A DNA stretch of 63,423 nt, counting the filler. It is 4 parts of 4 records of this genome, joined end to end, with 100 filler letters (N's around TTAATTAATTAA, not from the genome) between each part and the next. Parts side by side here need not be neighbours in the genome. Positions count along the whole stretch, not along the records: positions 1 to 27,800 come from SRR20825010_891; 3 more parts are not named here. One strand, written 5' to 3'. The notes under the pieces were generated by a model that saw only the letters and a list, made by a program, of their open reading frames with translations, did not search any database and was not told where the DNA came from. Both the position numbers and the translations under genes were made by a program. The number at the start of each line of letters is the position of its first letter. Within the stretch, counting starts at the first letter, position 1. Positions 1-63,423 of the stretch are shown here, piece after piece.

Positions 1-28
1 TGGTGTCCGGATTCATTAGACCACTACA
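1..28. mobile_element. Probable terminal inverted repeat of an IS3-family insertion sequence at the contig edge
   Basis: Reverse complement reads TGTAGTGGTCTAATGAATCCGGACACCA with a TG terminus, resembling IS3-family ends as I recall them; no transposase in the window. Confidence 0.55.
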
Positions 29-144
29 CCGACGGAAACCGCCTGTTATAACAGCACCTTGTAGTACCATAACTAAGTTCATAGACAGAGCGTAAAGAAA
101 GGTTCCGTTGAAAACGGCCCAAGGCTAGTGAGGCACCCGCTTTC

Positions 145-873
145 CTACCTTTGATAATTAAAGCGCCCTTGCGCCAAAAACACCTTCACCTGCTCAATCA
201 CGTCCCTATTCCGCATCATGAACGGATGCGTCACCGGCAGGACCAGATGATCCTTCATACCTTCGACTTTGGTCCTTTCCACGGTGACCTTGCCATCGTT
301 CGGGCCGGGTAATTGCGTGGAGAGCAGGAAGTTGATGGTCTGATTGCCGGCGATGATGCCGACAGGGAAATCCACCGGACCGAGCTGAGTGGGAACGCTG
401 TCCGCGCCGGTGCCCATCTGGCTGCCGGCGGGACCGTTGAACCATTGAAATGGTGCCCAGGCACCCAAACGATCCACCACTTCGCTGCCCTGATTTGGCG
501 GGCCGAGCATCACGGTTCGGCCAAGGCGGGGAATGGTGTGTTCGCTGAGGTACTGGCGCAGCAGGATGCCGCCCATGGAGTGGGTAACGAAATGGACGCT
601 GCCTTCGTCGGGGCATTGCGCTAACGCAGCGGGAAGGGTCTCCGCCGCGAGGGTTTGAATAGGGTGTTTTGTCGAGGGGTAACCCTGGTTCACCACCGTA
701 TAACCGGTTTTATCCAGGGCGGTTTCCATTTTCTTCATGGCATGGGCGGTTCTGGCCAGGCCATGAAGCAGCACAACACACTGCGGTTCTTTCATGTTTT
801 CCTCCGCCTGTGCTGCGGGCCAGGCCAGCAGGCACGCAAACGAAAACGCCAGCGTCCCTGCCCGGCCACTCAC
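145..873 (-). CDS. Secreted alpha/beta-fold hydrolase (lipase/esterase-like)
   Basis: Signal peptide (AQA), LLHG oxyanion motif, THSMGG nucleophile elbow, DG and H catalytic motifs. Confidence 0.85.
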   Translation of the reverse strand: MSGRAGTLAFSFACLLAWPAAQAEENMKEPQCVVLLHGLARTAHAMKKMETALDKTGYTVVNQGYPSTKHPIQTLAAETLPAALAQCPDEGSVHFVTHSMGGILLRQYLSEHTIPRLGRTVMLGPPNQGSEVVDRLGAWAPFQWFNGPAGSQMGTGADSVPTQLGPVDFPVGIIAGNQTINFLLSTQLPGPNDGKVTVERTKVEGMKDHLVLPVTHPFMMRNRDVIEQVKVFLAQGRFNYQR

Positions 874-877
874 GGGT

Positions 878-2005
878 CTAACCTAGCTGTTCCAGCGCAG
901 TCTTGAGGCGGGCAACCGCTGCATCCACATCACCGAGCTTGTCCAGGCCGAACAAGCCCACGCGGAAGGTCTTGAAGTCCGCCGGTTCGTCGCACATGAG
1001 CGGCACACCGCCGGCGGTCTGCAGGCCTTGCGCGATAAACGCAGCACCGCTTTTGATGCCATCGTCACCGGTGTAGGACACCACCACACCCGGGGCTTCA
1101 AAACCCGGGGCGGCGACGCTGGCAAAGCCGTGCTCGGCCATCAGGGCGCGTACGGCCTTGCCCAGCTGCCACTGTTCGGCTTTAACGGTCTCCAGTCCGC
1201 GCTCCACGGTTTCCATCATGGTGTCGCGGAAACCGGTCAACGCATCAGTAGGCATGGTGGCGTGGTAGGCGTGGCCACCGTTTTCATAAGCAATCATGAT
1301 GTCGCGCCATTTGCGTAGGTCGCAGGCGAAGCTGGTGCTGGTGGTTTCGTGCAGGCGCTTTTCTGCGGCCTCACTGAGCATGACCAGGGCGCTGCAGGGC
1401 GAGCTGCTCCAGCCTTTTTGTGGCGCGCTGATCAGCACGTCGACGCCACAAGCCTGCATATCCACCCAGATGGTGCCGGAAGCGATACAGTCGAGCACGA
1501 ACAAGCCACCTACACTATGCACTGCCTCCGCCACCTGCTTGATGTAGTCATCGGGCAAAATGATGCCGGAAGCCGTTTCCACATGGGGCGCAAACACCAT
1601 GGCCGGTTTTTCAGCCTTAATAGTTGCGACCACCTCTTCAATGGGCGCCGGAGCGAACGCGGCTTGCGGCTGGTCATTGACCGGGGAAGCCTTGAGGACG
1701 GTTTCCTTCGACGGAATCTTGCCCATCTCGAAAATCTGGCTCCAGCGGAAGCTGAAAAAACCGTTACGGATTACGAGGCAGGACTGATCGGTGGCGAACT
1801 GACGCGCTACCGCTTCCATGCCATAGCTGCCGCCACCGGGCACCACCGCCACGGAATGCGCGTTATAGACCTGCTTCAGGGTCGACGAGATATCCCGCAT
1901 CACTTGCTGGAAACGCTGTGACATATGGTTCAGGGAACGGTCGGTGAAAACCACGGAGTATTCGAGCAGACCGTCACGGTCAAAATCGCGGGGTAAAGCG
2001 GGCAC
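878..2005 (-). CDS. Class V PLP-dependent aminotransferase (serine-pyruvate/alanine-glyoxylate type)
   Basis: HVETASG, LDCIAS and SAPQKG (PLP lysine) motifs. Confidence 0.88.
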   Translation of the reverse strand: MPALPRDFDRDGLLEYSVVFTDRSLNHMSQRFQQVMRDISSTLKQVYNAHSVAVVPGGGSYGMEAVARQFATDQSCLVIRNGFFSFRWSQIFEMGKIPSKETVLKASPVNDQPQAAFAPAPIEEVVATIKAEKPAMVFAPHVETASGIILPDDYIKQVAEAVHSVGGLFVLDCIASGTIWVDMQACGVDVLISAPQKGWSSSPCSALVMLSEAAEKRLHETTSTSFACDLRKWRDIMIAYENGGHAYHATMPTDALTGFRDTMMETVERGLETVKAEQWQLGKAVRALMAEHGFASVAAPGFEAPGVVVSYTGDDGIKSGAAFIAQGLQTAGGVPLMCDEPADFKTFRVGLFGLDKLGDVDAAVARLKTALEQLG

Positions 2006-2290
2006 GGGTCTCTCCCAATCAGCCAGGTTACGGGTACGGGGTTTTTCGTCTGTCTTGGATACTGGATTGACCGGCGCACCGCAACCGTTTGCCCGCCTTC
2101 AACCGCAAAATAGTGGCAAAAGCCGGCTCAACTGTTCAAAAGACGGCCAATGACCTGTACTCCCTTGTCTATTAAGCTTATTCGCTATCATTCTTGAGCG
2201 TATACAGGCGCTGCCTCATACTATGCGCCCTTGATGACATGTAAACATGGCGTCTACTCCTATTTTTTCGGCAAGCGAGCCTGCGATCAC

Positions 2291-2875
2291 ATGACTGAGT
2301 ACGTCCTGATTCTGATCAGCGCTGTGCTGGTAAACAATTTCGTGCTGGTGCAGTTCCTCGGGCTGTGTCCGTTTATGGGGGTGTCCAATAAAGTGGAAAC
2401 CGCCATGGGCATGTCCTTGGCCACTACTTTCGTGCTGACGCTGTCCTCGGTGCTTGCCTACCTGACCTGGGCCTACATTCTGGTGCCCTTTGAGCTGGAA
2501 TACCTGCGCACCATCAGCTTTATTCTGGTGATTGCGGTGGCCGTGCAGTTCACCGAAATGTTCGTGAAAAAAGCCAGCCCGCTGCTCTACCGGGTGCTCG
2601 GGGTCTTTTTGCCGCTGATCACTTCCAACTGTGCGGTGCTAGGCGTGGCCTTGCTGAATGTGCGCCAGGAAGATGCCACCTTTATGTCCTCTCTGACCTA
2701 CGGTTTCGGGGCTGCGCTGGGCTTTTCCCTGGTGCTGATCCTGTTTGCCGCCATGCGCGAACGCATTGCCGTGGCCGATGTACCCGAAGCCTTTCGCGGC
2801 CCCAGCATCGGCCTGATCACCGCCGGTCTCATGTCACTGGCATTCATGGGCTTTTCCGGGTTGATCAAGTTATGA
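2291..2875 (+). CDS. rnfA: Rnf electron transport complex subunit A
   Basis: [19 protein letters not shown] and [12 protein letters not shown] motifs; ATG at 2291. Confidence 0.96.
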
Positions 2876-2937
2876 GAAGCCGCTTGCATGCAAACACGCA
2901 TCACGCCTGCACGCAGATAAATGGAGTGCGCCCATGA
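2872..2937 (+). CDS. 21-aa spacer mini-ORF ([21 protein letters not shown]) coupled to rnfA and rnfB
   Basis: ATG overlaps the rnfA TGA (ATGA 2872-2875); its TGA overlaps the rnfB ATG (ATGA 2934-2937); contains CACGC-type ~7-nt repeats. Confidence 0.55.
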
Positions 2938-3518
2938 CCGCTGTGTTAATCGCTGTGGCAGCGTTGTTGGCTTTGGCGGCTGTGTTCGGTGCCGTGCTCG
3001 GCTTTGCTTCGGAAAAATTCAAGGTAGAAGGCGACCCGATCGTCGAGCAGATTGACTCGCTGCTGCCGCAAACCCAGTGCGGTCAGTGTGGCCACCCGGG
3101 CTGCCGCCCCTATGCGGAAGCCATTGCCGAGGGCGAAGAACACAATCGCTGCCCACCAGGCGGGCAGGACACCGTGGTGGCGCTGTCCGAATTACTCGGC
3201 CGTGAAGAACTGACACTGGATAATGAAGGCGCAGAAGACGCCAACGTGGCCAAGGTCGCCTACATCCGCGAAGACGAGTGCATTGGTTGCACCAAATGCA
3301 TCCAGGCCTGCCCGGTGGATGCCATCGTCGGCGCCGCCAAGTTGATGCACACCGTCATTGTTAATGAATGCACCGGCTGCGACCTCTGTGTGGAACCCTG
3401 TCCGGTGGACTGTATCGATATGCTGGAAGTGAAGCCGACCTTGCAAACCTGGGGCTGGCAGCGCCCGGCCGGGATTGGTGAGCGCCCGGACAGCCGCATT
3501 GAGGTGGTGAATTTATGA
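2934..3518 (+). CDS. rnfB: Rnf subunit B (ferredoxin-like)
   Basis: N-terminal TM helix, [14 protein letters not shown] and two CxxCxxCxxxCP clusters. Confidence 0.96.
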
Positions 3519-3604
3519 GACGCCAGACGCAGGACGCCGAACGCATGACGCTTGTGCCGTGCCACTCTGATTTGCCCCTGCATGGCCGGAGATTGTTGCC
3601 ATGA
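3515..3604 (+). CDS. 29-aa spacer mini-ORF ([29 protein letters not shown]) coupled to rnfB and rnfC
   Basis: ATGA overlap with the rnfB stop (3515-3518) and the rnfC start (3601-3604); GAGGTG SD-like motif upstream; five GACGCnn-type heptamers. Confidence 0.55.
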
Positions 3605-3685
3605 GCCAAGCGCAAACAAACAAAACCCGAAAAACGCGCTCTGTTTTTGCGCGTCTGGCATCGGGCATTCGGCGTCCTGCGTCCA
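3519..3685. repeat. Inverted pair of heptamer arrays spanning the rnfC start
   Basis: gacgcca gacgcag gacgccg aacgcat gacgctt (3519-3553) and gcgtctg gcatcgg gcattcg gcgtcct gcgtcca (3651-3685); perfect 16-bp IR at 3526-3541/3668-3683. Confidence 0.8.
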
Positions 3686-6567
3686 TTCATGACTTCCATG
3701 GCGGCATCCACCCGCCGGAAATGAAACACCTGTCCAACGGCACGCCCATCACCGCCGGCCCGCTACCGCAACAGCTGATATTACCGCTGAACATGCACAT
3801 CGGCGCACCGGCCAAACCGCTGGTGGCACCCGGTGACAAGGTTCTCAAAGGACAGATGATTGCCGAGCCCATCGGTGCCGTAAGCGCCGCGATCCATGCG
3901 CCAACCTCCGGTACGGTCAGCGCCATTGGTCCGCGCCCCATTCAACACCCCTCAGGCATGGATGCGGTCTGTATCGTCATCGACACCGATGGCGAAGATC
4001 AGTGGATTGAGCATCAGGGCACCATCGACTACACCGAAAAAAGCCCGGCTGAACTGGTCGATTTGATTCGCCACGCCGGCATTGCCGGTATGGGCGGCGC
4101 AGGCTTTCCTACCAGCATCAAGGTAAACCTTGGCGACCATCAGCGCGTCGAGCAGCTAATCATCAATGCGGTGGAGTGCGAACCCTACATCACCGCCGAC
4201 GATCGCCTGATGCGCGAACGCGCCGCGCAAATCATCACCGGCATCCATATTCTTCAGTATTTGCTCAACCCCCGTCGCACCTTAATCGGCATCGAAGACA
4301 ACAAGCCCGAGGCCATTTCCGCGATCAAGCGGGCCTGCAAGGGCTGCGATATCGAAGTGCGCGTAGTGCCCACCAAATACCCCTCCGGCGGCGAGAAGCA
4401 GCTGATTCAGTTGCTCACCGGCAAGGAAGTCGCCAGTGGTCAATTGCCCGCCCAAGTCGGTGTGGTCTGCCAGAACGTGGGCACCGCCTATGCCATCAAG
4501 CGGGCCGTATGTGATGGCGAACCATTGATTTCCCGGGTCACCACCCTCACCGGCGACGGCGTCAGCCAGCCCGGTAACTACGAGGTGCTGCTGGGCACCC
4601 CGGTGCGCGACTTACTGGCACACGGCAATCTGGCTGGGCTGGACATCGGCCGGCTGGTCATGGGTGGGCCAATGATGGGCTTCACCCTGCACAACCCGGG
4701 CGTGCCCGTGGTGAAAACCACAAACTGCATCATCGCCGCCAGCCCGGAAGAACTGCCGGAACCGCCACCGGAGCAGCCCTGCATTCGCTGTGGCTCCTGC
4801 GCGGAAGTGTGCCCGGCCAACCTGCTACCCCAGCAACTGTACTGGCACGCCAAAAATGACGATCTGGAAAAAGCGCAGCATCACAATCTCATGGACTGCA
4901 TCGAATGCGGTGCCTGCGCCTATGTCTGCCCCAGCCATATCCCGTTGGTGCAGTACTATCGCTATGCCAAGGCCGAAGTCCGTCAGCAGGCGGCGGATCA
5001 GGTAAAAGCCGACAAGGCCCGCCAGCGCTTCGAAGCGCGCCAGGCACGCATTGAACAGGAGCAGGCGGAAAAAGAAGCCCGCCGGCAGGCGCGCCTGGAA
5101 GCCAACCGCAAGAAGAAAGAAGCCGGCCCGGCAGCGGCCAGCACCGTGGATGTGGCCGCGCTGAAGCAAGCTTCACTGGACGCTTCCAAAGCCTACAAAG
5201 CGGCGGTGAAAGCGGCCAAGGCTGCTGAGGCGGAAGGCGCCGACAACCTGGCTGAGCTGAAAGCCGAAGCGGACCGCCTTAAAGCCGTGGCAGACAAGGC
5301 CAAAGCGGCTGTGCGTGATGCCAAAGACGGCGCCCCCGTTGCGGCAGCTCCCGCAGAAGATACGGTGGCCAAGCTCAAGAAACAGGTCGGTGATGCCTCC
5401 AGCGCTTATAAGGCGGCAGTGAAAGTGGCCAAGGCCGCCGAAGCGGAAGGCGCTGACAATGTGGCTGAGTTGAAAGCCGAAGCAGACCAACTAAAAGCCG
5501 CCGCCGATGCACTCAAGGCGGAACTGCGCGAGGCCAAGACCAATGCCCCCGCCTCTGCCGCGACCGTCGCTCAGGCGGATCCGGTAGCCGAGTTGAAAAA
5601 ACAGGTCGGTGACGCCTCCTCCGCCTACAAGGCCGCCGTCAAAGCCGCCAAGCAAGCAGACGAAGACGGCGCTGATAATGCGGCGGACCTGCGTGCCGAA
5701 GCGGATCGCCTGAAAGCAGTGGCGGATCAATTGAAAGCCGATCTGCGTGACGCCAAGGCCAACGCACCGGCATCCCCTGCTCCTGTCGCACCCACAGCCT
5801 CTACCGCAGCGGCGGCCGAACAACCGGATCCGGTAGCCGCGTTGAAGAAGCAAGTTGGTGATGCCTCACTGGCCTACAAGGCGGCGGTAAAAGCGGCCAA
5901 GCAAGCCGACGAAGACGGCGCCGGCAACGCGGCAGACCTGCACAGCGAAGCCGGCCGGCTGAAAGCCATCGCGGATCAGCTAAAGGTAGAGCTGCGCGAT
6001 GCCAAGGCCGCAGCACCGCCCACGCCGAAAGCGGCGCCGGCAACAACCGCCACCACGGATAGCCCCGCCGTGCCGGAAGAACAGGCACCGCAATCATTGG
6101 CCGAGGTGGATCCAGAGCAGGCAGCCAAGCGCCAGAAACGACTGAAGGGCCTGAAAACCGCCTATAACATGGCGCACAAACAATACAAGGAAGCCCACGC
6201 TGCCTACGAGCGCGCCGAGCGTAATGAAACCGCCAGCGCCGACGAACTTCAGGCTATGCAAGGCAAGATCGACAAGCTCAAGGCCAAGGCGGACAACGCC
6301 CGCGATGCGCTGGACGCACTCGTCGAAGAAGCCAAGGCGGATATCCGCGCCCATACCGGCAAGGATTTGAAAACCCTGAAGCTGGAAGCTGCGCGTGCAG
6401 AAAGCGCCCTGGCCGATAAGCAGCAGGAACTGGAACAGCAACGCAGCAGCGCATCAGAAGACACTCTGGAAGCCCTTAGCTCAGAACTCCAGGCCCTGGA
6501 AAGCGAAACCCAGATTGCCCGCAAGGCGCTCAAGCAGGCGGTAGAAGAACAAGGATTGGCAGAATGA
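3601..6567 (+). CDS. rnfC: Rnf subunit C with a very long repetitive helical C-terminal extension
   Basis: FHGGIHPPEMK, GMGGAGFPT, ECEPYITADD, KYPSGGEKQL and two 4Fe-4S motifs. Confidence 0.96.
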   Translation: MSQAQTNKTRKTRSVFARLASGIRRPASIHDFHGGIHPPEMKHLSNGTPITAGPLPQQLILPLNMHIGAPAKPLVAPGDKVLKGQMIAEPIGAVSAAIHAPTSGTVSAIGPRPIQHPSGMDAVCIVIDTDGEDQWIEHQGTIDYTEKSPAELVDLIRHAGIAGMGGAGFPTSIKVNLGDHQRVEQLIINAVECEPYITADDRLMRERAAQIITGIHILQYLLNPRRTLIGIEDNKPEAISAIKRACKGCDIEVRVVPTKYPSGGEKQLIQLLTGKEVASGQLPAQVGVVCQNVGTAYAIKRAVCDGEPLISRVTTLTGDGVSQPGNYEVLLGTPVRDLLAHGNLAGLDIGRLVMGGPMMGFTLHNPGVPVVKTTNCIIAASPEELPEPPPEQPCIRCGSCAEVCPANLLPQQLYWHAKNDDLEKAQHHNLMDCIECGACAYVCPSHIPLVQYYRYAKAEVRQQAADQVKADKARQRFEARQARIEQEQAEKEARRQARLEANRKKKEAGPAAASTVDVAALKQASLDASKAYKAAVKAAKAAEAEGADNLAELKAEADRLKAVADKAKAAVRDAKDGAPVAAAPAEDTVAKLKKQVGDASSAYKAAVKVAKAAEAEGADNVAELKAEADQLKAAADALKAELREAKTNAPASAATVAQADPVAELKKQVGDASSAYKAAVKAAKQADEDGADNAADLRAEADRLKAVADQLKADLRDAKANAPASPAPVAPTASTAAAAEQPDPVAALKKQVGDASLAYKAAVKAAKQADEDGAGNAADLHSEAGRLKAIADQLKVELRDAKAAAPPTPKAAPATTATTDSPAVPEEQAPQSLAEVDPEQAAKRQKRLKGLKTAYNMAHKQYKEAHAAYERAERNETASADELQAMQGKIDKLKAKADNARDALDALVEEAKADIRAHTGKDLKTLKLEAARAESALADKQQELEQQRSSASEDTLEALSSELQALESETQIARKALKQAVEEQGLAE
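5152..6006 (+). repeat. Four ~58-aa intragenic helical repeats in RnfC separated by Ala/Pro linkers
   Basis: VAxLKKQVGDASSAYKAAVKAAK...EADRLKAVAD.LKA.LRDAK units start at about 5152, 5365, 5584 and 5833. Confidence 0.92.
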
Positions 6568-6665
6568 CACAACGCTGGCACGCCATCACGCAACAGGCTT
6601 CACGGGGAAAAGCGCTAGGGCGAAAATTCTCCGCCGTCAGAACGGCAAAGGCTGAACCGGCATGA
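6564..6665 (+). CDS. 33-aa spacer mini-ORF (MTQRWHAITQQASRGKALGRKFSAVRTAKAEPA) coupled to rnfC and rnfD
   Basis: ATGA overlap with the rnfC stop (6564-6567) and the rnfD start (6662-6665); degenerate CACGC-type ~7-nt repeats. Confidence 0.55.
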   Translation: MTQRWHAITQQASRGKALGRKFSAVRTAKAEPA

Positions 6666-7690
6666 GCCTGATTACGTCCACCTCACCCCATGCCACGGTG
6701 AAAAACAACACCGGTGCCTTCATGCGCCAGGTGATCTACGCCACCCTGCCAGGCCTTGCCGTCCTCACTTGGCAGTTCGGCTGGGGTTCGGTGATCAATG
6801 TGCTGTGGGCGGTCATCGTTGCGCTGGTCAGCGAGGCACTGTTCCTGAAAGCCCGAGGGCGCAACATCGCCTTCTACCTGAAAGACTACAGCGCCGTGGT
6901 CACCGCCGTTTTGCTCGGGCTCGCCCTGCCGCCCACCGCCCCCTGGTGGCTGACCCTGATCGGCGTGAGCTTTGCCATCATCGTGGCCAAGCAACTCTAT
7001 GGCGGGCTGGGCATGAACCCCTTCAACCCGGCCATGGTCGGTTATGTGCTGCTGCTGATTTCCTTCCCGGTGGCCATGACCCAGTGGCTGGCGCCCGGTG
7101 AGCCACTATCGTTTGTGCAAAGCTGGCAGCTGTTCACCGGACAGCTTCCGGTGGATGGCCTTAGCGGCGCCACTCCCCTGGACACGTTCCGCACGGTCCA
7201 GAGTTCTGCCACTGACACCGCAAACGCGCTGGCTAACCAGGGCATTCTGCATGGCCAGTTTGCCGGGCTGGGCTGGGAATGGGTCAATCTGGCGTTTCTG
7301 CTGGGCGGGCTGTATCTGATCAGCCGCAAGATCATCACCTGGCACATTCCCGTCGGCTTTCTCGCCGGCCTGGGCCTGCCTGCCCTGCTGGCCTGGCTGA
7401 TTGATCCGGTGCGCTTTGCGGATCCCCTCTTCCAGATGTTTTCCGGCGGCGCCATGCTGGGCGCGTTCTTTATCGCCACCGACCCGGTCAGCGCCGCCAC
7501 CAGCCGCACGGGCCGCCTGATCTATGCACTGCTGATCGGCGTGCTGATCTGGGTGATTCGCAGCTTTGGCGGCTACCCGGACGCGGTGGCGTTTTCGGTA
7601 TTGCTGTTGAACTTGTCTGCACCCTTTATTGATTACTACACCCAGCCGCGAACCTACGGGCACAAGTCATCCAATCGAGGGGTCAGCTGA
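6662..7690 (+). CDS. rnfD: Rnf subunit D
   Basis: AKQLYGGLGMNPFNPAMVG, SGATPL (FMN-Thr) and FFIATDPVS motifs. Confidence 0.96.
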   Translation: MSLITSTSPHATVKNNTGAFMRQVIYATLPGLAVLTWQFGWGSVINVLWAVIVALVSEALFLKARGRNIAFYLKDYSAVVTAVLLGLALPPTAPWWLTLIGVSFAIIVAKQLYGGLGMNPFNPAMVGYVLLLISFPVAMTQWLAPGEPLSFVQSWQLFTGQLPVDGLSGATPLDTFRTVQSSATDTANALANQGILHGQFAGLGWEWVNLAFLLGGLYLISRKIITWHIPVGFLAGLGLPALLAWLIDPVRFADPLFQMFSGGAMLGAFFIATDPVSAATSRTGRLIYALLIGVLIWVIRSFGGYPDAVAFSVLLLNLSAPFIDYYTQPRTYGHKSSNRGVS

Positions 7691-8337
7691 TGATGCGCCA
7701 TGCCATCACCAAGAACGCGGTCATCCTCGGGCTGTTTGCCATCGGTACCGCCGCCACCCTGGCCATTACCAACGAAGCCACGCTGGATCAGGTCCGTTGC
7801 AATAAACAACAAGCACTGATGACATCGCTGAACCAGGTCATGCCTCACGACCAGCACGACAACGATTTGCTCACCGACCGCATCACCGTGAGCGACCCGC
7901 TGCTGGGCCGCAACGAGCACCACCTCTATCGGGCCCGCCTCAATGGCGAGGACAACGGCGCCGTACTGGAAGCCACCGCGCCAGACGGTTACGGTGGCGC
8001 CATTGCCTTGATTGTTGGCGTGGATACGCAAGGGCAGGTCCAGGGCGTACGTGTGGTGCCGCCACACAATGAAACCCCGGGTCTGGGCGACAGCATCGAA
8101 ACCAAGAAATCCGACTGGATTCTGGGTTTCAACGGCCATTCTCTGGATAACCCCGGCCCATCGGGCTGGGCCGTGAAAAAAGATGGCGGCGACTTCGACA
8201 GCTTTACCGGCGCCACCATTACCCCTCGGGCGGTGGTCGGTGCAGTGCACCGTGCGTTGCAGTATTTTGCGGCCAACCAAAACAATCTCTTCAGTGCCCC
8301 TGCGGACACCACCCCGGTGGAGACCTGTGATGAGTGA
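7690..8337 (+). CDS. rnfG: Rnf subunit G
   Basis: [16 protein letters not shown] and [12 protein letters not shown] (FMN-Thr) motifs. Confidence 0.96.
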
Positions 8338-9043
8338 TGTGAACTACAAAAAAATCAGCATGGATGGCTTGTGGAATAACAACCCTGCCACCGTGCAGAT
8401 TCTTGGCCTGTGTCCATTGCTTGCGGTCACCGGTTCCGTGGTGAATGCCATGGGCCTGGGCTTGGCAACACTAGTGGTGCTGATGGGCTCCAACGCCTGT
8501 GTCTCGCTGATTCGAAATTACGTCACTGATGCGGTGCGTCTACCCGCCTTTGTGATGATTATCGCCGCCATGGTGACGGTGATCGAAATGCTGATGCAGG
8601 CCTACACGTTCGAGCTGTACGAAATCCTCGGCATCTTCATTCCGCTGATCGTGACCAACTGCGCCGTGCTCGGCCGCGCCGATGCCTTTGCCAGCAAGAA
8701 TGCCATCCTGCCCTCCATGGTGGACGGTTTCATGATGGGCTTGGGCTTCCTGGTAATCCTGCTGATTCTGGGCGGCATGCGTGAACTGGTTGGCCAGGGC
8801 ACCCTGTTCACCAACATGCAGCTGCTGTTCGGGCCCATGGCGGCCAACTGGGAACTCACTGTCATCGACAACTACGGTGGTTTCCTGCTGGCCGTCCTGC
8901 CTCCCGGGGCCTTCCTGGGCCTGGGCCTGATCATCGCCGGCAAGAACGTGATCGACAAACACCTGAAAGAAGCCCAAAAACGTAAAGCCAGCGACGAACC
9001 CAAAGTCAGCCGCCGGGTACGCACCACCGGTAAAGTCAGTTAA
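8330..9043 (+). CDS. rnfE: Rnf subunit E
   Basis: [17 protein letters not shown] and PLIVTNC motifs; ATG at 8330 overlaps the end of rnfG. Confidence 0.96.
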
Positions 9044-9061
9044 GCGCACCACTGCACCCGC

Positions 9062-9236
9062 GTAGGAGCGTCGCCGGCGGCGCGATAAAGTCGTTCCGGG
9101 TCGCGAAAGCCTGAAACGTCTGCTCTTTGAGATTCTGCTTTTCGAAACTCGCTTCTCGCAACTCGCCGCTGTTGTTATCGCGCCGCTAGCGACACTTCTA
9201 CGGCAACCGTTTTCGCGGCTCAAGCGCCGCTCCTAC
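9062..9236. repeat. GTAG-family REP cluster (one forward and two reverse copies)
   Basis: GTAGGAGCGTCGCCGGCGGCGCGATAA (9062-9088) pairs with 9175-9201 (4 mismatches in 27); third copy TTCGCGGCTCAAGCGCCGCTCCTAC at 9212-9236. Confidence 0.8.
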
Positions 9237-9715
9237 AGCACCAACGCTACTACCAATAACGCCACCGCCACCAGCCCGTGCGGCAGAAACACGTGGCGCC
9301 AGCGCAGGATGCGCAGCAGTTCTTTCATGCCACCGGCGCGGCGGCTGCGTTCCCAGCTATCGGCGCTCTGGAAGGGGGCTATTTCGTCAACCTCGCCACG
9401 AAAATGCGCCTCGATTTTTTCGATACGCGCATAATGGGCAGACTGAAATGCCTTCCAGTGCCCTTCCACCAACCAGAACAGCAAGCTTCCCACTACCCCA
9501 ACCCACAGCAGTGCCGGGCGGTCAAAAAACGCCCCTGACCCCGCCAGAATTCCAGCCAGGGTCACACTCCAGGCCTTGATGGTCAGCGACTTCTGATCAA
9601 ACGAATCAATCAAGCTGGTGAGGTGGAAATATTCTGCCTGCAACTGCGCATCCAGTTGCGCAGCGTCAGTGGCTTTTGCCCCCACACTCTGTTCCATACG
9701 TCCCCCCGTATGCAC
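9233..9715 (-). CDS. Hypothetical small membrane protein (about 3 TM helices)
   Basis: 160-aa ORF with hydrophobic segments after KAWSVTL and at the C-terminus; true start may be at MEQSV. Confidence 0.75.
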   Translation of the reverse strand: MHTGGRMEQSVGAKATDAAQLDAQLQAEYFHLTSLIDSFDQKSLTIKAWSVTLAGILAGSGAFFDRPALLWVGVVGSLLFWLVEGHWKAFQSAHYARIEKIEAHFRGEVDEIAPFQSADSWERSRRAGGMKELLRILRWRHVFLPHGLVAVALLVVALVL

Positions 9716-9906
9716 CTTTGTGACGGTGAATAATCATGAATCCCGGCGATAAAATACCCAATAAGAGTACTAACCAGTACGCCAGAATTGTTCCCGATCC
9801 TGGCACTGCAAACTGCTGCACAGGCGGACAATAGCATAACGCTGCGGTGATTTTTTACCTGCCTTTTACCTTCACACTCTTTTGCAATTGTTCTCCGTCT
9901 CAAGAC

Positions 9907-9933
9907 GAACTCTCTATGTCAGACTGGCTCTAA
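9907..9933 (+). promoter_or_regulatory. Putative sigmaE (RpoE/AlgU) promoter
   Basis: GAACTC-N16-TCTAA, 30 nt upstream of the glycine-zipper gene. Confidence 0.6.
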
Positions 9934-9962
9934 CTGGCAAATAACGGAAAAAGGAGTGAGCC

Positions 9963-10493
9963 ATGAAAAGCGCAGCAATTGCCGCCCTGAGTATTGTGGG
10001 TGCCGTGGCCGTCGCAGGCGTGGGATATGGTGCCTATCAGGCAGTAACCCCACAAAAATCAGGCTATGCCAAAGTGGTAGACGTGGAACCCATTGTGAAA
10101 ACCTGGCAGGAACCGCGCGAGGTTTGTCAGCAGGTTAATGTTGAGCGCAAGAAACCCGTCAAGGATCAACACCGGGTTACCGGCAGCGTGGTCGGTGCGG
10201 TTATCGGTGGTGTGGTTGGTCACCAATTTGGTGGTGGTAGCGGCAAGGATGCCGCAACAGCCGGCGGTGCGATTGCCGGCGGTGTCGCCGGTAACCAGAT
10301 CCAGAAAGGCATGCAGGAAAAAAACACCTACACCACCACGGAACAGCGTTGTAACACGGTGATGGAAGACAAAAGCCGCACTGAAGGCTACGACGTGACC
10401 TACACCTTCAATGACAGTGAAGAAACCATTCGCATGGACAAAAAACCCGGCGACCGCCTGCGCATCGAAGACGGTGACGTGGTAACTCAGTAA
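9963..10493 (+). CDS. Glycine-zipper 2TM domain protein (YcfJ-like)
   Basis: GAVIGGVVGHQFGGGSGKDAAT glycine zipper and GYDVTY C-terminal motif; AAGGAG RBS. Confidence 0.9.
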   Translation: MKSAAIAALSIVGAVAVAGVGYGAYQAVTPQKSGYAKVVDVEPIVKTWQEPREVCQQVNVERKKPVKDQHRVTGSVVGAVIGGVVGHQFGGGSGKDAATAGGAIAGGVAGNQIQKGMQEKNTYTTTEQRCNTVMEDKSRTEGYDVTYTFNDSEETIRMDKKPGDRLRIEDGDVVTQ

Positions 10494-10504
10494 CCCTCAT
10501 CCGC

Positions 10505-10540
10505 GCACAAAAAAGCCCGCAACCGCGGGCTTTTTTGTGC
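10505..10540. terminator. Bidirectional intrinsic terminator
   Basis: Perfect IR GCACAAAAAAGCCCGC-aacc-GCGGGCTTTTTTGTGC between convergent genes. Confidence 0.92.
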
Positions 10541-10576
10541 CTTATCGGCACGCCACAAGAGCCAGTCTGCTGGCGA

Positions 10577-11761
10577 TCAGCCAGACAACACTGACACAAA
10601 CGTCTGAATAATCGTGGCATTGGCAATATCCACGATAAAGCCCCCCACCACCGGCACAATAATAAACGCCAACGGCGACGGGCCATGGTGTTGCGTCACC
10701 GCCTGAATATTGGCCACAGCGGTTGGCGTCGCGCCCATGGCAAAGCCGCAATGACCGGCACACAACACCGCCGAATCATAGTTGCGCCCCATCAGGCGGA
10801 AAGTCACGAAGGTGATAAACGTGAGCGCCAACAGCACTTGCCCGATCAGCATCGCCAGCATAGGCAGTGCCAGATCCACCAACTGCAGCAACTGCAAACT
10901 CATCAGGGTAATGGCCAGGAAAATGCCCAGTGCGGTATTACCCACCACATCAATGGTTGCATCGTTAACGCGCCACAAGCGGCGTGCGGTATTGCCCAAC
11001 AGGATACAGACGAACAACACCCATACGAACGTCGGCAGGCGGAACACGGAAGCGAACTCTTCCGCTGCCACCTTACCGACCACCACGCCCACCGAAAGCA
11101 GCATGAGAATACGGATCACGCTGCCCGCTGAAATGGGGTGTGGCCGTTCAGCCTTGTCATAGGCCGCGTCATCTTCGGCTGCCCCATGGGCCGGCGCGGC
11201 AATGCGGTAGCGACGAATCAGGAACATGGCCAGCGGGCCGCCCAGCAAGGCCCCGAATACCAAACCAAATGTGGCCGACGCCGCCGCCAGCTCAGACACA
11301 CCGGTGAGCCCAAAATCCTTCTCGAACACACTGGCCCAGGCCGCCCCGGTTCCATGGCCACCGGTCATGGTGACCGAACCGCCAATCAGCCCATAGTAGG
11401 GTTCAAGCCCCATTAACTTGGCCATGCCAACCCCGGCCAGGTCCTGCAAGGCGACCAGCACAATCACCAGCACCGCAAACAGCAGCATGGCCCAGCCTCC
11501 CTGCTTGAGAAGGCGGAAATCGGCGGCCAACCCGACGGCCCCGAAGAAAAACAGCATGGAGGGCACTTTCATGCTTTCATCGAATGTCAGGGAAACACCA
11601 CCTATTTGAAGCCCCGTTACGATGATGGTGGCCAGCAAGCCACCCACCACGGGCTCCGGCATATTCAGCCGGGAAAGGATGGAAATCCGGTGCACCAGCC
11701 ACTGACCTGTGCCCAGTACCAGCAGGGCAATCATCAGGGTTTCCATGGCGGAAAACTGCAT
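10577..11761 (-). CDS. gltS: Sodium/glutamate symporter
   Basis: PEPVVGGL, GGHGTGAAW and GFAMGATPTAVAN motifs. Confidence 0.93.
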   Translation of the reverse strand: MQFSAMETLMIALLVLGTGQWLVHRISILSRLNMPEPVVGGLLATIIVTGLQIGGVSLTFDESMKVPSMLFFFGAVGLAADFRLLKQGGWAMLLFAVLVIVLVALQDLAGVGMAKLMGLEPYYGLIGGSVTMTGGHGTGAAWASVFEKDFGLTGVSELAAASATFGLVFGALLGGPLAMFLIRRYRIAAPAHGAAEDDAAYDKAERPHPISAGSVIRILMLLSVGVVVGKVAAEEFASVFRLPTFVWVLFVCILLGNTARRLWRVNDATIDVVGNTALGIFLAITLMSLQLLQLVDLALPMLAMLIGQVLLALTFITFVTFRLMGRNYDSAVLCAGHCGFAMGATPTAVANIQAVTQHHGPSPLAFIIVPVVGGFIVDIANATIIQTFVSVLSG

Positions 11762-11878
11762 CTAACTCTCCTTCTTTGGCCCCTCTATGAGGGCCTGACA
11801 AGCCGCAGCATCGAGGGAGCCTCCCCTCACACTCGGCGCTTCATCCGCTATACTGCCTCGCGAACACAGGAAGATGCT

Positions 11879-12517
11879 ATGAATCGCGAAAAACGTACCG
11901 AAATTTTTTCCCGCCTGCGTGCCCAGAACCCGCACCCGACCACTGAACTGGAGTACCAGTCGGACTTTGAACTGCTGGTTGCCGTGGTGCTGTCTGCACA
12001 AGCCACCGATGTTGGCGTCAATAAAGCCACCGCACGCCTGTATCCGGTGGCCAATACCCCGGAAGCTATCTTCTCGCTGGGTGTCGACGGGCTTAAAGAG
12101 TACATCAAGACCATCGGTCTGTTTAACTCCAAGGCCGAAAACATCATTCAGCTATGTCGTATTTTGATCGAACAACATGAAAGCCGCGTCCCTCGCACCC
12201 GTGAGGAGCTGGAAGCGCTACCCGGCGTGGGGCGAAAAACCGCCAATGTGGTGCTTAACACCGCTTACGGCTACCCCACCATGGCGGTGGACACTCACAT
12301 CTTTCGCGTATCCAACCGCACCCGTATTGCCCCGGGTAAAAACGTGCTGGAGGTCGAAAAACGACTGGTTCGGCTGGTGCCGGAGGAATTTCTGCGCGAT
12401 GCTCATCATTGGCTGATTCTGCATGGCCGCTATGTCTGCATGGCCCGCAAGCCCAAATGCGGTGATTGCCTGATCGCGGATCTGTGCGAATACCCCCTCA
12501 GCCAGCGCCCCGCCTGA
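11879..12517 (+). CDS. nth: Endonuclease III
   Basis: LSAQATD, HhH motif LPGVGRKTANV, VDTH and C-terminal 4Fe-4S cysteines; ATG at 11879. Confidence 0.97.
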   Translation: MNREKRTEIFSRLRAQNPHPTTELEYQSDFELLVAVVLSAQATDVGVNKATARLYPVANTPEAIFSLGVDGLKEYIKTIGLFNSKAENIIQLCRILIEQHESRVPRTREELEALPGVGRKTANVVLNTAYGYPTMAVDTHIFRVSNRTRIAPGKNVLEVEKRLVRLVPEEFLRDAHHWLILHGRYVCMARKPKCGDCLIADLCEYPLSQRPA

Positions 12518-12576
12518 ACCGGCGCTGGCGCGAGCTCGGGGATCAGCCTTAACCTGTACTCGCGAAGGGAATCGTT

Positions 12577-13020
12577 ATGAATACTGTTACCCGATTTGGC
12601 CTGTGCTTGCTGACTGCCCTCCCCCTGAGCCTTGCCTCGCTGGCAACCCAGGCCAATGAACTCACCCCCGGCCTCTGGGAGATCATCGCCAAACTGAATT
12701 CACCTGCAGTACCCGACGCCATGCGCAATCAGGTCCGTAAGGAATGCCTGACACAATCCCAGGCGGCCGATCCGGAAATGGCCATGCGCGACACGTGGAA
12801 ACAGGAAGGCTGTGGGGCCGGCGAAGTGACCCGTAGCGGCAAGACTCTGCACTGGAGCACCAGCTGCAAAATGCCCGGCAGCAACAGCCCCACCAAAATC
12901 CGCGGTGAAATGGTGCTGCATAATGCCAAACACTACAGCACCAGTATCACGGTCACCGGCAACAAGCAGTCCATGACTACCCACAGCGAAGCCAAATGGC
13001 TCGGCGCCTGCGATAAGTAA
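12577..13020 (+). CDS. Secreted DUF3617-like protein
   Basis: Signal peptide, PGLWEI N-terminus, WLGAC C-terminus. Confidence 0.8.
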   Translation: MNTVTRFGLCLLTALPLSLASLATQANELTPGLWEIIAKLNSPAVPDAMRNQVRKECLTQSQAADPEMAMRDTWKQEGCGAGEVTRSGKTLHWSTSCKMPGSNSPTKIRGEMVLHNAKHYSTSITVTGNKQSMTTHSEAKWLGACDK

Positions 13021-13131
13021 GGCTCATCGCGGTATTGAGGGACAGGGAGGCGAAGTTGCCTGATACCGAATGCCTGACGGCCGACTAAACAAAACCGGCA
13101 GGGCAACTTGAGCGGCTTTTGGCGTCAGGCA

Positions 13132-13881
13132 TCATCCCTCAGGCGTAGCACTCAGCTCACCGCTGAAGACTTTCTCGAAGAACGCCAGCACACGTTGCCA
13201 GCTGTCCTCTGAGGCGCCTGCGTCGAATTTTGATCGTAGCGGCGGCAAGGGACCCAGCTTCTTAAACGTGAAGGTCTGGTGGTCGTTCATGAAGGAATGG
13301 CCTACGTCGTCATAGCTACGGATATCGTGGGGGACACCGAGTGCCTCCATATGGCTAGCCAATCGCTCACCGTGATCACCGTAAAGCATATCCTGCTTGC
13401 CCCAGCCACCCACAGCGGGGCAAATGCCACGCAACGTCTCGGCCTTTTTGGGCATACCGCCGTAAAAGGGCGCGACGACCTGCACAGGCGCCTGGCTGGC
13501 ATACAGCACCGCGAATCGCCCCCCCATGCAAAACCCCATTACCCCCACCTGAGACACTGGCTCTTCGCTTTGGGCCAGCAACCATTCACGGCAAGCTTCC
13601 AGCTGGGCAAAGGCTGGGCCTTTGCCTGTCTCATGGGCTTTCAGGGTCTTGACCACACACAACGCCTTGCTGCCAGGCAGATCATAAAGATCCGGGACCA
13701 ACACCGGATAACCATTATCCGCCAGGCGTTGGGCAATGCGTTCAATATCATCGGTATAACCGAAGATATCGTGGATGGCGATCACCGCCGCCTTGTGCGG
13801 GTGAGGGTTGTCAGGGCGCAGCCAGCGGGCACGCATGGTATGGCCGCCGGGAATGGGAATGCCTACAGGTTGGTTGGACAT
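13132..13881 (-). CDS. Dienelactone hydrolase family protein
   Basis: HDIFG, GFCMGG nucleophile and GHSF motifs. Confidence 0.9.
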   Translation of the reverse strand: MSNQPVGIPIPGGHTMRARWLRPDNPHPHKAAVIAIHDIFGYTDDIERIAQRLADNGYPVLVPDLYDLPGSKALCVVKTLKAHETGKGPAFAQLEACREWLLAQSEEPVSQVGVMGFCMGGRFAVLYASQAPVQVVAPFYGGMPKKAETLRGICPAVGGWGKQDMLYGDHGERLASHMEALGVPHDIRSYDDVGHSFMNDHQTFTFKKLGPLPPLRSKFDAGASEDSWQRVLAFFEKVFSGELSATPEG

Positions 13882-13892
13882 GACAACACCAT

Positions 13893-13990
13893 TGAATAGT
13901 GAATAACGAAACAGTGAGACTACTACTAACGCTCAGGGCCTCCCCTGTCCAACCGGGCCACTCGACCCGCGTTTTTCGTTATCTATTCAT
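13893..13990. repeat. AT-rich heptamer-based inverted repeat element
   Basis: TGAATAGTGAATAACGAAA ... TTTCGTTATCTATTCAT; similar to 21423-21505. Confidence 0.65.
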
Positions 13991-14007
13991 CACGGAATAA
14001 CGGAACG

Positions 14008-14415
14008 TCAGCTTTCCTGCATGGCCACCAACCGGGCTTCCCGCAGGGCGGCAGTGCGATGTCGAGTTGCTTCCTTGTATTCCGGGTCCGCCAACATGGC
14101 GGCAAAGGCGTCTTTGGAGGGGTAGCGAACCAGTAACACATCATCCCACTGCTCACCCTCTGGCGCGATCACCCCCGCCAGTGCCTTGCCCTTCCACACC
14201 ATCTCACCGCCCACACCACGCACCTTGCCAAAAGCCACGTCGGAATATTTCTGATAAGCCTCGCGGCCACTGTAATCCGCCTCGCCATCCTTGTAGACAG
14301 CCGTGTCCTTAAAACGCAGCAGGTTGAGCATCACAATGGGCGTATCTGCCGGAAGAGACGCAAAGATTTCCGGCAATTTTTTAGGGTTTGGATCAATGAC
14401 AGGTTTATCACTCAT
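14008..14415 (-). CDS. DUF1330 family protein
   Basis: PIVMLNLLRFK, WDDVLLVRYPS and HRTAAL motifs. Confidence 0.85.
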   Translation of the reverse strand: MSDKPVIDPNPKKLPEIFASLPADTPIVMLNLLRFKDTAVYKDGEADYSGREAYQKYSDVAFGKVRGVGGEMVWKGKALAGVIAPEGEQWDDVLLVRYPSKDAFAAMLADPEYKEATRHRTAALREARLVAMQES

Positions 14416-14504
14416 AACAAGGCTCCTTTTCTTTCCAGCCTGCCGGGTCAGGCCGGCAAGGAAAAGGGCGGATTACGACATAACAACCGACAAAGTAGTC
14501 AGTA

Positions 14505-15128
14505 TCATGAGCTGATCACGGTTATCTGTTCTGCAGCGCACAACGCAAGCAGGTCTTCACGATCCGCTGCCAGACAAAGCACCGTCATGCGTACCTGCTG
14601 CCCGTATATCACCTCTTCGACCTGCGCAGCGTTTTGCCCTGCCCAAAGCCGAATGCGCTGCTCCAATGCAAACGGCACGTCGAGCTGCACGGATGTCTGC
14701 GGAGCATGCTCCACAGGTTCCACCGCCGACAACACAGATTCCGCCGCTGCCGCATAGGCTCGCACCAGGCCACCCGCTCCCAACTTTACGCCACCGAAAT
14801 ATCGGATCACTACCACCAGCACATCGCTCATGCCTTTGTGCTGGATGACATTAAAAATGGGCTTTCCCGCCGTACCGGAAGGCTCACCATCGTCATTCAT
14901 TGCGGCCTGTGCGGAGGCGGGATTGCCCAGCAAATAGGCATAACAATGATGGGAAGCATCCGGGTAACGCTGACGGGCCTCGTCAACAATCGCCATGGCG
15001 TCTTCACGGTGAGTAACCGGTCTCAGCCAGGTAATAAAACGGCTTTTATTGATGACGATTTCGCGATCAATCGGCGATGCAGGAACTGGGTAACCGTCGA
15101 TGGGCAGCCTCCGGGACAGATAGAACAC
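14505..15128 (-). CDS. yigZ: YigZ/IMPACT family protein (start uncertain; GTG at 15128 assumed)
   Basis: KSRFI, HHCYAY, DDGEPSGTAG and RYFGGVKLGAGGL motifs. Confidence 0.9.
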   Translation of the reverse strand: MFYLSRRLPIDGYPVPASPIDREIVINKSRFITWLRPVTHREDAMAIVDEARQRYPDASHHCYAYLLGNPASAQAAMNDDGEPSGTAGKPIFNVIQHKGMSDVLVVVIRYFGGVKLGAGGLVRAYAAAAESVLSAVEPVEHAPQTSVQLDVPFALEQRIRLWAGQNAAQVEEVIYGQQVRMTVLCLAADREDLLALCAAEQITVISS

Positions 15129-15156
15129 AGGACGGTATGGTAAGGTAATTCCCCCT

Positions 15157-15450
15157 GTGACCGAACCGCTCATTACCATGCCCATGCGCCCCCAAACGTC
15201 CCTCGACAGCCTGCGCCGACGCCGGCAGCTAGCCATTTTCATGGCCTTGCTGGTCAGCGGCATTGTGTTCGGGCCGCTCACCCACGCGCTCTACAACGAT
15301 GGCAGCGTTTTCTTTCTTATCCTCAACCTGCTGCTCTGGCTAGGCGTGGGCCGGTTTATCTACCATTTACTCGCCCCCGCAACGAAAACGGGCGGCCCAA
15401 AGGCCGCCCGCACTGCAACAGCAGAGGATCATAACGACAAGTATCAGTGA
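15157..15450 (+). CDS. Small 2-TM hypothetical protein
   Basis: 97-aa ORF with two hydrophobic helices filling the gap between neighbours. Confidence 0.55.
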   Translation: MTEPLITMPMRPQTSLDSLRRRRQLAIFMALLVSGIVFGPLTHALYNDGSVFFLILNLLLWLGVGRFIYHLLAPATKTGGPKAARTATAEDHNDKYQ

Positions 15451-16571
15451 TCCAGATAAAGATAATGCTGCCAGCTCATCATTCTCAACAAGATCTGCCG
15501 CATGATCGCCACGTGGTGAAAGTGCTCTGAGTACACCGCCGCCTGAGCACTTACCCCCAACGGCAACGCTTCAACGGCCTCGTTCTTCTCAATCTCGATC
15601 ATTGTCAGGGTCTCGTTATCCATGCGCTGAAACGCTTCCCCACCAACCAGCTGCTGTCCTGCAGCCAGTTGCGATTCGGCGATGGTCGGCAACACCTCAA
15701 CCAGTTTCGCGCTAAAGACCTGGCCCGGCAAAGATGTGAAGGTCAGCTCCGCTTCAGAGCCCGGTTGCAGCCGCAACAACGACTGCTGGCGAAACGCCGC
15801 CACAAAACGCCGCTCTTGATCACTAACGAAGTTGGCCAGAGGTTTCAGGGGCAAAGGCACCGCCATCATCCCCGGCAAAACGGCCAATTGCGTGACAAAA
15901 CCATCGGTCGGCGCCCTAATGATAGTGTTTTCCAGATTGAATCTGGCCTCTTCAAGCTGCGCTTTAACCGCAGCCACAGAGGGATCATCACCATCCACTT
16001 CACCGCTCAGTTCTGTCTCAGCCTTGGCTAGCGCCGCTTTCGTCGCATCAAGATCGGCATTGGTGGCAACGACACGTTCACGTTGGGTATCGATCTGTTG
16101 CTTGCTGAATGCGGAGGCCGCGCCCTCGTAGCGCCGCAGAGTACGGACGGCCTGATCGCGCTCGGCCGTGGCCTGGCTGACTTTCGCCCGCGCCTCCGCC
16201 ACCGCCGCCACATTGCCCTGGGCCAGCTGGCCCATGTCTGCCAATTGCGCCTCAAGTTGAGCCACGCGGGCTTCAAACCGGGTGCTGTCCAGCACCACAA
16301 GTGCCTCGCCTTTCTTCACCCGCGTGTTCGCTTTTACCGGTACATCCAGCACGCGAGCGCGCACTTCCGACACCAGTGGTGTAACCACATATACCTGGCG
16401 CACTTTATCGGTGAACGGATGGTTATAGTTCATGAACAACACCAGCCCACCGACCAACACAATGCCACCCAGAACCGCAGTAGGAACGGTCCACTTGTTC
16501 AACGGAACCTTGAATACCTTGAAGATAAAAATACAGATAGCGGCGTAGGTAAGGAGCAATAAGGTTTCCAT
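15444..16571 (-). CDS. HlyD-family membrane fusion protein (YibH/YiaV-like)
   Basis: METLLLLTYAA...PLNKWTVPTAVLGG N-terminus, lipoyl half-motifs, coiled coil. Confidence 0.9.
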   Translation of the reverse strand: METLLLLTYAAICIFIFKVFKVPLNKWTVPTAVLGGIVLVGGLVLFMNYNHPFTDKVRQVYVVTPLVSEVRARVLDVPVKANTRVKKGEALVVLDSTRFEARVAQLEAQLADMGQLAQGNVAAVAEARAKVSQATAERDQAVRTLRRYEGAASAFSKQQIDTQRERVVATNADLDATKAALAKAETELSGEVDGDDPSVAAVKAQLEEARFNLENTIIRAPTDGFVTQLAVLPGMMAVPLPLKPLANFVSDQERRFVAAFRQQSLLRLQPGSEAELTFTSLPGQVFSAKLVEVLPTIAESQLAAGQQLVGGEAFQRMDNETLTMIEIEKNEAVEALPLGVSAQAAVYSEHFHHVAIMRQILLRMMSWQHYLYLDH

Positions 16572-16942
16572 CAGAGAGTCCCCTCCCCGCTCTGGCCTGT
16601 CTTCTGCGCCAGTGCCTGCTCAAGCCGAGCTAACCGCTCGGACTGGGCGTCCAGTTTTTCCTGTAGCGCAGCCAACTGGGCTTCATCGGTGCGTTGATTT
16701 TTTTCTATCTGCTGAAACCCCCAACCTCGCTCAGGCCGATAGAGCGTGGCCCAGATCCATAAAAACGGCCACATCACATGCAAAGTGAAAAGACTGACCC
16801 AGCCCGCCACGTGGATCGCATCCTGGTGGGGATGGTTACGGCTTTTGGCAATCTCGTAAGGGATATCGTGAATGGCGATGATGCCGTAAAACAGTACCAA
16901 CGCCACAAAAAACAGCAGGCCCAAGGCCACATAACTCAACAT
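16571..16942 (-). CDS. DUF3302 membrane protein (YibI/YiaW-like)
   Basis: IHDIPYEIAKSRNHPHQDAIHVAGWVSLFTLH motif; coupled to the HlyD gene. Confidence 0.9.
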   Translation of the reverse strand: MLSYVALGLLFFVALVLFYGIIAIHDIPYEIAKSRNHPHQDAIHVAGWVSLFTLHVMWPFLWIWATLYRPERGWGFQQIEKNQRTDEAQLAALQEKLDAQSERLARLEQALAQKTGQSGEGTL

Positions 16943-17014
16943 TCCGGCCGTCCTTTTTTCGTTATGAACGCGGCCCCTTCCGGCCACCCGTGCTAATGCT
17001 AGCAGATATCCGTG

Positions 17015-17830
17015 TTACAGATCCTGGCCACAACCGCTGTACAAGGTACTGTTGCGAGTCACTTTCACTTGATAGGGAAAGGCTTCACCACTCATCACGT
17101 CTTCACAGTCCTGCTCACTGATTTCCACTTTCAAGGCACCGGTCTCCGTGGTAGCCATGTAAATAGTTTCCACACCCTCGGTTTTGGCACCCGGGTTCGG
17201 GGTCGTCATGCTGCTATTGCCGTAGTCCCACACGAAGACCAGCCGCTCCTCCGGGTAAACCGCCAAGTGCCAACCCGGTTCGTTACCGGTAGCCCAGAAA
17301 CTGGCCCCATCCGCTTTAGCTTGTGCTTTATCGGTGACGGGTTGGGCTGATGCACTGTCTGCTACACGCTCCAGCATCACGGTAATATTCCGGTTCGCTT
17401 CCTTGTCGCCAAGCTCCACTGTGTGGCGCTGAGTGGTCGTCCAGAGCAAACGCCCATCACCATCACGAATCTCCGCACGCACTGCATACGCCATCGGATG
17501 GTCGTTATCGGCAAAGGACTTGTCATAGCGCAATGCGAAAGGCACCGGCACATTGCCCGGGTTATCAATCTGCTGTTCAGCGATCATTCTGGCCGGAGCA
17601 TCCATTCGGGATACATCTGCCAACGTGACCATCACTGTTGCTTGCGGTGGCATTGCCATCCGCTCGCGATACATGACCTTCCCGGCGAGCACTCGCTGTT
17701 GGGCGTTTACCTGTTTCGCCCGATCATCCGGCAAACCTTGCGCATCCGATTCTGGCTGATCACAACCGGCAAGGGCCAAAGCAGCCCCAAGCAACAATGA
17801 AGAAAAGAGAGCATGGGTTCTGGTCATCAT
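17015..17830 (-). CDS. YbaY-family lipoprotein fused to a C-terminal GNEPGW domain
   Basis: Lipobox LAGC, YRERMAMPP...DVSRMDAP, GNEPGW and CEDVMSG motifs. Confidence 0.85.
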   Translation of the reverse strand: MMTRTHALFSSLLLGAALALAGCDQPESDAQGLPDDRAKQVNAQQRVLAGKVMYRERMAMPPQATVMVTLADVSRMDAPARMIAEQQIDNPGNVPVPFALRYDKSFADNDHPMAYAVRAEIRDGDGRLLWTTTQRHTVELGDKEANRNITVMLERVADSASAQPVTDKAQAKADGASFWATGNEPGWHLAVYPEERLVFVWDYGNSSMTTPNPGAKTEGVETIYMATTETGALKVEISEQDCEDVMSGEAFPYQVKVTRNSTLYSGCGQDL

Positions 17831-17858
17831 GGGCGTGTCCTCAAGTTGGGCTTTATCA

Positions 17859-17885
17859 TCAGACTCAACGGCAGAAGCCCGGTTC
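17859..17885 (-). promoter_or_regulatory. Putative sigmaE promoter of the lipoprotein gene
   Basis: Minus strand GAACCG-N16-TCTGA, about 29 nt upstream of the ATG. Confidence 0.5.
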
Positions 17886-17920
17886 CACCGCTTTTCACAC
17901 CAGTAAAACGAAGCGAGCAC

Positions 17921-17949
17921 AAAAAAGCAGCCCTCAGGCTGCTTCTTTT
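17921..17949 (-). terminator. Intrinsic terminator after ohr
   Basis: AAGCAGCC-loop-GGCTGCTT stem followed by a T run on the minus strand. Confidence 0.8.
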
Positions 17950-17996
17950 ACGCTTTATTGAAAACACCTACGCAAGCAGGCGCTTTCAGAGGCGCC

Positions 17997-18431
17997 CTAG
18001 ACCGTCACCACCAGCTCCACATCAATGTTACCGCGAGTGGCATTGGAGTACGGGCAAACCTGATGTGCATTTTCCACCAGGGTCTGCGCTTCGTTTTTTT
18101 CCAAGCCCGGAATATGGACATTGAGTGTCGCTTGAATGCCGAAGCCGCCACCCAGCGGGCCAATGCCGACCTGCCCGGTAATCGCCGTCTCCTCCGGCAA
18201 TTCGACCTTGGCCTTCCCGGCAACCAGCTTTAAGGCGCCGAGAAAACAGGCGGAATAGCCCGCCGCAAACAACTGCTCCGGGTTTGTGCCTTCACCGCCT
18301 GAACCGCCCAACGCCTTCGGAGTGGCAAGCTTCACACTCAACTGGCCATCATCACTGGTGGCCTTGCCATCTCGACCGCCGGTCGCTGTGGCTGTCGCTT
18401 CGTACAATACTTTTTCCAAGCTCATCATCAT
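17997..18431 (-). CDS. ohr: Organic hydroperoxide resistance protein
   Basis: [20 protein letters not shown] and [14 protein letters not shown] motifs. Confidence 0.96.
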
Positions 18432-18456
18432 TCTCCTTTCACTTAAATTGCACTAT

Positions 18457-18474
18457 TAAATAGCGCACTATTTA
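18457..18474. promoter_or_regulatory. Putative OhrR operator upstream of ohr
   Basis: Near-palindrome TAAATAGCGCACTATTTA, identical copy at 18997-19014. Confidence 0.85.
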
Positions 18475-18524
18475 TTTATCGGTAAAAAAAATACTAAAAA
18501 TATTACCTAATGAATTTTGCCAAC

Positions 18525-18986
18525 CTAGCTCAGGTCGCTACTCGCCAGGCGGCGACGCAATGAATGCAAGTCATTGCGCAACTGCAGCAATTGGTCAGGC
18601 TCACACTGGGTAGAGCAGAGTACGGCTTCAGGAACGGCCTCGGCCGATTTACGCAGTTTTTTGCCCTGCTCGGTCAGACGTATCTCCACTTGCCTTTCAT
18701 CCGCCCGGGAGCGAGCACGCTTCACCAACTCGGCGCTCTCCAGACGCTTCAACAGGGGTGTCAGCGTGGCGGAATCCAGATACAGGCGATCGCCGATTTC
18801 CGACACGGACTGACCATCTTTCTCCCACAGCACCATCATCACCAAGTATTGGGGGTACGTCAGCCCAAGCGTCTTCAGCAGCTTGCGGTAGACCTTGTTC
18901 ATCGCCAACTGGGCGGAATACAGGGCAAAACAGACCTGCATATCCAGATCGAGCAGTGAATTGTCTGATTTAGCGTCGTCACTCAT
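18525..18986 (-). CDS. ohrR: MarR-family peroxide sensor OhrR
   Basis: QVCFALYS sensing cysteine, LTYPQYLV and DSATLTPLLKRLE; adjacent to ohr. Confidence 0.95.
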   Translation of the reverse strand: MSDDAKSDNSLLDLDMQVCFALYSAQLAMNKVYRKLLKTLGLTYPQYLVMMVLWEKDGQSVSEIGDRLYLDSATLTPLLKRLESAELVKRARSRADERQVEIRLTEQGKKLRKSAEAVPEAVLCSTQCEPDQLLQLRNDLHSLRRRLASSDLS

Positions 18987-18996
18987 AGCGCCATAA

Positions 18997-19014
18997 TAAA
19001 TAGCGCACTATTTA
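18997..19014. promoter_or_regulatory. Putative OhrR operator upstream of ohrR (autoregulation)
   Basis: TAAATAGCGCACTATTTA, 10 nt upstream of the ohrR start. Confidence 0.85.
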
Positions 19015-19322
19015 GTTGCAAGCTTCCCAAGAAATCATCATTTACCCAGCGTGAGGCTACTGGGCGCCTGAACGCCAAGGCCCCTAACGCCTTTATCAAG
19101 ACACGCTCTTCGACTTTCTCTCGCTGAAAAACCGTTGGCAGGGAATTATTGTTCGTCCCTCCAGAGGAAACGCCTACAGCGGCGTTGGAGCAGGTTTTTT
19201 TCCTGTTTGTGTGGTTTTCTCGTTTGGCGTTCGACGTTGAGCGTCATGCAAAGTGCGAGAGGTTCGCGGCAATCCAGTTAAAAGACTAGAACGTATTTTT
19301 CACTCTAATCCGCGATGAACTC

Positions 19323-19348
19323 AAAAAAAAGCCCGCCAAAAGGCGGGC
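19323..19348 (-). terminator. Intrinsic terminator of the porin gene
   Basis: GCCCGCC-tttt-GGCGGGC followed by T8 on the minus strand. Confidence 0.9.
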
Positions 19349-19409
19349 AACTGTTACTTGCGTCGAGGAACATCTACTCAGGCAGTCGATGCTGCCTGAG
19401 CTTTTTTCT

Positions 19410-20414
19410 TTAGAACTTGTGTTCCATACCGATACCGAAGATGGTTTCTTCGGTGTCAGCCAGATCAAACTCAAGCTGCGTACCGTAAGCGTAGACTTTG
19501 CTGGCTTTGGCCAGTTTGTAGTCTGCACCCAGGCTTACCTGAGTCGCTTCTTCGTCGGATACGTCACCTTCAGTCATGCCGTACTGGGCTTTCAGCTTCA
19601 CGCGATCAATCTTGAAAGCACCGCTCAGGATATAGGAAGTTTCTTCGCCGTCCGCTTCAGTTTCTTCAGCAGTCTGGAACAGTGCGCCGATTTCGAAGTT
19701 GCCCGGCTTCAGACCAAGAGCTACACGAGTGATGTCGATGGCCGGGCTGGTACCGGTTTCATCGGTGATCAGCTCGTCGGTCATGTCCGCATCGTGAGAG
19801 ATGGCACCGTAGAACATGTCTTTTTCAGCAACCAGAGACACGGAGATGGTGTCCGCCAGGCCAGTTTCCGGATCGCCGTCGCCGTCGATGTCGTTGTTTT
19901 CTGCAGGAATGAATGCAGCGTTCAGGGTTACGAGGTCACCCAGGGCAGGAGTGCTGTACTGAATGATGTTGGAAACCCGGTTTTCGCCAGACAGAACGTT
20001 CTTGATATCGCCACCGATATCATTGAACTGGTCAATCTTGCCCTGGGCTTTCTTGGTGGGGGTATCGAATTTACCCGCCTTCAGGGTACCGAAGCCACCT
20101 TTCAAACCACCGTAGATGTTACGTTGGGTGAAGGTCTGGCCGCTTTTGTCGCCGTCGTCTACGCTGATTTCAAATTCAGCCTGGTAAATGGCTTTCAGGC
20201 CAGCTACGTCCAGATCGAAATCACCTTTAACACCCAGGCGAGAAGCATTGCTGTTCAGCTCCCATGCGTCGTCGCTGGGGTTCACACCATCGTCGAACTC
20301 GGCGTTTTCCAGGGAAACGTTCACTTTACCGTAAACAGTCGGGCCATCGGCCAGGGCCAGGCCAGGCATGGCTACGGCAGCCCCCACAGCGATCGCAAGC
20401 AAATTCTTCTTCAT
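19410..20414 (-). CDS. Gram-negative trimeric porin
   Basis: Signal peptide, TVYGK, SRLGVKG and C-terminal GMEHKF; very acidic. Confidence 0.93.
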   Translation of the reverse strand: MKKNLLAIAVGAAVAMPGLALADGPTVYGKVNVSLENAEFDDGVNPSDDAWELNSNASRLGVKGDFDLDVAGLKAIYQAEFEISVDDGDKSGQTFTQRNIYGGLKGGFGTLKAGKFDTPTKKAQGKIDQFNDIGGDIKNVLSGENRVSNIIQYSTPALGDLVTLNAAFIPAENNDIDGDGDPETGLADTISVSLVAEKDMFYGAISHDADMTDELITDETGTSPAIDITRVALGLKPGNFEIGALFQTAEETEADGEETSYILSGAFKIDRVKLKAQYGMTEGDVSDEEATQVSLGADYKLAKASKVYAYGTQLEFDLADTEETIFGIGMEHKF

Positions 20415-20591
20415 TCCAACACTCCTTCAATCAGGCAATATTTTGTATGCAAAGTAACAGCGTGACTGAAACCCCAACCAAGCGAGGTAACGTTTACTGC
20501 TTGGTGGCGCAGTATGGGGAGAGTGGATGACTGAAAAGTTTCTCTTATGTGAAGTTTTTATTTCACAGGAACAAGGAGGGGTTATTGAAGG

Positions 20592-21374
20592 TCAATCTGC
20601 AGATTTTTTCGCTTGTTTCCAGGCGGCTTCCAACGCGTTTTCATCTAATAATTTCAAAGAGTTGGGCTGCTGTCGCTCCATGGTGCGAAAGCGACGCTCA
20701 AACTTGTTGGTTGCTCGGCGAAGCGCTTGTTCCGGGTCGATTTTCAGGTGGCGGGACAGGTTTACAAGGGTAAAAAGCACATCGCCGAACTCATCTTCTA
20801 TGGCCTCTTTGTGACCATTTGAGAGTGCTTCGTCCAGCTCCGCCAGCTCCCGGTCAACCTGTTCACGCACGGGTTCCGGTGCCTGCCAGTCAAAGCCAAT
20901 CTTGGCGGCTTTCTTCTGAATCTTGCCGGCCCGTTGCAGTGCGGGCAGGCCCTCCGGTACGCCATCAATGGCGCTGGAGTGTTCGCGCCCCTTGCGGGCG
21001 CGCTCCTGTTGCTTGATCTGTTCCCAGTTAGCCTTTACCGCCTGCTCATCACCCGCTTCGGTATCCGCAAAGACATGAGGGTGGCGCCGTACCATCTTGT
21101 CACACAGCACCTGAACCACTTCATTGAAATCAAACAACCCCTGCTCTCGCGCCATTTGCGAATGGAAAACCACTTGCAGCAACAGGTCGCCCAACTCTTC
21201 CTTCAATTCCGGATAGTCCCGCTGGGCAATGGCCTCGGCCACTTCGAAGGCTTCTTCAATGGTATAAGGCGCAATGGAATCGAAGTCCTGCTTGATGTCC
21301 CACGGGCAGCCGGTTTCCGGATCGCGCAGGCGGGACATGATGGAGAGGAGAGATTCGATGGGAGTTGTAGACAT
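20592..21374 (-). CDS. mazG: Nucleoside triphosphate pyrophosphohydrolase
   Basis: LRDPETGCPWD, EELGDLLLQVVFH and RRHPHVF motifs. Confidence 0.96.
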   Translation of the reverse strand: MSTTPIESLLSIMSRLRDPETGCPWDIKQDFDSIAPYTIEEAFEVAEAIAQRDYPELKEELGDLLLQVVFHSQMAREQGLFDFNEVVQVLCDKMVRRHPHVFADTEAGDEQAVKANWEQIKQQERARKGREHSSAIDGVPEGLPALQRAGKIQKKAAKIGFDWQAPEPVREQVDRELAELDEALSNGHKEAIEDEFGDVLFTLVNLSRHLKIDPEQALRRATNKFERRFRTMERQQPNSLKLLDENALEAAWKQAKKSAD

Positions 21375-21422
21375 GCTTTCCCCTGCTGATAGTGGCATGG
21401 CTTGCGAATCATGCAGAACCGG

Positions 21423-21505
21423 AATGAATAATTAATAACGAAAGGCAAAATCCTTGGCGCGGGCATGCCCTTCGGTTTTCGTTATTAACTATTCATTATT
21501 AATTG
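21423..21505. repeat. AT-rich heptamer-based inverted repeat between relA and mazG
   Basis: 21-bp IR at 21423-21443/21477-21497 with 1 mismatch; minus strand reads caattaa taatgaa tagttaa taacgaa aaccgaa. Confidence 0.8.
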
Positions 21506-23746
21506 CTATTTCTTGTAGCGCCGCACTTCCAGCACGCCTTTCAGTTGATCCATCTTGGCAAGCACCTTGCCCAGGTTCCCCAGCGTAGCGATCTCCAGGG
21601 TGAGCAGCATGGTGGCGGTGTTGTCATCCTGATGGGACTGGGTATGCACGGCGGTCACGTTGACCTTTTCATTGGCCAGCACGGCAATCACATCCTTGAG
21701 CAGGCCCTGACGATCCCAAGCGCGCAGGAACACATCCACCGGATAGGTAATCCGGTCGGCTTCGCCCCAGGTCACTTCGATTACCCGGTTAGGGTCATCG
21801 CCCTGCATGGCCAGCAGCTTTTCGCAGTCGGCGCGGTGGACGGTAACGCCCCGCCCCTGGGTAATAAAGCCCATGACCTGATCGCCCGGCACCGGCTGGC
21901 AGCAGCCGGCCATATGGGTGAGGAGATTCCCCACCCCATGGATGGTGATATCACCGCTGGTGGAGGCTTTCGGCTTGGCCGGAACGAACTCCATTTCCTG
22001 CTGGTTATGGTCCGGCTGCAGGGCCTGCACCTGATTGACCACATGCCCCGGGCGCAGGTCGCCCGCACCCAACGACGCCAATACGTCGTCACCGGTTTTC
22101 AGATTGAGGTGCGGCGCCAGGGTATCCAGATCCACTTTTTCCAGCGCTAGCCGCGACATTTCCTTTTCCAGGATGGTCCGGCCCTGAACGATATGCACAT
22201 CACGATCCTGACGTTTGAACCATTGCTGGATTCTCGCCCGGGCGGATGACGTGGCCACATAGCCCAATGACGGGGTCAGCCAGTCACGGCTGGGGCCGCC
22301 TTCCTTGGTGGTGAGGATAGTGACCTGCTCACCGGTATTGAGGCTGTAGTTCAACGGCACGATTTGACCGTTCACCTTGGCGCCCCGGCAGCGATGCCCT
22401 ACTTCGGTATGGATGTGATAGGCGAAATCCACCGGCGTGGCCCCCGCTTCCAGATCTACCACATGGCCTTCCGGGGTGAAAACATACACCCGGTCGCTGA
22501 CCAGGCCGTGGCGCAGCTCGTCGACCATGGCATCCGGACTGTCGTCACCAAGCTCTTCGTGCCATTCGAGCACCTGACGCAGCCAGGTAATCCGTTGCTC
22601 GTAATCGGTAACACCGCTTTTGCCTTTCTTGGCGCCTTCCTTGTAGCGCCAATGGGCACAGACACCCAGCTCCGCTTCTTCATGCATATCGAAGGTACGA
22701 ATTTGTACCTCCAGCATCTTGCGTTCCGGACCTACCACCGCCGTATGCAGGCTCTGGTAACCATTGCCCTTGGGGCTGGCGATGTAATCGTCGAATTCCT
22801 TGGGCACGTGTTGCCACAGGGAATGCACAACACCCAGCGCGGCATAGCAGTCGCGCACTTGCGGCACCAGAATACGCACCGCACGCACGTCATAGACTTC
22901 ACCGAAGTCCAGGTGCTTTTTCTGCATTTTCCGCCAGATGCTGTAAATGTGCTTGGCGCGCCCATTGACCTCGGCGCCACTGATACCGTTCTTTTCCAGA
23001 TAGCCGCGTAAGTGCTCCAGCACATTATCAATGTACTCTTCACGTACCAGACGCTTCTCATCCAGCAGCTTGGCAATTTTCTTGTAGGCGCCCGGTTGCA
23101 GGTAACGGAAGGACAGATCCTCCAGCTCCCACTTCAACTGGCCAACACCCAGCCGGTGAGCCAGCGGCGCGTAGATATCGAAGATTTCCTGGGCCACCTT
23201 GCGCTGGCGCTCCGGTTCCGACTCCTTGACCGCACGAATGATCACCGTTCGTTCCGCAAGCTTGACCAGGGCGACGCGCACGTCGTCGACCATGGCCACC
23301 AGCATCTTGCGCATGTTATCCAGCTGACCATCCTGCTGGCCCAGTACGGCCTTGCGGGTGGGGTTGAGCGAGGTACTGATCGCCGCCATGCGCAGCACGC
23401 CTTCGATCAGGTTGGCCACATCCGGGCCGAATTCCTTTTCCACTTCCAGCAAGGTGATTTGCCCTTCCCGGACTGCCCGGTAAAGGATAGCCGCAGGAAG
23501 AATATCGCTGTCGGCTCCCAGGTCCACCAGCACTTCACCCATTTCCAGGCCGATATCCAGGCACCCTTTGCCGTAAGGCCATACCCGACCCGCAGCTTCA
23601 CCGGCAAGCTGACATTGCTCAGCGCGTTCGCAGGCCTGTTCCAGCAATGCCCGCTCGCGGACAGGTGCACGGTTTTCCAACTGCGTTATCCAGTCACGCC
23701 AGTGAACTATGGAACCTTCTGAGGGCTGTCGCCTTACCGTTACCAT
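21506..23746 (-). CDS. relA: GTP pyrophosphokinase RelA
   Basis: APLAHRLG, GRAKHIYSIWRKM, YQSLHT, EVQIRT, TGS and ACT domains; degenerate HD hydrolase domain. Confidence 0.97.
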   Translation of the reverse strand: MVTVRRQPSEGSIVHWRDWITQLENRAPVRERALLEQACERAEQCQLAGEAAGRVWPYGKGCLDIGLEMGEVLVDLGADSDILPAAILYRAVREGQITLLEVEKEFGPDVANLIEGVLRMAAISTSLNPTRKAVLGQQDGQLDNMRKMLVAMVDDVRVALVKLAERTVIIRAVKESEPERQRKVAQEIFDIYAPLAHRLGVGQLKWELEDLSFRYLQPGAYKKIAKLLDEKRLVREEYIDNVLEHLRGYLEKNGISGAEVNGRAKHIYSIWRKMQKKHLDFGEVYDVRAVRILVPQVRDCYAALGVVHSLWQHVPKEFDDYIASPKGNGYQSLHTAVVGPERKMLEVQIRTFDMHEEAELGVCAHWRYKEGAKKGKSGVTDYEQRITWLRQVLEWHEELGDDSPDAMVDELRHGLVSDRVYVFTPEGHVVDLEAGATPVDFAYHIHTEVGHRCRGAKVNGQIVPLNYSLNTGEQVTILTTKEGGPSRDWLTPSLGYVATSSARARIQQWFKRQDRDVHIVQGRTILEKEMSRLALEKVDLDTLAPHLNLKTGDDVLASLGAGDLRPGHVVNQVQALQPDHNQQEMEFVPAKPKASTSGDITIHGVGNLLTHMAGCCQPVPGDQVMGFITQGRGVTVHRADCEKLLAMQGDDPNRVIEVTWGEADRITYPVDVFLRAWDRQGLLKDVIAVLANEKVNVTAVHTQSHQDDNTATMLLTLEIATLGNLGKVLAKMDQLKGVLEVRRYKK

Positions 23747-23757
23747 GGCAGAACCTG

Positions 23758-25095
23758 CTACTTCTTCTTCGCTTTTTCGAATACAGCGATGGACTCAACG
23801 TGGGTGGTGTGAGGGAACATGTCCATTACACCGGCCGCTTTAAGACGGTAGCCCAGCGCCATCAGTTCCCCGGCATCACGGGCCAATGTGGCCGGGTTGC
23901 ATGACACATAAACAATCTTCGATGCACCAAGCCGGGGCATCAGTTTCACCATCTCCAATGCCCCGGTACGCGGCGGGTCAATCAAGATACGATCATACGC
24001 CTGTCTGGCCCAGGCCTGCCCGCTAATGTCCTGGCTCAAATCCCAGGCATGAAACTCCAGGTTTTCCAGGCCGTTGCGCCGGGCGTTCTCGTAACCACGC
24101 TCCACCATGGCCTGACTGACTTCCACACCGACCACCTTGCCGGCCCGCTTGGCGGCAGGAATGGTGAAATTCCCCAGACCGCAGAACAGATCCAGCACCG
24201 TGTGTTCTGGAGAGATATCCAGCAAGTCCAGTGCCAAAGGCACCATCTTGCGGTTTATGTCTGCATTCACCTGGGTGAAATCGGTGGGATGGAAAGCCAG
24301 CTCTACCCCGGCAGACGGGTGTTTATAGTACAGGCGCTGTTCGCCGCCTTCCGGCCAGATGCGATGCACGGTACTTTCGTTACCCGGTTGCAGATAGCAG
24401 TGCCAGCCCAGATTCTGGCAAAACCCCACCAGAGCCTGTTGATCTGCCTCAGGCAATGGGTCCAGGTGGCGAATAATCAGAGCCACATCGTCATCACCGG
24501 CCGCCAGTTCAATCTGCGGGATCCGGCTGCGACTTTCCAGGCCGTGCATCAGCGTGCGCAGCTCAGAGAGGCGATGCCCCACGTCCGGAATCAACACCTC
24601 ACAGGTACGCAGCTGAGCAATGAAACTGTTGCGTTTTTCCCGGAAGCCCACCAGCGTTTCGCCTTTGGCTTCCACGTACTTCACGCCCAGGCGGGCCTTG
24701 CTGCGGTATCCCGTCACTGGCCCGGTCAACGGTGCCAGCCATTCTTCCGGTTCCAGACCACCAAAATGTTGCAGCTGCTCACGCAATACCGCTTCCTTGC
24801 GCGCTACCTGCACCTCCGGGCTCATATGCTGCAGGCTGCAGCCTCCGCACAGGGTGCTGTGCTCGCAAGGCGGGGTGACCCGGTCCGGGGATGCGGTGAC
24901 GATTTCCACGGCTTTGCCTTCATCGAACTTGCGGCGCATGTAGGTGAATTTGAACATCACCTCTTCACCGGGAAGCGCATTATCAATAAAGGTGGTCTTG
25001 CCATCGCGGCGGGCGATGCCCCTGCCATCATGGCTCAGGGTTTCAATGCTGGCGGGCTCCGGGGTTTCCGGTAACTGCTTGCGACGTCGTGCCAT
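23758..25095 (-). CDS. rlmD: 23S rRNA m5U1939 methyltransferase
   Basis: TRAM domain, CGGCSLQH, LDLFCGLGNF, DPPR, YVSCNP and DMFPHT; upstream of relA. Confidence 0.96.
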   Translation of the reverse strand: MARRRKQLPETPEPASIETLSHDGRGIARRDGKTTFIDNALPGEEVMFKFTYMRRKFDEGKAVEIVTASPDRVTPPCEHSTLCGGCSLQHMSPEVQVARKEAVLREQLQHFGGLEPEEWLAPLTGPVTGYRSKARLGVKYVEAKGETLVGFREKRNSFIAQLRTCEVLIPDVGHRLSELRTLMHGLESRSRIPQIELAAGDDDVALIIRHLDPLPEADQQALVGFCQNLGWHCYLQPGNESTVHRIWPEGGEQRLYYKHPSAGVELAFHPTDFTQVNADINRKMVPLALDLLDISPEHTVLDLFCGLGNFTIPAAKRAGKVVGVEVSQAMVERGYENARRNGLENLEFHAWDLSQDISGQAWARQAYDRILIDPPRTGALEMVKLMPRLGASKIVYVSCNPATLARDAGELMALGYRLKAAGVMDMFPHTTHVESIAVFEKAKKK

Positions 25096-25220
25096 GGAGA
25101 ATCTCAATACTCAGGGGATCAATCTGGGGACAGGCAGCCATGCGCTGGCTGCCAATGTGGTGCGGATTGTAGCGTTTCAGGCCGCTGACGTCAGATTTGT
25201 GACGCCTTTGCGGCATCCAC

Positions 25221-26003
25221 TCAGCTCGCCGACGCTTTCTGCCAGGTGTCCAGGAACGCCAGGAAGTGCGGATGGCCTTCCTGTTTCAGGTAATCCTGTA
25301 GCAGCGTCAGCTCCTGATCATAGCCAGTCGCATCCAGCTCACCGCGCATCAGCTGAAAACGCAGGTAGACCAGCCAGGTATTAAGCACATCGGTTTCGCA
25401 GTAGTCCCGAATCCCCTTGAGATCGCCGTCCTGGAAAGCATCAAAGACCTTGCCGCCACTCATGCCCATCTTGCCGGGAAAGCCCAGCAACGTGGCGATC
25501 TGGTCCAGCGGCGCATTGGCGCGACCGTTATACATGGCCAGCACGTCCATCAGGTCCAGGTGACGCTGATGGTAACGGCTCAGGTAGTTGTTCCATTTGA
25601 AGCTGGTGTCTTCGTTGCCGGTTTCCCAATAACGGTGAGCGGCAACGCCATGCTTGAGCGCGCGATAGTGCAGTACTGGCAGGTCGAAACCGCCGCCGTT
25701 CCAGCTCACCAGGTTGGGTGTAAAACGGTCTATGCCATCGTAGAAGCGCTCGATCAGCTCCTTCTCCGTGCTGTTCTCATCGCCCAGGGACCACGCCTTC
25801 ACACCTTGCGCAGAGCGCAATACCACGGAAATGGCGACGATACGGTGCAGGTGCAGGCGCAGGAATTCGGTGCCATTTTCCTGTCGACGCAGGTTGAGCA
25901 AGGCACTGGCAGTGTCCTTGTCGCTCAGGCCGTCCAGGTCGTAGATGCGGCGCCCGCCATCCAGATCGGGGATGGTTTCGATGTCGAATACCAGTACGTT
26001 CAT
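25221..26003 (-). CDS. PolB-like 3'-5' exonuclease
   Basis: FDIETIPD, WNGGGFDLPVL and YCETDV (DEDDy) motifs. Confidence 0.92.
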   Translation of the reverse strand: MNVLVFDIETIPDLDGGRRIYDLDGLSDKDTASALLNLRRQENGTEFLRLHLHRIVAISVVLRSAQGVKAWSLGDENSTEKELIERFYDGIDRFTPNLVSWNGGGFDLPVLHYRALKHGVAAHRYWETGNEDTSFKWNNYLSRYHQRHLDLMDVLAMYNGRANAPLDQIATLLGFPGKMGMSGGKVFDAFQDGDLKGIRDYCETDVLNTWLVYLRFQLMRGELDATGYDQELTLLQDYLKQEGHPHFLAFLDTWQKASAS

Positions 26004-26914
26004 CCCTGAGACTCTCCTTGTTGAGCTTGCTGAAACACACCGGTAGACAGATAGCGGTCGCCCCGGTCGCAGATAATCGCCACGATCACGGCATTTTCCA
26101 GCTCTTCGCTCAACCGTAGCGCCCCAGCCACCGCCCCGCCGGACGACACGCCGCAGCTGATGCCTTCCTCACGGGCCAACCTGCGCATGGTGCGCTCGGC
26201 CAGGTCCTGATCCATGTCCATGACACGGTCGACTCGGGAATCATCGTAGATGGAGGGCAGGTATGCCTTCGGCCAGCGGCGAATGCCGGGAATGGAGGCT
26301 CCGTCGGTGGGTTGCAGGCCGACAATCTGCACTGCCGGATTCTGCTCCTTCAGATACATGCTGCACCCCATTATGGTACCGGTGGTGCCCATGGAGCTGA
26401 CGAAATGGGTAATGCCGCCATCCGTTTCGCGCCAGATTTCCGGGCCAGTACTTTCATAATGGGCCAGCGGATTATCCGGGTTGGCGAACTGATCCAGCAC
26501 CGTGCCCTCCCCACGAGCTTGCATGGCCTGGGCCAGGTCGCGGGCACCTTCCATGCCCTCTTCCTTGCTCACAGAAATCAGCTCGGCGCCATAAGCGGCC
26601 ATGGCATCACGGCGCTCCTGACTCTGATTCGCGGGCATGATCAGCTTCATGCGGTAACCGCGCATGGCAGCGGCCATGGCCAGCGCGATACCCGTGTTGC
26701 CACTGGTGGCTTCAATCAGGGTATCCCCGGGCTGTATCTGCCCGCGCTGTTCGGCCTTGAGGATCATGTTCAATGCCGGGCGATCTTTTACCGAGCCGGC
26801 CGGGTTATTGCCCTCCAGCTTGACCAGAATGGTATTGCTGGTCGCGCCAGGCATACGCTGCAGACGCACAAGAGGGGTATTGCCCACGGTCTGTTCAATG
26901 GTTTTATGATTCAT
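26000..26914 (-). CDS. cysM: Cysteine synthase B
   Basis: EGNNPAGSVKDR, ATSGNTG, SSMGTTGT and IPGIRRWP motifs. Confidence 0.96.
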   Translation of the reverse strand: MNHKTIEQTVGNTPLVRLQRMPGATSNTILVKLEGNNPAGSVKDRPALNMILKAEQRGQIQPGDTLIEATSGNTGIALAMAAAMRGYRMKLIMPANQSQERRDAMAAYGAELISVSKEEGMEGARDLAQAMQARGEGTVLDQFANPDNPLAHYESTGPEIWRETDGGITHFVSSMGTTGTIMGCSMYLKEQNPAVQIVGLQPTDGASIPGIRRWPKAYLPSIYDDSRVDRVMDMDQDLAERTMRRLAREEGISCGVSSGGAVAGALRLSEELENAVIVAIICDRGDRYLSTGVFQQAQQGESQG

Positions 26915-27041
26915 GGCGCGTATTGTACCTAAAAAGCCGCTTCATGCTGCACGCTTCACGCAACAACACGGTTGCGTGCGACGTGCTGCATGTTGCTATC
27001 CTTCAGGCATAATGGGCAAAAATAACAGCAATCGGGGATTC

Positions 27042-27800
27042 ATGGTCAACCAAAGCCTTCGCTCACGCCTGATGTTCATGGCCGCCCTGCCCGCCCTGCT
27101 GGCGGCGCTGGTGATTGGTGGCTATTCCATGGTCAACCGGATCGTGGATGTCCGTGATACCAATGCCCAGCGTCAGCAACTGGTCACCGATAGCTATGCC
27201 GCGCAATTGGAAACCCTGCCTCACAACAGCCAACGCAAACAGCAAACGTTGTTACGTCAATTGCTGGAGGAGCAGGACGTCCGGGCCGCCTCCCTGGTAT
27301 TCAACGATGGCCGCCCCACCCTGCATGCGGGGCCACGGCTACGCCCCGCCCCTGACGGCGCGACACCCGATGCACAGGGGCGGGTCACCACCGATACCAG
27401 CTGGCAGCTGGATCGGGATCTCAGCGGGGTGCTGCCCGCCCAGCTCACCGTGGAGTTTTCCCAGCAGGGGCAATATCTGTCCACGCTGGAAAATCTGCTC
27501 ACCCTGTTTCTAGTGATGCTGGCACTGATCATGATCGCCATGGTTCCCGCCCTGCGCTTTTCCCGCCAGCTGACACAGCCCATCAGCGACATGGTCAGTG
27601 CGGTGCAACGTATCCGCGATGGCGATCTCAGCATGGCCATTCACACCCAGGCCAAAGGTGAGTTATCAGAACTGGAAACCGCCCTGCGGCAGATGGTCGC
27701 GGCACTGGCCGACGCCCAAACCGAGCTACAGCAAAACGTGGATCAGGCCACTCAGGATCTACGTGAGACTCTGGAAACCATCGAAATCCAGAACATCGAA
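27042..27800 (+). CDS. barA: Hybrid sensor kinase BarA/GacS, N-terminal part (truncated at the contig end)
   Basis: Two TM helices, HAMP domain, QATQDLRETLETIEIQNIE signature; divergent from cysM. Confidence 0.88.
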
Positions 27801-27900
27801 NNNNNNNNNNNNNNNNNNNNNNNNNNNNNNNNNNNNNNNNNNNNTTAATTAATTAANNNNNNNNNNNNNNNNNNNNNNNNNNNNNNNNNNNNNNNNNNNN
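27801..27900. other. Artificial contig spacer
   Basis: N44-TTAATTAATTAA-N44. Confidence 0.99.
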
Positions 27901-27981
27901 GCGCTGTATCTCGCCAAGCAAAACGGCCGCAACCGCCTGGAAGCTCTGACCACTGAAGATCAGGCAGCCAGACGGGGCTAG
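27901..27981 (+). CDS. 3' end of a GGDEF diguanylate cyclase (partial)
   Basis: Translates as [16 protein letters not shown]..., the typical GGDEF C-terminus. Confidence 0.8.
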
Positions 27982-28028
27982 CTGATGCTATCCTTTTGCG
28001 ACAGGGAAAACGCAAAGGAGACGACACC

Positions 28029-29000
28029 ATGGCTAAGATCTACGAAGACAACTCGCTGTCGATCGGCAATACCCCGCTGGTCAAGCTTAATCGGGTCAAC
28101 GAAGGGGCCACCATCTGGGCCAAGATTGAAGGGCGCAACCCGGCCTATTCCGTGAAGTGCCGGATCGGTTCCGCCATGATCTGGGATGCGGAAAAGCGTG
28201 GCGCTCTCAAACCCGGCATGACGATCGTCGAGCCCACCAGCGGTAACACTGGCATCGCGCTGGCTTTCGTCGCTGCTGCGAGAGGCTACAAGCTGAAACT
28301 GACCATGCCGTCATCCATGAGCCTGGAGCGCCGCAAAGTACTGAAGGCCATGGGGGCGGAACTGGTGCTTACGGAGCCGGCGAAGGGCATGAAAGGCGCC
28401 ATCGCCAAGGCCGAAGAGATCGTTGCTGAAGACCCGGACAACTGCTTCATGCCACAGCAGTTCGAGAACCCGGCCAACCCCCGCATCCACGAGGACACCA
28501 CCGGGCCCGAAATCTGGAACGATACCGACGGTGCCATCGACATCTTCGTTTCCGGGGTTGGTACCGGCGGCACCCTGACCGGCGTAACCCGTTACATCCG
28601 CAATACCAAAGGCAAGGCCATCACCACCGTTGCCGTGGAGCCGGAAGACTCGCCAATCATCACTCAGGCCCGCGGCGGTCAGGACCAAACACCAGCACCC
28701 CACAAGATCCAGGGCATTGGCGCCGGCTTCATTCCGGGCAACCTGGACATGGACCTGGTGGACCGGGTGGAAAAAGTCAGCAATCAGGACGCCATGGACA
28801 TGGCGCACCGGTTGATGCAGGAGGAAGGCATCCTCTGTGGTATTTCCTGTGGTGCAGCGGTTGTGGCTGCGGTCAGAATCGGAAAGCTGCCGGAATTCAA
28901 GGGCAAGAATATCGTGGTGGTTCTGCCGGATTCCGCCGAGCGCTACCTGTCGTCAGCGCTGTTCGCAGAGCGGTTTGGCGAGCTGGAAAACGTTCAGTAA
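28029..29000 (+). CDS. cysK: Cysteine synthase A
   Basis: [27 protein letters not shown] and [11 protein letters not shown] motifs. Confidence 0.96.
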
Positions 29001-29027
29001 TACGGTAGGTATTGCAGAGAAGCTGAT

Positions 29028-29061
29028 AAAAAGCCCGGGGCCAGAACCGCCCCGGGTTTTT
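29028..29061. terminator. Bidirectional intrinsic terminator
   Basis: AAAAAGCCCGGGGC...GCCCCGGGTTTTT between convergent genes. Confidence 0.85.
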
Positions 29062-29073
29062 CAGGTACTTACG

Positions 29074-29652
29074 TTAGAACTGGAAACGCATACCAACACG
29101 ACCGGTATCGAAGTCCGGCCCGTCATTGGTGACCTGGCCATTGAAGTCGTCTTCGTCGATATCAACGTTGTAGCGGTTGTATTCCGCAAACGCCGTCAAC
29201 TGTTCGGTGACCCGGAAATCAACACCGGCACCGACAAATGGATTGACCTCATCGTAGGTCTCACTTTCGTCAAACGCGTCTACATCGAACGACGAAGCAA
29301 ATGCGCCAGCCTTAGCATAAACACCAAAGGTATCTGTCAAAGGCAGCCGCCCGATCAGGCCAAGGGAAGTACCCTTCAACTTGCCATCGACGTCATCGTC
29401 GCCAAAGTTGCCGAAATCAATGTACTCGGCTTCCAGGGCGAAGAACTGGTTGAACTGGTAGCCCAGCCCCACGCCGAACAGATCGTTTTCATCATCAAAC
29501 TCGCCACCATGGGCTTTGTAGCCACCATAACTGCCGCTCAGATATACACCGGAGCTGTCGCGATCGGTGTTGTCCTGGGCTGATACAACCGGGGCGGCCA
29601 GCATGGCCGAGGCCAGAACCGTTACATAGGCAAAACCGGATTTATAGCTCAT
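29074..29652 (-). CDS. Outer-membrane beta-barrel protein (OmpA-like transmembrane domain)
   Basis: Signal peptide, GYQFNQFFALEAEYIDFG and terminal Phe. Confidence 0.88.
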   Translation of the reverse strand: MSYKSGFAYVTVLASAMLAAPVVSAQDNTDRDSSGVYLSGSYGGYKAHGGEFDDENDLFGVGLGYQFNQFFALEAEYIDFGNFGDDDVDGKLKGTSLGLIGRLPLTDTFGVYAKAGAFASSFDVDAFDESETYDEVNPFVGAGVDFRVTEQLTAFAEYNRYNVDIDEDDFNGQVTNDGPDFDTGRVGMRFQF

Positions 29653-29802
29653 ATCGCATCCATCCTTCTGAGTTCGGAAATGATTGATTTCCTGTTGGAT
29701 TAACCGGTAAAGCGTCATACCGATTACCTGAACTCAGGCTACCTACAAATTGGCGGGATGTGGGTTAAATGCACAATACGGTCTGTTCACCTCATTTTCA
29801 TG

Positions 29803-30090
29803 TTAGTTAATGTCAGCTTTGCAATTTTTCGGCGCATTGATGTATTTCACGGATGCTTCAAGACTGGCAGCCGCCAGCGAAACGCTGCGATAGGAGAGAC
29901 GGGAAATGCCGTGGTGGATGGAGCGAACAGCCTCACTCCAGGGCCGGGCAATCGGCACCCGTTGCAGAATATTGAAGGTTTCATCCGCAATCGACAGATG
30001 AATACGCTCCACTTTGAGAGCGCCGTGATTGAGGCCACTGGCTGTTATATCGGCAACGCCAGCCCACCAATTGCGATTATGTTCGCTCAT
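29803..30090 (-). CDS. Small helical protein coupled to the hydrolase
   Basis: ATGA overlap with the hydrolase stop; VERIHLSIA...IHHGI motif. Confidence 0.7.
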   Translation of the reverse strand: MSEHNRNWWAGVADITASGLNHGALKVERIHLSIADETFNILQRVPIARPWSEAVRSIHHGISRLSYRSVSLAAASLEASVKYINAPKNCKADIN

Positions 30091-31001
30091 AACAGCCACT
30101 CCTTCAGTTGGCTGGCCACATCCGGGTGATGGGCCAGACGGATATGGTCAACGCCGGGGAAGCTGGCGACACCACTGAGTGTCCAGCCCCTCCGCTCATG
30201 GCCACGAGCACTGGATTCATGCACCAGCGCATCTCCAAACAGGGCGTTGATCGGATGTTGACGGGATCGCGCCAGCAGGCCACAGACAACGTAATGCCGG
30301 GTTCCGGGTAGCAGAGGAGGTTCGCCCTCATTCCCATGAACAACCTCCCCGCGGGACAGATTGCGAATACCCTCACTGCGCAGATCGATCACCTCACCCA
30401 CCACGCGCAGGTAATCCCGTGGTGCCCGGTTCATCAGGTCGGCTGTGGCCTTCGCGCCTTTTGCCAGCCAGGAACCATCGTGTGGCGAACCGATGTAGAC
30501 ACAGTCGGTGAGTTTCTCAACCCAGCGGTGAGCTAGATACTGACCATGATGGCAGGCACTGCGAATCAGCAACCCGCCCATACTGTGGCCCATCAGAATA
30601 ATTCGCTCAACTGGCACCGGCCAACGGCGGATCAGGGTTTCCAGAAGCTCGGCAAGGTCTTCGCCATTGCGATAAATCGGTCGGCCGGTGTTGTAGCGAA
30701 GGGTAAGCGGTGTGATGGAGCGTCCTTCGTCAGCCAGTAGGGACCCGTAGTGAGTATCGGCTTGCCCCGGAAGGTCCCAAACCGTCTCCAGTTCCATCAA
30801 ACCATGTATGGACAGGCACAGTGTCGAACCGGGCGACTCCACTGCGGGTGCCGACAAGTCAATGGGCGAGCGCCCGTGGAAGAACTCCATGGGCACCGCC
30901 AAAGGGTTGTTTCGCGCCTCAAGCCAGTCCCCAAGGAACCCGCTGAGGATGGCCGAGGCGTGTCTTTGCCACACCGGACTGGTGTCTGTATCCATGCACA
31001 A
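30087..31001 (-). CDS. PGAP1-like alpha/beta hydrolase
   Basis: IHGLM, LRYNTG, GHSMGG, GSPHDG and GDALV motifs. Confidence 0.88.
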   Translation of the reverse strand: MCMDTDTSPVWQRHASAILSGFLGDWLEARNNPLAVPMEFFHGRSPIDLSAPAVESPGSTLCLSIHGLMELETVWDLPGQADTHYGSLLADEGRSITPLTLRYNTGRPIYRNGEDLAELLETLIRRWPVPVERIILMGHSMGGLLIRSACHHGQYLAHRWVEKLTDCVYIGSPHDGSWLAKGAKATADLMNRAPRDYLRVVGEVIDLRSEGIRNLSRGEVVHGNEGEPPLLPGTRHYVVCGLLARSRQHPINALFGDALVHESSARGHERRGWTLSGVASFPGVDHIRLAHHPDVASQLKEWLL

Positions 31002-31098
31002 CCGCTACCGTTTGATGAGTTATCACCAGTCTACTCCGATAACGGCATTAACGATTGGCTGAATTTTCACCAGTTTACGGCGTCGAGGCAACTGACCT

Positions 31099-32418
31099 TC
31101 AATGGCCCCGGCCGGCAAGCCCCATGCAGTTGGCGTAGAAAGTGGTGGTGGCCGGCCAGTCCGAGAAGATACCAATCACCCCAACCTCCCGGGCCAGCAC
31201 GTCAATCACATTGAACACGTCGCCGTCGTTATTGATGGCGTCGGTGATGGTCTGGTGATACCAACCCCCGCCATTGGCCAACGGACCACTACGCTCGACC
31301 GTCCAGGCGATCATATCCAGCCCCGCTGCCTTGGCGTTTTCAGCGTAGTCCGACGGCACGATCTGCTGGTGGCCATCCAGGGTCAACATTTTCCACAATG
31401 CGGGGGCCAGGATATTCACGCCTTGCGCAGACAGGCTTTCCATCCACGCCAGGGAGGAATTCTCCGGTGTCAGCGGCTCCTGATCCAGAAACACAGCCTG
31501 TCGTCCAAACCGCGGCGTTTCATTGACCCAGAACAGTACATCATCCAGCAGGAACGACTGCGGCCAGACATCCCTCGGGTTCACGCCGGCTTCAACGTAA
31601 TCCTGAATCATCTGGCGGGCGTAATCTTCCTGGCTGTAGTCGCCCTCATAGGGCATCTCAACCACCGGCGTTTTCAGTTCCGGCGTGAACTTCACACCCA
31701 GTCGTTTAAAGAGTTCGATGCTCTCTTTATGGGTCAACAGGGTGCCGCGACTGCTGTAAAGCTCCGTGCGCCAGTCTGCCGTGCCTTCCAGGTACTCCTC
31801 CGGCGTGGTTGCCATGGGGTTGAAGGCGTCCATCTTGCCTTCCAGTGACTTGAACTCCTCCAGCGTGATATCGCTGGTGCGGCATTCTGCCTGCGCCTCA
31901 GTGCCACTTGCCGGGTCCGCCGGGACAAACGGCTGCGTACACTTGGCGTTCAGTTCCGGAATCGTCACGATGTTGGTGGTGGTATGGAGATCATTCTGTG
32001 CGTGACGGCAAACCAGCTCCCGATCCTTGGTAAAGGCAACATCGCACTCCAGGATGCCAGCCCCCATCTGGGCGGCCGCAACATAGGATTCAAGCGTGTG
32101 TTCCGGGAACTGCAACGGCGCACCCCGATGGCCGATGGAGAAATCCGTAGGACGGATTTTGTCGGCGCGGCAGGACTGGAGCCGGTCTTTCAGGCGCCCC
32201 TCATCCATGTCTTCCACCAGCCAGAACGGGCGCGGCCCCAGATGGACCTCGCGTTTACCCCGGTGATGTCTGTCCTTCAGATCCGGCCACTTGTCGTGCC
32301 ATTTTTCAAGGCCTGGCGGAGTCCAACGATCCTCCTTGCCATGCCAATCCGGTGCCGCATGGGCGGCAGAGAATAGAGACATCAGTAATGCCATAACCAG
32401 TAACGTGCGTAACTTCAT
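31099..32418 (-). CDS. Secreted glycerophosphodiester phosphodiesterase
   Basis: Signal peptide, [20 protein letters not shown] and IFSDW motifs. Confidence 0.92.
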
Positions 32419-32489
32419 AACAAGCTCCCTGTGCAATGAATGGTACTGCACGGCTATTGTCGGCGCGGGGGGTTACGCTCAGGTGACGA

Positions 32490-32999
32490 TCATGTGACTG
32501 GCGCGTCCGTGCCACTTTCCCGTGAGTCCGTTTTGTCTTTGTCTCGGGCCTGCTCGGCCTCAGCTTCCTTCATCAGGACCATGCCGCCCTGCAACAGCAG
32601 TGACTTCAGGCGAGGATCACCCTGCTCCACCACACCAAGAGTAAATGCCGCAAACACCGCTTCCAGTGGATTGTTGCGGACAAGGTCTCTGATGGCATCG
32701 ATTGGTGACGTGGAAGACTGGTCATCACCCTCACCGGCGGCACTGGCGGTTTTCTTGGACGTAGCCGGACGAGTCATTCGATAGAAAAACAACGCCAGCA
32801 ACAACAGGCAGGACATGCCCGTCACCGCCATGGCGCCGGCCTCCCCCATCACGGGCGATAAAGCCAGCATGGCGGCATTGACGAGCATGTAAAAACCGGT
32901 AATCAACAGGGCGACCAGCAACACAAAGGCCAGCATAAAACCTATGATGGCCGCGACTGCCTTGCGCAAGACGCCCTGTAACCAGGCGGAATCGGGCAT
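32490..32999 (-). CDS. 2-TM membrane protein (YqjE/holin-like partner of DUF883)
   Basis: Two long hydrophobic helices; directly follows the DUF883 gene. Confidence 0.7.
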   Translation of the reverse strand: MPDSAWLQGVLRKAVAAIIGFMLAFVLLVALLITGFYMLVNAAMLALSPVMGEAGAMAVTGMSCLLLLALFFYRMTRPATSKKTASAAGEGDDQSSTSPIDAIRDLVRNNPLEAVFAAFTLGVVEQGDPRLKSLLLQGGMVLMKEAEAEQARDKDKTDSRESGTDAPVT

Positions 33000-33001
33000 G
33001 A

Positions 33002-33325
33002 TCAGCGGTCCAGCAACCGGCCAACCAACAAGCCTGCGAGGAACATGAGCACAACACTCAGGAACGGCCGCTCCTCGATTTTGTGCTCAACATCGTGCAC
33101 CGCTTTACTGCTCGCATCCCGGGCACGGTTGAAGGCCTCATCACCGCGTTGCCGGACCTGATCAAAGGCCTCACGGCTTTCCCGGCGAATTTCATCACGA
33201 AGGCTGCTGATATTGCTCTTTTGCCCATCAGCAACGGCTTTGGTGAGCTTGGAGAGATCTTCGCGAAGTTGCTGCAAATCTTGCCTGACCTGCTCGTACT
33301 CGTTCTGACTGGATTTCGCTTCCAT
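33002..33325 (-). CDS. DUF883 family (ElaB/YqjD-like) protein
   Basis: Coiled coil followed by IEERP and a C-terminal TM helix; AAGGAGG RBS. Confidence 0.88.
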   Translation of the reverse strand: MEAKSSQNEYEQVRQDLQQLREDLSKLTKAVADGQKSNISSLRDEIRRESREAFDQVRQRGDEAFNRARDASSKAVHDVEHKIEERPFLSVVLMFLAGLLVGRLLDR

Positions 33326-33529
33326 TTGTTGCCTCCTTATCAGTATGTCGTACTGCTATTTCGGCTTTCGGTAACGATTCACATTGTCCACTGACTACCG
33401 GCATCAGGGTTGCCCTGACAGAGCTGGCATTCAGCAACCATGGAAAGATATAGAACGACCACGGTTAAAACCACTGTAGCACAAGGTATGGGGCGGTAGA
33501 TGAAGACCTCGTAATTGAGCGCCCCAGGA

Positions 33530-34378
33530 TCACGGCGCCTCGGGTTCGTCATTGCGAATCCGCAGAAAACTGGCAAATCTGGGAAGGCCTGTCGACGTGA
33601 AGCCGTAATATTTATAGGTAATGGTAGCCCCAACCGGCGGCGGATCTTCCCGTTGCTCATCACTGAATCCGGTACCAATGTGGAACTGGCGGCCATCATT
33701 CCGCCTTACTAGAACTGATCCAAGCATGCCTTCGTATTTTCCGCTGCCGGCAAGATGCGCTACCACGACCGCCTCGGCATCATCGTAACGCTTCACCTTC
33801 AACAGATCATCTGAACGGCCAGTTGAATGAAGGCTGCCGCCGCGACGCAGCATCAAACCCTCGCCGCCCTCGGACACCACCTTGTCCAGCGCCGACATCA
33901 AACGCTCATGATCCGTGGCCTTACGTTGCACGACCATGGCCAGGAATGGCGACGGTGATGGCTGCACCAACGCTTCCATAGCCGCAACACGTTCAGCAAA
34001 GGGCTGATCGAGCGCCGGAAGGTCAAACACCATAAACCGGATCTGGCGCCAACTGGGATCAACCGGTTCCAGCCGGCGCACCGCGCCGGACAGCTCCGCA
34101 AACCGGCCTCGCCCCATCCAGAGTTCGCCGTCCATGGGCACATCGGGAAAGCCCTCAGTAAACCAGTCAGGCGCCCGATACTCGTTGCCACCCCGGGACC
34201 AGAACCGCTCACCGTCCCAATAGGCCCGTACACCGTCCAGTTTCTCGCTTACCCAATAATCACCGAGGGCAACGCCTTCGTCGTAGACACCGGCCAGCGC
34301 CAGTTCCGGTGGTTCTGCATGGGCGTTGAACGCGGTAAAGAGGGCGAAAGCAAACCAAAACGGAATCAGGCGCCGCAT
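33530..34378 (-). CDS. Minimal ATP-dependent DNA ligase with signal peptide (Lig E type)
   Basis: SEKLDGVR (motif I), DGELW, VFD, EGLMLR and LLKVK motifs, OB domain; N-terminal signal ending AHA. Confidence 0.93.
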   Translation of the reverse strand: MRRLIPFWFAFALFTAFNAHAEPPELALAGVYDEGVALGDYWVSEKLDGVRAYWDGERFWSRGGNEYRAPDWFTEGFPDVPMDGELWMGRGRFAELSGAVRRLEPVDPSWRQIRFMVFDLPALDQPFAERVAAMEALVQPSPSPFLAMVVQRKATDHERLMSALDKVVSEGGEGLMLRRGGSLHSTGRSDDLLKVKRYDDAEAVVVAHLAGSGKYEGMLGSVLVRRNDGRQFHIGTGFSDEQREDPPPVGATITYKYYGFTSTGLPRFASFLRIRNDEPEAP

Positions 34379-34809
34379 TCACTCTGTACCTTCGCACGAA
34401 ACTCCTGGCGGATACGCTCATTCTCCTCATCGTCGACAAACACCCGCTCGCCCTCCTTGTTCAGCCGGTACATACGTGAAACGCTCTTAAGATGCTTCAA
34501 CCGCGCCCGTAAGGACTCACACAGAGCCTCATGCTTTGCCGCTTTCGCCTCCTGCTTGGCTTTCGCTTCATTGCGCTCAGCCCGCTCCTGCTCGGTTTGC
34601 TCGAGGAATTCATTCATCCGCTCCTTGCGCGCGCGGGCATCGGCATCCGAAGACGGCGCGGGGGCTTTTAGCTCTACTTTATCAGAGGCTGCATTCACTG
34701 GCGGCCGGTCCCCGAAGTGGGTCTGGCCGTTTTCATCGACCCAGCGGTAGGTACCGGCCTGGGTGATGGGGGTGATTAGGAGGCAGAGGAGGAGTAGGAG
34801 TCCTTTCAT
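34366..34809 (-). CDS. Secreted DUF4124 protein
   Basis: Signal peptide and YRWVDENGQTHFGDRPP. Confidence 0.88.
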   Translation of the reverse strand: MKGLLLLLCLLITPITQAGTYRWVDENGQTHFGDRPPVNAASDKVELKAPAPSSDADARARKERMNEFLEQTEQERAERNEAKAKQEAKAAKHEALCESLRARLKHLKSVSRMYRLNKEGERVFVDDEENERIRQEFRAKVQSECGA

Positions 34810-34878
34810 ACAGTTGATTCCATATCGATACATTTATATTGGCAACATACTCTCGCAGATGTCAGACCGCTCTCAGCA

Positions 34879-37800
34879 TCATCCAGCCAACAGTCGTTCC
34901 TGCAGCTCCCGAACCACTCTTAGCACCCGACTCATTTCATTCTGGGTTTTCAGATCAAGATCCAGCTTTCCATCCATGGTTCTCACCAAAGGCACAATCG
35001 CTTCCTCAAAAATCCGTGCAAAGGCCATTAAGGCATCGCCGACCTGAGGCGGGCTGTCCAGGTTAACGGTGACAGCGGGATTGAGCTGAACCGTTTGCAG
35101 ACCCTCGATCAGGCCTGTCTCCATGGAGCGTGACAGTTGGCCCAGGGCCTTTTCGAGATCCGGGGTCTGCTCCTTGCGATTATTCTGGCCCGACGCCAAC
35201 TGCTGGGCCAGTTGCTGCATGTGCTCCCCAATCAGTCCTAGCTGGCGCACCACCTTCACACCGGTTTCCTCATCGCCGCCGGCTTCCTGACGACGACGGT
35301 ATTCTTCACAGATCGACTGCCAACGAGCCGCATCAGCTTCGGTCAGGGTGCCGCGCATCTGTTTCAGCTTGAGTAGGTTCTCTTCCGCCCCCTGGGTCAG
35401 CAACTGGGCTTCGCCCTGGTAGTGGTCGTCAATCAGGGCTTCGAGTTCGCCATCACTCATCACCGGCGAAAGCTTCTCCGCCAGCTTGTTCATGTTGCGG
35501 TAACTTCCCTGGAGCTTGAAGGTTGGCTCGGTGCGGTAGGCTTCCGCCTGGGCACTGGAGGCAATATAGGCCTGGTTTACCCGGAGCACGGTCTCCCGCA
35601 CCCGGATCATTTTCTTGAGTAGGGAAACGATTTCATCCCGCTCGGCCGCGCTGTAGTCGTACTCGAAGTCCGAATCCGCCACGGCCTTGCCTTCGGCAAG
35701 ATCCGCAAATCGGTAAAAGTCCGCCATGCCACGAGTGGCCAGGGGGGCCAGCACCGGGTTGGAGCTCAGGCTGTTTTCAATGTACGACAGGGCAAACGCG
35801 TGCTCCATGCCTGAGAGCACATCGCCCAGGTTGTAGATATCCGCCCGGTTGGCAAGCATGTCCGGCACTTTGAACATCTCACCGCTCTCGGTGTAGGGGT
35901 TACCGGCCATAACCACGCAGAAACGTTTGCCCCGCATGTCGTAGGTGCGTGTACGGCCACGCCATACGCCTTCAATACGCCGGGTGCCATCACACAGGGA
36001 AATGAATTTCTGCAGGAATTCGGGATGGGTGTGCTGGATATCGTCGAGATACAGCATCACGTTGTTGCCCATTTCCAGGGCCAGGTTCAGTTTGATCAGC
36101 TCCGCCTCGGCGGTGGAATGCGGCGCCTTCTCTGGATCCAGGGACGTCACATCATGGCCCAGGCTCGGGCAGTTGATCTTCATGAAGATCAGGCCCAGGC
36201 GGTTGGCCACGTATTCCATCAGGGTGGTTTTACCGTAACCGGGAGGCGAGATCATCATCAGCAGGCCGGACTGGTCGGTTCTCCGGTCTTCGCCAGCGGT
36301 ACCCATCTGCTTGGCGAGGTTATCACCGATGATGGGCAGGTAGCTTTCGCTGATCAGTTTGTTACGCACGAAAGAAGACAGCGGCCTTGGGCGGAATTCC
36401 TCCAGACGAAGCTGGTCGCGCCAGCGCTCCAGCACCTTGTGGCGGACTTCCTGCAGTTGCTGCCAGCCAGGAATGATTTCCTTGCGGTGATAGCGCAGGC
36501 GCTCATCAAACTCGTCCAGTTGCAGGCTAAGGGTACGTTCTTCAATCCGTGAATGCTGACCAAGCAGCCCCTCCACATGGAATGCCAGCTCCACGCTACG
36601 TACGCTGGTTTTCAGGGCCCCATCCACATTCAGCATGGCCACCACTTCCGGCAGGTAATGCAGAAGGTGCTGCTGGTCCGCCTTGTTCATCCAGGCCTTC
36701 AGCCAGTGGCTGGTAATGGTCCAGCGTGCCGCGGGTTGGCTTGCCACTGCGTCAAGGGCATTCCGGTACTGGGCAAACTGATTGTCCCGCTTCAGGGCTT
36801 CGGTAAAACCGGAGGCCAGTTCACTAGCGTAGCGGGTAATCTCGAAGGTGTCGGTTTCTTCCGCCAGTTGCCGCACAAGGTATTGGGCAGCGGAATCGAT
36901 CAGCGTGCGTTCGGCGCTGCCTTTGTCCGCCAATAACAACCCGCACGCTTCCACGAATTCGGATAGTTTCGGGCCAAGCTCCTGCTCCAGGGATTGCCGC
37001 AGTTCGTTCGACTGCATCAGGCGGCTGAGGATACCGGCCGACAGGCAACGGGCGCGAATTTGCCGCGTAAGCTTTTCCTGTTGGCTCAGTTCAGCCCAGA
37101 ACAACATCGCCAATGCCCGCGAGCGGGGGCTGAACCGGAGCAAGCCAGCACTCTGGATCGCGGGCCACAGGGTACTGACGATCAAAGCCGCATCGTGATC
37201 GTGGATGCCCTTTTCATACCCTTCCCGGTAACGGGGTGAGGCAAAGCTGCGAATATGGCCCGTCAGTTCTTCCAGGTCGGCCACATTCACCGGCAGATCG
37301 GACGCTTCCTGAAACTCTTCGATCACCAGGGCCGCCAGGTATTCCCCCCTGTAAACCCTGTCGGATTCGGACGGCTGACTCATGTTCCAGTAGCCCCGCA
37401 GGCGGTCCAGCTCCGGCTCGTCCAGCCGCTCGTAATACTGGGTACCGGTCAGGTGCAGCAGCACATGGTCATCCCGCGGGATCAGCGTCAGGTCCAGCTC
37501 CTGCTGGTTTACGCTGAACTTGTGCTTGCCCAGGCGGATAACCGCACCGCCATCCTCGAAGATATCCGCCTTGTCCCGGACACTGCGAAGGGCGGTATCC
37601 TGGGCCGCCTTTAACTGGCCCAGGCAATCGTCCGCCTCCATGGCGGCACCCAGCTCCCGCAACTCCCCGGCCATACTGCGCAGCCGGGACACCATGGCGT
37701 CTGAGGCAAAGAAGGCGTGCAATTCTTCCGGGCTGGAGAAGCGCTCGGTACGGCGACGGACGTTCTTCAGGATGCGCTCAGCGGCATCCGTCAATGTGGT

Positions 37801-40128
37801 GACCCGACGCTGCTGCTGATCCTGCAGCAGCTGGCGGCGGGCTTCGATGCTCTCGTGGGCGTTTTCACGCTGTTCCAGGATAGCGGCCAGAAACTCATCG
37901 TATTCGCCGAACTGGCTTTCCAGTTCCTGTAGCTGATCGAGCATGCGGGTCATCAACCCGTCACACTCACGCACATCCATCAGGGTGCTGACGCCGTTGG
38001 CCAGGCTCTGTTCAAACAACCGGAGGCGCGCGGCAAACTGAGCCCTGGCCTCGGTACTGCCCTGCTCCTTCAGGCGGATCTCCGCTTCTGAGCGCTGCTG
38101 GTTGATGGTGGCGTAGATACCGGAAATGTTATTGGTGATGGCGGTTTCCAGTGCCGCATCATCGCCCGCCATGGTGGCCAACATGCCCTGGATCATATCA
38201 AGGCCCGACGTCAGCTCCCGATAGCGTTTGACGATGTTCTCGAGGGCGTCCCGGTTTTCCGCTTCAGCCAGGTCGGCCTGAAGCTCGTTTAACGTTTTAC
38301 GGTAGCCGTCCAGGGCCTCGGGCGACGCCAGGAAACGGAACGTTCGCTCGGTCAGTCGCTCTTCCGCGTCTGAGAGCTCTTTTTCCAATGCTTCAATCCG
38401 GGGCCTGTCGGCGTAGCGGCGGTCATTCAGGGTCCGGACCCGGCCCCGGTGTTCCCGCAGGCGGGCCAGGTAGCTGACAAATTGATCGGGGGCTTTCCAG
38501 CTGTCCGGCTTCATGTCCCTCATCAGGGACGCCTGCTCGTCCGCCACTTCTTTGATGGCGGTCGCCGTCTGCGCACGGATGCTCTGGACCTTTTCGTACT
38601 CATCCAGCACCAGTTCGGCGGTGCCGCGAATGGTGGTGAGTTGCTGGTGGAGCCCTGTAAACAGATGCTCTTCCTGGCGGCCAGACAGCCAGAAAAACTG
38701 ATCCAGGATGCGGTCGATGGTTCGAATCAGGCCGGTAAAATGGCGCTCGCTGGCGACCTTCGACGCCACCAGGCCAATCACGGTGTTGAGTTCCGCAATA
38801 CCCCGCACCAGTTCCGGGTTACCGATTCGCGCCAGTTCCGAATCGTTGGCCACGCTCGCCTCGGCATGATAGCTCTCTGACGTGAACGGGGTTTCCCAGA
38901 CCTGCAGCGGGTGCACCAGGGTAGGTTCGCTGTCGGCGTTGAAGATCACCAGATGGCCATTTTCGAACAGGGCGTAACCGTGCCCGGCAAGCGGTACGTC
39001 AACCTGTTTGCGGATCAGGTTATAGCGGTAGAGGATGACCTGCCCGGTGAGTTGCTCAAAAAATACGTAGAGCATATCCTCGCCATTAGGTGCCCGCAGG
39101 GTTCTTTTGAGGCGGAAGTCACCCTCGGGAATCTGGAAGGTCTTCAGCTCACCGGTCGTCAGGTATGAGCCGGAGGGAAAGATAAGGCCATGGTTATCGG
39201 GCAGGGATGCAACCGAGCCGGCCATGGCATCCACTCGCTCTATCCTGCGTTGGCTGCGGTTGAACAGGTAGTAACGCCAGCGCTCTTCGTTGAAGGGCAG
39301 GACCCGAACCAGCAGGATTTCCCCCAGGTCGGCATAGTCGAACGAGGCGTCGTCCAGGGACTGCGAATCGGACTCTACCGGGTCTGCATAGATGCCCTCT
39401 CCCGTTGCGGTATTGTTCTCCACCTTGAACGTGATATCGCCCCGCAGGTTATCCACAAACAGGGTGTCGGCAATGTTCAGATGCGGTGAACGGCCTTGAA
39501 CCTGGCTGTCGCGACCCACGGTTTTCCACGGAAAACTGAAACGATCCGGATAGGTAAGATCCCGCTCACCACGGTTGTCGATATACCGGCTCACCTCGCC
39601 ATCGGGTTTCAGCTCCCATCGGAATACCCGAAGGTCGTCCAGCTTGTCGCCGATGCGGAAGGCCATTAACAGCATGCCATTGAGAATGACCAGCTGTGAC
39701 AGGGTGGCCGTGTTGTAGTACTGCTGCAGCTCCCGGAAATCGATAGCAAACCGGTCGTTGCTCAGGAAGGAGCCGTCGATGGCGGCTTCGGTCATTTCGA
39801 AACCACCGTCACCATCGTTCAGGTGATACAACCTGAAGACATCCTCAATGGCCAAGGTCTTGCGCAGCCCCAACTGCAGGTTGAAGCCGAACAGCAGTTT
39901 GTCCCCCAGACGCACCACATCCCGCGCGACCGCATTGCTTTCGGTTCTCGCCCGGGCACGGCCCAGCACACTCATGCCGGCGCTGCCGAAGATATCCTCT
40001 CGGGCCTTGTTCAGCCCGGAAACCCGCTCCCTGAGCTGCTCGCCCTGATCAACGAGCCGTCGCTGAATGGTTTCAAAGGCAGAGCCTTCCTGAACAATGC
40101 TCTCGAGGCCGGTGCGATCCGTCGACAT
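34879..40128 (-). CDS. Giant (1749 aa) AAA+ ATPase with N-terminal beta-rich region and coiled coils (DUF3686-type)
   Basis: Walker A SPPGYGKTT, Walker B MLYLDD, sensor MAGNPY and LANRAD. Confidence 0.88.
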   Translation of the reverse strand: MSTDRTGLESIVQEGSAFETIQRRLVDQGEQLRERVSGLNKAREDIFGSAGMSVLGRARARTESNAVARDVVRLGDKLLFGFNLQLGLRKTLAIEDVFRLYHLNDGDGGFEMTEAAIDGSFLSNDRFAIDFRELQQYYNTATLSQLVILNGMLLMAFRIGDKLDDLRVFRWELKPDGEVSRYIDNRGERDLTYPDRFSFPWKTVGRDSQVQGRSPHLNIADTLFVDNLRGDITFKVENNTATGEGIYADPVESDSQSLDDASFDYADLGEILLVRVLPFNEERWRYYLFNRSQRRIERVDAMAGSVASLPDNHGLIFPSGSYLTTGELKTFQIPEGDFRLKRTLRAPNGEDMLYVFFEQLTGQVILYRYNLIRKQVDVPLAGHGYALFENGHLVIFNADSEPTLVHPLQVWETPFTSESYHAEASVANDSELARIGNPELVRGIAELNTVIGLVASKVASERHFTGLIRTIDRILDQFFWLSGRQEEHLFTGLHQQLTTIRGTAELVLDEYEKVQSIRAQTATAIKEVADEQASLMRDMKPDSWKAPDQFVSYLARLREHRGRVRTLNDRRYADRPRIEALEKELSDAEERLTERTFRFLASPEALDGYRKTLNELQADLAEAENRDALENIVKRYRELTSGLDMIQGMLATMAGDDAALETAITNNISGIYATINQQRSEAEIRLKEQGSTEARAQFAARLRLFEQSLANGVSTLMDVRECDGLMTRMLDQLQELESQFGEYDEFLAAILEQRENAHESIEARRQLLQDQQQRRVTTLTDAAERILKNVRRRTERFSSPEELHAFFASDAMVSRLRSMAGELRELGAAMEADDCLGQLKAAQDTALRSVRDKADIFEDGGAVIRLGKHKFSVNQQELDLTLIPRDDHVLLHLTGTQYYERLDEPELDRLRGYWNMSQPSESDRVYRGEYLAALVIEEFQEASDLPVNVADLEELTGHIRSFASPRYREGYEKGIHDHDAALIVSTLWPAIQSAGLLRFSPRSRALAMLFWAELSQQEKLTRQIRARCLSAGILSRLMQSNELRQSLEQELGPKLSEFVEACGLLLADKGSAERTLIDSAAQYLVRQLAEETDTFEITRYASELASGFTEALKRDNQFAQYRNALDAVASQPAARWTITSHWLKAWMNKADQQHLLHYLPEVVAMLNVDGALKTSVRSVELAFHVEGLLGQHSRIEERTLSLQLDEFDERLRYHRKEIIPGWQQLQEVRHKVLERWRDQLRLEEFRPRPLSSFVRNKLISESYLPIIGDNLAKQMGTAGEDRRTDQSGLLMMISPPGYGKTTLMEYVANRLGLIFMKINCPSLGHDVTSLDPEKAPHSTAEAELIKLNLALEMGNNVMLYLDDIQHTHPEFLQKFISLCDGTRRIEGVWRGRTRTYDMRGKRFCVVMAGNPYTESGEMFKVPDMLANRADIYNLGDVLSGMEHAFALSYIENSLSSNPVLAPLATRGMADFYRFADLAEGKAVADSDFEYDYSAAERDEIVSLLKKMIRVRETVLRVNQAYIASSAQAEAYRTEPTFKLQGSYRNMNKLAEKLSPVMSDGELEALIDDHYQGEAQLLTQGAEENLLKLKQMRGTLTEADAARWQSICEEYRRRQEAGGDEETGVKVVRQLGLIGEHMQQLAQQLASGQNNRKEQTPDLEKALGQLSRSMETGLIEGLQTVQLNPAVTVNLDSPPQVGDALMAFARIFEEAIVPLVRTMDGKLDLDLKTQNEMSRVLRVVRELQERLLAG

Positions 40129-40210
40129 ACCAAATCATCCTGAACGTAGGGGAAACCTGAATGGTGAAGGCATCGCCGGCGCTCCGTCAGGCGCCAGCAA
40201 AACCGGGGCT

Positions 40211-42214
40211 TTAGGCGGTTTCCGAGTTTCGGCTGGTTTTGTCTCCAGCAACCCGCCCGGCAAGCCCTGACAGGGCCGCCTGCAGTGAGGGTGACTTGTC
40301 CAGCACACCCTGGACGCTCTTGCCGTAACCAAGGCCTTGGGCAAATTTTTCGAAGATGCCGCCATCACCGCCGATCATCTCGAACTTGGCATCCTTGAGG
40401 GCTGCCGCCATCACCCGACCATTCTCCAACATTCCTGCCTTCTGGGCCTCGATCTGCGCCATCACCTCCTTCTCATGGACCTCCAGATTCATACGGAACT
40501 CTTCGAAGTGACGTGACTCCTCAGACATGCCGTCGTAGGCCTTCAACTTCTCTACCAGGCCGGCAGCTTCCGCCTTGGCCATAGCTTCTCGGGCGTCGGC
40601 CCTGGCGTGGCCCATGCGTTCTTCGCCTTCTGCCTCGGCCAACACCATCGCTTTGCGGGCATCCGCCTTGGCAACACCCAGTTTCTCTTCACCCAGGGCT
40701 TCGGTTTCGAGCCGCTGTTCAAGTACCCTGACTTCGGCCATACCGGCTTCTTCATCCGCCTTGGCAGTAACAGACTTGACTTCAGCATGCGCCAGGCCGT
40801 CGGCACGGATGGCAGAAGCCTGTGCTTCCTTAACCTGTGCTTCAGCAAGACCGTCCGCCGCTGCCATCGCCTGACGGCCGCGAGCCAGTTTCTCATCCGC
40901 AACCGATTTTTTCTCGGCCGCATCCAGGTCAGCCTGGGATTTCACGCGAACCTGCTCAGCCTCGAACTTGGCGCGTTCGAAGGCCGCCTCGGCCGCCTTC
41001 ACATCCATCAGTTTCAGTTCTTCGGCTTCCGCCTCTGCGGCAACCACCTTCGTAACTTTCAGGCGTTCAGCTTCGGACCGGTTGCGAACATCCTTGATGT
41101 TCTCTTCCTCTTCCGCCACGTTGCGCTCAACGGCAATACGCTGGCTGGTGATGTCGGCGATTTCCTTGCGCTCTTCTTCGAGCGCTTTTTCCATGCCGAT
41201 TCGTTCAATTTCCACGGCCCGTTCACGGTTAACATCCTCCAGCTCACGAGCCTGGCGAATCCGCACTTCCTCAATCTGCACGGCCCGTTCCCGCGCCTTC
41301 ATGGCCATTTCAATCTGGCGCTGCTTGTTCTCATCCGCAATGGCCAGTTCTTCATCGGTCTTGATGCGAGCCGCTTCCGCGCGCGCACGTTCTTGTTGAC
41401 GTACCTGCTCGGTCTCAGAAGACTCACGGGCCTGTAGGGTTTCAATCTCACGCTGCTGTCGGGCTTCCGCATCGGACTGACTGCGCTCAAGCTCCAACGA
41501 GGCCTCGCGGGCGGACACGTTCTTACGCTGGATCTCCAACTCCTGGTCCCGTTCCAGGCGGTTGGTCTCTACGTTGTGCATCGCGGTGATTTCGGTAATC
41601 CGCTTGATGCCCTCCGAATCCAGGATGTTGTTCGAGTCCAGGGACGATTTCGGCGTCTGCTCCAGATAATCGATGGCCACATCCTCAAGGACGTAGCCGT
41701 TCAGATCCTCGCCGATGGTCTCGACAATGGAATCCCGGAAGTGCTGGCGTTCCTCAAAGAGCTGCATGAACTCCAGTTTTTTACCAACCGTCTTGAGCGC
41801 TTCGCTGAACTTGGCATTGAACAACTGGTTGACCGCTTCCCGATCTGATGCCCGGCCAACGCCCACCGACTTGGCCACCCGCAGCACGTCTTCCGCCGTT
41901 TCATTCACTCGCAGGTAAAATGCAACCGTTATATCCGCACGCAAGTTGTCCTTACAGATCAACCCTTCCTTGCCGGTTCGGTTCAGTTCCAGGGTGATCA
42001 CCGAAATCTTCATGGTTTCGGATCGATGGATAACGGGCAGCACCATAGCACCGGTGAAGTACACCTTTGGTGTGGGCGACAGGTCGTTCACGATTAACGC
42101 CTGCCCCTGATCCACCTTTCGGTAGAACGCCTTGAACAGGGCCAGAATACCCAGTATTAGCAGAACCACCACACCGACGGTGGTAATTACCGGCATCATC
42201 CACGATAAATCCAT
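40211..42214 (-). CDS. Flotillin/SPFH protein (YqiK-like)
   Basis: N-terminal TM helix, SPFH domain (GLICKDNLRADITVAFYLRVN), long Glu/Ala coiled coil. Confidence 0.9.
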   Translation of the reverse strand: MDLSWMMPVITTVGVVVLLILGILALFKAFYRKVDQGQALIVNDLSPTPKVYFTGAMVLPVIHRSETMKISVITLELNRTGKEGLICKDNLRADITVAFYLRVNETAEDVLRVAKSVGVGRASDREAVNQLFNAKFSEALKTVGKKLEFMQLFEERQHFRDSIVETIGEDLNGYVLEDVAIDYLEQTPKSSLDSNNILDSEGIKRITEITAMHNVETNRLERDQELEIQRKNVSAREASLELERSQSDAEARQQREIETLQARESSETEQVRQQERARAEAARIKTDEELAIADENKQRQIEMAMKARERAVQIEEVRIRQARELEDVNRERAVEIERIGMEKALEEERKEIADITSQRIAVERNVAEEEENIKDVRNRSEAERLKVTKVVAAEAEAEELKLMDVKAAEAAFERAKFEAEQVRVKSQADLDAAEKKSVADEKLARGRQAMAAADGLAEAQVKEAQASAIRADGLAHAEVKSVTAKADEEAGMAEVRVLEQRLETEALGEEKLGVAKADARKAMVLAEAEGEERMGHARADAREAMAKAEAAGLVEKLKAYDGMSEESRHFEEFRMNLEVHEKEVMAQIEAQKAGMLENGRVMAAALKDAKFEMIGGDGGIFEKFAQGLGYGKSVQGVLDKSPSLQAALSGLAGRVAGDKTSRNSETA

Positions 42215-42259
42215 TTAACTTTTCTCCTGAGCTGATTGAAAGGACATGAGCGTGGTGGG

Positions 42260-42886
42260 TTATCCGGCCGATTCGCCGGAAAGGAATTCAGACTCCGGAA
42301 CAACCCACCAGGCGTTGTTGTCCGGAATATGGTCGATCAAAACTGCGCGGTCCCGGTAGGACAATGGCGTATGGCTACGCACCTGCAGCAACAGGTGGGC
42401 GCCATCCAGGGTGGCTTCTGCACGACCGGACGTTTCGGAAACGGATGAGGAAATCACAACACAGGGGGTGCCGATTATTCGCTTCTGCAGGGGCGGCAAA
42501 TAGGCCCGGCGAAACAGCGGGCGCAGCGGCCTCACTACGACCGAGGTGGCCAGGATACCAACCATGAAAGACACGACGACAACGGCGGCACCATACAGCC
42601 AGTGGATCAAGCCGGACGGCACCAGCGAGCCGAACAGCAAATCGATGAAATAGCTGGACAACCAACCGGTCAGAAACACCAGTGTGAGCACCAGGGGCAA
42701 CGGAACACCCTGCAGACCCAGCGTCACCATAAGGCCACTGAAATCACCCGACGCATCGATATCGCCCTCGGCATCAACATCCCCCATGCCGGACAGCGAA
42801 ATCAGCCAGTAGATAATGGCAACGCAGAGAAGAACGGAGAAAATGACCGTGGGGAAGGAGAACGCAACTGCGAAGAATGTTTCCAT
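42260..42886 (-). CDS. YqiJ/NfeD-like membrane protein with C-terminal OB fold
   Basis: FPTVIFS...GLQGVPL TM helices followed by a beta-rich domain; upstream of flotillin. Confidence 0.82.
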   Translation of the reverse strand: METFFAVAFSFPTVIFSVLLCVAIIYWLISLSGMGDVDAEGDIDASGDFSGLMVTLGLQGVPLPLVLTLVFLTGWLSSYFIDLLFGSLVPSGLIHWLYGAAVVVVSFMVGILATSVVVRPLRPLFRRAYLPPLQKRIIGTPCVVISSSVSETSGRAEATLDGAHLLLQVRSHTPLSYRDRAVLIDHIPDNNAWWVVPESEFLSGESAG

Positions 42887-42922
42887 ACGCGACCAGACAT
42901 CCGTTCCGGTAAATCCAATAGT

Positions 42923-42937
42923 TGACAGTTTTTGTCA
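42923..42937. promoter_or_regulatory. Putative operator 1 (TGACA-N5-TGTCA)
   Basis: TGACAGTTTTTGTCA, 36 nt from the leftward start codon. Confidence 0.7.
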
Positions 42938-43009
42938 GCGAGAAGTTGTTTATATCGCAAACAAACTATTTCTTGCAAATATTTAATCCTGCAGTTTAGA
43001 CTCGACTTG

Positions 43010-43026
43010 TTGACATAAAATGTCAA
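43010..43026. promoter_or_regulatory. Putative operator 2 (TTGACA-N5-TGTCAA)
   Basis: TTGACATAAAATGTCAA, 63 nt from the rightward start codon. Confidence 0.72.
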
Positions 43027-43089
43027 GCCACAGGACAAGGTTCGTCCGGATCGGCCGAACCGATTCAACGCCACAGGAAGGAGCAATTC

Positions 43090-43494
43090 GTGGATACCCA
43101 ATCTCTCACCCTGGCCCTGGGTGACGCCACCCATGCCGGCCGCACCTTTGATGTCATGCCCGTTGCCGGTGAGGAGCCGGTGCTTCAGGTCACGGTTTCC
43201 GGTGCCGAAGAAACGCCTGTCTACATTACCGTAACCGACACCCAGATTCTGTGCCTCGCGTATCTTTTTGACAAACAGGAACTGAACCCCGAACGGCTGA
43301 GTGATCTGCACGAGAACATGCTGAGAATCAGCGTGCCCATGCCTCTGAGTGGCCTGGGCAAGACCGGCGACCACTATGTGGTGTACGGCGCCCTGAGCCC
43401 AACTTCCGGCACGACGGAAATCATGCAGGAACTGGTCACGCTCGCCGAGAATGCCATCGACCTGTTACAGACATTTGAAGATTATCTGGCTTAA
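43090..43494 (+). CDS. YjfI/DUF2170 family protein
   Basis: QILCLAYLF...MPLSG...YVVYGALS...LAENA motif; upstream of pspA-like gene; AGGAG RBS. Confidence 0.85.
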   Translation: MDTQSLTLALGDATHAGRTFDVMPVAGEEPVLQVTVSGAEETPVYITVTDTQILCLAYLFDKQELNPERLSDLHENMLRISVPMPLSGLGKTGDHYVVYGALSPTSGTTEIMQELVTLAENAIDLLQTFEDYLA

Positions 43495-43508
43495 GTGAGG
43501 GGTGAGAC

Positions 43509-44204
43509 ATGAGAACCGTATTGAACAAAATCCTGACCGCCATGCGCGGTGGTGTTAACGAACTGGGTGAAGCCGTGGTGGATGGCCAGGGCAACCGGAT
43601 TCTGGAACAGGAGTTGCGGGACGCCGAGCATGAGCTTAAGCAGGCCAAGCAGGAGCTGGCAAGCCTGATGGCTGAGGCCGCCTCACTCGCTCGCCAGATC
43701 CGTACCGAGCAGGACAGTGCCAGCAAACGGGAAGGCGATGCCCGCAAAGCGCTGGCCGCCGGCCAGGAAGAGTTGGCCCGTGAAGTGGCCGAGCGCATTG
43801 TCGGACACGCGCGCCGAACCACAGAACTGACCCAGACCCGTGAATTGCTGCAGCAACGGATTGCCGGCCTGAAAGAGCGGGTGCAGCGGGCAGAGAAGCA
43901 GCTTGCCGATTATCGCCGGGAACTGCAGGTGGTGAAAACCAACGAACGTGTACTGCGCACCACGGCGCAGATTGATACCAACATCAACAGCAACCAGTCT
44001 TCCCTGGGCACCGCAAAGGACACTCTGGAGCGCATCCGCGAACGCCAGGCCCGGGAGGAAGACCGACAAACCGCCAGCGCAACGCTGGAGAAAGAGCTCA
44101 CCGGCGCAGATCTCGATGAGAAGCTGAAGGCCGCAGGTATCGACGGCGATAAAGACTCCGTCAACGACGTTCTGGCTCGCCTTAAAGGCAACCCGGCACA
44201 GTGA
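43509..44204 (+). CDS. PspA/IM30 family protein (YjfJ-like; ESCRT-III superfamily)
   Basis: N-terminal amphipathic helix, RILEQELRDA, EELAREVA, LDEKLKAAGI; all helical. Confidence 0.92.
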   Translation: MRTVLNKILTAMRGGVNELGEAVVDGQGNRILEQELRDAEHELKQAKQELASLMAEAASLARQIRTEQDSASKREGDARKALAAGQEELAREVAERIVGHARRTTELTQTRELLQQRIAGLKERVQRAEKQLADYRRELQVVKTNERVLRTTAQIDTNINSNQSSLGTAKDTLERIRERQAREEDRQTASATLEKELTGADLDEKLKAAGIDGDKDSVNDVLARLKGNPAQ

Positions 44205-44209
44205 TAACA

Positions 44210-44233
44210 GCACCCCCAAGATTTTGGGGGTGC
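44210..44233 (+). other. 10-bp stem-loop after pspA-like gene without a U tract
   Basis: GCACCCCCAA-gatt-TTGGGGGTGC. Confidence 0.7.
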
Positions 44234-44251
44234 ATTACCCAGGCTTAGCCA

Positions 44252-44584
44252 ATGTCAGGAAAAAGGGACTGGTCGAAGGAGGAACGCGCCGTTCAGGCTG
44301 TGCAAATGGCTTTTGATCTCTCCAATGAGATCCAACGGGCATTCCGGGTATCTGCCGCATTACAGGACGTTTCCACGGCCAATATGGTACGAAAAGTTCT
44401 GAAATTGCCCTACCGCGGGAACCGCATCCGTCCACGACTGACCGTCACGCTTCACGACGACGATTTTGACATCCTGGCCCAGAAATATGGCCTTGCCGTC
44501 GATGACCGGGTGGCCATACGCCAGAAGGTGGCAGAGGAGTTGCAGACATTCGCCCGCTCCTACCTGCCCGACTCGGAGAAGTGA
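44252..44584 (+). CDS. Hypothetical protein, possibly a tandem ribbon-helix-helix regulator
   Basis: Two strand-helix-helix-like units (VQMAFDLS... and RLTVTLHD...). Confidence 0.7.
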   Translation: MSGKRDWSKEERAVQAVQMAFDLSNEIQRAFRVSAALQDVSTANMVRKVLKLPYRGNRIRPRLTVTLHDDDFDILAQKYGLAVDDRVAIRQKVAEELQTFARSYLPDSEK

Positions 44585-44649
44585 CGTGGGCTTGAGGAAC
44601 CGGGCGCCGTGAGCGCCCAGGACAAGCATTAGTACAGGAAAAGGACATC

Positions 44650-45744
44650 ATGCCCAGAACACGCTATCAGCGCTGCCCTGCTTGCGCCACCACAGGCCTG
44701 GAGCCAACGAGCAACCCTTCGATACTAGACTGCCGACACTGTCACGGAATCTGGTTTGAAGACGGCGCGCTGAATAGGGCCATCGCCCATAAGCACGCCG
44801 ACATCGACGCATACGATCACGAATCACACCTCGGCCCTGCCCTGGAAACCAGCAATCGCCTTTGCCGGCGCTGTGAAGTTCCCATGGTTCACTACCAGTT
44901 GCTAAAAACCTACACCACGGAAATCGACTGCTGCCCGAACTGCGATGGCGTCTGGCTGGACAAGCCGGAGGTAGATCAGGTGATGCACTCACCCAAATTG
45001 AAACAGGCTCTGGGCGACCTGAACAAAAGCGTGACCTGGAAGTCCTGGCTGTTCCAGTTCTTCACATCGATGCCGGTGGAGTACAACATCCAGCCACACA
45101 GAACGCCCTGGGTAACGCGGGCGCTGGTGGTCATCTGCAGCCTGATTTTTCTGGCAGGGGCACTGACGCCAGCCGCCAATGAATGGGTGTTCGCCAACCT
45201 GGGCCTGAACTCGCAAACCCAGAGCCCGGCCCATTTCGTGCTCCAGCTACTCACCTACCAGTTTGTACATGGCGGACTGATGCACCTGGCGGGCAACATG
45301 TATTTCCTCTGGATCATCGGCGACAACCTCGAGGACGCCCTGGGCCATGGTGCCTTCCTCGCCCTGTACCTGTTCGCGGGTGTTATGGCGGCGCTGGCGG
45401 AACTGCTCTTCTTTAACACAGCAAACGGCCCGTTGCTGCTGGTCGGCGCCAGCGGTTCCATCGCGGCCCTGTTCGGGCTTTACCTGGTCTGGTTCCGCCA
45501 TGCCAGCCTGACCTTCATGATCGTGGTGTACCAGAAAAAGCTGGCGCCTCACTGGTATTTCATGATTTGGAGTGGCATTAACCTGTTCGGAATGTTCACT
45601 GGCCAGGGCGGCGTCGCCTGGGCAGCCCACCTGGGCGGATTCGCCCTGGGGCTGTCATTGGGCTACCTGCTGAAAGATCACGTGCACCGCAAGAACCCGC
45701 TAATTGCCATGCTGAATCAGCCGGAGGCAGTTCTGCGGCGGTGA
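44650..45744 (+). CDS. Rhomboid intramembrane serine protease with two N-terminal Zn ribbons
   Basis: CPAC/CRHC and CRRC/CPNC pairs, HGGLMHLAGNM, GASG and AHLGG. Confidence 0.93.
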   Translation: MPRTRYQRCPACATTGLEPTSNPSILDCRHCHGIWFEDGALNRAIAHKHADIDAYDHESHLGPALETSNRLCRRCEVPMVHYQLLKTYTTEIDCCPNCDGVWLDKPEVDQVMHSPKLKQALGDLNKSVTWKSWLFQFFTSMPVEYNIQPHRTPWVTRALVVICSLIFLAGALTPAANEWVFANLGLNSQTQSPAHFVLQLLTYQFVHGGLMHLAGNMYFLWIIGDNLEDALGHGAFLALYLFAGVMAALAELLFFNTANGPLLLVGASGSIAALFGLYLVWFRHASLTFMIVVYQKKLAPHWYFMIWSGINLFGMFTGQGGVAWAAHLGGFALGLSLGYLLKDHVHRKNPLIAMLNQPEAVLRR

Positions 45745-45772
45745 CGAGGCGCTCAGGAAATGAGCGCCGTTT

Positions 45773-47404
45773 CTACGGGCTCAGCATGACGATCAACAGA
45801 GCCATCAACACCACCAGTGAAACGCACGTCAGCAGAACTTTACCAGCGCCCGTGGAATCGCCTGCTTGCTGTTTGCCGGCGTTGGCTTTATCAATCGCTG
45901 CCCGTTCTTTCAAAAAATGCCGAAAGTCAGCCAGTAGCTGGGTATTGGAAGTGCGGGCGCCCTGATACCACGTTTCCGGAAACTCAATGCCCTCCACCGG
46001 AACAACAAGCGACCAACACATGGACGCAAACGGTACGCTGCCATTAATGAGCAACGAATCCCTGCCCGGAATCCCGCGGGGCAAGTCTCCTGCCATTACG
46101 TCTCGTCGTTCAAGCGCTTCACATACATAACCCTCTGGCACTTCACCATGAACAAGAACCGGTAGTTTGTGGGGACCACAAGCCATACTCGCCAAAAAGG
46201 GGAAATGAGGGTTGTGGTAGTTCGGAACAAACAAACGCTTCAGGTTATCTGGCCGAAAAGGTATAGCTGGGTAAAACTGCCCTGGTACCAGAGACAAGGG
46301 CTCAACAGGATCCCTGCCCGTCCAGAACAGCACCCAGGCAATATGGCGAACCAGATGACATCGGAGGCTATCGGGCATTGGATAACTTCCAACCTCCGAT
46401 GGCAGATTAATCTGTTCGGAAAAATCCTCCACCGGCAGGCCAGATCCTCCCAATGGCAGCAACCAATCCGGGTGATCCATAAAGCGGATCTGATACTTGC
46501 GAGCTTCCACCCACAGCATATCCGCGTCACTGTCATCATCCCGGTCTGAAACCGCCTTACCCTCGACCACCTCCAACTGGAGCCGCTTGCAGTCTGGCAT
46601 CACCTGGTTATTTACGGCGCGCTCCAGATCGAAGAAGGATGCCAGCAACTCGCTGCTGACCATGGAAGACTCAGGCTTATAAGAATCCTCAATTTCCGTA
46701 CTGCTGTTTTCATCAGACAAAGTAGCCAACGCAGAGAAATCATAAACCGGCTGATTCCAGTGGTCGAACAGCGCTTGCTCCTCAGGGAGCAACTGGCTGC
46801 GGCCTTTCACACTATCAATCAGGGTTGTATCTTCACTCAGCAAAAAACCGCGCTCGTCCTCGTAAACAAGCATGACTTCCGGTGTGCCTGACACCTCGCC
46901 ACCAGAAATGGCACTGACACGCCATTTCTGCGCCTTCATTGCTTCGGTACCGTCCACGCCACTTTGCTGCAGACTGAGCACTTCGGATTCGTAAAGACAG
47001 TCATCGCCCCGCCGATTCTTGCCAATGGCTTTCATACCCAGAAAGCTCATCAACGACTCGTTCATGATGACTTCTTCACCGAGCCACGAAAGCCATGCAC
47101 CCAGCATATATGCATTTCTCGCAAGCTCTTTCAACGGTACAGGCTTGATGAATAAATCGGCATTCTCCGGCGCCTCGAAGTCTGTCAATGCTGCCCTCAA
47201 TCCAACCGGATCAGGGCTTGCCAAAAAGGTCTGGTTGCCATGGACTTCAAGCAACATCGGCAACTCTAACGCTTCTCCTTTTTTCACAAACACCGTGTGG
47301 AAAATGATATCCCGCCAGTCCCGAATCAGACTGAGGTAATCCTTTTGATTCATTAGTTCAACTAACTCCGCGCCGGTTGGCGCAGCACTATCTTCCCTGA
47401 TCAC
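45773..47404 (-). CDS. Hypothetical 543-aa protein with a C-terminal membrane anchor
   Basis: Long ORF with GGAGG RBS and terminal hydrophobic helix. Confidence 0.75.
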   Translation of the reverse strand: MIREDSAAPTGAELVELMNQKDYLSLIRDWRDIIFHTVFVKKGEALELPMLLEVHGNQTFLASPDPVGLRAALTDFEAPENADLFIKPVPLKELARNAYMLGAWLSWLGEEVIMNESLMSFLGMKAIGKNRRGDDCLYESEVLSLQQSGVDGTEAMKAQKWRVSAISGGEVSGTPEVMLVYEDERGFLLSEDTTLIDSVKGRSQLLPEEQALFDHWNQPVYDFSALATLSDENSSTEIEDSYKPESSMVSSELLASFFDLERAVNNQVMPDCKRLQLEVVEGKAVSDRDDDSDADMLWVEARKYQIRFMDHPDWLLPLGGSGLPVEDFSEQINLPSEVGSYPMPDSLRCHLVRHIAWVLFWTGRDPVEPLSLVPGQFYPAIPFRPDNLKRLFVPNYHNPHFPFLASMACGPHKLPVLVHGEVPEGYVCEALERRDVMAGDLPRGIPGRDSLLINGSVPFASMCWSLVVPVEGIEFPETWYQGARTSNTQLLADFRHFLKERAAIDKANAGKQQAGDSTGAGKVLLTCVSLVVLMALLIVMLSP

Positions 47405-47546
47405 CCTGGCTTCCTCCCTTTAAACAAAAGCCAACCTGCTTACATCAATACGGACAAGCACACTCAAGTTGATGCATCACGACATCTACTTTAACCACTC
47501 TGCATGTGGGATCAGGCAGATTCCGTTCGTTGTAATCAGATACCGC

Positions 47547-48521
47547 CTAAACCATGGCCCCCTGGGCCAGGTTGGGAACGCTTTTCTCCATCCGGTCTTC
47601 CAGCGTCGACCAGGGGAACTCCCGAATCTTCTTCAGGTGCGCTGGGTAACCTTCTTCCTCCCACCATGCCAGGTCCAGCGTCGCCCAATAGTTTGCGGGA
47701 CACCCGCGCTTGCCCGCTGCATCATACTCCGCTGTGGTGGGGTCCAGTGGGCGGAACTTCTCAAGGGCAGGAACATCTGGCAAGGGCTGGCTGACGTCCA
47801 TGTAGCGCTGGAGTTCATCCCAGTGCGCATACAGCTCAACTTTGTGGATATCCGCCACTTGGGCCACGGTGGTTTGCCAACCGGTGTAACGGTGACGCAG
47901 GAGCAGCTTGTAGCTCACCGGCCCCTTGGGGTTCACATGAAACGAGATGTAGGGATCAAACTCGATAAATGGCGCTTCAAAGGTTTCTTCACGCCAAGTA
48001 CGAAACTTCACCATGCCGGTAGGCCGGAAGAAACCGCACCCCAAGTCCTTGACGATGAGTCCAGGATAACGTTCGAGGAACCAGGTGAAGGGGTAACGGA
48101 AAAACAGGTGAAGACCGACCACCACTAACGTCATTACCGAATAGCTTTCAAATTTGATGATGGTCGCTATATCTGCCACTACAGAACAGAACAACATAAA
48201 TTTGAGCATCCCATAGTCAGCAAAAGCCCCTGCGAACATCAACAGGAGCTGCCAACGAGTTTTCACAAATTCTGCGGGTTGTTGCTTGTGAGTCCAGGCC
48301 GGTCCGGCAACATTCTTGTTAGAGGACCCGTTCATCCTCGACTTGTGGATTCTCGCAGAGTTCGGAGACATGCTGACATTAAGACAGGCATAATCGCCCC
48401 AAGACAATCGCTCAACGAAGTCCCCCGCCTCCAAGGACTTGGCAAACCCACTGATGTCCTTCAGAGGAGCCTGCTCGGGAATAGCATCTCGACGATAGGC
48501 GCCTGACACATAAGTGGCCAT
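47547..48521 (-). CDS. Putative T6SS immunity membrane protein
   Basis: Directly downstream of the effector; central TM helices; WDELQRYMDVSQPLPDVP motif. Confidence 0.7.
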   Translation of the reverse strand: MATYVSGAYRRDAIPEQAPLKDISGFAKSLEAGDFVERLSWGDYACLNVSMSPNSARIHKSRMNGSSNKNVAGPAWTHKQQPAEFVKTRWQLLLMFAGAFADYGMLKFMLFCSVVADIATIIKFESYSVMTLVVVGLHLFFRYPFTWFLERYPGLIVKDLGCGFFRPTGMVKFRTWREETFEAPFIEFDPYISFHVNPKGPVSYKLLLRHRYTGWQTTVAQVADIHKVELYAHWDELQRYMDVSQPLPDVPALEKFRPLDPTTAEYDAAGKRGCPANYWATLDLAWWEEEGYPAHLKKIREFPWSTLEDRMEKSVPNLAQGAMV

Positions 48522-48528
48522 TGGTTCG

Positions 48529-51500
48529 TTACCGGCTTGCATGATGTTTGATGTCCAGGTCGGTGAGCTGTTCGCTGACTTCCCGAATCGTATAGGTTTC
48601 CTGCTGACGATCCCAGACCTTGACCTGGAAGGTGAGTTCCAGGCTTTTCACCGAGTAGCGCGTTGTCACGTATTCGTGATTGTGCTCGTTCGGAACCATT
48701 TCCGGGAGCTGGGCCTCCGACACCACGAAATGGATAGTATGGTTGCCGTCGAATCGGTGGTCGACGTGGCGGGTATTGCCACTCCTGGAGGCAAGTGTCT
48801 TCGTACCGGCCCGGCCAAGCGCCTGGTAATGGGTGCGTTCATATTCCAGTTCCCATTCGATGGTTACCGGCTCGCCCGAGATGGCTAACGCCGGTGCGGA
48901 AAAGGAAAACACGGATTCTGCCGCGCTCTGCCAAGGCGACAGGTCATTCTCCTGCAGAAAGCTATCTAGCCCGGCCCCGGTTACCCTCGTTATCGAAAGG
49001 GGCATCATGGATTTAAGGAGCCCCAGGTATGCGGCATCCTCTTCCAGTAGTTCCGGGCGTTGATCTTCCAGGTTTCCCGAGAACGGGCCTCCCCGCAACC
49101 AGTTACTGAGAGCATCGTCCTTGATTTCGTAATACAGCCATTCACCCAACCCATAGATTCCCAGGCCGATGACTGTTACCCAGCCAGCGCTGATCGTACC
49201 TCCCCAGCCTACCGCCGTAGCGGCCCTGGATAGCAGCACCGTCGCCACAGCCCGCTCGCCGGTACGGTGTACCAATTGACGCCCCATGGGGGTGAGTATA
49301 CGGCCGGCAATAACGTCGGAATTGGTCATGACTCCCACGCCCAGCGCCTTGGTCAGGTCGGCTGAGGCCAGCTTCAGGCGCCCCTGGAACGCGCTGGCTG
49401 CAGCATCCCAAATCATAATGGAGACAGTAAACATACCCGCTACCCAGCCTGCTGCCTGTAATTTGTTACGGACAACAGCTTGGGCAAACTTATTTTCCGA
49501 ATTGAAGCTACCAGACATTCTGGAAAACCACTTGGCTTCCTGTTTCCAGGTGCCAACCTGTGTGTCGAGCCAAGCAGTTCTTTTCGGCAAAACAGACACT
49601 AGCTGCCCGGAACTGACAAGTAGATCAGATAAAGCACTCATAACCCCTGCACCATAACGTACCCCGCCTCCAGAATACTTAACTGCATTCCAGAAGTTGA
49701 ATACATCTAGCACCACCAAAAACGGCGGCAACCCTATCGGGCTCACCGAAGCCGTATGGAAAAACTGACCAACAGGGCGCCGCCTCACCACTTCATCAAA
49801 AGCCTGGCTGTCAGCCAGTCTCAGTGTTGCACCCACCGCGGCACCGGAAGTCAGGGTGTTCCCCTGTTCATCCACCACATCGAGCAGCGTATAAAGCTTG
49901 CCATCCTCGGCACTGTTCAACTGAAGGGTGGTTTTTCCCGGTATGGCGGCTTCAGCGAAGCCTTCGAATGCCCCTTTCACTTGGCTGACTTTGGCTTCAA
50001 AGGCAACGCCTTTCTTCAGGAGGGTTTCCTGCACACCACCGAGCCACCATTGACTGAGTTCCGCGAAGGGCGCGGACAGCGCGTGCATGCCGAAGCGGGT
50101 ATCCGAGAACATTTCCGAAAAGTCAGGCGCACTGGTTTTATCAAAATGCTCGGCAAGGCTGCGCAGTACGTTGGCCTCGGCCACTCGCATGGGTTGTTGA
50201 CGGTCTTGGAGTGCGCTGACCATGGTACGGAGCTTTTCACCGGTGGCGTCGCCGGGCAATGCTTCCGACGGGTCTTTGAAAGGCAACAGCAGCGCCGCCA
50301 ATGCGTGCTCACCCACCATCAGGGATTCGTTAAGCGCCTCCGCGCCGCTGGCTTTCATCCGGCCCGCATCCTGGGGCAACAGCAGCGGGTCTGCTCTTCC
50401 TACCGGCATGGTCAGGACCTGGAGCAGCGGGCCGGCTTGAACGTATCCGGCTACATCGTTACCGGCCTCGGCATTGAAGAGATCACGCAGCGTTTCCGTC
50501 AGGTTTTCAGCGCGTGTGTCTTCCAGCAGGCGTACAACCGCGCCCTGGGCCTCGATCAGGTAGCGGCGCAGGGCGGCGCGTTCCACCTCATAGACGGTAC
50601 GCAGCAGGCGCCCGTCTTCACTGTCATCCAGCCGATTGTCAAACCAGCTCCCCTCTATGCACAGGGGGTTTCTGGAGCCGTCCGGCAGCACCTCTCGCCG
50701 GAAATTATTATGAAACAATTCCGCCGTGACCCCGTGGGGCCGCTTCTTGATGTTGTCCACCAACGCCAGTAGAAACGCCAGGCTTTCATTCATGTGCTGA
50801 ACCAGGTGCCTGGCCGCAAACAGCGGGTCCCGCAATGTCAGGGATAACAGGTGGCGGTTACGCAGGGTTTCGAATACATCCACGCCTTCGGCAATCTCCG
50901 GCAGCGCTTCTCCTTTCAGGTGCAGGTATCGCCAGCGGGGGACCAGCATTTGCGGGTAGATATCCATGTCGGCATCAACAACAGCCTCATCGGATTCAAT
51001 GGCGTCCCGCTGGGTGACAATTTCATCCATCGTTCTCTGGGTGTCGCTGCCATCGATATCACGCAGCCATTGGTTCGGCATGAAAATGTCCCGCTCCAGC
51101 GGGTTGTCCCGGGCACGCATGGGAACAAGTTCGTCAACCCTGTGCCAGTCAGGGAACATGCCTCCGGGTATCCGATCCAGGAAACCCTTTATGGCGCGGG
51201 CATTACGGCAACGGCTGCCACGGAGCGAGTCGTCGCTTTCCAATGCTTCGATGTGCTGCCAGGACCACTGGGTATCGCTGAATGCCAGCTCCACCTCATC
51301 GTATACGTCCTGGCCAAGCAACCGGGCAGGTATGTGCACCGTGTCCACTTCGGGGCCTACGGGAGGCCGTTCATTCCTGTCTTCATCGCCAGCCTTTCGG
51401 AATCGTGCCAGATCCGTATCCCGCAGTAACGGCGCCGATTCCTCAGCGGTGACCACAAACAGTTCGCGCCACAGGCGCCCTTGGAAAAAGACGTACACCC

Positions 51501-51927
51501 ACCCGGTTCGCAGCGGCGCCGCCACACTTTCCTCATAACCGGTCACGGGGCGTGGGTAGCTCAGTTCGCCAGCGTCACAGAACACGGTGGGGTGTACCGC
51601 CACCATTAGGCTGTCCTGGAAATTCCTCTGGGGAGGCCGGAGCGTTACAGGCGCGATCTGTTCCTGATCTACCACAGGCACCACGACTTTTTCATCGCCA
51701 TGGAGTTCCAGGACCAAGGACCGTTGCGCAGGTGCTTCTGCATGGCCGGCCAGAATGGGTCCCATTCGCCCACGGTGATCGGCGCAGGGCTCCATTGGCT
51801 CTGGAGAAGAATTCTCCGCTTCGTGGTCCAGCAAACAGTAATGGTGCCCGTCCAGGGAATCCTCCCCAACCAGTTCCAGCCAAAAGGTGCGCGACGGTGT
51901 GCAGGGTGGTGGCTTAATGGCTGACAT
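48529..51927 (-). CDS. T6SS effector with MIX-like motif and C-terminal hydrophobic (VasX-like pore-forming) region
   Basis: PLRTGWVYVFFQGRLWRE; Gly/Ala-rich hydrophobic helices in the C-terminal third; follows vgrG-DUF4123. Confidence 0.8.
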   Translation of the reverse strand: MSAIKPPPCTPSRTFWLELVGEDSLDGHHYCLLDHEAENSSPEPMEPCADHRGRMGPILAGHAEAPAQRSLVLELHGDEKVVVPVVDQEQIAPVTLRPPQRNFQDSLMVAVHPTVFCDAGELSYPRPVTGYEESVAAPLRTGWVYVFFQGRLWRELFVVTAEESAPLLRDTDLARFRKAGDEDRNERPPVGPEVDTVHIPARLLGQDVYDEVELAFSDTQWSWQHIEALESDDSLRGSRCRNARAIKGFLDRIPGGMFPDWHRVDELVPMRARDNPLERDIFMPNQWLRDIDGSDTQRTMDEIVTQRDAIESDEAVVDADMDIYPQMLVPRWRYLHLKGEALPEIAEGVDVFETLRNRHLLSLTLRDPLFAARHLVQHMNESLAFLLALVDNIKKRPHGVTAELFHNNFRREVLPDGSRNPLCIEGSWFDNRLDDSEDGRLLRTVYEVERAALRRYLIEAQGAVVRLLEDTRAENLTETLRDLFNAEAGNDVAGYVQAGPLLQVLTMPVGRADPLLLPQDAGRMKASGAEALNESLMVGEHALAALLLPFKDPSEALPGDATGEKLRTMVSALQDRQQPMRVAEANVLRSLAEHFDKTSAPDFSEMFSDTRFGMHALSAPFAELSQWWLGGVQETLLKKGVAFEAKVSQVKGAFEGFAEAAIPGKTTLQLNSAEDGKLYTLLDVVDEQGNTLTSGAAVGATLRLADSQAFDEVVRRRPVGQFFHTASVSPIGLPPFLVVLDVFNFWNAVKYSGGGVRYGAGVMSALSDLLVSSGQLVSVLPKRTAWLDTQVGTWKQEAKWFSRMSGSFNSENKFAQAVVRNKLQAAGWVAGMFTVSIMIWDAAASAFQGRLKLASADLTKALGVGVMTNSDVIAGRILTPMGRQLVHRTGERAVATVLLSRAATAVGWGGTISAGWVTVIGLGIYGLGEWLYYEIKDDALSNWLRGGPFSGNLEDQRPELLEEDAAYLGLLKSMMPLSITRVTGAGLDSFLQENDLSPWQSAAESVFSFSAPALAISGEPVTIEWELEYERTHYQALGRAGTKTLASRSGNTRHVDHRFDGNHTIHFVVSEAQLPEMVPNEHNHEYVTTRYSVKSLELTFQVKVWDRQQETYTIREVSEQLTDLDIKHHASR

Positions 51928-51929
51928 TG

Positions 51930-52715
51930 CTAAAGTCCTTTTTCATGTAGTCCGTGGAATTCCAGTTCCGCGTGTTGCCACAGTGCGCCTAGCTCGGCAT
52001 CCGATTCGGGACACTTGTGGCCAGCAGACCACAATTCACGAATAATTCGGATTCGATAACTTGGCGTGTGTTGTTGATTCGCGATGGCCATGCATCGGGG
52101 CCAACCACTTACCCATGTCAACAGCCTTTCAAAGGAGCTTGGCTGGTGAGCGTGCAACCCCTCTGTTTCCGTGCTGGCTCCCCTTGCGCTCGACCAATGC
52201 GTTCCTTCCCCGTGACTAGTGGCCCAGATCAGTAGATCATCTTTGCCGATCAGGCTGCCCACTGCTTCGGGCAGGCAGGTATTCAGAACTTCGAGAAAAC
52301 GCCCATCATACGGCCGCACGAAACAAGGGCCGTAGGTTTCGAAATGGATCATCAAGCTTTTGCGAATACCCGCCAGTGCTGAGTCCTGTTCACGTTCTGA
52401 CACCAGGATGCCCAATGCCTCATCAGGCCCCCATTGGGATACGGCACGCTGACAAAGCACGCTGTTGAGGGTTGTCTTAACAACAATGGGGCCGGCGTCC
52501 TTATGCTGTTCAAAAGGCGTTTCGTCGAATAACCAGAACCAATCGGGGTTGTCGTCCAACGCGTAGACATGCCCGATCGCATCCCCTTTATCATATCTTG
52601 CCGCGTCGATGATTAGCAGGCAGCGCTCCCCGAGTGCCACCCGAGAATCTTTGAGAGTCTGATCAAAACCCACCGAAGACTCCGGTTTATCCAACGCAAG
52701 GGCAGTTAACGACAT
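51930..52715 (-). CDS. DUF4123 T6SS adaptor/chaperone
   Basis: LIIDAA, LFDETP...GPIVV and RPYDGR motifs; between vgrG and the effector. Confidence 0.85.
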   Translation of the reverse strand: MSLTALALDKPESSVGFDQTLKDSRVALGERCLLIIDAARYDKGDAIGHVYALDDNPDWFWLFDETPFEQHKDAGPIVVKTTLNSVLCQRAVSQWGPDEALGILVSEREQDSALAGIRKSLMIHFETYGPCFVRPYDGRFLEVLNTCLPEAVGSLIGKDDLLIWATSHGEGTHWSSARGASTETEGLHAHQPSSFERLLTWVSGWPRCMAIANQQHTPSYRIRIIRELWSAGHKCPESDAELGALWQHAELEFHGLHEKGL

Positions 52716-53203
52716 CGCAGGTTCCATCCACTTTCTTCTGGCACATTTGCTGTGCCGGTGTTCGGTCAGATGCTGCCGTCAAGAGTGCATCCGGACTGAT
52801 TTGCGAGGCACCAGCATTCGCCCGCTGGCCAACATCTGCAATCTCAGCAGGCGCAACAGCCCCACCATTCTTCTCCACCAACCCCGGCATTTCCGGCACC
52901 TGAACCTTCTGCCCACTGCCCTTGCCCGGCGATCCACCGGCATTCAGCTTGATGGCGGCGCCGCCCATGGCGACACCGCTGGGATCGATCTTTACGAAAC
53001 TGCCGCCGGCCTTGAGGGTGATTTCCGCACCCGCTTCGATGACGGCTTTCTGGCCGGCCTTGATGTGCAGTTCGGTACCGGAGTCGCTGAGCCAGGCGGT
53101 GCCGGCTTTCAGGTGCAGGGTGCCGGTGACGTTGAAGCTGTGGTCCTTGCCGGTTTGTTCCCGTTTCTCACCGTCCACGGTGGCGTGGTCATTGCCCTTG
53201 ATG
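52687..53203 (-). CDS. vgrG: VgrG C-terminal part (partial)
   Basis: ELHIKAGQKAVIEAGAEITLKAGGSFVKIDPSGV...LNAGGSPGKGSG. Confidence 0.92.
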
Positions 53204-53303
53204 NNNNNNNNNNNNNNNNNNNNNNNNNNNNNNNNNNNNNNNNNNNNTTAATTAATTAANNNNNNNNNNNNNNNNNNNNNNNNNNNNNNNNNNNNNNNNN
53301 NNN
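53204..53303. other. Artificial contig spacer
   Basis: N run with TTAATTAATTAA. Confidence 0.99.
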
Positions 53304-53325
53304 TACGCCTGAACGGCGTCGCTCG

Positions 53326-53481
53326 ACCTCTCCACAAACTTCGTTTCGGGAGAGGTGCGACATGTGGAATGTCGTTAACAAGCGATACCAAAAACGCACA
53401 ACCTCCTTGTTCAGGGAGGGTGAATTTCACCTCGCGAGCATGGCATCCTAGAACGGCATCGCCCTTTCATGGGAGAGGCGA
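53326..53481. repeat. Degenerate CCTCTCC...GGAGAGG palindromes (REP-like)
   Basis: ACCTCTCC...GGAGAGGT at 53326-53356 and two weaker copies near 53401-53421 and 53459-53480. Confidence 0.5.
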
Positions 53482-53500
53482 CGAACGAGTCTATTTCGCC

Positions 53501-54793
53501 CTAATTATCAGACTTCGGTGGGAACGAGTCGCTGGTGGCGATCCCTCGGTCCAGAACCCAGACGTTGCGGAAACGGACCGGGTCCGAGTGATCTTGAAAC
53601 AACGTCGGCAATGGAATCGCTTGCTCTGCTTTGCCGGCACCGGTTGGACCTGGCAAAGCGACGTTGTCTTGCACTTTCACACCGTTGACCCACGAGGTCA
53701 CGTGAGCGGGACGCAGCTTCTTGCCATTGGCCCCAAACCGTGCGGCGGTGAAGCGGATGTCATAGGTCTGCCAAGTGAGTGGTGGGAACGCCATGTTCAA
53801 ACGCGGTGGCTTGAACCGGTAGAGTGCACCCAGGCCGTTGAAGACTCGATCGGTACCAAACGAATCGAGGATTTGACACTCGTAACGGCTTTGCAAGTAG
53901 ACGCCGCTGTTGCCGCGTTGTTGACCTTGTTTACCGGGCATGTGTGGAATTCGGAATTCCAAGTGCAGGTCAAAGTCGTTGAGCAACCAATTGACGTTGG
54001 CACCCTGAGCGAGCAAGCCTTCTTCAGCGATCCGAGCCTTTGTGAATTGATCTGTGTTCTCGCCGTTGAAGAGCACGAGTGCATCCTTTGGCGGTTGAGC
54101 ACCCATCGTGGGGCTGGTGCGGATCACGCGGGGCAATTCACCGAGTGAGTCACCTTCGAAATTGATCAAGCGACATTTCTCGGGACCAGCGAACAATGCC
54201 CAGGGGCCACCGGACAGGACCAGGATTTCACCGTTACGGCGTCCGATCAGCCGGAGCTGGGTCGCCTCGTCGAATTTCTCATCGCCGGGAAGTCCACCTT
54301 CGTACGCGAGGGCTTCGAACTCACCCGAACCGAGGGCTCGAATCTGGATTCCGAATCGTTGATTGGTGGCTTCGGTGGAGGCGTCCGAGTCGTCGGTTTT
54401 TGTTTCGGTTTGAATGGAAACGTCGCCGGCGTATTCGCCAATCAGTTGGAAGTCGACCGCGGCCGGGCCATCGGTGGGTGGCAAGGTCCATACACCCTTT
54501 TCGACCCAAGTCGGATCAGGTTTGGGCTCGGACGGTTGTTCTTCGGATGGTTCTGCGGCTTCTTGTTTCGGGGCGTCTGCCGCCTTGTCGGTCATCTTTT
54601 CTTCGTTCGACTCGTCCGCCTTCGAATCGGCTGGTTTGTCCTCGGATTTGGAGTCGTCCGACTTCGTTGCAGCCGCGGAGTCCTTTTCTTGTGCCGACAC
54701 TGTCTGTGGCGCCAGCGACACCGTCAGGCACAGAGCGAGCAAACCCGTGAAAACGCGTGGGGTTGGGGTCGCGAGAAATTTGCGAAATGACAT
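53501..54793 (-). CDS. Secreted DUF1080 (3-keto-disaccharide hydrolase-like) protein
   Basis: Signal peptide, acidic linker, LHLEF, GNSGVYLQSRYECQILDS, WQTYDI and QDH...VRFRNVW. Confidence 0.9.
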   Translation of the reverse strand: MSFRKFLATPTPRVFTGLLALCLTVSLAPQTVSAQEKDSAAATKSDDSKSEDKPADSKADESNEEKMTDKAADAPKQEAAEPSEEQPSEPKPDPTWVEKGVWTLPPTDGPAAVDFQLIGEYAGDVSIQTETKTDDSDASTEATNQRFGIQIRALGSGEFEALAYEGGLPGDEKFDEATQLRLIGRRNGEILVLSGGPWALFAGPEKCRLINFEGDSLGELPRVIRTSPTMGAQPPKDALVLFNGENTDQFTKARIAEEGLLAQGANVNWLLNDFDLHLEFRIPHMPGKQGQQRGNSGVYLQSRYECQILDSFGTDRVFNGLGALYRFKPPRLNMAFPPLTWQTYDIRFTAARFGANGKKLRPAHVTSWVNGVKVQDNVALPGPTGAGKAEQAIPLPTLFQDHSDPVRFRNVWVLDRGIATSDSFPPKSDN

Positions 54794-54876
54794 ACTCGAA
54801 CGGGTCTCGTGCTTTCGGGGATGGTGGGCAGTCTGGGGGGAGGAGACATTTTAATTCAATTGTGAATGGATGCATC

Positions 54877-57800
54877 ATGGGACAAAAGCAAAGTTCGACA
54901 ACAAAGACCCCGGTGAAACGACAACCGATCTCGGTTCGCGGGTGCCGTGTTCACAATTTGCGTGATGCTGATGTTGATATTCCTCGCGGGGAATTGGTCG
55001 TGATTTGCGGGCTTTCCGGCAGTGGAAAGACTTCGTTGGCTCTGGACACGCTGTATGCCGAGGGTCAACGCAGCTACATCGAGAGTTTTTCGGCGTACAC
55101 GCGGCAATATCTCAACCAGCTCGACAAGCCGGATTGCGACAATATTTCCGGGATTCCGCCCGCGATCGCGGTGACTCGAGCCTCGGCGGTGAAGACGAAC
55201 CGCAGCACCGTGGCCACGTCGACCGAGATTGCCGAGCACCTGCGGCTGCTGTTCGCCCGTGCATCGGAATTGGTGTGCTATCGGTGTGGCCAACCAGTCG
55301 TGATCGACAGCCCCCAAAGTGTCGCGGCCCAGCTCAGCGACCCGGCGGCAAAAGTTCAGCGGGCCATCGTGGGATTCGAACTCTGGTTGCCGGATCGAAA
55401 AGCCGCGTCGGAAATTTTGCTCGGCCTGCAGCAAGAAGGTTTCGTGCGTTTGATTTTGAAAGGCGAAACGTTTCAGTTGTCCGATGAAGACCGCAGCAAG
55501 ATGGCCAAGCGGATTGGATCGAAAGGGGTGACGGCGACGGTGGTCGTTGACCGGCTTTCCTCCTCGTCGGAAATATCTCGCTGGACGGAGTCATTGGAAA
55601 CCGCGATGACGGAAGGCAACGGTCGCGCGGTCGTGCTGTTTCAGTCCGACGCGGAAGATCGGTTCAAAGGGTTACCGACCCAATCAATCGACGGACGGGA
55701 GATGTTGCAGCGAGTGGCCAGCGATCGACATCGCTGCGATCACTGCGACATTGAATATCCGGACCCGGTCCCACGGGCGTTCAACTTCAATCATCCGATG
55801 GGAGCGTGTCCGGAGTGCGAAGGGTTCGGCGATGTCATCGGAATCGACATGGACCGGATTGTCCCCGACAAGTCCAAGTCGATTCGCGAAGGTGCGATTG
55901 CACCTTGGAATGCGCCTTCGTATCAACACGAATTGGAAGAGCTGCTGGCACTCGCGGACGATTATGACTTGCCGGTCGATGTGCCCTTCTCAAGCCTGAA
56001 GAAGAAACATCTGAAGTTGATCCATGAAGGCGTCCGCGAACGCAAGTTCGGTGGTTTGAATGGCTTCTTCGCTTGGTTGGACCGCAAGAAGTACAAAATG
56101 CACATTCGAGTGTTTGCATCGAGGTACCGCAGCTATCGGACTTGCCCGGCATGTGGTGGCGATCGGTTGAAACCCGAGTCGCTGGCCTACAAAGTTGGCG
56201 GGCACAATGTCTCCGAAATGTTGGCGATGCGTTGTGACGAGCTGGACCAGTTTTTGAGTGACTGGTTTGGTGCGGATGCTGAGAACGCCACAGCGACCGA
56301 TGCAACCACTGAGGGTGAAATCGTCGGGGAAAGATTGGTTGGCTATCAGACACAAGCTGAATTGTTGATCGCCGATCAGCAACGTCGACACACGATCGCC
56401 AGCGAACCGGTCCGGCAGATTCGCGATCGGTTGCGTTACCTGGACCAGGTTGGACTCGGTTATCTGCAGCTCAATCGCACGCTGCGAACGTTGTCCGGTG
56501 GTGAGACCCAGCGGATCGCATTGACGTTGGCTTTGGGCAGCACCTTGGTTGGCATGTTGTATGTGCTCGACGAACCGACGGCCGGTTTGCATCCAATCGA
56601 CGTGGAGCAATTGGTCGATGCAATCACTCAGCTTCGCGACCGTGGTAATACCGTGGTCGCTGTAGAACACAACGACACGCTGATCCAACTCGCCGATCGA
56701 GTGATCGAGATCGGTCCGGGGGCGGGCGTGGGCGGAGGTTTGGTGACTTTCGAAGGCACGCCGAAGCAGTTGGTGAAGGCCAAGGACAGTTTGACGGGGC
56801 GGTATCTTGGCAAGAACCGCAAGCGTTCGATCCAACTTGATTTGACCGATGGCCGCGTTCCCACCGGTTCATTGAAGCTATCCGGTGCGAGTGGTCACAA
56901 CCTCAGGGACATTGATGTTGAGTTTCCGCTGGGATGTTTGACGGTCGTCACCGGGCGATCAGGAAGCGGAAAAAGTTCGTTGATCCACGACACGCTGTTC
57001 GGAGCCGTTTCGACGCGATTGGCGGAACGTCGTGGCGAAGTGCCGTCCGCTGACATCGTCGCCAACACGCTTCCGTTTCAGTCCTTGCGTGGTGAAAACG
57101 CAATCGATGATTGTTTATTAGTCGATCAATCTCCGATCAGCCGCAGCCCGCGCAGTTGTCCAGTCACGTTTGCGAAAGCGTTTGATCCGATTCGGCAAGC
57201 GTTCGCTGAAACGGTGGATGCGAAGATTCGGAACTTCAAACCGGGGCACTTCAGTTTCAATTCATCGGCGGGGCAATGTTCGGCGTGTGAGGGAGCGGGC
57301 GTGCAAACGATCGACATGCAGTTTCTCGCGGATGTCTCGATGCGATGCGGAGAGTGTCGCGGGCGACGATATCGAGACGAGGTGCTGCAGGTCCGCTATC
57401 GCGATCGCACGATTGCGGACGTGTTGCAGATGACCGTTCGCGAAGCATCCGAATTCTTTCGCGAAATGCCAAAGGTGCAGAATAAACTGAAGCGGTTGAT
57501 TGACGTGGGGCTGGATTATGTCGCCCTGGGGCAACCCGCAACCACGCTTTCCAGCGGCGAGGCCCAACGTTTGAAGTTGGCAGCGTTCCTGGCGGGATCG
57601 AGCAAACGGCGGACGTTGTTCTTGATGGACGAGCCGACGACGGGATTGCACTTCGACGACATCCGACGATTGCTCAAGTGCTTTGATGCGTTGATCGACG
57701 AAGGGCATTCGTTGGTCGTGATCGAGCACCACCCCATGCTGATGGCGGCCGCGGATCAGATCATCGAAGTTGGTCCTGGTGCTGCCGAGAATGGCGGCCA

Positions 57801-57882
57801 AATCGTCGCCAGTGGGACTCGTGACGAAGTGGCGTCGGTCAACGACAGTCTGACCGGGCAAATCTTGCGGCAGATGCTTTGA
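54877..57882 (+). CDS. uvrA: Excinuclease ABC subunit A (paralog)
   Basis: GLSGSGKTSLA, YAEGQR, two LS(G/S)GE signatures, GRSGSGKSS, DEPT motifs and Zn fingers. Confidence 0.95.
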   Translation: MGQKQSSTTKTPVKRQPISVRGCRVHNLRDADVDIPRGELVVICGLSGSGKTSLALDTLYAEGQRSYIESFSAYTRQYLNQLDKPDCDNISGIPPAIAVTRASAVKTNRSTVATSTEIAEHLRLLFARASELVCYRCGQPVVIDSPQSVAAQLSDPAAKVQRAIVGFELWLPDRKAASEILLGLQQEGFVRLILKGETFQLSDEDRSKMAKRIGSKGVTATVVVDRLSSSSEISRWTESLETAMTEGNGRAVVLFQSDAEDRFKGLPTQSIDGREMLQRVASDRHRCDHCDIEYPDPVPRAFNFNHPMGACPECEGFGDVIGIDMDRIVPDKSKSIREGAIAPWNAPSYQHELEELLALADDYDLPVDVPFSSLKKKHLKLIHEGVRERKFGGLNGFFAWLDRKKYKMHIRVFASRYRSYRTCPACGGDRLKPESLAYKVGGHNVSEMLAMRCDELDQFLSDWFGADAENATATDATTEGEIVGERLVGYQTQAELLIADQQRRHTIASEPVRQIRDRLRYLDQVGLGYLQLNRTLRTLSGGETQRIALTLALGSTLVGMLYVLDEPTAGLHPIDVEQLVDAITQLRDRGNTVVAVEHNDTLIQLADRVIEIGPGAGVGGGLVTFEGTPKQLVKAKDSLTGRYLGKNRKRSIQLDLTDGRVPTGSLKLSGASGHNLRDIDVEFPLGCLTVVTGRSGSGKSSLIHDTLFGAVSTRLAERRGEVPSADIVANTLPFQSLRGENAIDDCLLVDQSPISRSPRSCPVTFAKAFDPIRQAFAETVDAKIRNFKPGHFSFNSSAGQCSACEGAGVQTIDMQFLADVSMRCGECRGRRYRDEVLQVRYRDRTIADVLQMTVREASEFFREMPKVQNKLKRLIDVGLDYVALGQPATTLSSGEAQRLKLAAFLAGSSKRRTLFLMDEPTTGLHFDDIRRLLKCFDALIDEGHSLVVIEHHPMLMAAADQIIEVGPGAAENGGQIVASGTRDEVASVNDSLTGQILRQML

Positions 57883-58018
57883 CGAGCAGGCAGAGTAGAA
57901 CGTTTGTCTCAAGCGTTTGAAGGTCATGCAGGTTTGAAGTGCTTTGCCCTTCAACCTGTTAAGCACGCCGCTTGCGCATTTTGAAGTCGCGCTTTTTCCT
58001 CGAATGGCCAACGGCCTC

Positions 58019-58118
58019 NNNNNNNNNNNNNNNNNNNNNNNNNNNNNNNNNNNNNNNNNNNNTTAATTAATTAANNNNNNNNNNNNNNNNNNNNNNNNNN
58101 NNNNNNNNNNNNNNNNNN
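58019..58118. other. Artificial contig spacer
   Basis: N run with TTAATTAATTAA. Confidence 0.99.
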
Positions 58119-59129
58119 CATCCGCTTGCCGAACTCGGCGTCATAATCCTTGCCGCCGCGCATCGAGCGGATCAGCGACATCACATGCCGGTAGCGGTCC
58201 GGGTAATGCCTGAGCAGCCAGTCCCTGAACAGCGGGCTCACCTCGATCGGCAGACGCAGCATGACGTAGCCCGCCGCATCCGCACCCGCGGCCTTGACCG
58301 AGTCGAGAATGCGCTCGATCTCGTGGTCGTTGAGGCCGGGAATGACCGGCGCCACCATCACCGAAACCGGAATGCCCGCGTTCGAAAGCGCCCTGATCGC
58401 TTCAAGCCGCCGTTCCGGCGTTCCGGCGCGCGGCTCCATGCTGCGCGCCAGCTTGCGGTCGAGCGTGGTCACCGACAGCGCCACCCGTGCCAGCCCCTTC
58501 GACGCCATGCGCGACAGGATGTCGATGTCGCGCATCACCAGGGCCGACTTGGTGACGATGCCGACAGGGTGGCCGGCAGCCTCCAGCACTTCGAGCAATT
58601 GCCGCATGATGCGCCATTGCTTCTCGACCGGCTGGTAGGGGTCTGTGTTGGTGCCGATCGCGATCGGCTGAACCTTGTAGCCGGGCCGCGACAGTTCCCG
58701 TTCCAGCAGCCGCGGCGCATCGGGCTTGGCAAACAGCCGGGCCTCGAAATCCACACCTGCCGACAGCCCCATATAGGCGTGCGTCGGCCTCGCGAAGCAG
58801 TAGACGCAGCCGTGCTCGCAGCCACGGTAGGGATTGATCGAGCGATCGAACGACAGGTCGGGAGACTGGTTGCGGGTGATGATCGTGCGCGGCTTTTCGA
58901 TCTGCACCTCGGTCTTGAACGGCGCCAGGTCCTCGAGACTGCTCCACCCGTCGTCGAAGACTTCGCGGGTGTTGATCTCGAAGCGGCCCGACATGTTCAG
59001 CCCGGCGCCGCGGCCGCGCACGCGGTCGTCGGCGACCCGCATGCCGCTCGCCGCCATCAGCGCATCGGCTTCGGCGGGGTTCAGGCCAGGCGCCAGCGCG
59101 GTCTGTTTCAATGTTGCAAGGCTCGGCAT
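58119..59129 (-). CDS. PA0069-family radical SAM protein (spore photoproduct lyase-like), 3' truncated
   Basis: SINPYRGCEHGCVYCFARP (CxxxCxxC) and GTNTDPYQP. Confidence 0.92.
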
Positions 59130-59203
59130 GAAACCTCCATCAGCACCCGGTTCGAGTTGGTCATTGGCTGCTGTTCATGATTATATTCCTAGTCCAATTG
59201 ATG

Positions 59204-59218
59204 GAACGAAGCAAGAAC
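59204..59218. promoter_or_regulatory. Alphaproteobacterial LexA (SOS) box
   Basis: GAAC-GAAGCAA-GAAC (GAAC-N7-GAAC) upstream of the radical SAM gene. Confidence 0.75.
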
Positions 59219-59303
59219 AAAATCAAGTGCCGAGCTCGAATGCCTTGGAAAACCGGGCTGGGTGTCATCTGGCATATCCGCTGCGCATGCATTAAAAGGA
59301 GCC

Positions 59304-59819
59304 ATGATCAGTGTTTTGATTGAATGCAAAAACGATGAAAAAGCCCTCGCAGTTACCTTGGCGGCGCTTGTTCATGGCGCTGTCGAGGGCCTCGTGGCCG
59401 AAGTGGTCATCCTTGATCGCGGCTCGCGTGACGGCACGGCTTTGCTGGCCGACGCAGCCGGTTGCCGGTTTCTGGAAAACCCGGATCTGCGGGATGTCGT
59501 CCGCTCGGCACGCGGCGACTGGCTGCTGCTGATCGAGCCGGGTGCGCGACCGCTTCTGGGCTGGGTCGACCATATCGGCCAGCACATGGCCGCCGGCCGC
59601 ATGTCGGCCCGGATGCGCCCGTCGCGGGAGTACCGGCTGCCGTTTTTCAAGCGGCTGAGACGCCGGATGTCGGCGCTGGAGCACGGCGTGCTGATCCCCA
59701 AGCGCCAGGCGATCGCCAATGCGAAGTCCGGCCAGTCGCTTGAAAGCCTCGGCCGCGGCCTGGCGATGACTCGGCTCAAATGCGAGATCGTCCCGGCAGC
59801 CGTGCTGGCGTTCCAGTAA
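59304..59819 (+). CDS. Short GT2-like glycosyltransferase
   Basis: ISVLI, VVILDRGSRDGT and ARGDWLLL; the DxD position is degenerate. Confidence 0.8.
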   Translation: MISVLIECKNDEKALAVTLAALVHGAVEGLVAEVVILDRGSRDGTALLADAAGCRFLENPDLRDVVRSARGDWLLLIEPGARPLLGWVDHIGQHMAAGRMSARMRPSREYRLPFFKRLRRRMSALEHGVLIPKRQAIANAKSGQSLESLGRGLAMTRLKCEIVPAAVLAFQ

Positions 59820-59835
59820 CGAGATCGTTGCCCGC

Positions 59836-60711
59836 CTAGCCGGCTGAAATCGTCCTGGTGGCGGCGATGAACCAGTCCGGCCGGTCAGCCCTCAGCTTCT
59901 CGGCCGCTAATGAGGCCGTTTCCGCATTCGCAAACACCCCGAAGCAGCTTGCGCCGGACCCCGACATCCGCGCGAAGCGCGCGCCCGCCAGATGCAGCGC
60001 GGAAAGGCACTGGTCTATTTCGGCAACCATGCTCTGCGCCGGCGGCTGCAGGTCGTTTCGCGTTCCCGCAAGCCACCCGAGAAAACGATCCTTGTCGTCA
60101 ACGCCTTCAGGATCGGGCAGGGGCGGGTTGTCGCGGCTCTCAAGCACGGCGAATACCTTCGGCGTCGAGACGCCGATGCGCGGATTGACGATCACCAGGT
60201 CAAGCGCGAAACCCAGTTCCACGGGCGCCAGCGTTTCGCCGATACCGCGGGCAATCAGCGGTTTGCCATCCAGACACATCGGTACATCCGCGCCGAGAGC
60301 GAGCGCGATCCGCGACAGGATCTCCTGGCCGGGTTCGTAACCCCACAGGGCGCACAGGGCTTTCAGCGTGGCGGCCGCATCGGCCGAGCCGCCGCCAATG
60401 CCCGAGGCCACGGGAAGCCGCTTGTCGAGCCGGATGTCGACCGGCGGCAATTCGATGCCGGAGTGCCGTGCCGCGTCACGCAGCGCATCGCGCGCCCGGA
60501 CCACCAGGTTGCTGCTTGCCGCTTCGGTTGCCAGCGCGGCCGCTTCCGGCCCCTCGAACTTGAACGAATCCCGCTCGGCCGGCTGAACGGTCACATGATC
60601 GCCCAGTTCGGTGAAGACGACGAGGCTCTCGATCAGGTGATAGCCGTCGGCCCGCCGTCCCGTGACATGAAGCGCCAGGTTGATCTTGGCCGGAGCATCA
60701 ATTCCTGGCAT
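59836..60711 (-). CDS. ispE: 4-(CDP)-2-C-methyl-D-erythritol kinase
   Basis: APAKINLALHV, PVASGIGGGSADAA and MSGSGASCF motifs. Confidence 0.96.
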   Translation of the reverse strand: MPGIDAPAKINLALHVTGRRADGYHLIESLVVFTELGDHVTVQPAERDSFKFEGPEAAALATEAASSNLVVRARDALRDAARHSGIELPPVDIRLDKRLPVASGIGGGSADAAATLKALCALWGYEPGQEILSRIALALGADVPMCLDGKPLIARGIGETLAPVELGFALDLVIVNPRIGVSTPKVFAVLESRDNPPLPDPEGVDDKDRFLGWLAGTRNDLQPPAQSMVAEIDQCLSALHLAGARFARMSGSGASCFGVFANAETASLAAEKLRADRPDWFIAATRTISAG

Positions 60712-62659
60712 CGACCCTCAGGGGCATGAATACTGTCTGGCCGGTATGAGCTGTCCCGGTATCGAGCCATGCCTGCTGTCTCTGGCCGCCGGCAGGAGAA
60801 AGGCCGCTCTTCTTGTCTGTACCCGCGCCCGCGCCGTCCTCGGGCGTCGCCGGTTGGCTGTCCTTGTCCGCCCCGTTGGCCGTTGCCGGAACAGGTTTTT
60901 CGGAAGCGGGAAGACCTTCGCTCAGCTTGCGCTCGATCTCCGGCTTCAGCTCTTCGGGTGGTTCATTGCTCAGCGCCCGCTTCCACTGGAACGTCGCTTC
61001 GAGTTCCCGGCCGACGCGCCAGTAGGCATCGCCGAGGTGATCGTTGATAGTCGGGTCGGCGGGCCTGAGCTCCACGGCGCGCTCGAGTTCGCGAACCGCG
61101 TCATCATACTCGCCCAGCCGGTAATGCGCCCATCCCAGCGAATCGACGATGTAGCCGTCATTGGGTCTCAGATCCACCGCCGCCCGGATCAGGTCCATGC
61201 CTTCCTCGAGATTGATGTTCATGTCGATCCACGAATAGCCGAGATAGTTCATCACCTGCGGCTGGTCGGGAAACAGCTCCAGCGCGCGCTTGAAGTGCGC
61301 TTCCGCCTTCGGCCACTGCTTCAGCCTTTCATGCGCAATGCCCGCCTGGAAGAACAGGTTCCAGTCGTTGCGCGTCGGCGTCGGCCCGACCATCGAAATC
61401 GCGGTCTCGTAGGTGAGCGCCATTTCGACATAATCCTTGTCCTGCGATAGCACACTGCCATAGGCCAGGTAGCTGCGCATATCCTTCGGGTCGGAGGCGA
61501 TCAGCGCCTTCAGGTGATCCTTGGCTTCACCGTTGCGGCCCAGATCCGCCAGCGCCAGCCCCAGCTGCAGTTCCGAAACCCGGCGCATCGGCGAGGTCTC
61601 GGGTACGGCCTGGTAGATCTTGATCGCTTCTTCCGCCTTGCCGAGCCGTTCGGTCAACCCGCCCAGAATCACCAGCGTCGCGGCATCGTTGGGATCGAGC
61701 GTCCGGGCAAACTGAAGATAGACCGCCACGGTTTCTTCCGCGCCCTCGCGGTTGAGCGCGCTGCCCAGCGTAAACAGCACCGCTGCCGATCCCTGCTGCG
61801 CCGTCATCACCCCCGCTTCGGGCTTGCCATCGTCCTCGATGAGCTGCCGGAGTGCTGCGAGTGGGGCGTAGCCGGGGGAGAAATCCTCGCCCGTGGCCAG
61901 CGCATCCAGCGCCGCGCGGTTGTTGCCCTCGCGTGCTTCCATTGCCGCCAGGGCCATGACTGCCCTGATATAGGTATCCGGCGCGGCCGCACCCGACTGC
62001 GGGTCGGCGATCAGGTCGGTGAAGTGTTTCCGGGCCTCTGCCTTGTTGCCCATGGCCTGCGCCATGGCGCCGGCATGGTAGCGGGTGAAGACCGGGTACC
62101 AAGGCGGTCCCTCAAGCGCCAGGATGGACTTGAGTGCTGCCTCGCCCTTGCCATCGCCAAATTCCGCCCAGGCAATCATCAGCGTGTTGAGCAGCCGGTC
62201 GATCGGATTGCTGTCTTGCGGACTGAGCAGCGAAGCGGCCTTGCGGTACTCGCGCTTGCTGGTCGCCTCGACCATCAGCGCCAGCCGCGAGACCTGCGCG
62301 ACGGCGGGGTCTTCCTTCAGTTCCCGCGCGATCACGACGCCTTCGGAAAAACGTCCGCCACTGAACAGCGCCACCATCAGCCGCTGCTTCACCTCGGTAT
62401 TTTCAGGGTCGAACTCCAGCGCCTTGCTGTAGAATTCGATCGCGCGGCTCGTGTCATTGTCGACATCGGCGGTGCGGGCTGCGAGATAGGCTCCGGCGAA
62501 GCCGAGAAAATTGGGTGGCTGATCCTGTTCCTGGGCTGCTGCCGCCACGGCCTGGACAGTCGCCGGACCCATCGCCCCGCCGATGGAAAGAAGGGCGCCC
62601 AGCGCAAGGCTGGCCGCAAACCGGGCTGTCGAATTTCGCCGCATCAAGTCCTGCCTCAT
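60698..62659 (-). CDS. Exported tetratricopeptide repeat protein (start uncertain)
   Basis: NYLGYSW, IVDSLGW and INDHLGDAYW TPR motifs; upstream of ispE. Confidence 0.92.
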   Translation of the reverse strand: MRQDLMRRNSTARFAASLALGALLSIGGAMGPATVQAVAAAAQEQDQPPNFLGFAGAYLAARTADVDNDTSRAIEFYSKALEFDPENTEVKQRLMVALFSGGRFSEGVVIARELKEDPAVAQVSRLALMVEATSKREYRKAASLLSPQDSNPIDRLLNTLMIAWAEFGDGKGEAALKSILALEGPPWYPVFTRYHAGAMAQAMGNKAEARKHFTDLIADPQSGAAAPDTYIRAVMALAAMEAREGNNRAALDALATGEDFSPGYAPLAALRQLIEDDGKPEAGVMTAQQGSAAVLFTLGSALNREGAEETVAVYLQFARTLDPNDAATLVILGGLTERLGKAEEAIKIYQAVPETSPMRRVSELQLGLALADLGRNGEAKDHLKALIASDPKDMRSYLAYGSVLSQDKDYVEMALTYETAISMVGPTPTRNDWNLFFQAGIAHERLKQWPKAEAHFKRALELFPDQPQVMNYLGYSWIDMNINLEEGMDLIRAAVDLRPNDGYIVDSLGWAHYRLGEYDDAVRELERAVELRPADPTINDHLGDAYWRVGRELEATFQWKRALSNEPPEELKPEIERKLSEGLPASEKPVPATANGADKDSQPATPEDGAGAGTDKKSGLSPAGGQRQQAWLDTGTAHTGQTVFMPLRVDARN

Positions 62660-62779
62660 GTTCGTTCTGGCCATGCGCCGGCCACGTGCCGAAGCATATC
62701 TAACCAACACAATGGCTTTTTTGGCGCAGGGCGGCAAGGCTTCAGCATGCCGCAGATGAGGGGCGATCCGGCCGGGATT

Positions 62780-63423
62780 CTAGCTGGCCCGGTTCACGCA
62801 GAAGGCGATCACTTCCAGAAGCGCCGATTTCTCCGCCGAATCGGGCAGGGGAGCGAGCGCGTCGCGCGCGATCGAGGCATAGTGCTCGGCCCGCGCCGTG
62901 GTGTCCTTCAGGCTGCCATACTTGGTGATCAGCCCCATCGCCTTTTCCAGCGCCTGGTCGTCGCTCTTGCCGCCCTCGATAGCCTCGCGCCAGAAAGCCC
63001 GCTCCGATTCGGAACCGCGGCGGTAGGCCAGCACCACCGGCAGGGTGATCTTGCCTTCGCGGAAATCGTCCCCGACATTCTTGCCCAGGTCGCGCGCCGA
63101 TCCGCCATAGTCGAGTACGTCGTCGATCAGCTGGAAGGCGAGGCCGAGATTCATGCCGTAGGACCTGAGCGCATTGCGTTCGGCCTTGCTGGCGCCGGCC
63201 ACGATCGGGCCGACTTCGCAGGCGGCCGAAAACAGCGCCGCCGTCTTCGACCGGATCACGGCCAGGTAGTCATCTTCCGTCGTTTCCATGTTCTTGGCGA
63301 CGGAAAGTTGCAGCACTTCGCCTTCGGCAATCACCGAAGCGGCGGTCGACAGCACGTCCAGCGCTTCCAGCGAGCCGACCTCGACCATCATCTTGAAGGC
63401 CTGGCCGAGCAGGAAATCGCCGA
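62780..63423 (-). CDS. ispB: Polyprenyl (octa/decaprenyl) diphosphate synthase, 5' truncated
   Basis: GEVLQ, KTAALF, AFQLIDDVLD and GKNVGDDFREGKITLP motifs. Confidence 0.92.
   Translation of the reverse strand, partial: GDFLLGQAFKMMVEVGSLEALDVLSTAASVIAEGEVLQLSVAKNMETTEDDYLAVIRSKTAALFSAACEVGPIVAGASKAERNALRSYGMNLGLAFQLIDDVLDYGGSARDLGKNVGDDFREGKITLPVVLAYRRGSESERAFWREAIEGGKSDDQALEKAMGLITKYGSLKDTTARAEHYASIARDALAPLPDSAEKSALLEVIAFCVNRAS

What the first reader, a model, noticed from the sequence alone, without database searches (positions are those of the whole stretch)
2872..6665. Three heptamer-repeat 'translational relay' mini-ORFs fill successive rnf gene junctions
Seen in sequence: the rnfA-B, rnfB-C and rnfC-D spacers each start with ATGA (the ATG overlaps the upstream TGA), stay open for 21, 29 and 33 codons, and end in a TGA overlapping the next gene's ATG. 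ATGA-to-ATGA distances are 62, 86 and 98 nt, all in the one frame that permits this. The peptides are unrelated, but all three spacers carry ACGC-core ~7-nt repeats just after the first ATGA. The other junctions (D-G, G-E) overlap directly, so the operon is an unbroken coupling chain. Inference: a small non-autonomous element inserts at ATGA stop/start overlaps, duplicates ATGA and stays harmless by passing ribosomes along. These may be remnants of heptamer-flanked cassettes such as those I recall carrying four-helix-bundle genes. They could also tune subunit stoichiometry.
Basis: partly seen in the sequence, partly recalled or inferred. Interest (0 to 1): 0.85.

Follow-up and report, generated by a model that had tools for sequence, protein, structure and literature searches.

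The report
Relay mini-ORFs bridging repeat-invaded rnf junctions
Three gene junctions of a respiratory (rnf) operon have been invaded by short 7-base repeat arrays, and each insert is spanned by a throw-away reading frame, kept open across many related species, that probably hands ribosomes from one gene to the next, much as MIRU repeats are thought to do in mycobacteria.

Summary
The rnfA-B, B-C and C-D spacers each run from ATGA to ATGA (62, 86 and 98 nt). They are open for 21, 29 and 33 codons and carry ACGC-core heptamers found nowhere else in the window.

Relatives have empty ATGA or GTGA overlaps at the same junctions, or inserts of 18-182 nt. Across 38 distinct insert alleles the relay frame holds 2 stops; the other two frames hold 50 and 24. 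This holds despite hypervariable sequence and nested copies of two other repeat families.

In 1.6 Mb of a relative, the only ATGA-to-ATGA frames longer than 13 codons are the three rnf junctions.

The heptamers belong to a dispersed family that usually sits just after any stop codon, so ATGA is not its general target. The same heptamers flank four-helix-bundle (PF05635) genes in relatives.

Best reading: selection keeps ribosomes flowing through repeat inserts in an ancestrally overlap-coupled operon. Translation itself was not tested.

The closest known case is the mycobacterial MIRU. Earlier notes of this scan describe the same design on other DNA. I class it as a new variant of a known kind.

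The parts
2291..2875 (+). rnfA (Rnf-Nqr membrane subunit). Its TGA stop (2873-2875) overlaps the ATG of relay ORF 1.
2872..2937 (+). Relay mini-ORF 1: 21 codons, ATGA to ATGA, 62 nt. GGAG lies 8 nt before the rnfB ATG.
   Evidence: Identical in G001. Relatives have homologous or alternative alleles of 18-146 nt, or an empty ATGA.
2896..2914 (+). Heptamer array 1 (three CACGC-type units).
2934..3518 (+). rnfB (FeS, 4Fe-4S dicluster).
3515..3604 (+). Relay mini-ORF 2: 29 codons, ATGA to ATGA, 86 nt. The spacer is hypervariable: 53 of 82 interior bases are shared with same-species G001, at equal length.
3520..3551 (+). Heptamer array 2: five units with a conserved ACGC core, starting 2 nt after ATGA.
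3601..6567 (+). rnfC (988 aa: RnfC_N, Complex1_51K, SLBB and Fer4 domains plus a long Ala/Lys-rich repetitive tail).
6564..6665 (+). Relay mini-ORF 3: 33 codons, ATGA to ATGA, 98 nt.
6572..6591 (+). Heptamer-like array 3 (ACGC cores at 7-8 nt spacing).
6662..7690 (+). rnfD.
7690..8337 (+). rnfG (FMN_bind). Its start overlaps the rnfD stop by 1 nt.
8330..9043 (+). rnfE. Its start overlaps the rnfG end by 8 nt.

Best explanation
In this bacterial family the rnf operon ancestrally joins its genes by overlapping stop and start codons (ATGA, GTGA, TGATG). That arrangement couples their translation.

Dispersed intergenic repeats have entered three of these junctions. They are mainly arrays of 7-nt units with an ACGC core, a family that normally lodges just downstream of stop codons. 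After an insertion, the old start codon of the downstream gene stays welded to the upstream stop, together with its Shine-Dalgarno context inside the upstream gene. It now opens a frame that reads into the insert.

Only alleles in which this frame stays open persist. The frame must end on, or within a few bases of, the displaced real start codon, which has its own GGAG in most alleles. The mini-ORFs are therefore relay frames with no meaningful peptide. Ribosomes that finish rnfA (or B, or C) re-start at once, translate across the insert, terminate at the next start codon and re-initiate there. The operon stays an unbroken translational chain.

Shown here: the anatomy, the empty sites, the frame conservation, the membership in a repeat family and the genome-wide rarity. 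Inferred: that the frames are translated, and that reinitiation is the property under selection.
For: (1) Anatomy in the window.

(2) Empty junctions and alternative inserts at the same sites.
- A-B: 14 places empty and 17 filled, of 31. Sixteen of the filled are perfect ATGA-to-ATGA frames of 47, 62, 83, 143 or 146 nt. One is an 18-nt in-frame extension of rnfB.
- B-C: 15 of 30 filled, with lengths of 20, 65, 71, 83, 86 and 89 nt. All are open and end on ATGA (12), GTGA (2) or TGATG (1).
- C-D in the genus: 6 of 8 filled places are perfect (83, 98, 125, 182 nt). In the other 2 (153, 165 nt) the frame ends at a TAA 6 nt before the ATG.

(3) In the 38 distinct alleles, stops per frame are 2 (relay), 50 and 24, over 1113, 1110 and 1110 codons. 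Markov resampling gives P(open) of 0.15-0.9 per allele.

(4) The frame survives heavy sequence turnover.
- Window versus same-species G001: the B-C interior is 53/82 identical, while the flanks are 96.5-99% identical.
- In G002 and G021 the ACGC cores have decayed, yet the 86-nt length and the open frame remain.
- Alleles holding a nested GTAG-type REP pair (L062, L068) stay open to ATGA. That REP is itself dispersed: 250 matches in G014 and 88 in G012, with controls at 0.

(5) Other genera keep ATGA-started frames of 32-74 nt that stop 7 nt inside rnfD.

(6) The left start codon keeps the same upstream context as in empty junctions, GAGGTG before B-C and AAGGA before C-D.

(7) Genome-wide, such frames are rare and spacer length mod 3 is uniform.

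(8) The junction state needs at least 5 changes on an rnfA+B tree, yet the frame is always kept.

(9) Contigs from RNA libraries of two studies bridge the spacers, all three in one study and B-C in the other. This is weak evidence, because DNA carry-over is not excluded.
Against: There is no ribosome profiling, reporter or proteomic evidence that the frames are translated.

In most alleles each downstream gene has its own GGAG 8-13 nt before its ATG. Independent initiation is therefore possible, and the relay may not be needed for it.

The window's spacers are not unusually structured as RNA (z = 0.60, 0.83 and -0.96). 'Melting a hairpin' is therefore not a strong rationale here.

The alleles share ancestry, so the counts overstate independence.

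Two C-D alleles (L064, L069) end 6 nt short of the start, and two species (L078, L079) have a 34-nt spacer with no start codon on the upstream stop.

Elsewhere in G014, most heptamer spacers between co-directional genes carry no such frame.
Confidence: 0.6

Rival explanations
1. The frames are kept open because the spacer must be covered by translating ribosomes, not because ribosomes are delivered to the next start. Coverage would prevent Rho-dependent polarity, RNase attack or misfolding on an untranslated, C-rich repeat tract inside the operon. The downstream genes would initiate on their own GGAG sites.
For: Most alleles have GGAG 8-13 nt before the downstream ATG. CACGC-type arrays are C-rich and G-poor on the mRNA strand (read). 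Two alleles end 6 nt before the start, and several end 7 nt after it. That fits a need for coverage as well as it fits reinitiation.
Against: Of the 38 distinct alleles, 34 end with the stop overlapping the start by 4 nt, and one overlaps by 1 nt. That precision is more than coverage alone requires. GACGC-type arrays are not G-poor. No Rho data exist.
Confidence: 0.22
2. The inserts were not transposed in. They grew in place by slippage or duplication of the junction itself, so the ATGA at both ends is a by-product of local duplication. The heptamer periodicity would reflect polymerase slippage.
For: A minimal 18-nt allele has two heptamer-like units between two ATGA (L027). Heptamer number and sequence vary between close relatives. 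Rehm et al. 2015 (PMC4692102; passages read) cite a slippage hypothesis for heptamer excess. Earlier scan note e1-4751139 describes duplicated junctions elsewhere (unchecked).
Against: The long alleles have non-repetitive centres and an inverted array at the 3' end. Inserts at different junctions share their ends (A-B with C-D, A-B with B-C). The same heptamers occur at 140-425 places in array-rich genomes. Unrelated alleles (62 versus 143 nt) replace each other among close relatives.
Confidence: 0.12
3. The mini-ORFs encode functional micro-peptides, for example small Rnf subunits or regulators.
For: They have start codons in good context and are conserved as open frames.
Against: The peptides are unrelated between junctions and change almost completely between strains of one species. 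What is conserved is the ACGC core at a 7-nt period, which cannot be a coding constraint. Empty junctions are common.
Confidence: 0.03
4. Chance: these are ordinary spacers that happen to be open.
For: Short GC-rich spacers are often open. P(open) is 0.35-0.75 for the three window spacers.
Against: The feature is conserved through at least 11 length changes, all multiples of 3 (my count). Stops per frame are 2 versus 50 and 24. Genome-wide phase is uniform, and only rnf shows long doubly coupled frames.
Confidence: 0.03

Closest known systems
MIRUs, mycobacterial interspersed repetitive units (Supply et al. 1997; known to me only through the review PMC12548453, passages read)
   Same: Short dispersed repeats sit at a gene's start codon inside operons. 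An ORF within the repeat is coupled to the downstream gene at -4 spacing (ATGA). This is thought to let the insert persist with little effect on expression.
   Different: The repeat here is an array of 7-nt units with an ACGC core, not a 40-100 bp unit (that unit size is recalled). The host is a gammaproteobacterium-like marine bacterium. The frame is not a family-wide property: most copies follow TAA, TAG or TGA stops without any relay frame. Sequence similarity to MIRUs was not tested.
Dispersed intergenic heptameric repeats: GGGAATC of Xanthomonas and GGGGA(C/T)T of Nostoc (Rehm et al. 2015, PMC4692102, passages read); TAACTGA repeats of Beggiatoaceae (MacGregor 2015, PMC4679880, abstract read)
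   Same: Tandem 7-nt units are scattered through intergenic DNA, preferentially between co-oriented genes and close to the stop codon. Some form inverted pairs able to make stem-loops. They vary between close relatives.
   Different: The core is ACGC, so they are not G-rich and do not form quadruplexes. The passages and abstract I read do not mention relay ORFs; I did not read the full texts. A link to PF05635 genes is seen here only.
REP/REPIN elements with RAYT (Y1) transposases (Nunvar et al. 2010, PMC2817692; search listing only)
   Same: Abundant extragenic repeats lying 3' of genes. A true GTAG-type REP pair is nested in the C-D spacers of two relatives. Y1_Tnp genes are present in array-rich genomes and were not found in G002.
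   Different: The heptamer arrays lack the GTAG head and the single imperfect palindrome. No link between the arrays and Y1 transposases was tested.
Synthetic bicistronic design, a leader ORF whose stop overlaps the target start (mentioned in PMC12548453)
   Same: A throw-away ORF delivers ribosomes and removes dependence on local RNA structure.
   Different: This is a natural arrangement, coupled at both ends, and created by repeat insertion.

Membership tests
Rnf (Rsx) ion-translocating ferredoxin:NAD+ oxidoreductase operon, rnfABCDGE | Six genes in the order A-B-C-D-G-E with the matching Pfam families | tested here: met
   PF02508, PF04060/PF14697, PF13375/PF01512, PF03116, PF04205 and PF02508, with E-values from 1e-19 to 1e-108.
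MIRU-like intercistronic repeat with coupled ORF | An ORF inside the repeat ends in a stop that overlaps the downstream start by 4 nt | tested here: met
   Met at 3 of 3 window spacers and in 34 of 38 distinct alleles.
MIRU-like intercistronic repeat with coupled ORF | The repeat is a dispersed, multi-copy family in the genome | tested here: met
   ACGC x3 pattern: G001 164 matches (control 39), G009 163 (30), G019 140 (15), G014 359 (37), G016 425 (78).
MIRU-like intercistronic repeat with coupled ORF | Copies generally sit at start codons with a coupled ORF (a property of the whole family) | tested here: not met
   None of 41 arrays sampled without bias has ATGA within 10 nt upstream. Only 3 of 34 heptamer spacers in 1.6 Mb of G014 are ATGA-type, and all 3 are rnf. 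One further relay-like case is surA-pdxA in G019.
MIRU-like intercistronic repeat with coupled ORF | Sequence homology to mycobacterial MIRUs and a unit size of about 40-100 bp (unit size recalled) | not tested
   No MIRU sequence was at hand. The unit here is 7 nt.
Dispersed intergenic heptameric tandem repeats (Rehm et al. 2015 type) | Tandem 7-nt units, intergenic, close to the stop codon of a co-oriented gene, sometimes as inverted pairs | tested here: met
   Arrays begin about 0-15 nt after a stop codon in most of the 41 sampled copies (read by eye, no formal count). Inverted pairs occur in the 143- and 146-nt alleles and at many G014 sites.
Dispersed intergenic heptameric tandem repeats (Rehm et al. 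2015 type) | G-rich unit able to form a G-quadruplex | tested here: not met
   The unit is (G/C)ACGCNN.
Heptamer-flanked four-helix-bundle (PF05635, 23S_rRNA_IVP) gene cassette (earlier scan note e1-1334054) | A PF05635 gene bracketed by inverted arrays of 7-nt units | tested here: not met
   The window's spacers hold no gene, and the window has no PF05635-like ORF (best tblastn E = 0.052). In relatives, 15 of 15 examined PF05635 genes (of 21 matches) are so bracketed, 6 of them with ACGC-core units. The rnf copies are at most gene-less relatives.
REP/REPIN | GTAG head plus an imperfect palindrome of 20-40 nt | tested here: not met
   The window spacers lack it. It occurs only nested in L062 and L068.

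The most novel reading that the evidence does not exclude
The ACGC heptamer arrays are the gene-less (non-autonomous) form of a little-described class of small mobile elements. The autonomous form would be a four-helix-bundle PF05635 gene, Avd/S23p-like, bracketed by inverted heptamer arrays. The protein would recognise its own heptamer and spread or maintain the arrays. In operons built on stop/start overlaps, such as rnf, the copies survive only as doubly coupled relay ORFs. Translational coupling would then shape where a mobile element can live, and PF05635 proteins would gain a function.
Probability: 0.25. Interest if true: 0.85.

Novelty: new variant of a known kind. Interest (0 to 1): 0.6.

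Why it matters
This is a natural experiment on translational coupling. Three consecutive junctions of one membrane-complex operon carry fast-evolving junk inserts, and dozens of alleles keep one property only: an open frame welded to both neighbours. That is strong comparative evidence that ribosome hand-over, or at least continuous translation, is under selection in this operon. It also extends a design known from mycobacterial MIRUs to an unrelated lineage and an unrelated repeat type.

The side result may matter more. Array abundance tracks the presence of PF05635 genes flanked by the same heptamers. That gives a testable lead on the function of a widespread protein family with no known role outside diversity-generating retroelements.

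For annotation, such spacers should not be called as small protein genes.

Tried and rejected
- **Own genome:** none is held, so genome-wide tests used relatives. G001 is the same species, 98% identical over the operon.
- **Earlier notes by place and by sequence:** nothing found.
- **Rfam:** the three spacers and rnfC gave one chance hit (IRES_Bip, E = 0.64, far below its gathering score).
- **RNA folding:** the window spacers fold no better than shuffles (z = 0.60, 0.83, -0.96). A 143-nt allele gives z = -1.65. I dropped 'strong hairpin' as a feature of the window's copies.
- **Shared right end as an element terminus:** the SD-plus-ATGA end shared by the A-B and C-D alleles gave, at 2 or fewer mismatches, only rnf sites plus chance hits in coding DNA. 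It is a feature of the rnf junctions, not a dispersed terminus.
- **ATGA as the family's target:** the pattern ATGA + 1-9 nt + heptamers looked enriched (4-28 per genome against a control of 0-1). The sample drawn without bias shows 0 of 41, and many hits lie inside arrays or away from gene ends. Rejected.
- **Gene calling:** a crude long-ORF scan and a GC-frame caller (which missed rnfC) were too noisy. A codon-usage caller replaced them.
- **SD inside a GGA-loop hairpin:** this is real in 11 alleles of relatives, with compensatory changes, but the window has only a 2-bp stem.
- **RNA-library contigs:** they bridge the spacers but cannot show translation, and DNA carry-over is not excluded.
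- **Literature:**
  - No paper turned up linking heptamer arrays to relay ORFs or to PF05635 genes.
  - No open-text description of MIRU ORFs turned up beyond the review.
  - One search used a genus name that I only guessed. The organism's name was not established and is not used.
  - Supplements were not consulted.

Full report
**What is there.** The window carries an rnfABCDGE operon, confirmed by Pfam matches for all six products. Three junctions hold spacers. The ORF list and the sequence show that each spacer begins with ATGA, in which the ATG overlaps the upstream TGA. Each then stays open for 21, 29 or 33 codons and ends with a TGA that overlaps the next gene's ATG. The coordinates are 2872-2937, 3515-3604 and 6564-6665, and the distances are 62, 86 and 98 nt. 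The D-G junction overlaps by 1 nt and the G-E junction by 8 nt. The peptides are unrelated to each other. A pattern of three ACGC cores spaced 6-8 nt apart occurs 5 times in the 63-kb window, always inside these spacers; shuffles give a mean of 0.13.

**Relatives, A-B and B-C.** No assembly of the window's own genome is held. G001 is the same species, 98% identical over the operon. I fetched the RnfB neighbourhood from 30 genomes of two genera (69 of the 70 genomes searched in that family have RnfB).

- At A-B, 14 of 31 places (window included) have the bare ATGA overlap.
- The other 17 have inserts of 18, 47, 62, 83, 143 or 146 nt.
- Sixteen of those are perfect ATGA-to-ATGA frames. The 18-nt insert is in frame with rnfB and simply lengthens it.
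- At B-C, 15 of 30 places have no spacer and 15 have inserts of 20-89 nt.
- All 15 inserts are open, and their stop overlaps the rnfC start: ATGA in 12, GTGA in 2 and TGATG in 1.

**Relatives, C-D.** RnfD neighbourhoods came and were analysed, with G014 added.

- Within the genus, 8 places are filled.
- Six are perfect frames (83, 98, 125 and 182 nt).
- In two (153 and 165 nt) the frame ends at a TAA 6 nt before the ATG.
- Other genera have either overlaps (ATGA or TGATG) or spacers of 32-74 nt. Those spacers start with ATGA and are read through to a stop 7 nt inside rnfD.
- Two species have a 34-nt spacer with no start codon on the upstream stop.

**Is the frame selected?** Several lines say yes.

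- In the 38 distinct alleles the relay frame has 2 stops in 1113 codons, both being the TAA just mentioned. The other two frames have 50 and 24 stops in 1110 codons each. Base composition therefore does not explain the open frame.
- First-order Markov resampling gives P(open) between 0.15 and 0.9 per allele. All length differences among perfect alleles are multiples of 3. I count at least 11 such changes. The alleles share ancestry, so this overstates independence.
- The sequence itself turns over fast. Between the window and G001 the B-C interior is 53/82 identical at equal length, while the flanking genes are 96.5-99% identical. The differences fall mostly on the three non-core positions of each heptamer.
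- On an rnfA+rnfB tree the filled A-B state needs at least 5 changes. Unrelated 62-nt and 143-nt alleles alternate among the window's nearest relatives.
- Two C-D alleles (L062, L068) contain a nested inverted pair of a GTAG-type REP and still read open to ATGA. That REP is itself dispersed: 250 matches in G014, 88 in G012, 28 in G019, 9 in G001 and 0 in G002, with controls at 0.
- Two other alleles (L064, L069) contain a different dispersed hairpin repeat: 60 matches in G014, 24 in G006 and 15 in G003, with controls at 0.
- So three repeat families have entered these junctions, and the frame persists.

**Is rnf special?** I reassembled 1.6 Mb (40%) of G014 and called genes with a codon-usage model, obtaining 1368 genes and 85% coding. 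I then scanned all 917 co-directional neighbour pairs.

- 94 pairs overlap by 4 nt.
- 459 pairs have spacers of 10-250 nt, with length mod 3 of 155/152/152.
- 20 spacers follow an ATGA-type stop.
- 5 of those are doubly coupled. Three are the rnf junctions (48, 28 and 22 codons); the other two have 13 and 12 codons.
- Of 34 heptamer-bearing spacers, only the 3 rnf ones are ATGA-type.

The relay frame is therefore not a built-in property of the repeat. It appears where the repeat sits in an overlap-coupled junction. One further case turned up in passing: in G019 the surA-pdxA spacer holds a heptamer hairpin spanned by a 53-codon frame. That frame runs from ATGA to a TAA 3 nt before the next ATG.

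**What the repeat is.** The ACGC x3 pattern is abundant in some relatives and rare in others:

| Genome | Matches | Control |
|---|---|---|
| G016 | 425 | 78 |
| G014 | 359 | 37 |
| G001 | 164 | 39 |
| G009 | 163 | 30 |
| G019 | 140 | 15 |
| G026 | 50 | 24 |
| G024 | 31 | 1 |
| G005 | 16 | 1 |
| G021 | 15 | 0 |
| G002 | 14 | 0 |

Copies are arrays of 3 to more than 10 units. Many are paired with an inverted array to form a hairpin. Most begin within about 15 nt after a TAA, TAG or TGA stop. None of the 41 arrays sampled without bias has ATGA just upstream.

This matches the class of dispersed intergenic heptamer repeats described for Xanthomonas and Nostoc (PMC4692102, passages read) and for Beggiatoaceae (PMC4679880, abstract read). 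All 5 array-rich genomes of the genus have heptamer inserts at A-B. All 4 array-poor genomes of the genus have the empty ATGA there. These genomes are kin, so this is not an independent test. In G002 and G021 the 86-nt B-C spacer persists with decayed cores but an intact frame. The frame constraint and the ACGC constraint therefore look separable.

**The four-helix-bundle link.** There were 21 matches. G002 and G021 had none. A control panel matched in 1 of 14 well-known genomes.

I examined 15 of the 21 matches. All 15 genes lie between inverted arrays of 7-nt units, with different unit sequences at different chromosomal sites. Six carry ACGC-core units: G001, G009 (two), G014, G016 and G026. 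In G005 and G024 the examined genes have other heptamers. For G019 one partial match was not examined.

Presence of an ACGC-flanked gene thus tracks ACGC-array abundance in the genomes I could score (5 with, 4 without). That is a correlation among kin and nothing more. A DGR preprint describes Avd as a pentameric, positively charged barrel similar to S23 ribosomal proteins (10.1101/2023.10.23.563531, passage read). That these S23 proteins are the PF05635 family is my recollection, checked by no call; if so, nucleic-acid binding is plausible. The window itself has no such gene, and no rnf junction holds one.

**Mechanism.** The start codon of each relay frame is the ancestral start of the downstream gene. 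The 25 nt before it are the same in filled and empty junctions and include GAGGTG (before B-C) and AAGGA (before C-D) at Shine-Dalgarno distance. An insert that lands just after the stop cuts the downstream gene off from this site. Ribosomes will still start there.

Either they are carried across in frame to the new start, or they terminate inside the insert. The surviving alleles are those that carry them across. Most also have GGAG 8-13 nt before the new start. In 11 alleles of relatives this GGA lies in the loop of a 5-7 bp hairpin with compensatory changes, though not in the window.

I cannot separate reinitiation from simple ribosome coverage (protection from Rho or RNases). The near-universal 4-nt overlap at the 3' end favours reinitiation. 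RNA-library contigs from two studies bridge the spacers, all three in one study and B-C in the other. One contig switches, exactly after the ATGA at 6567, to the alternative C-D allele seen in G019.

**Comparison with the known.** The review PMC12548453 (passages read) describes MIRUs as apparently mobile repeats that insert at start codons. [quoted passage not shown] It cites Supply et al. 1997, which I could not read. The design is the same here. The repeat type, the host and the fact that the frame is not family-wide are different.

Earlier notes of this scan describe the same design on other DNA in several phyla. I treat them as unchecked leads, apart from the cassette claim, which I tested in this lineage. 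My literature searches found no paper on relay ORFs across heptamer arrays or on heptamer-flanked PF05635 genes. Subscription journals are mostly outside that library.

**Verdict.** The feature is real and non-random, and it is most likely a product of selection for continuous or coupled translation across repeat inserts. It is a new variant of the MIRU kind. The association with PF05635 cassettes is the most novel lead.

Noticed in passing
relatives: L215-L224 and L235-L239 (for example G001:C39, G009:C4, G014:C1 near 3.84 Mb): Every PF05635 (23S_rRNA_IVP, four-helix-bundle) gene examined, 15 of 21 matches in ten genomes, lies between inverted arrays of 7-nt units. The unit sequence differs by chromosomal site. 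By my reading of the flanking proteins (not tested) these include sites between metK-like and ahcY-like genes and between glyA-like and nrdR-like genes. At one site G009 and G001 carry clearly different proteins.
   Followed up: partly
L137 (G014), L152 and L148 (G019): A heptamer array is read in frame as the first ~15 codons of a surA-like gene. Directly after that gene's stop lies a heptamer hairpin. In G019 the hairpin is spanned by a 53-codon frame from ATGA to a TAA 3 nt before the next ATG.
   Followed up: partly
L062 and L068 (C-D spacers of G019 and G012); L064 and L069 (G006, G003); window about 6610-6650: Two other dispersed repeat families are nested in the C-D spacers of relatives. 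One is a GTAG-type REP inverted pair (250 matches in G014, 0 in G002). The other is a GC-rich hairpin repeat (60 matches in G014, 0 in G002). The window's C-D spacer seems to keep a remnant of the second.
   Followed up: partly
relatives: right ends of the A-B and C-D inserts (for example L002, L017, L021, L022, L062, L067): The Shine-Dalgarno GGA sits in the 3-nt loop of a 5-7 bp hairpin 11 nt before the ATG. Compensatory and G-U changes between alleles preserve the stem. This resembles the GGA-in-loop sites bound by CsrA/RsmA (recalled, not tested). It is absent from the window's alleles.
   Followed up: partly
window 5000-6560: rnfC is 988 aa long because of a C-terminal Ala/Lys/Asp-rich region that contains several near-repeats of about 80 residues. 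Its length varies among relatives.
   Followed up: no
G014:C1, about 4.8-32 kb and 191-218 kb: A block of at least 27 kb occurs twice at an offset of 186,206 nt. It may be a real duplication or an assembly artefact. I removed duplicates before counting.
   Followed up: no
G002 and G021 (whole genomes): G002 lacks nearly all the repeat systems tested: 14 ACGC arrays, 0 GTAG-REP matches, 0 matches of the second hairpin repeat, no PF05635 match and no Y1_Tnp (PF01797) match. G021 has 15 arrays and no PF05635 match; the other three searches were not run on it. Close relatives have hundreds of copies and 2-6 Y1_Tnp matches.
   Followed up: partly
window 6567, run X5: An environmental RNA-library contig follows the window up to the ATGA of the C-D junction. 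It then continues with the alternative heptamer allele known from G019. Both alleles therefore coexist in nature, with the break exactly at ATGA.
   Followed up: no
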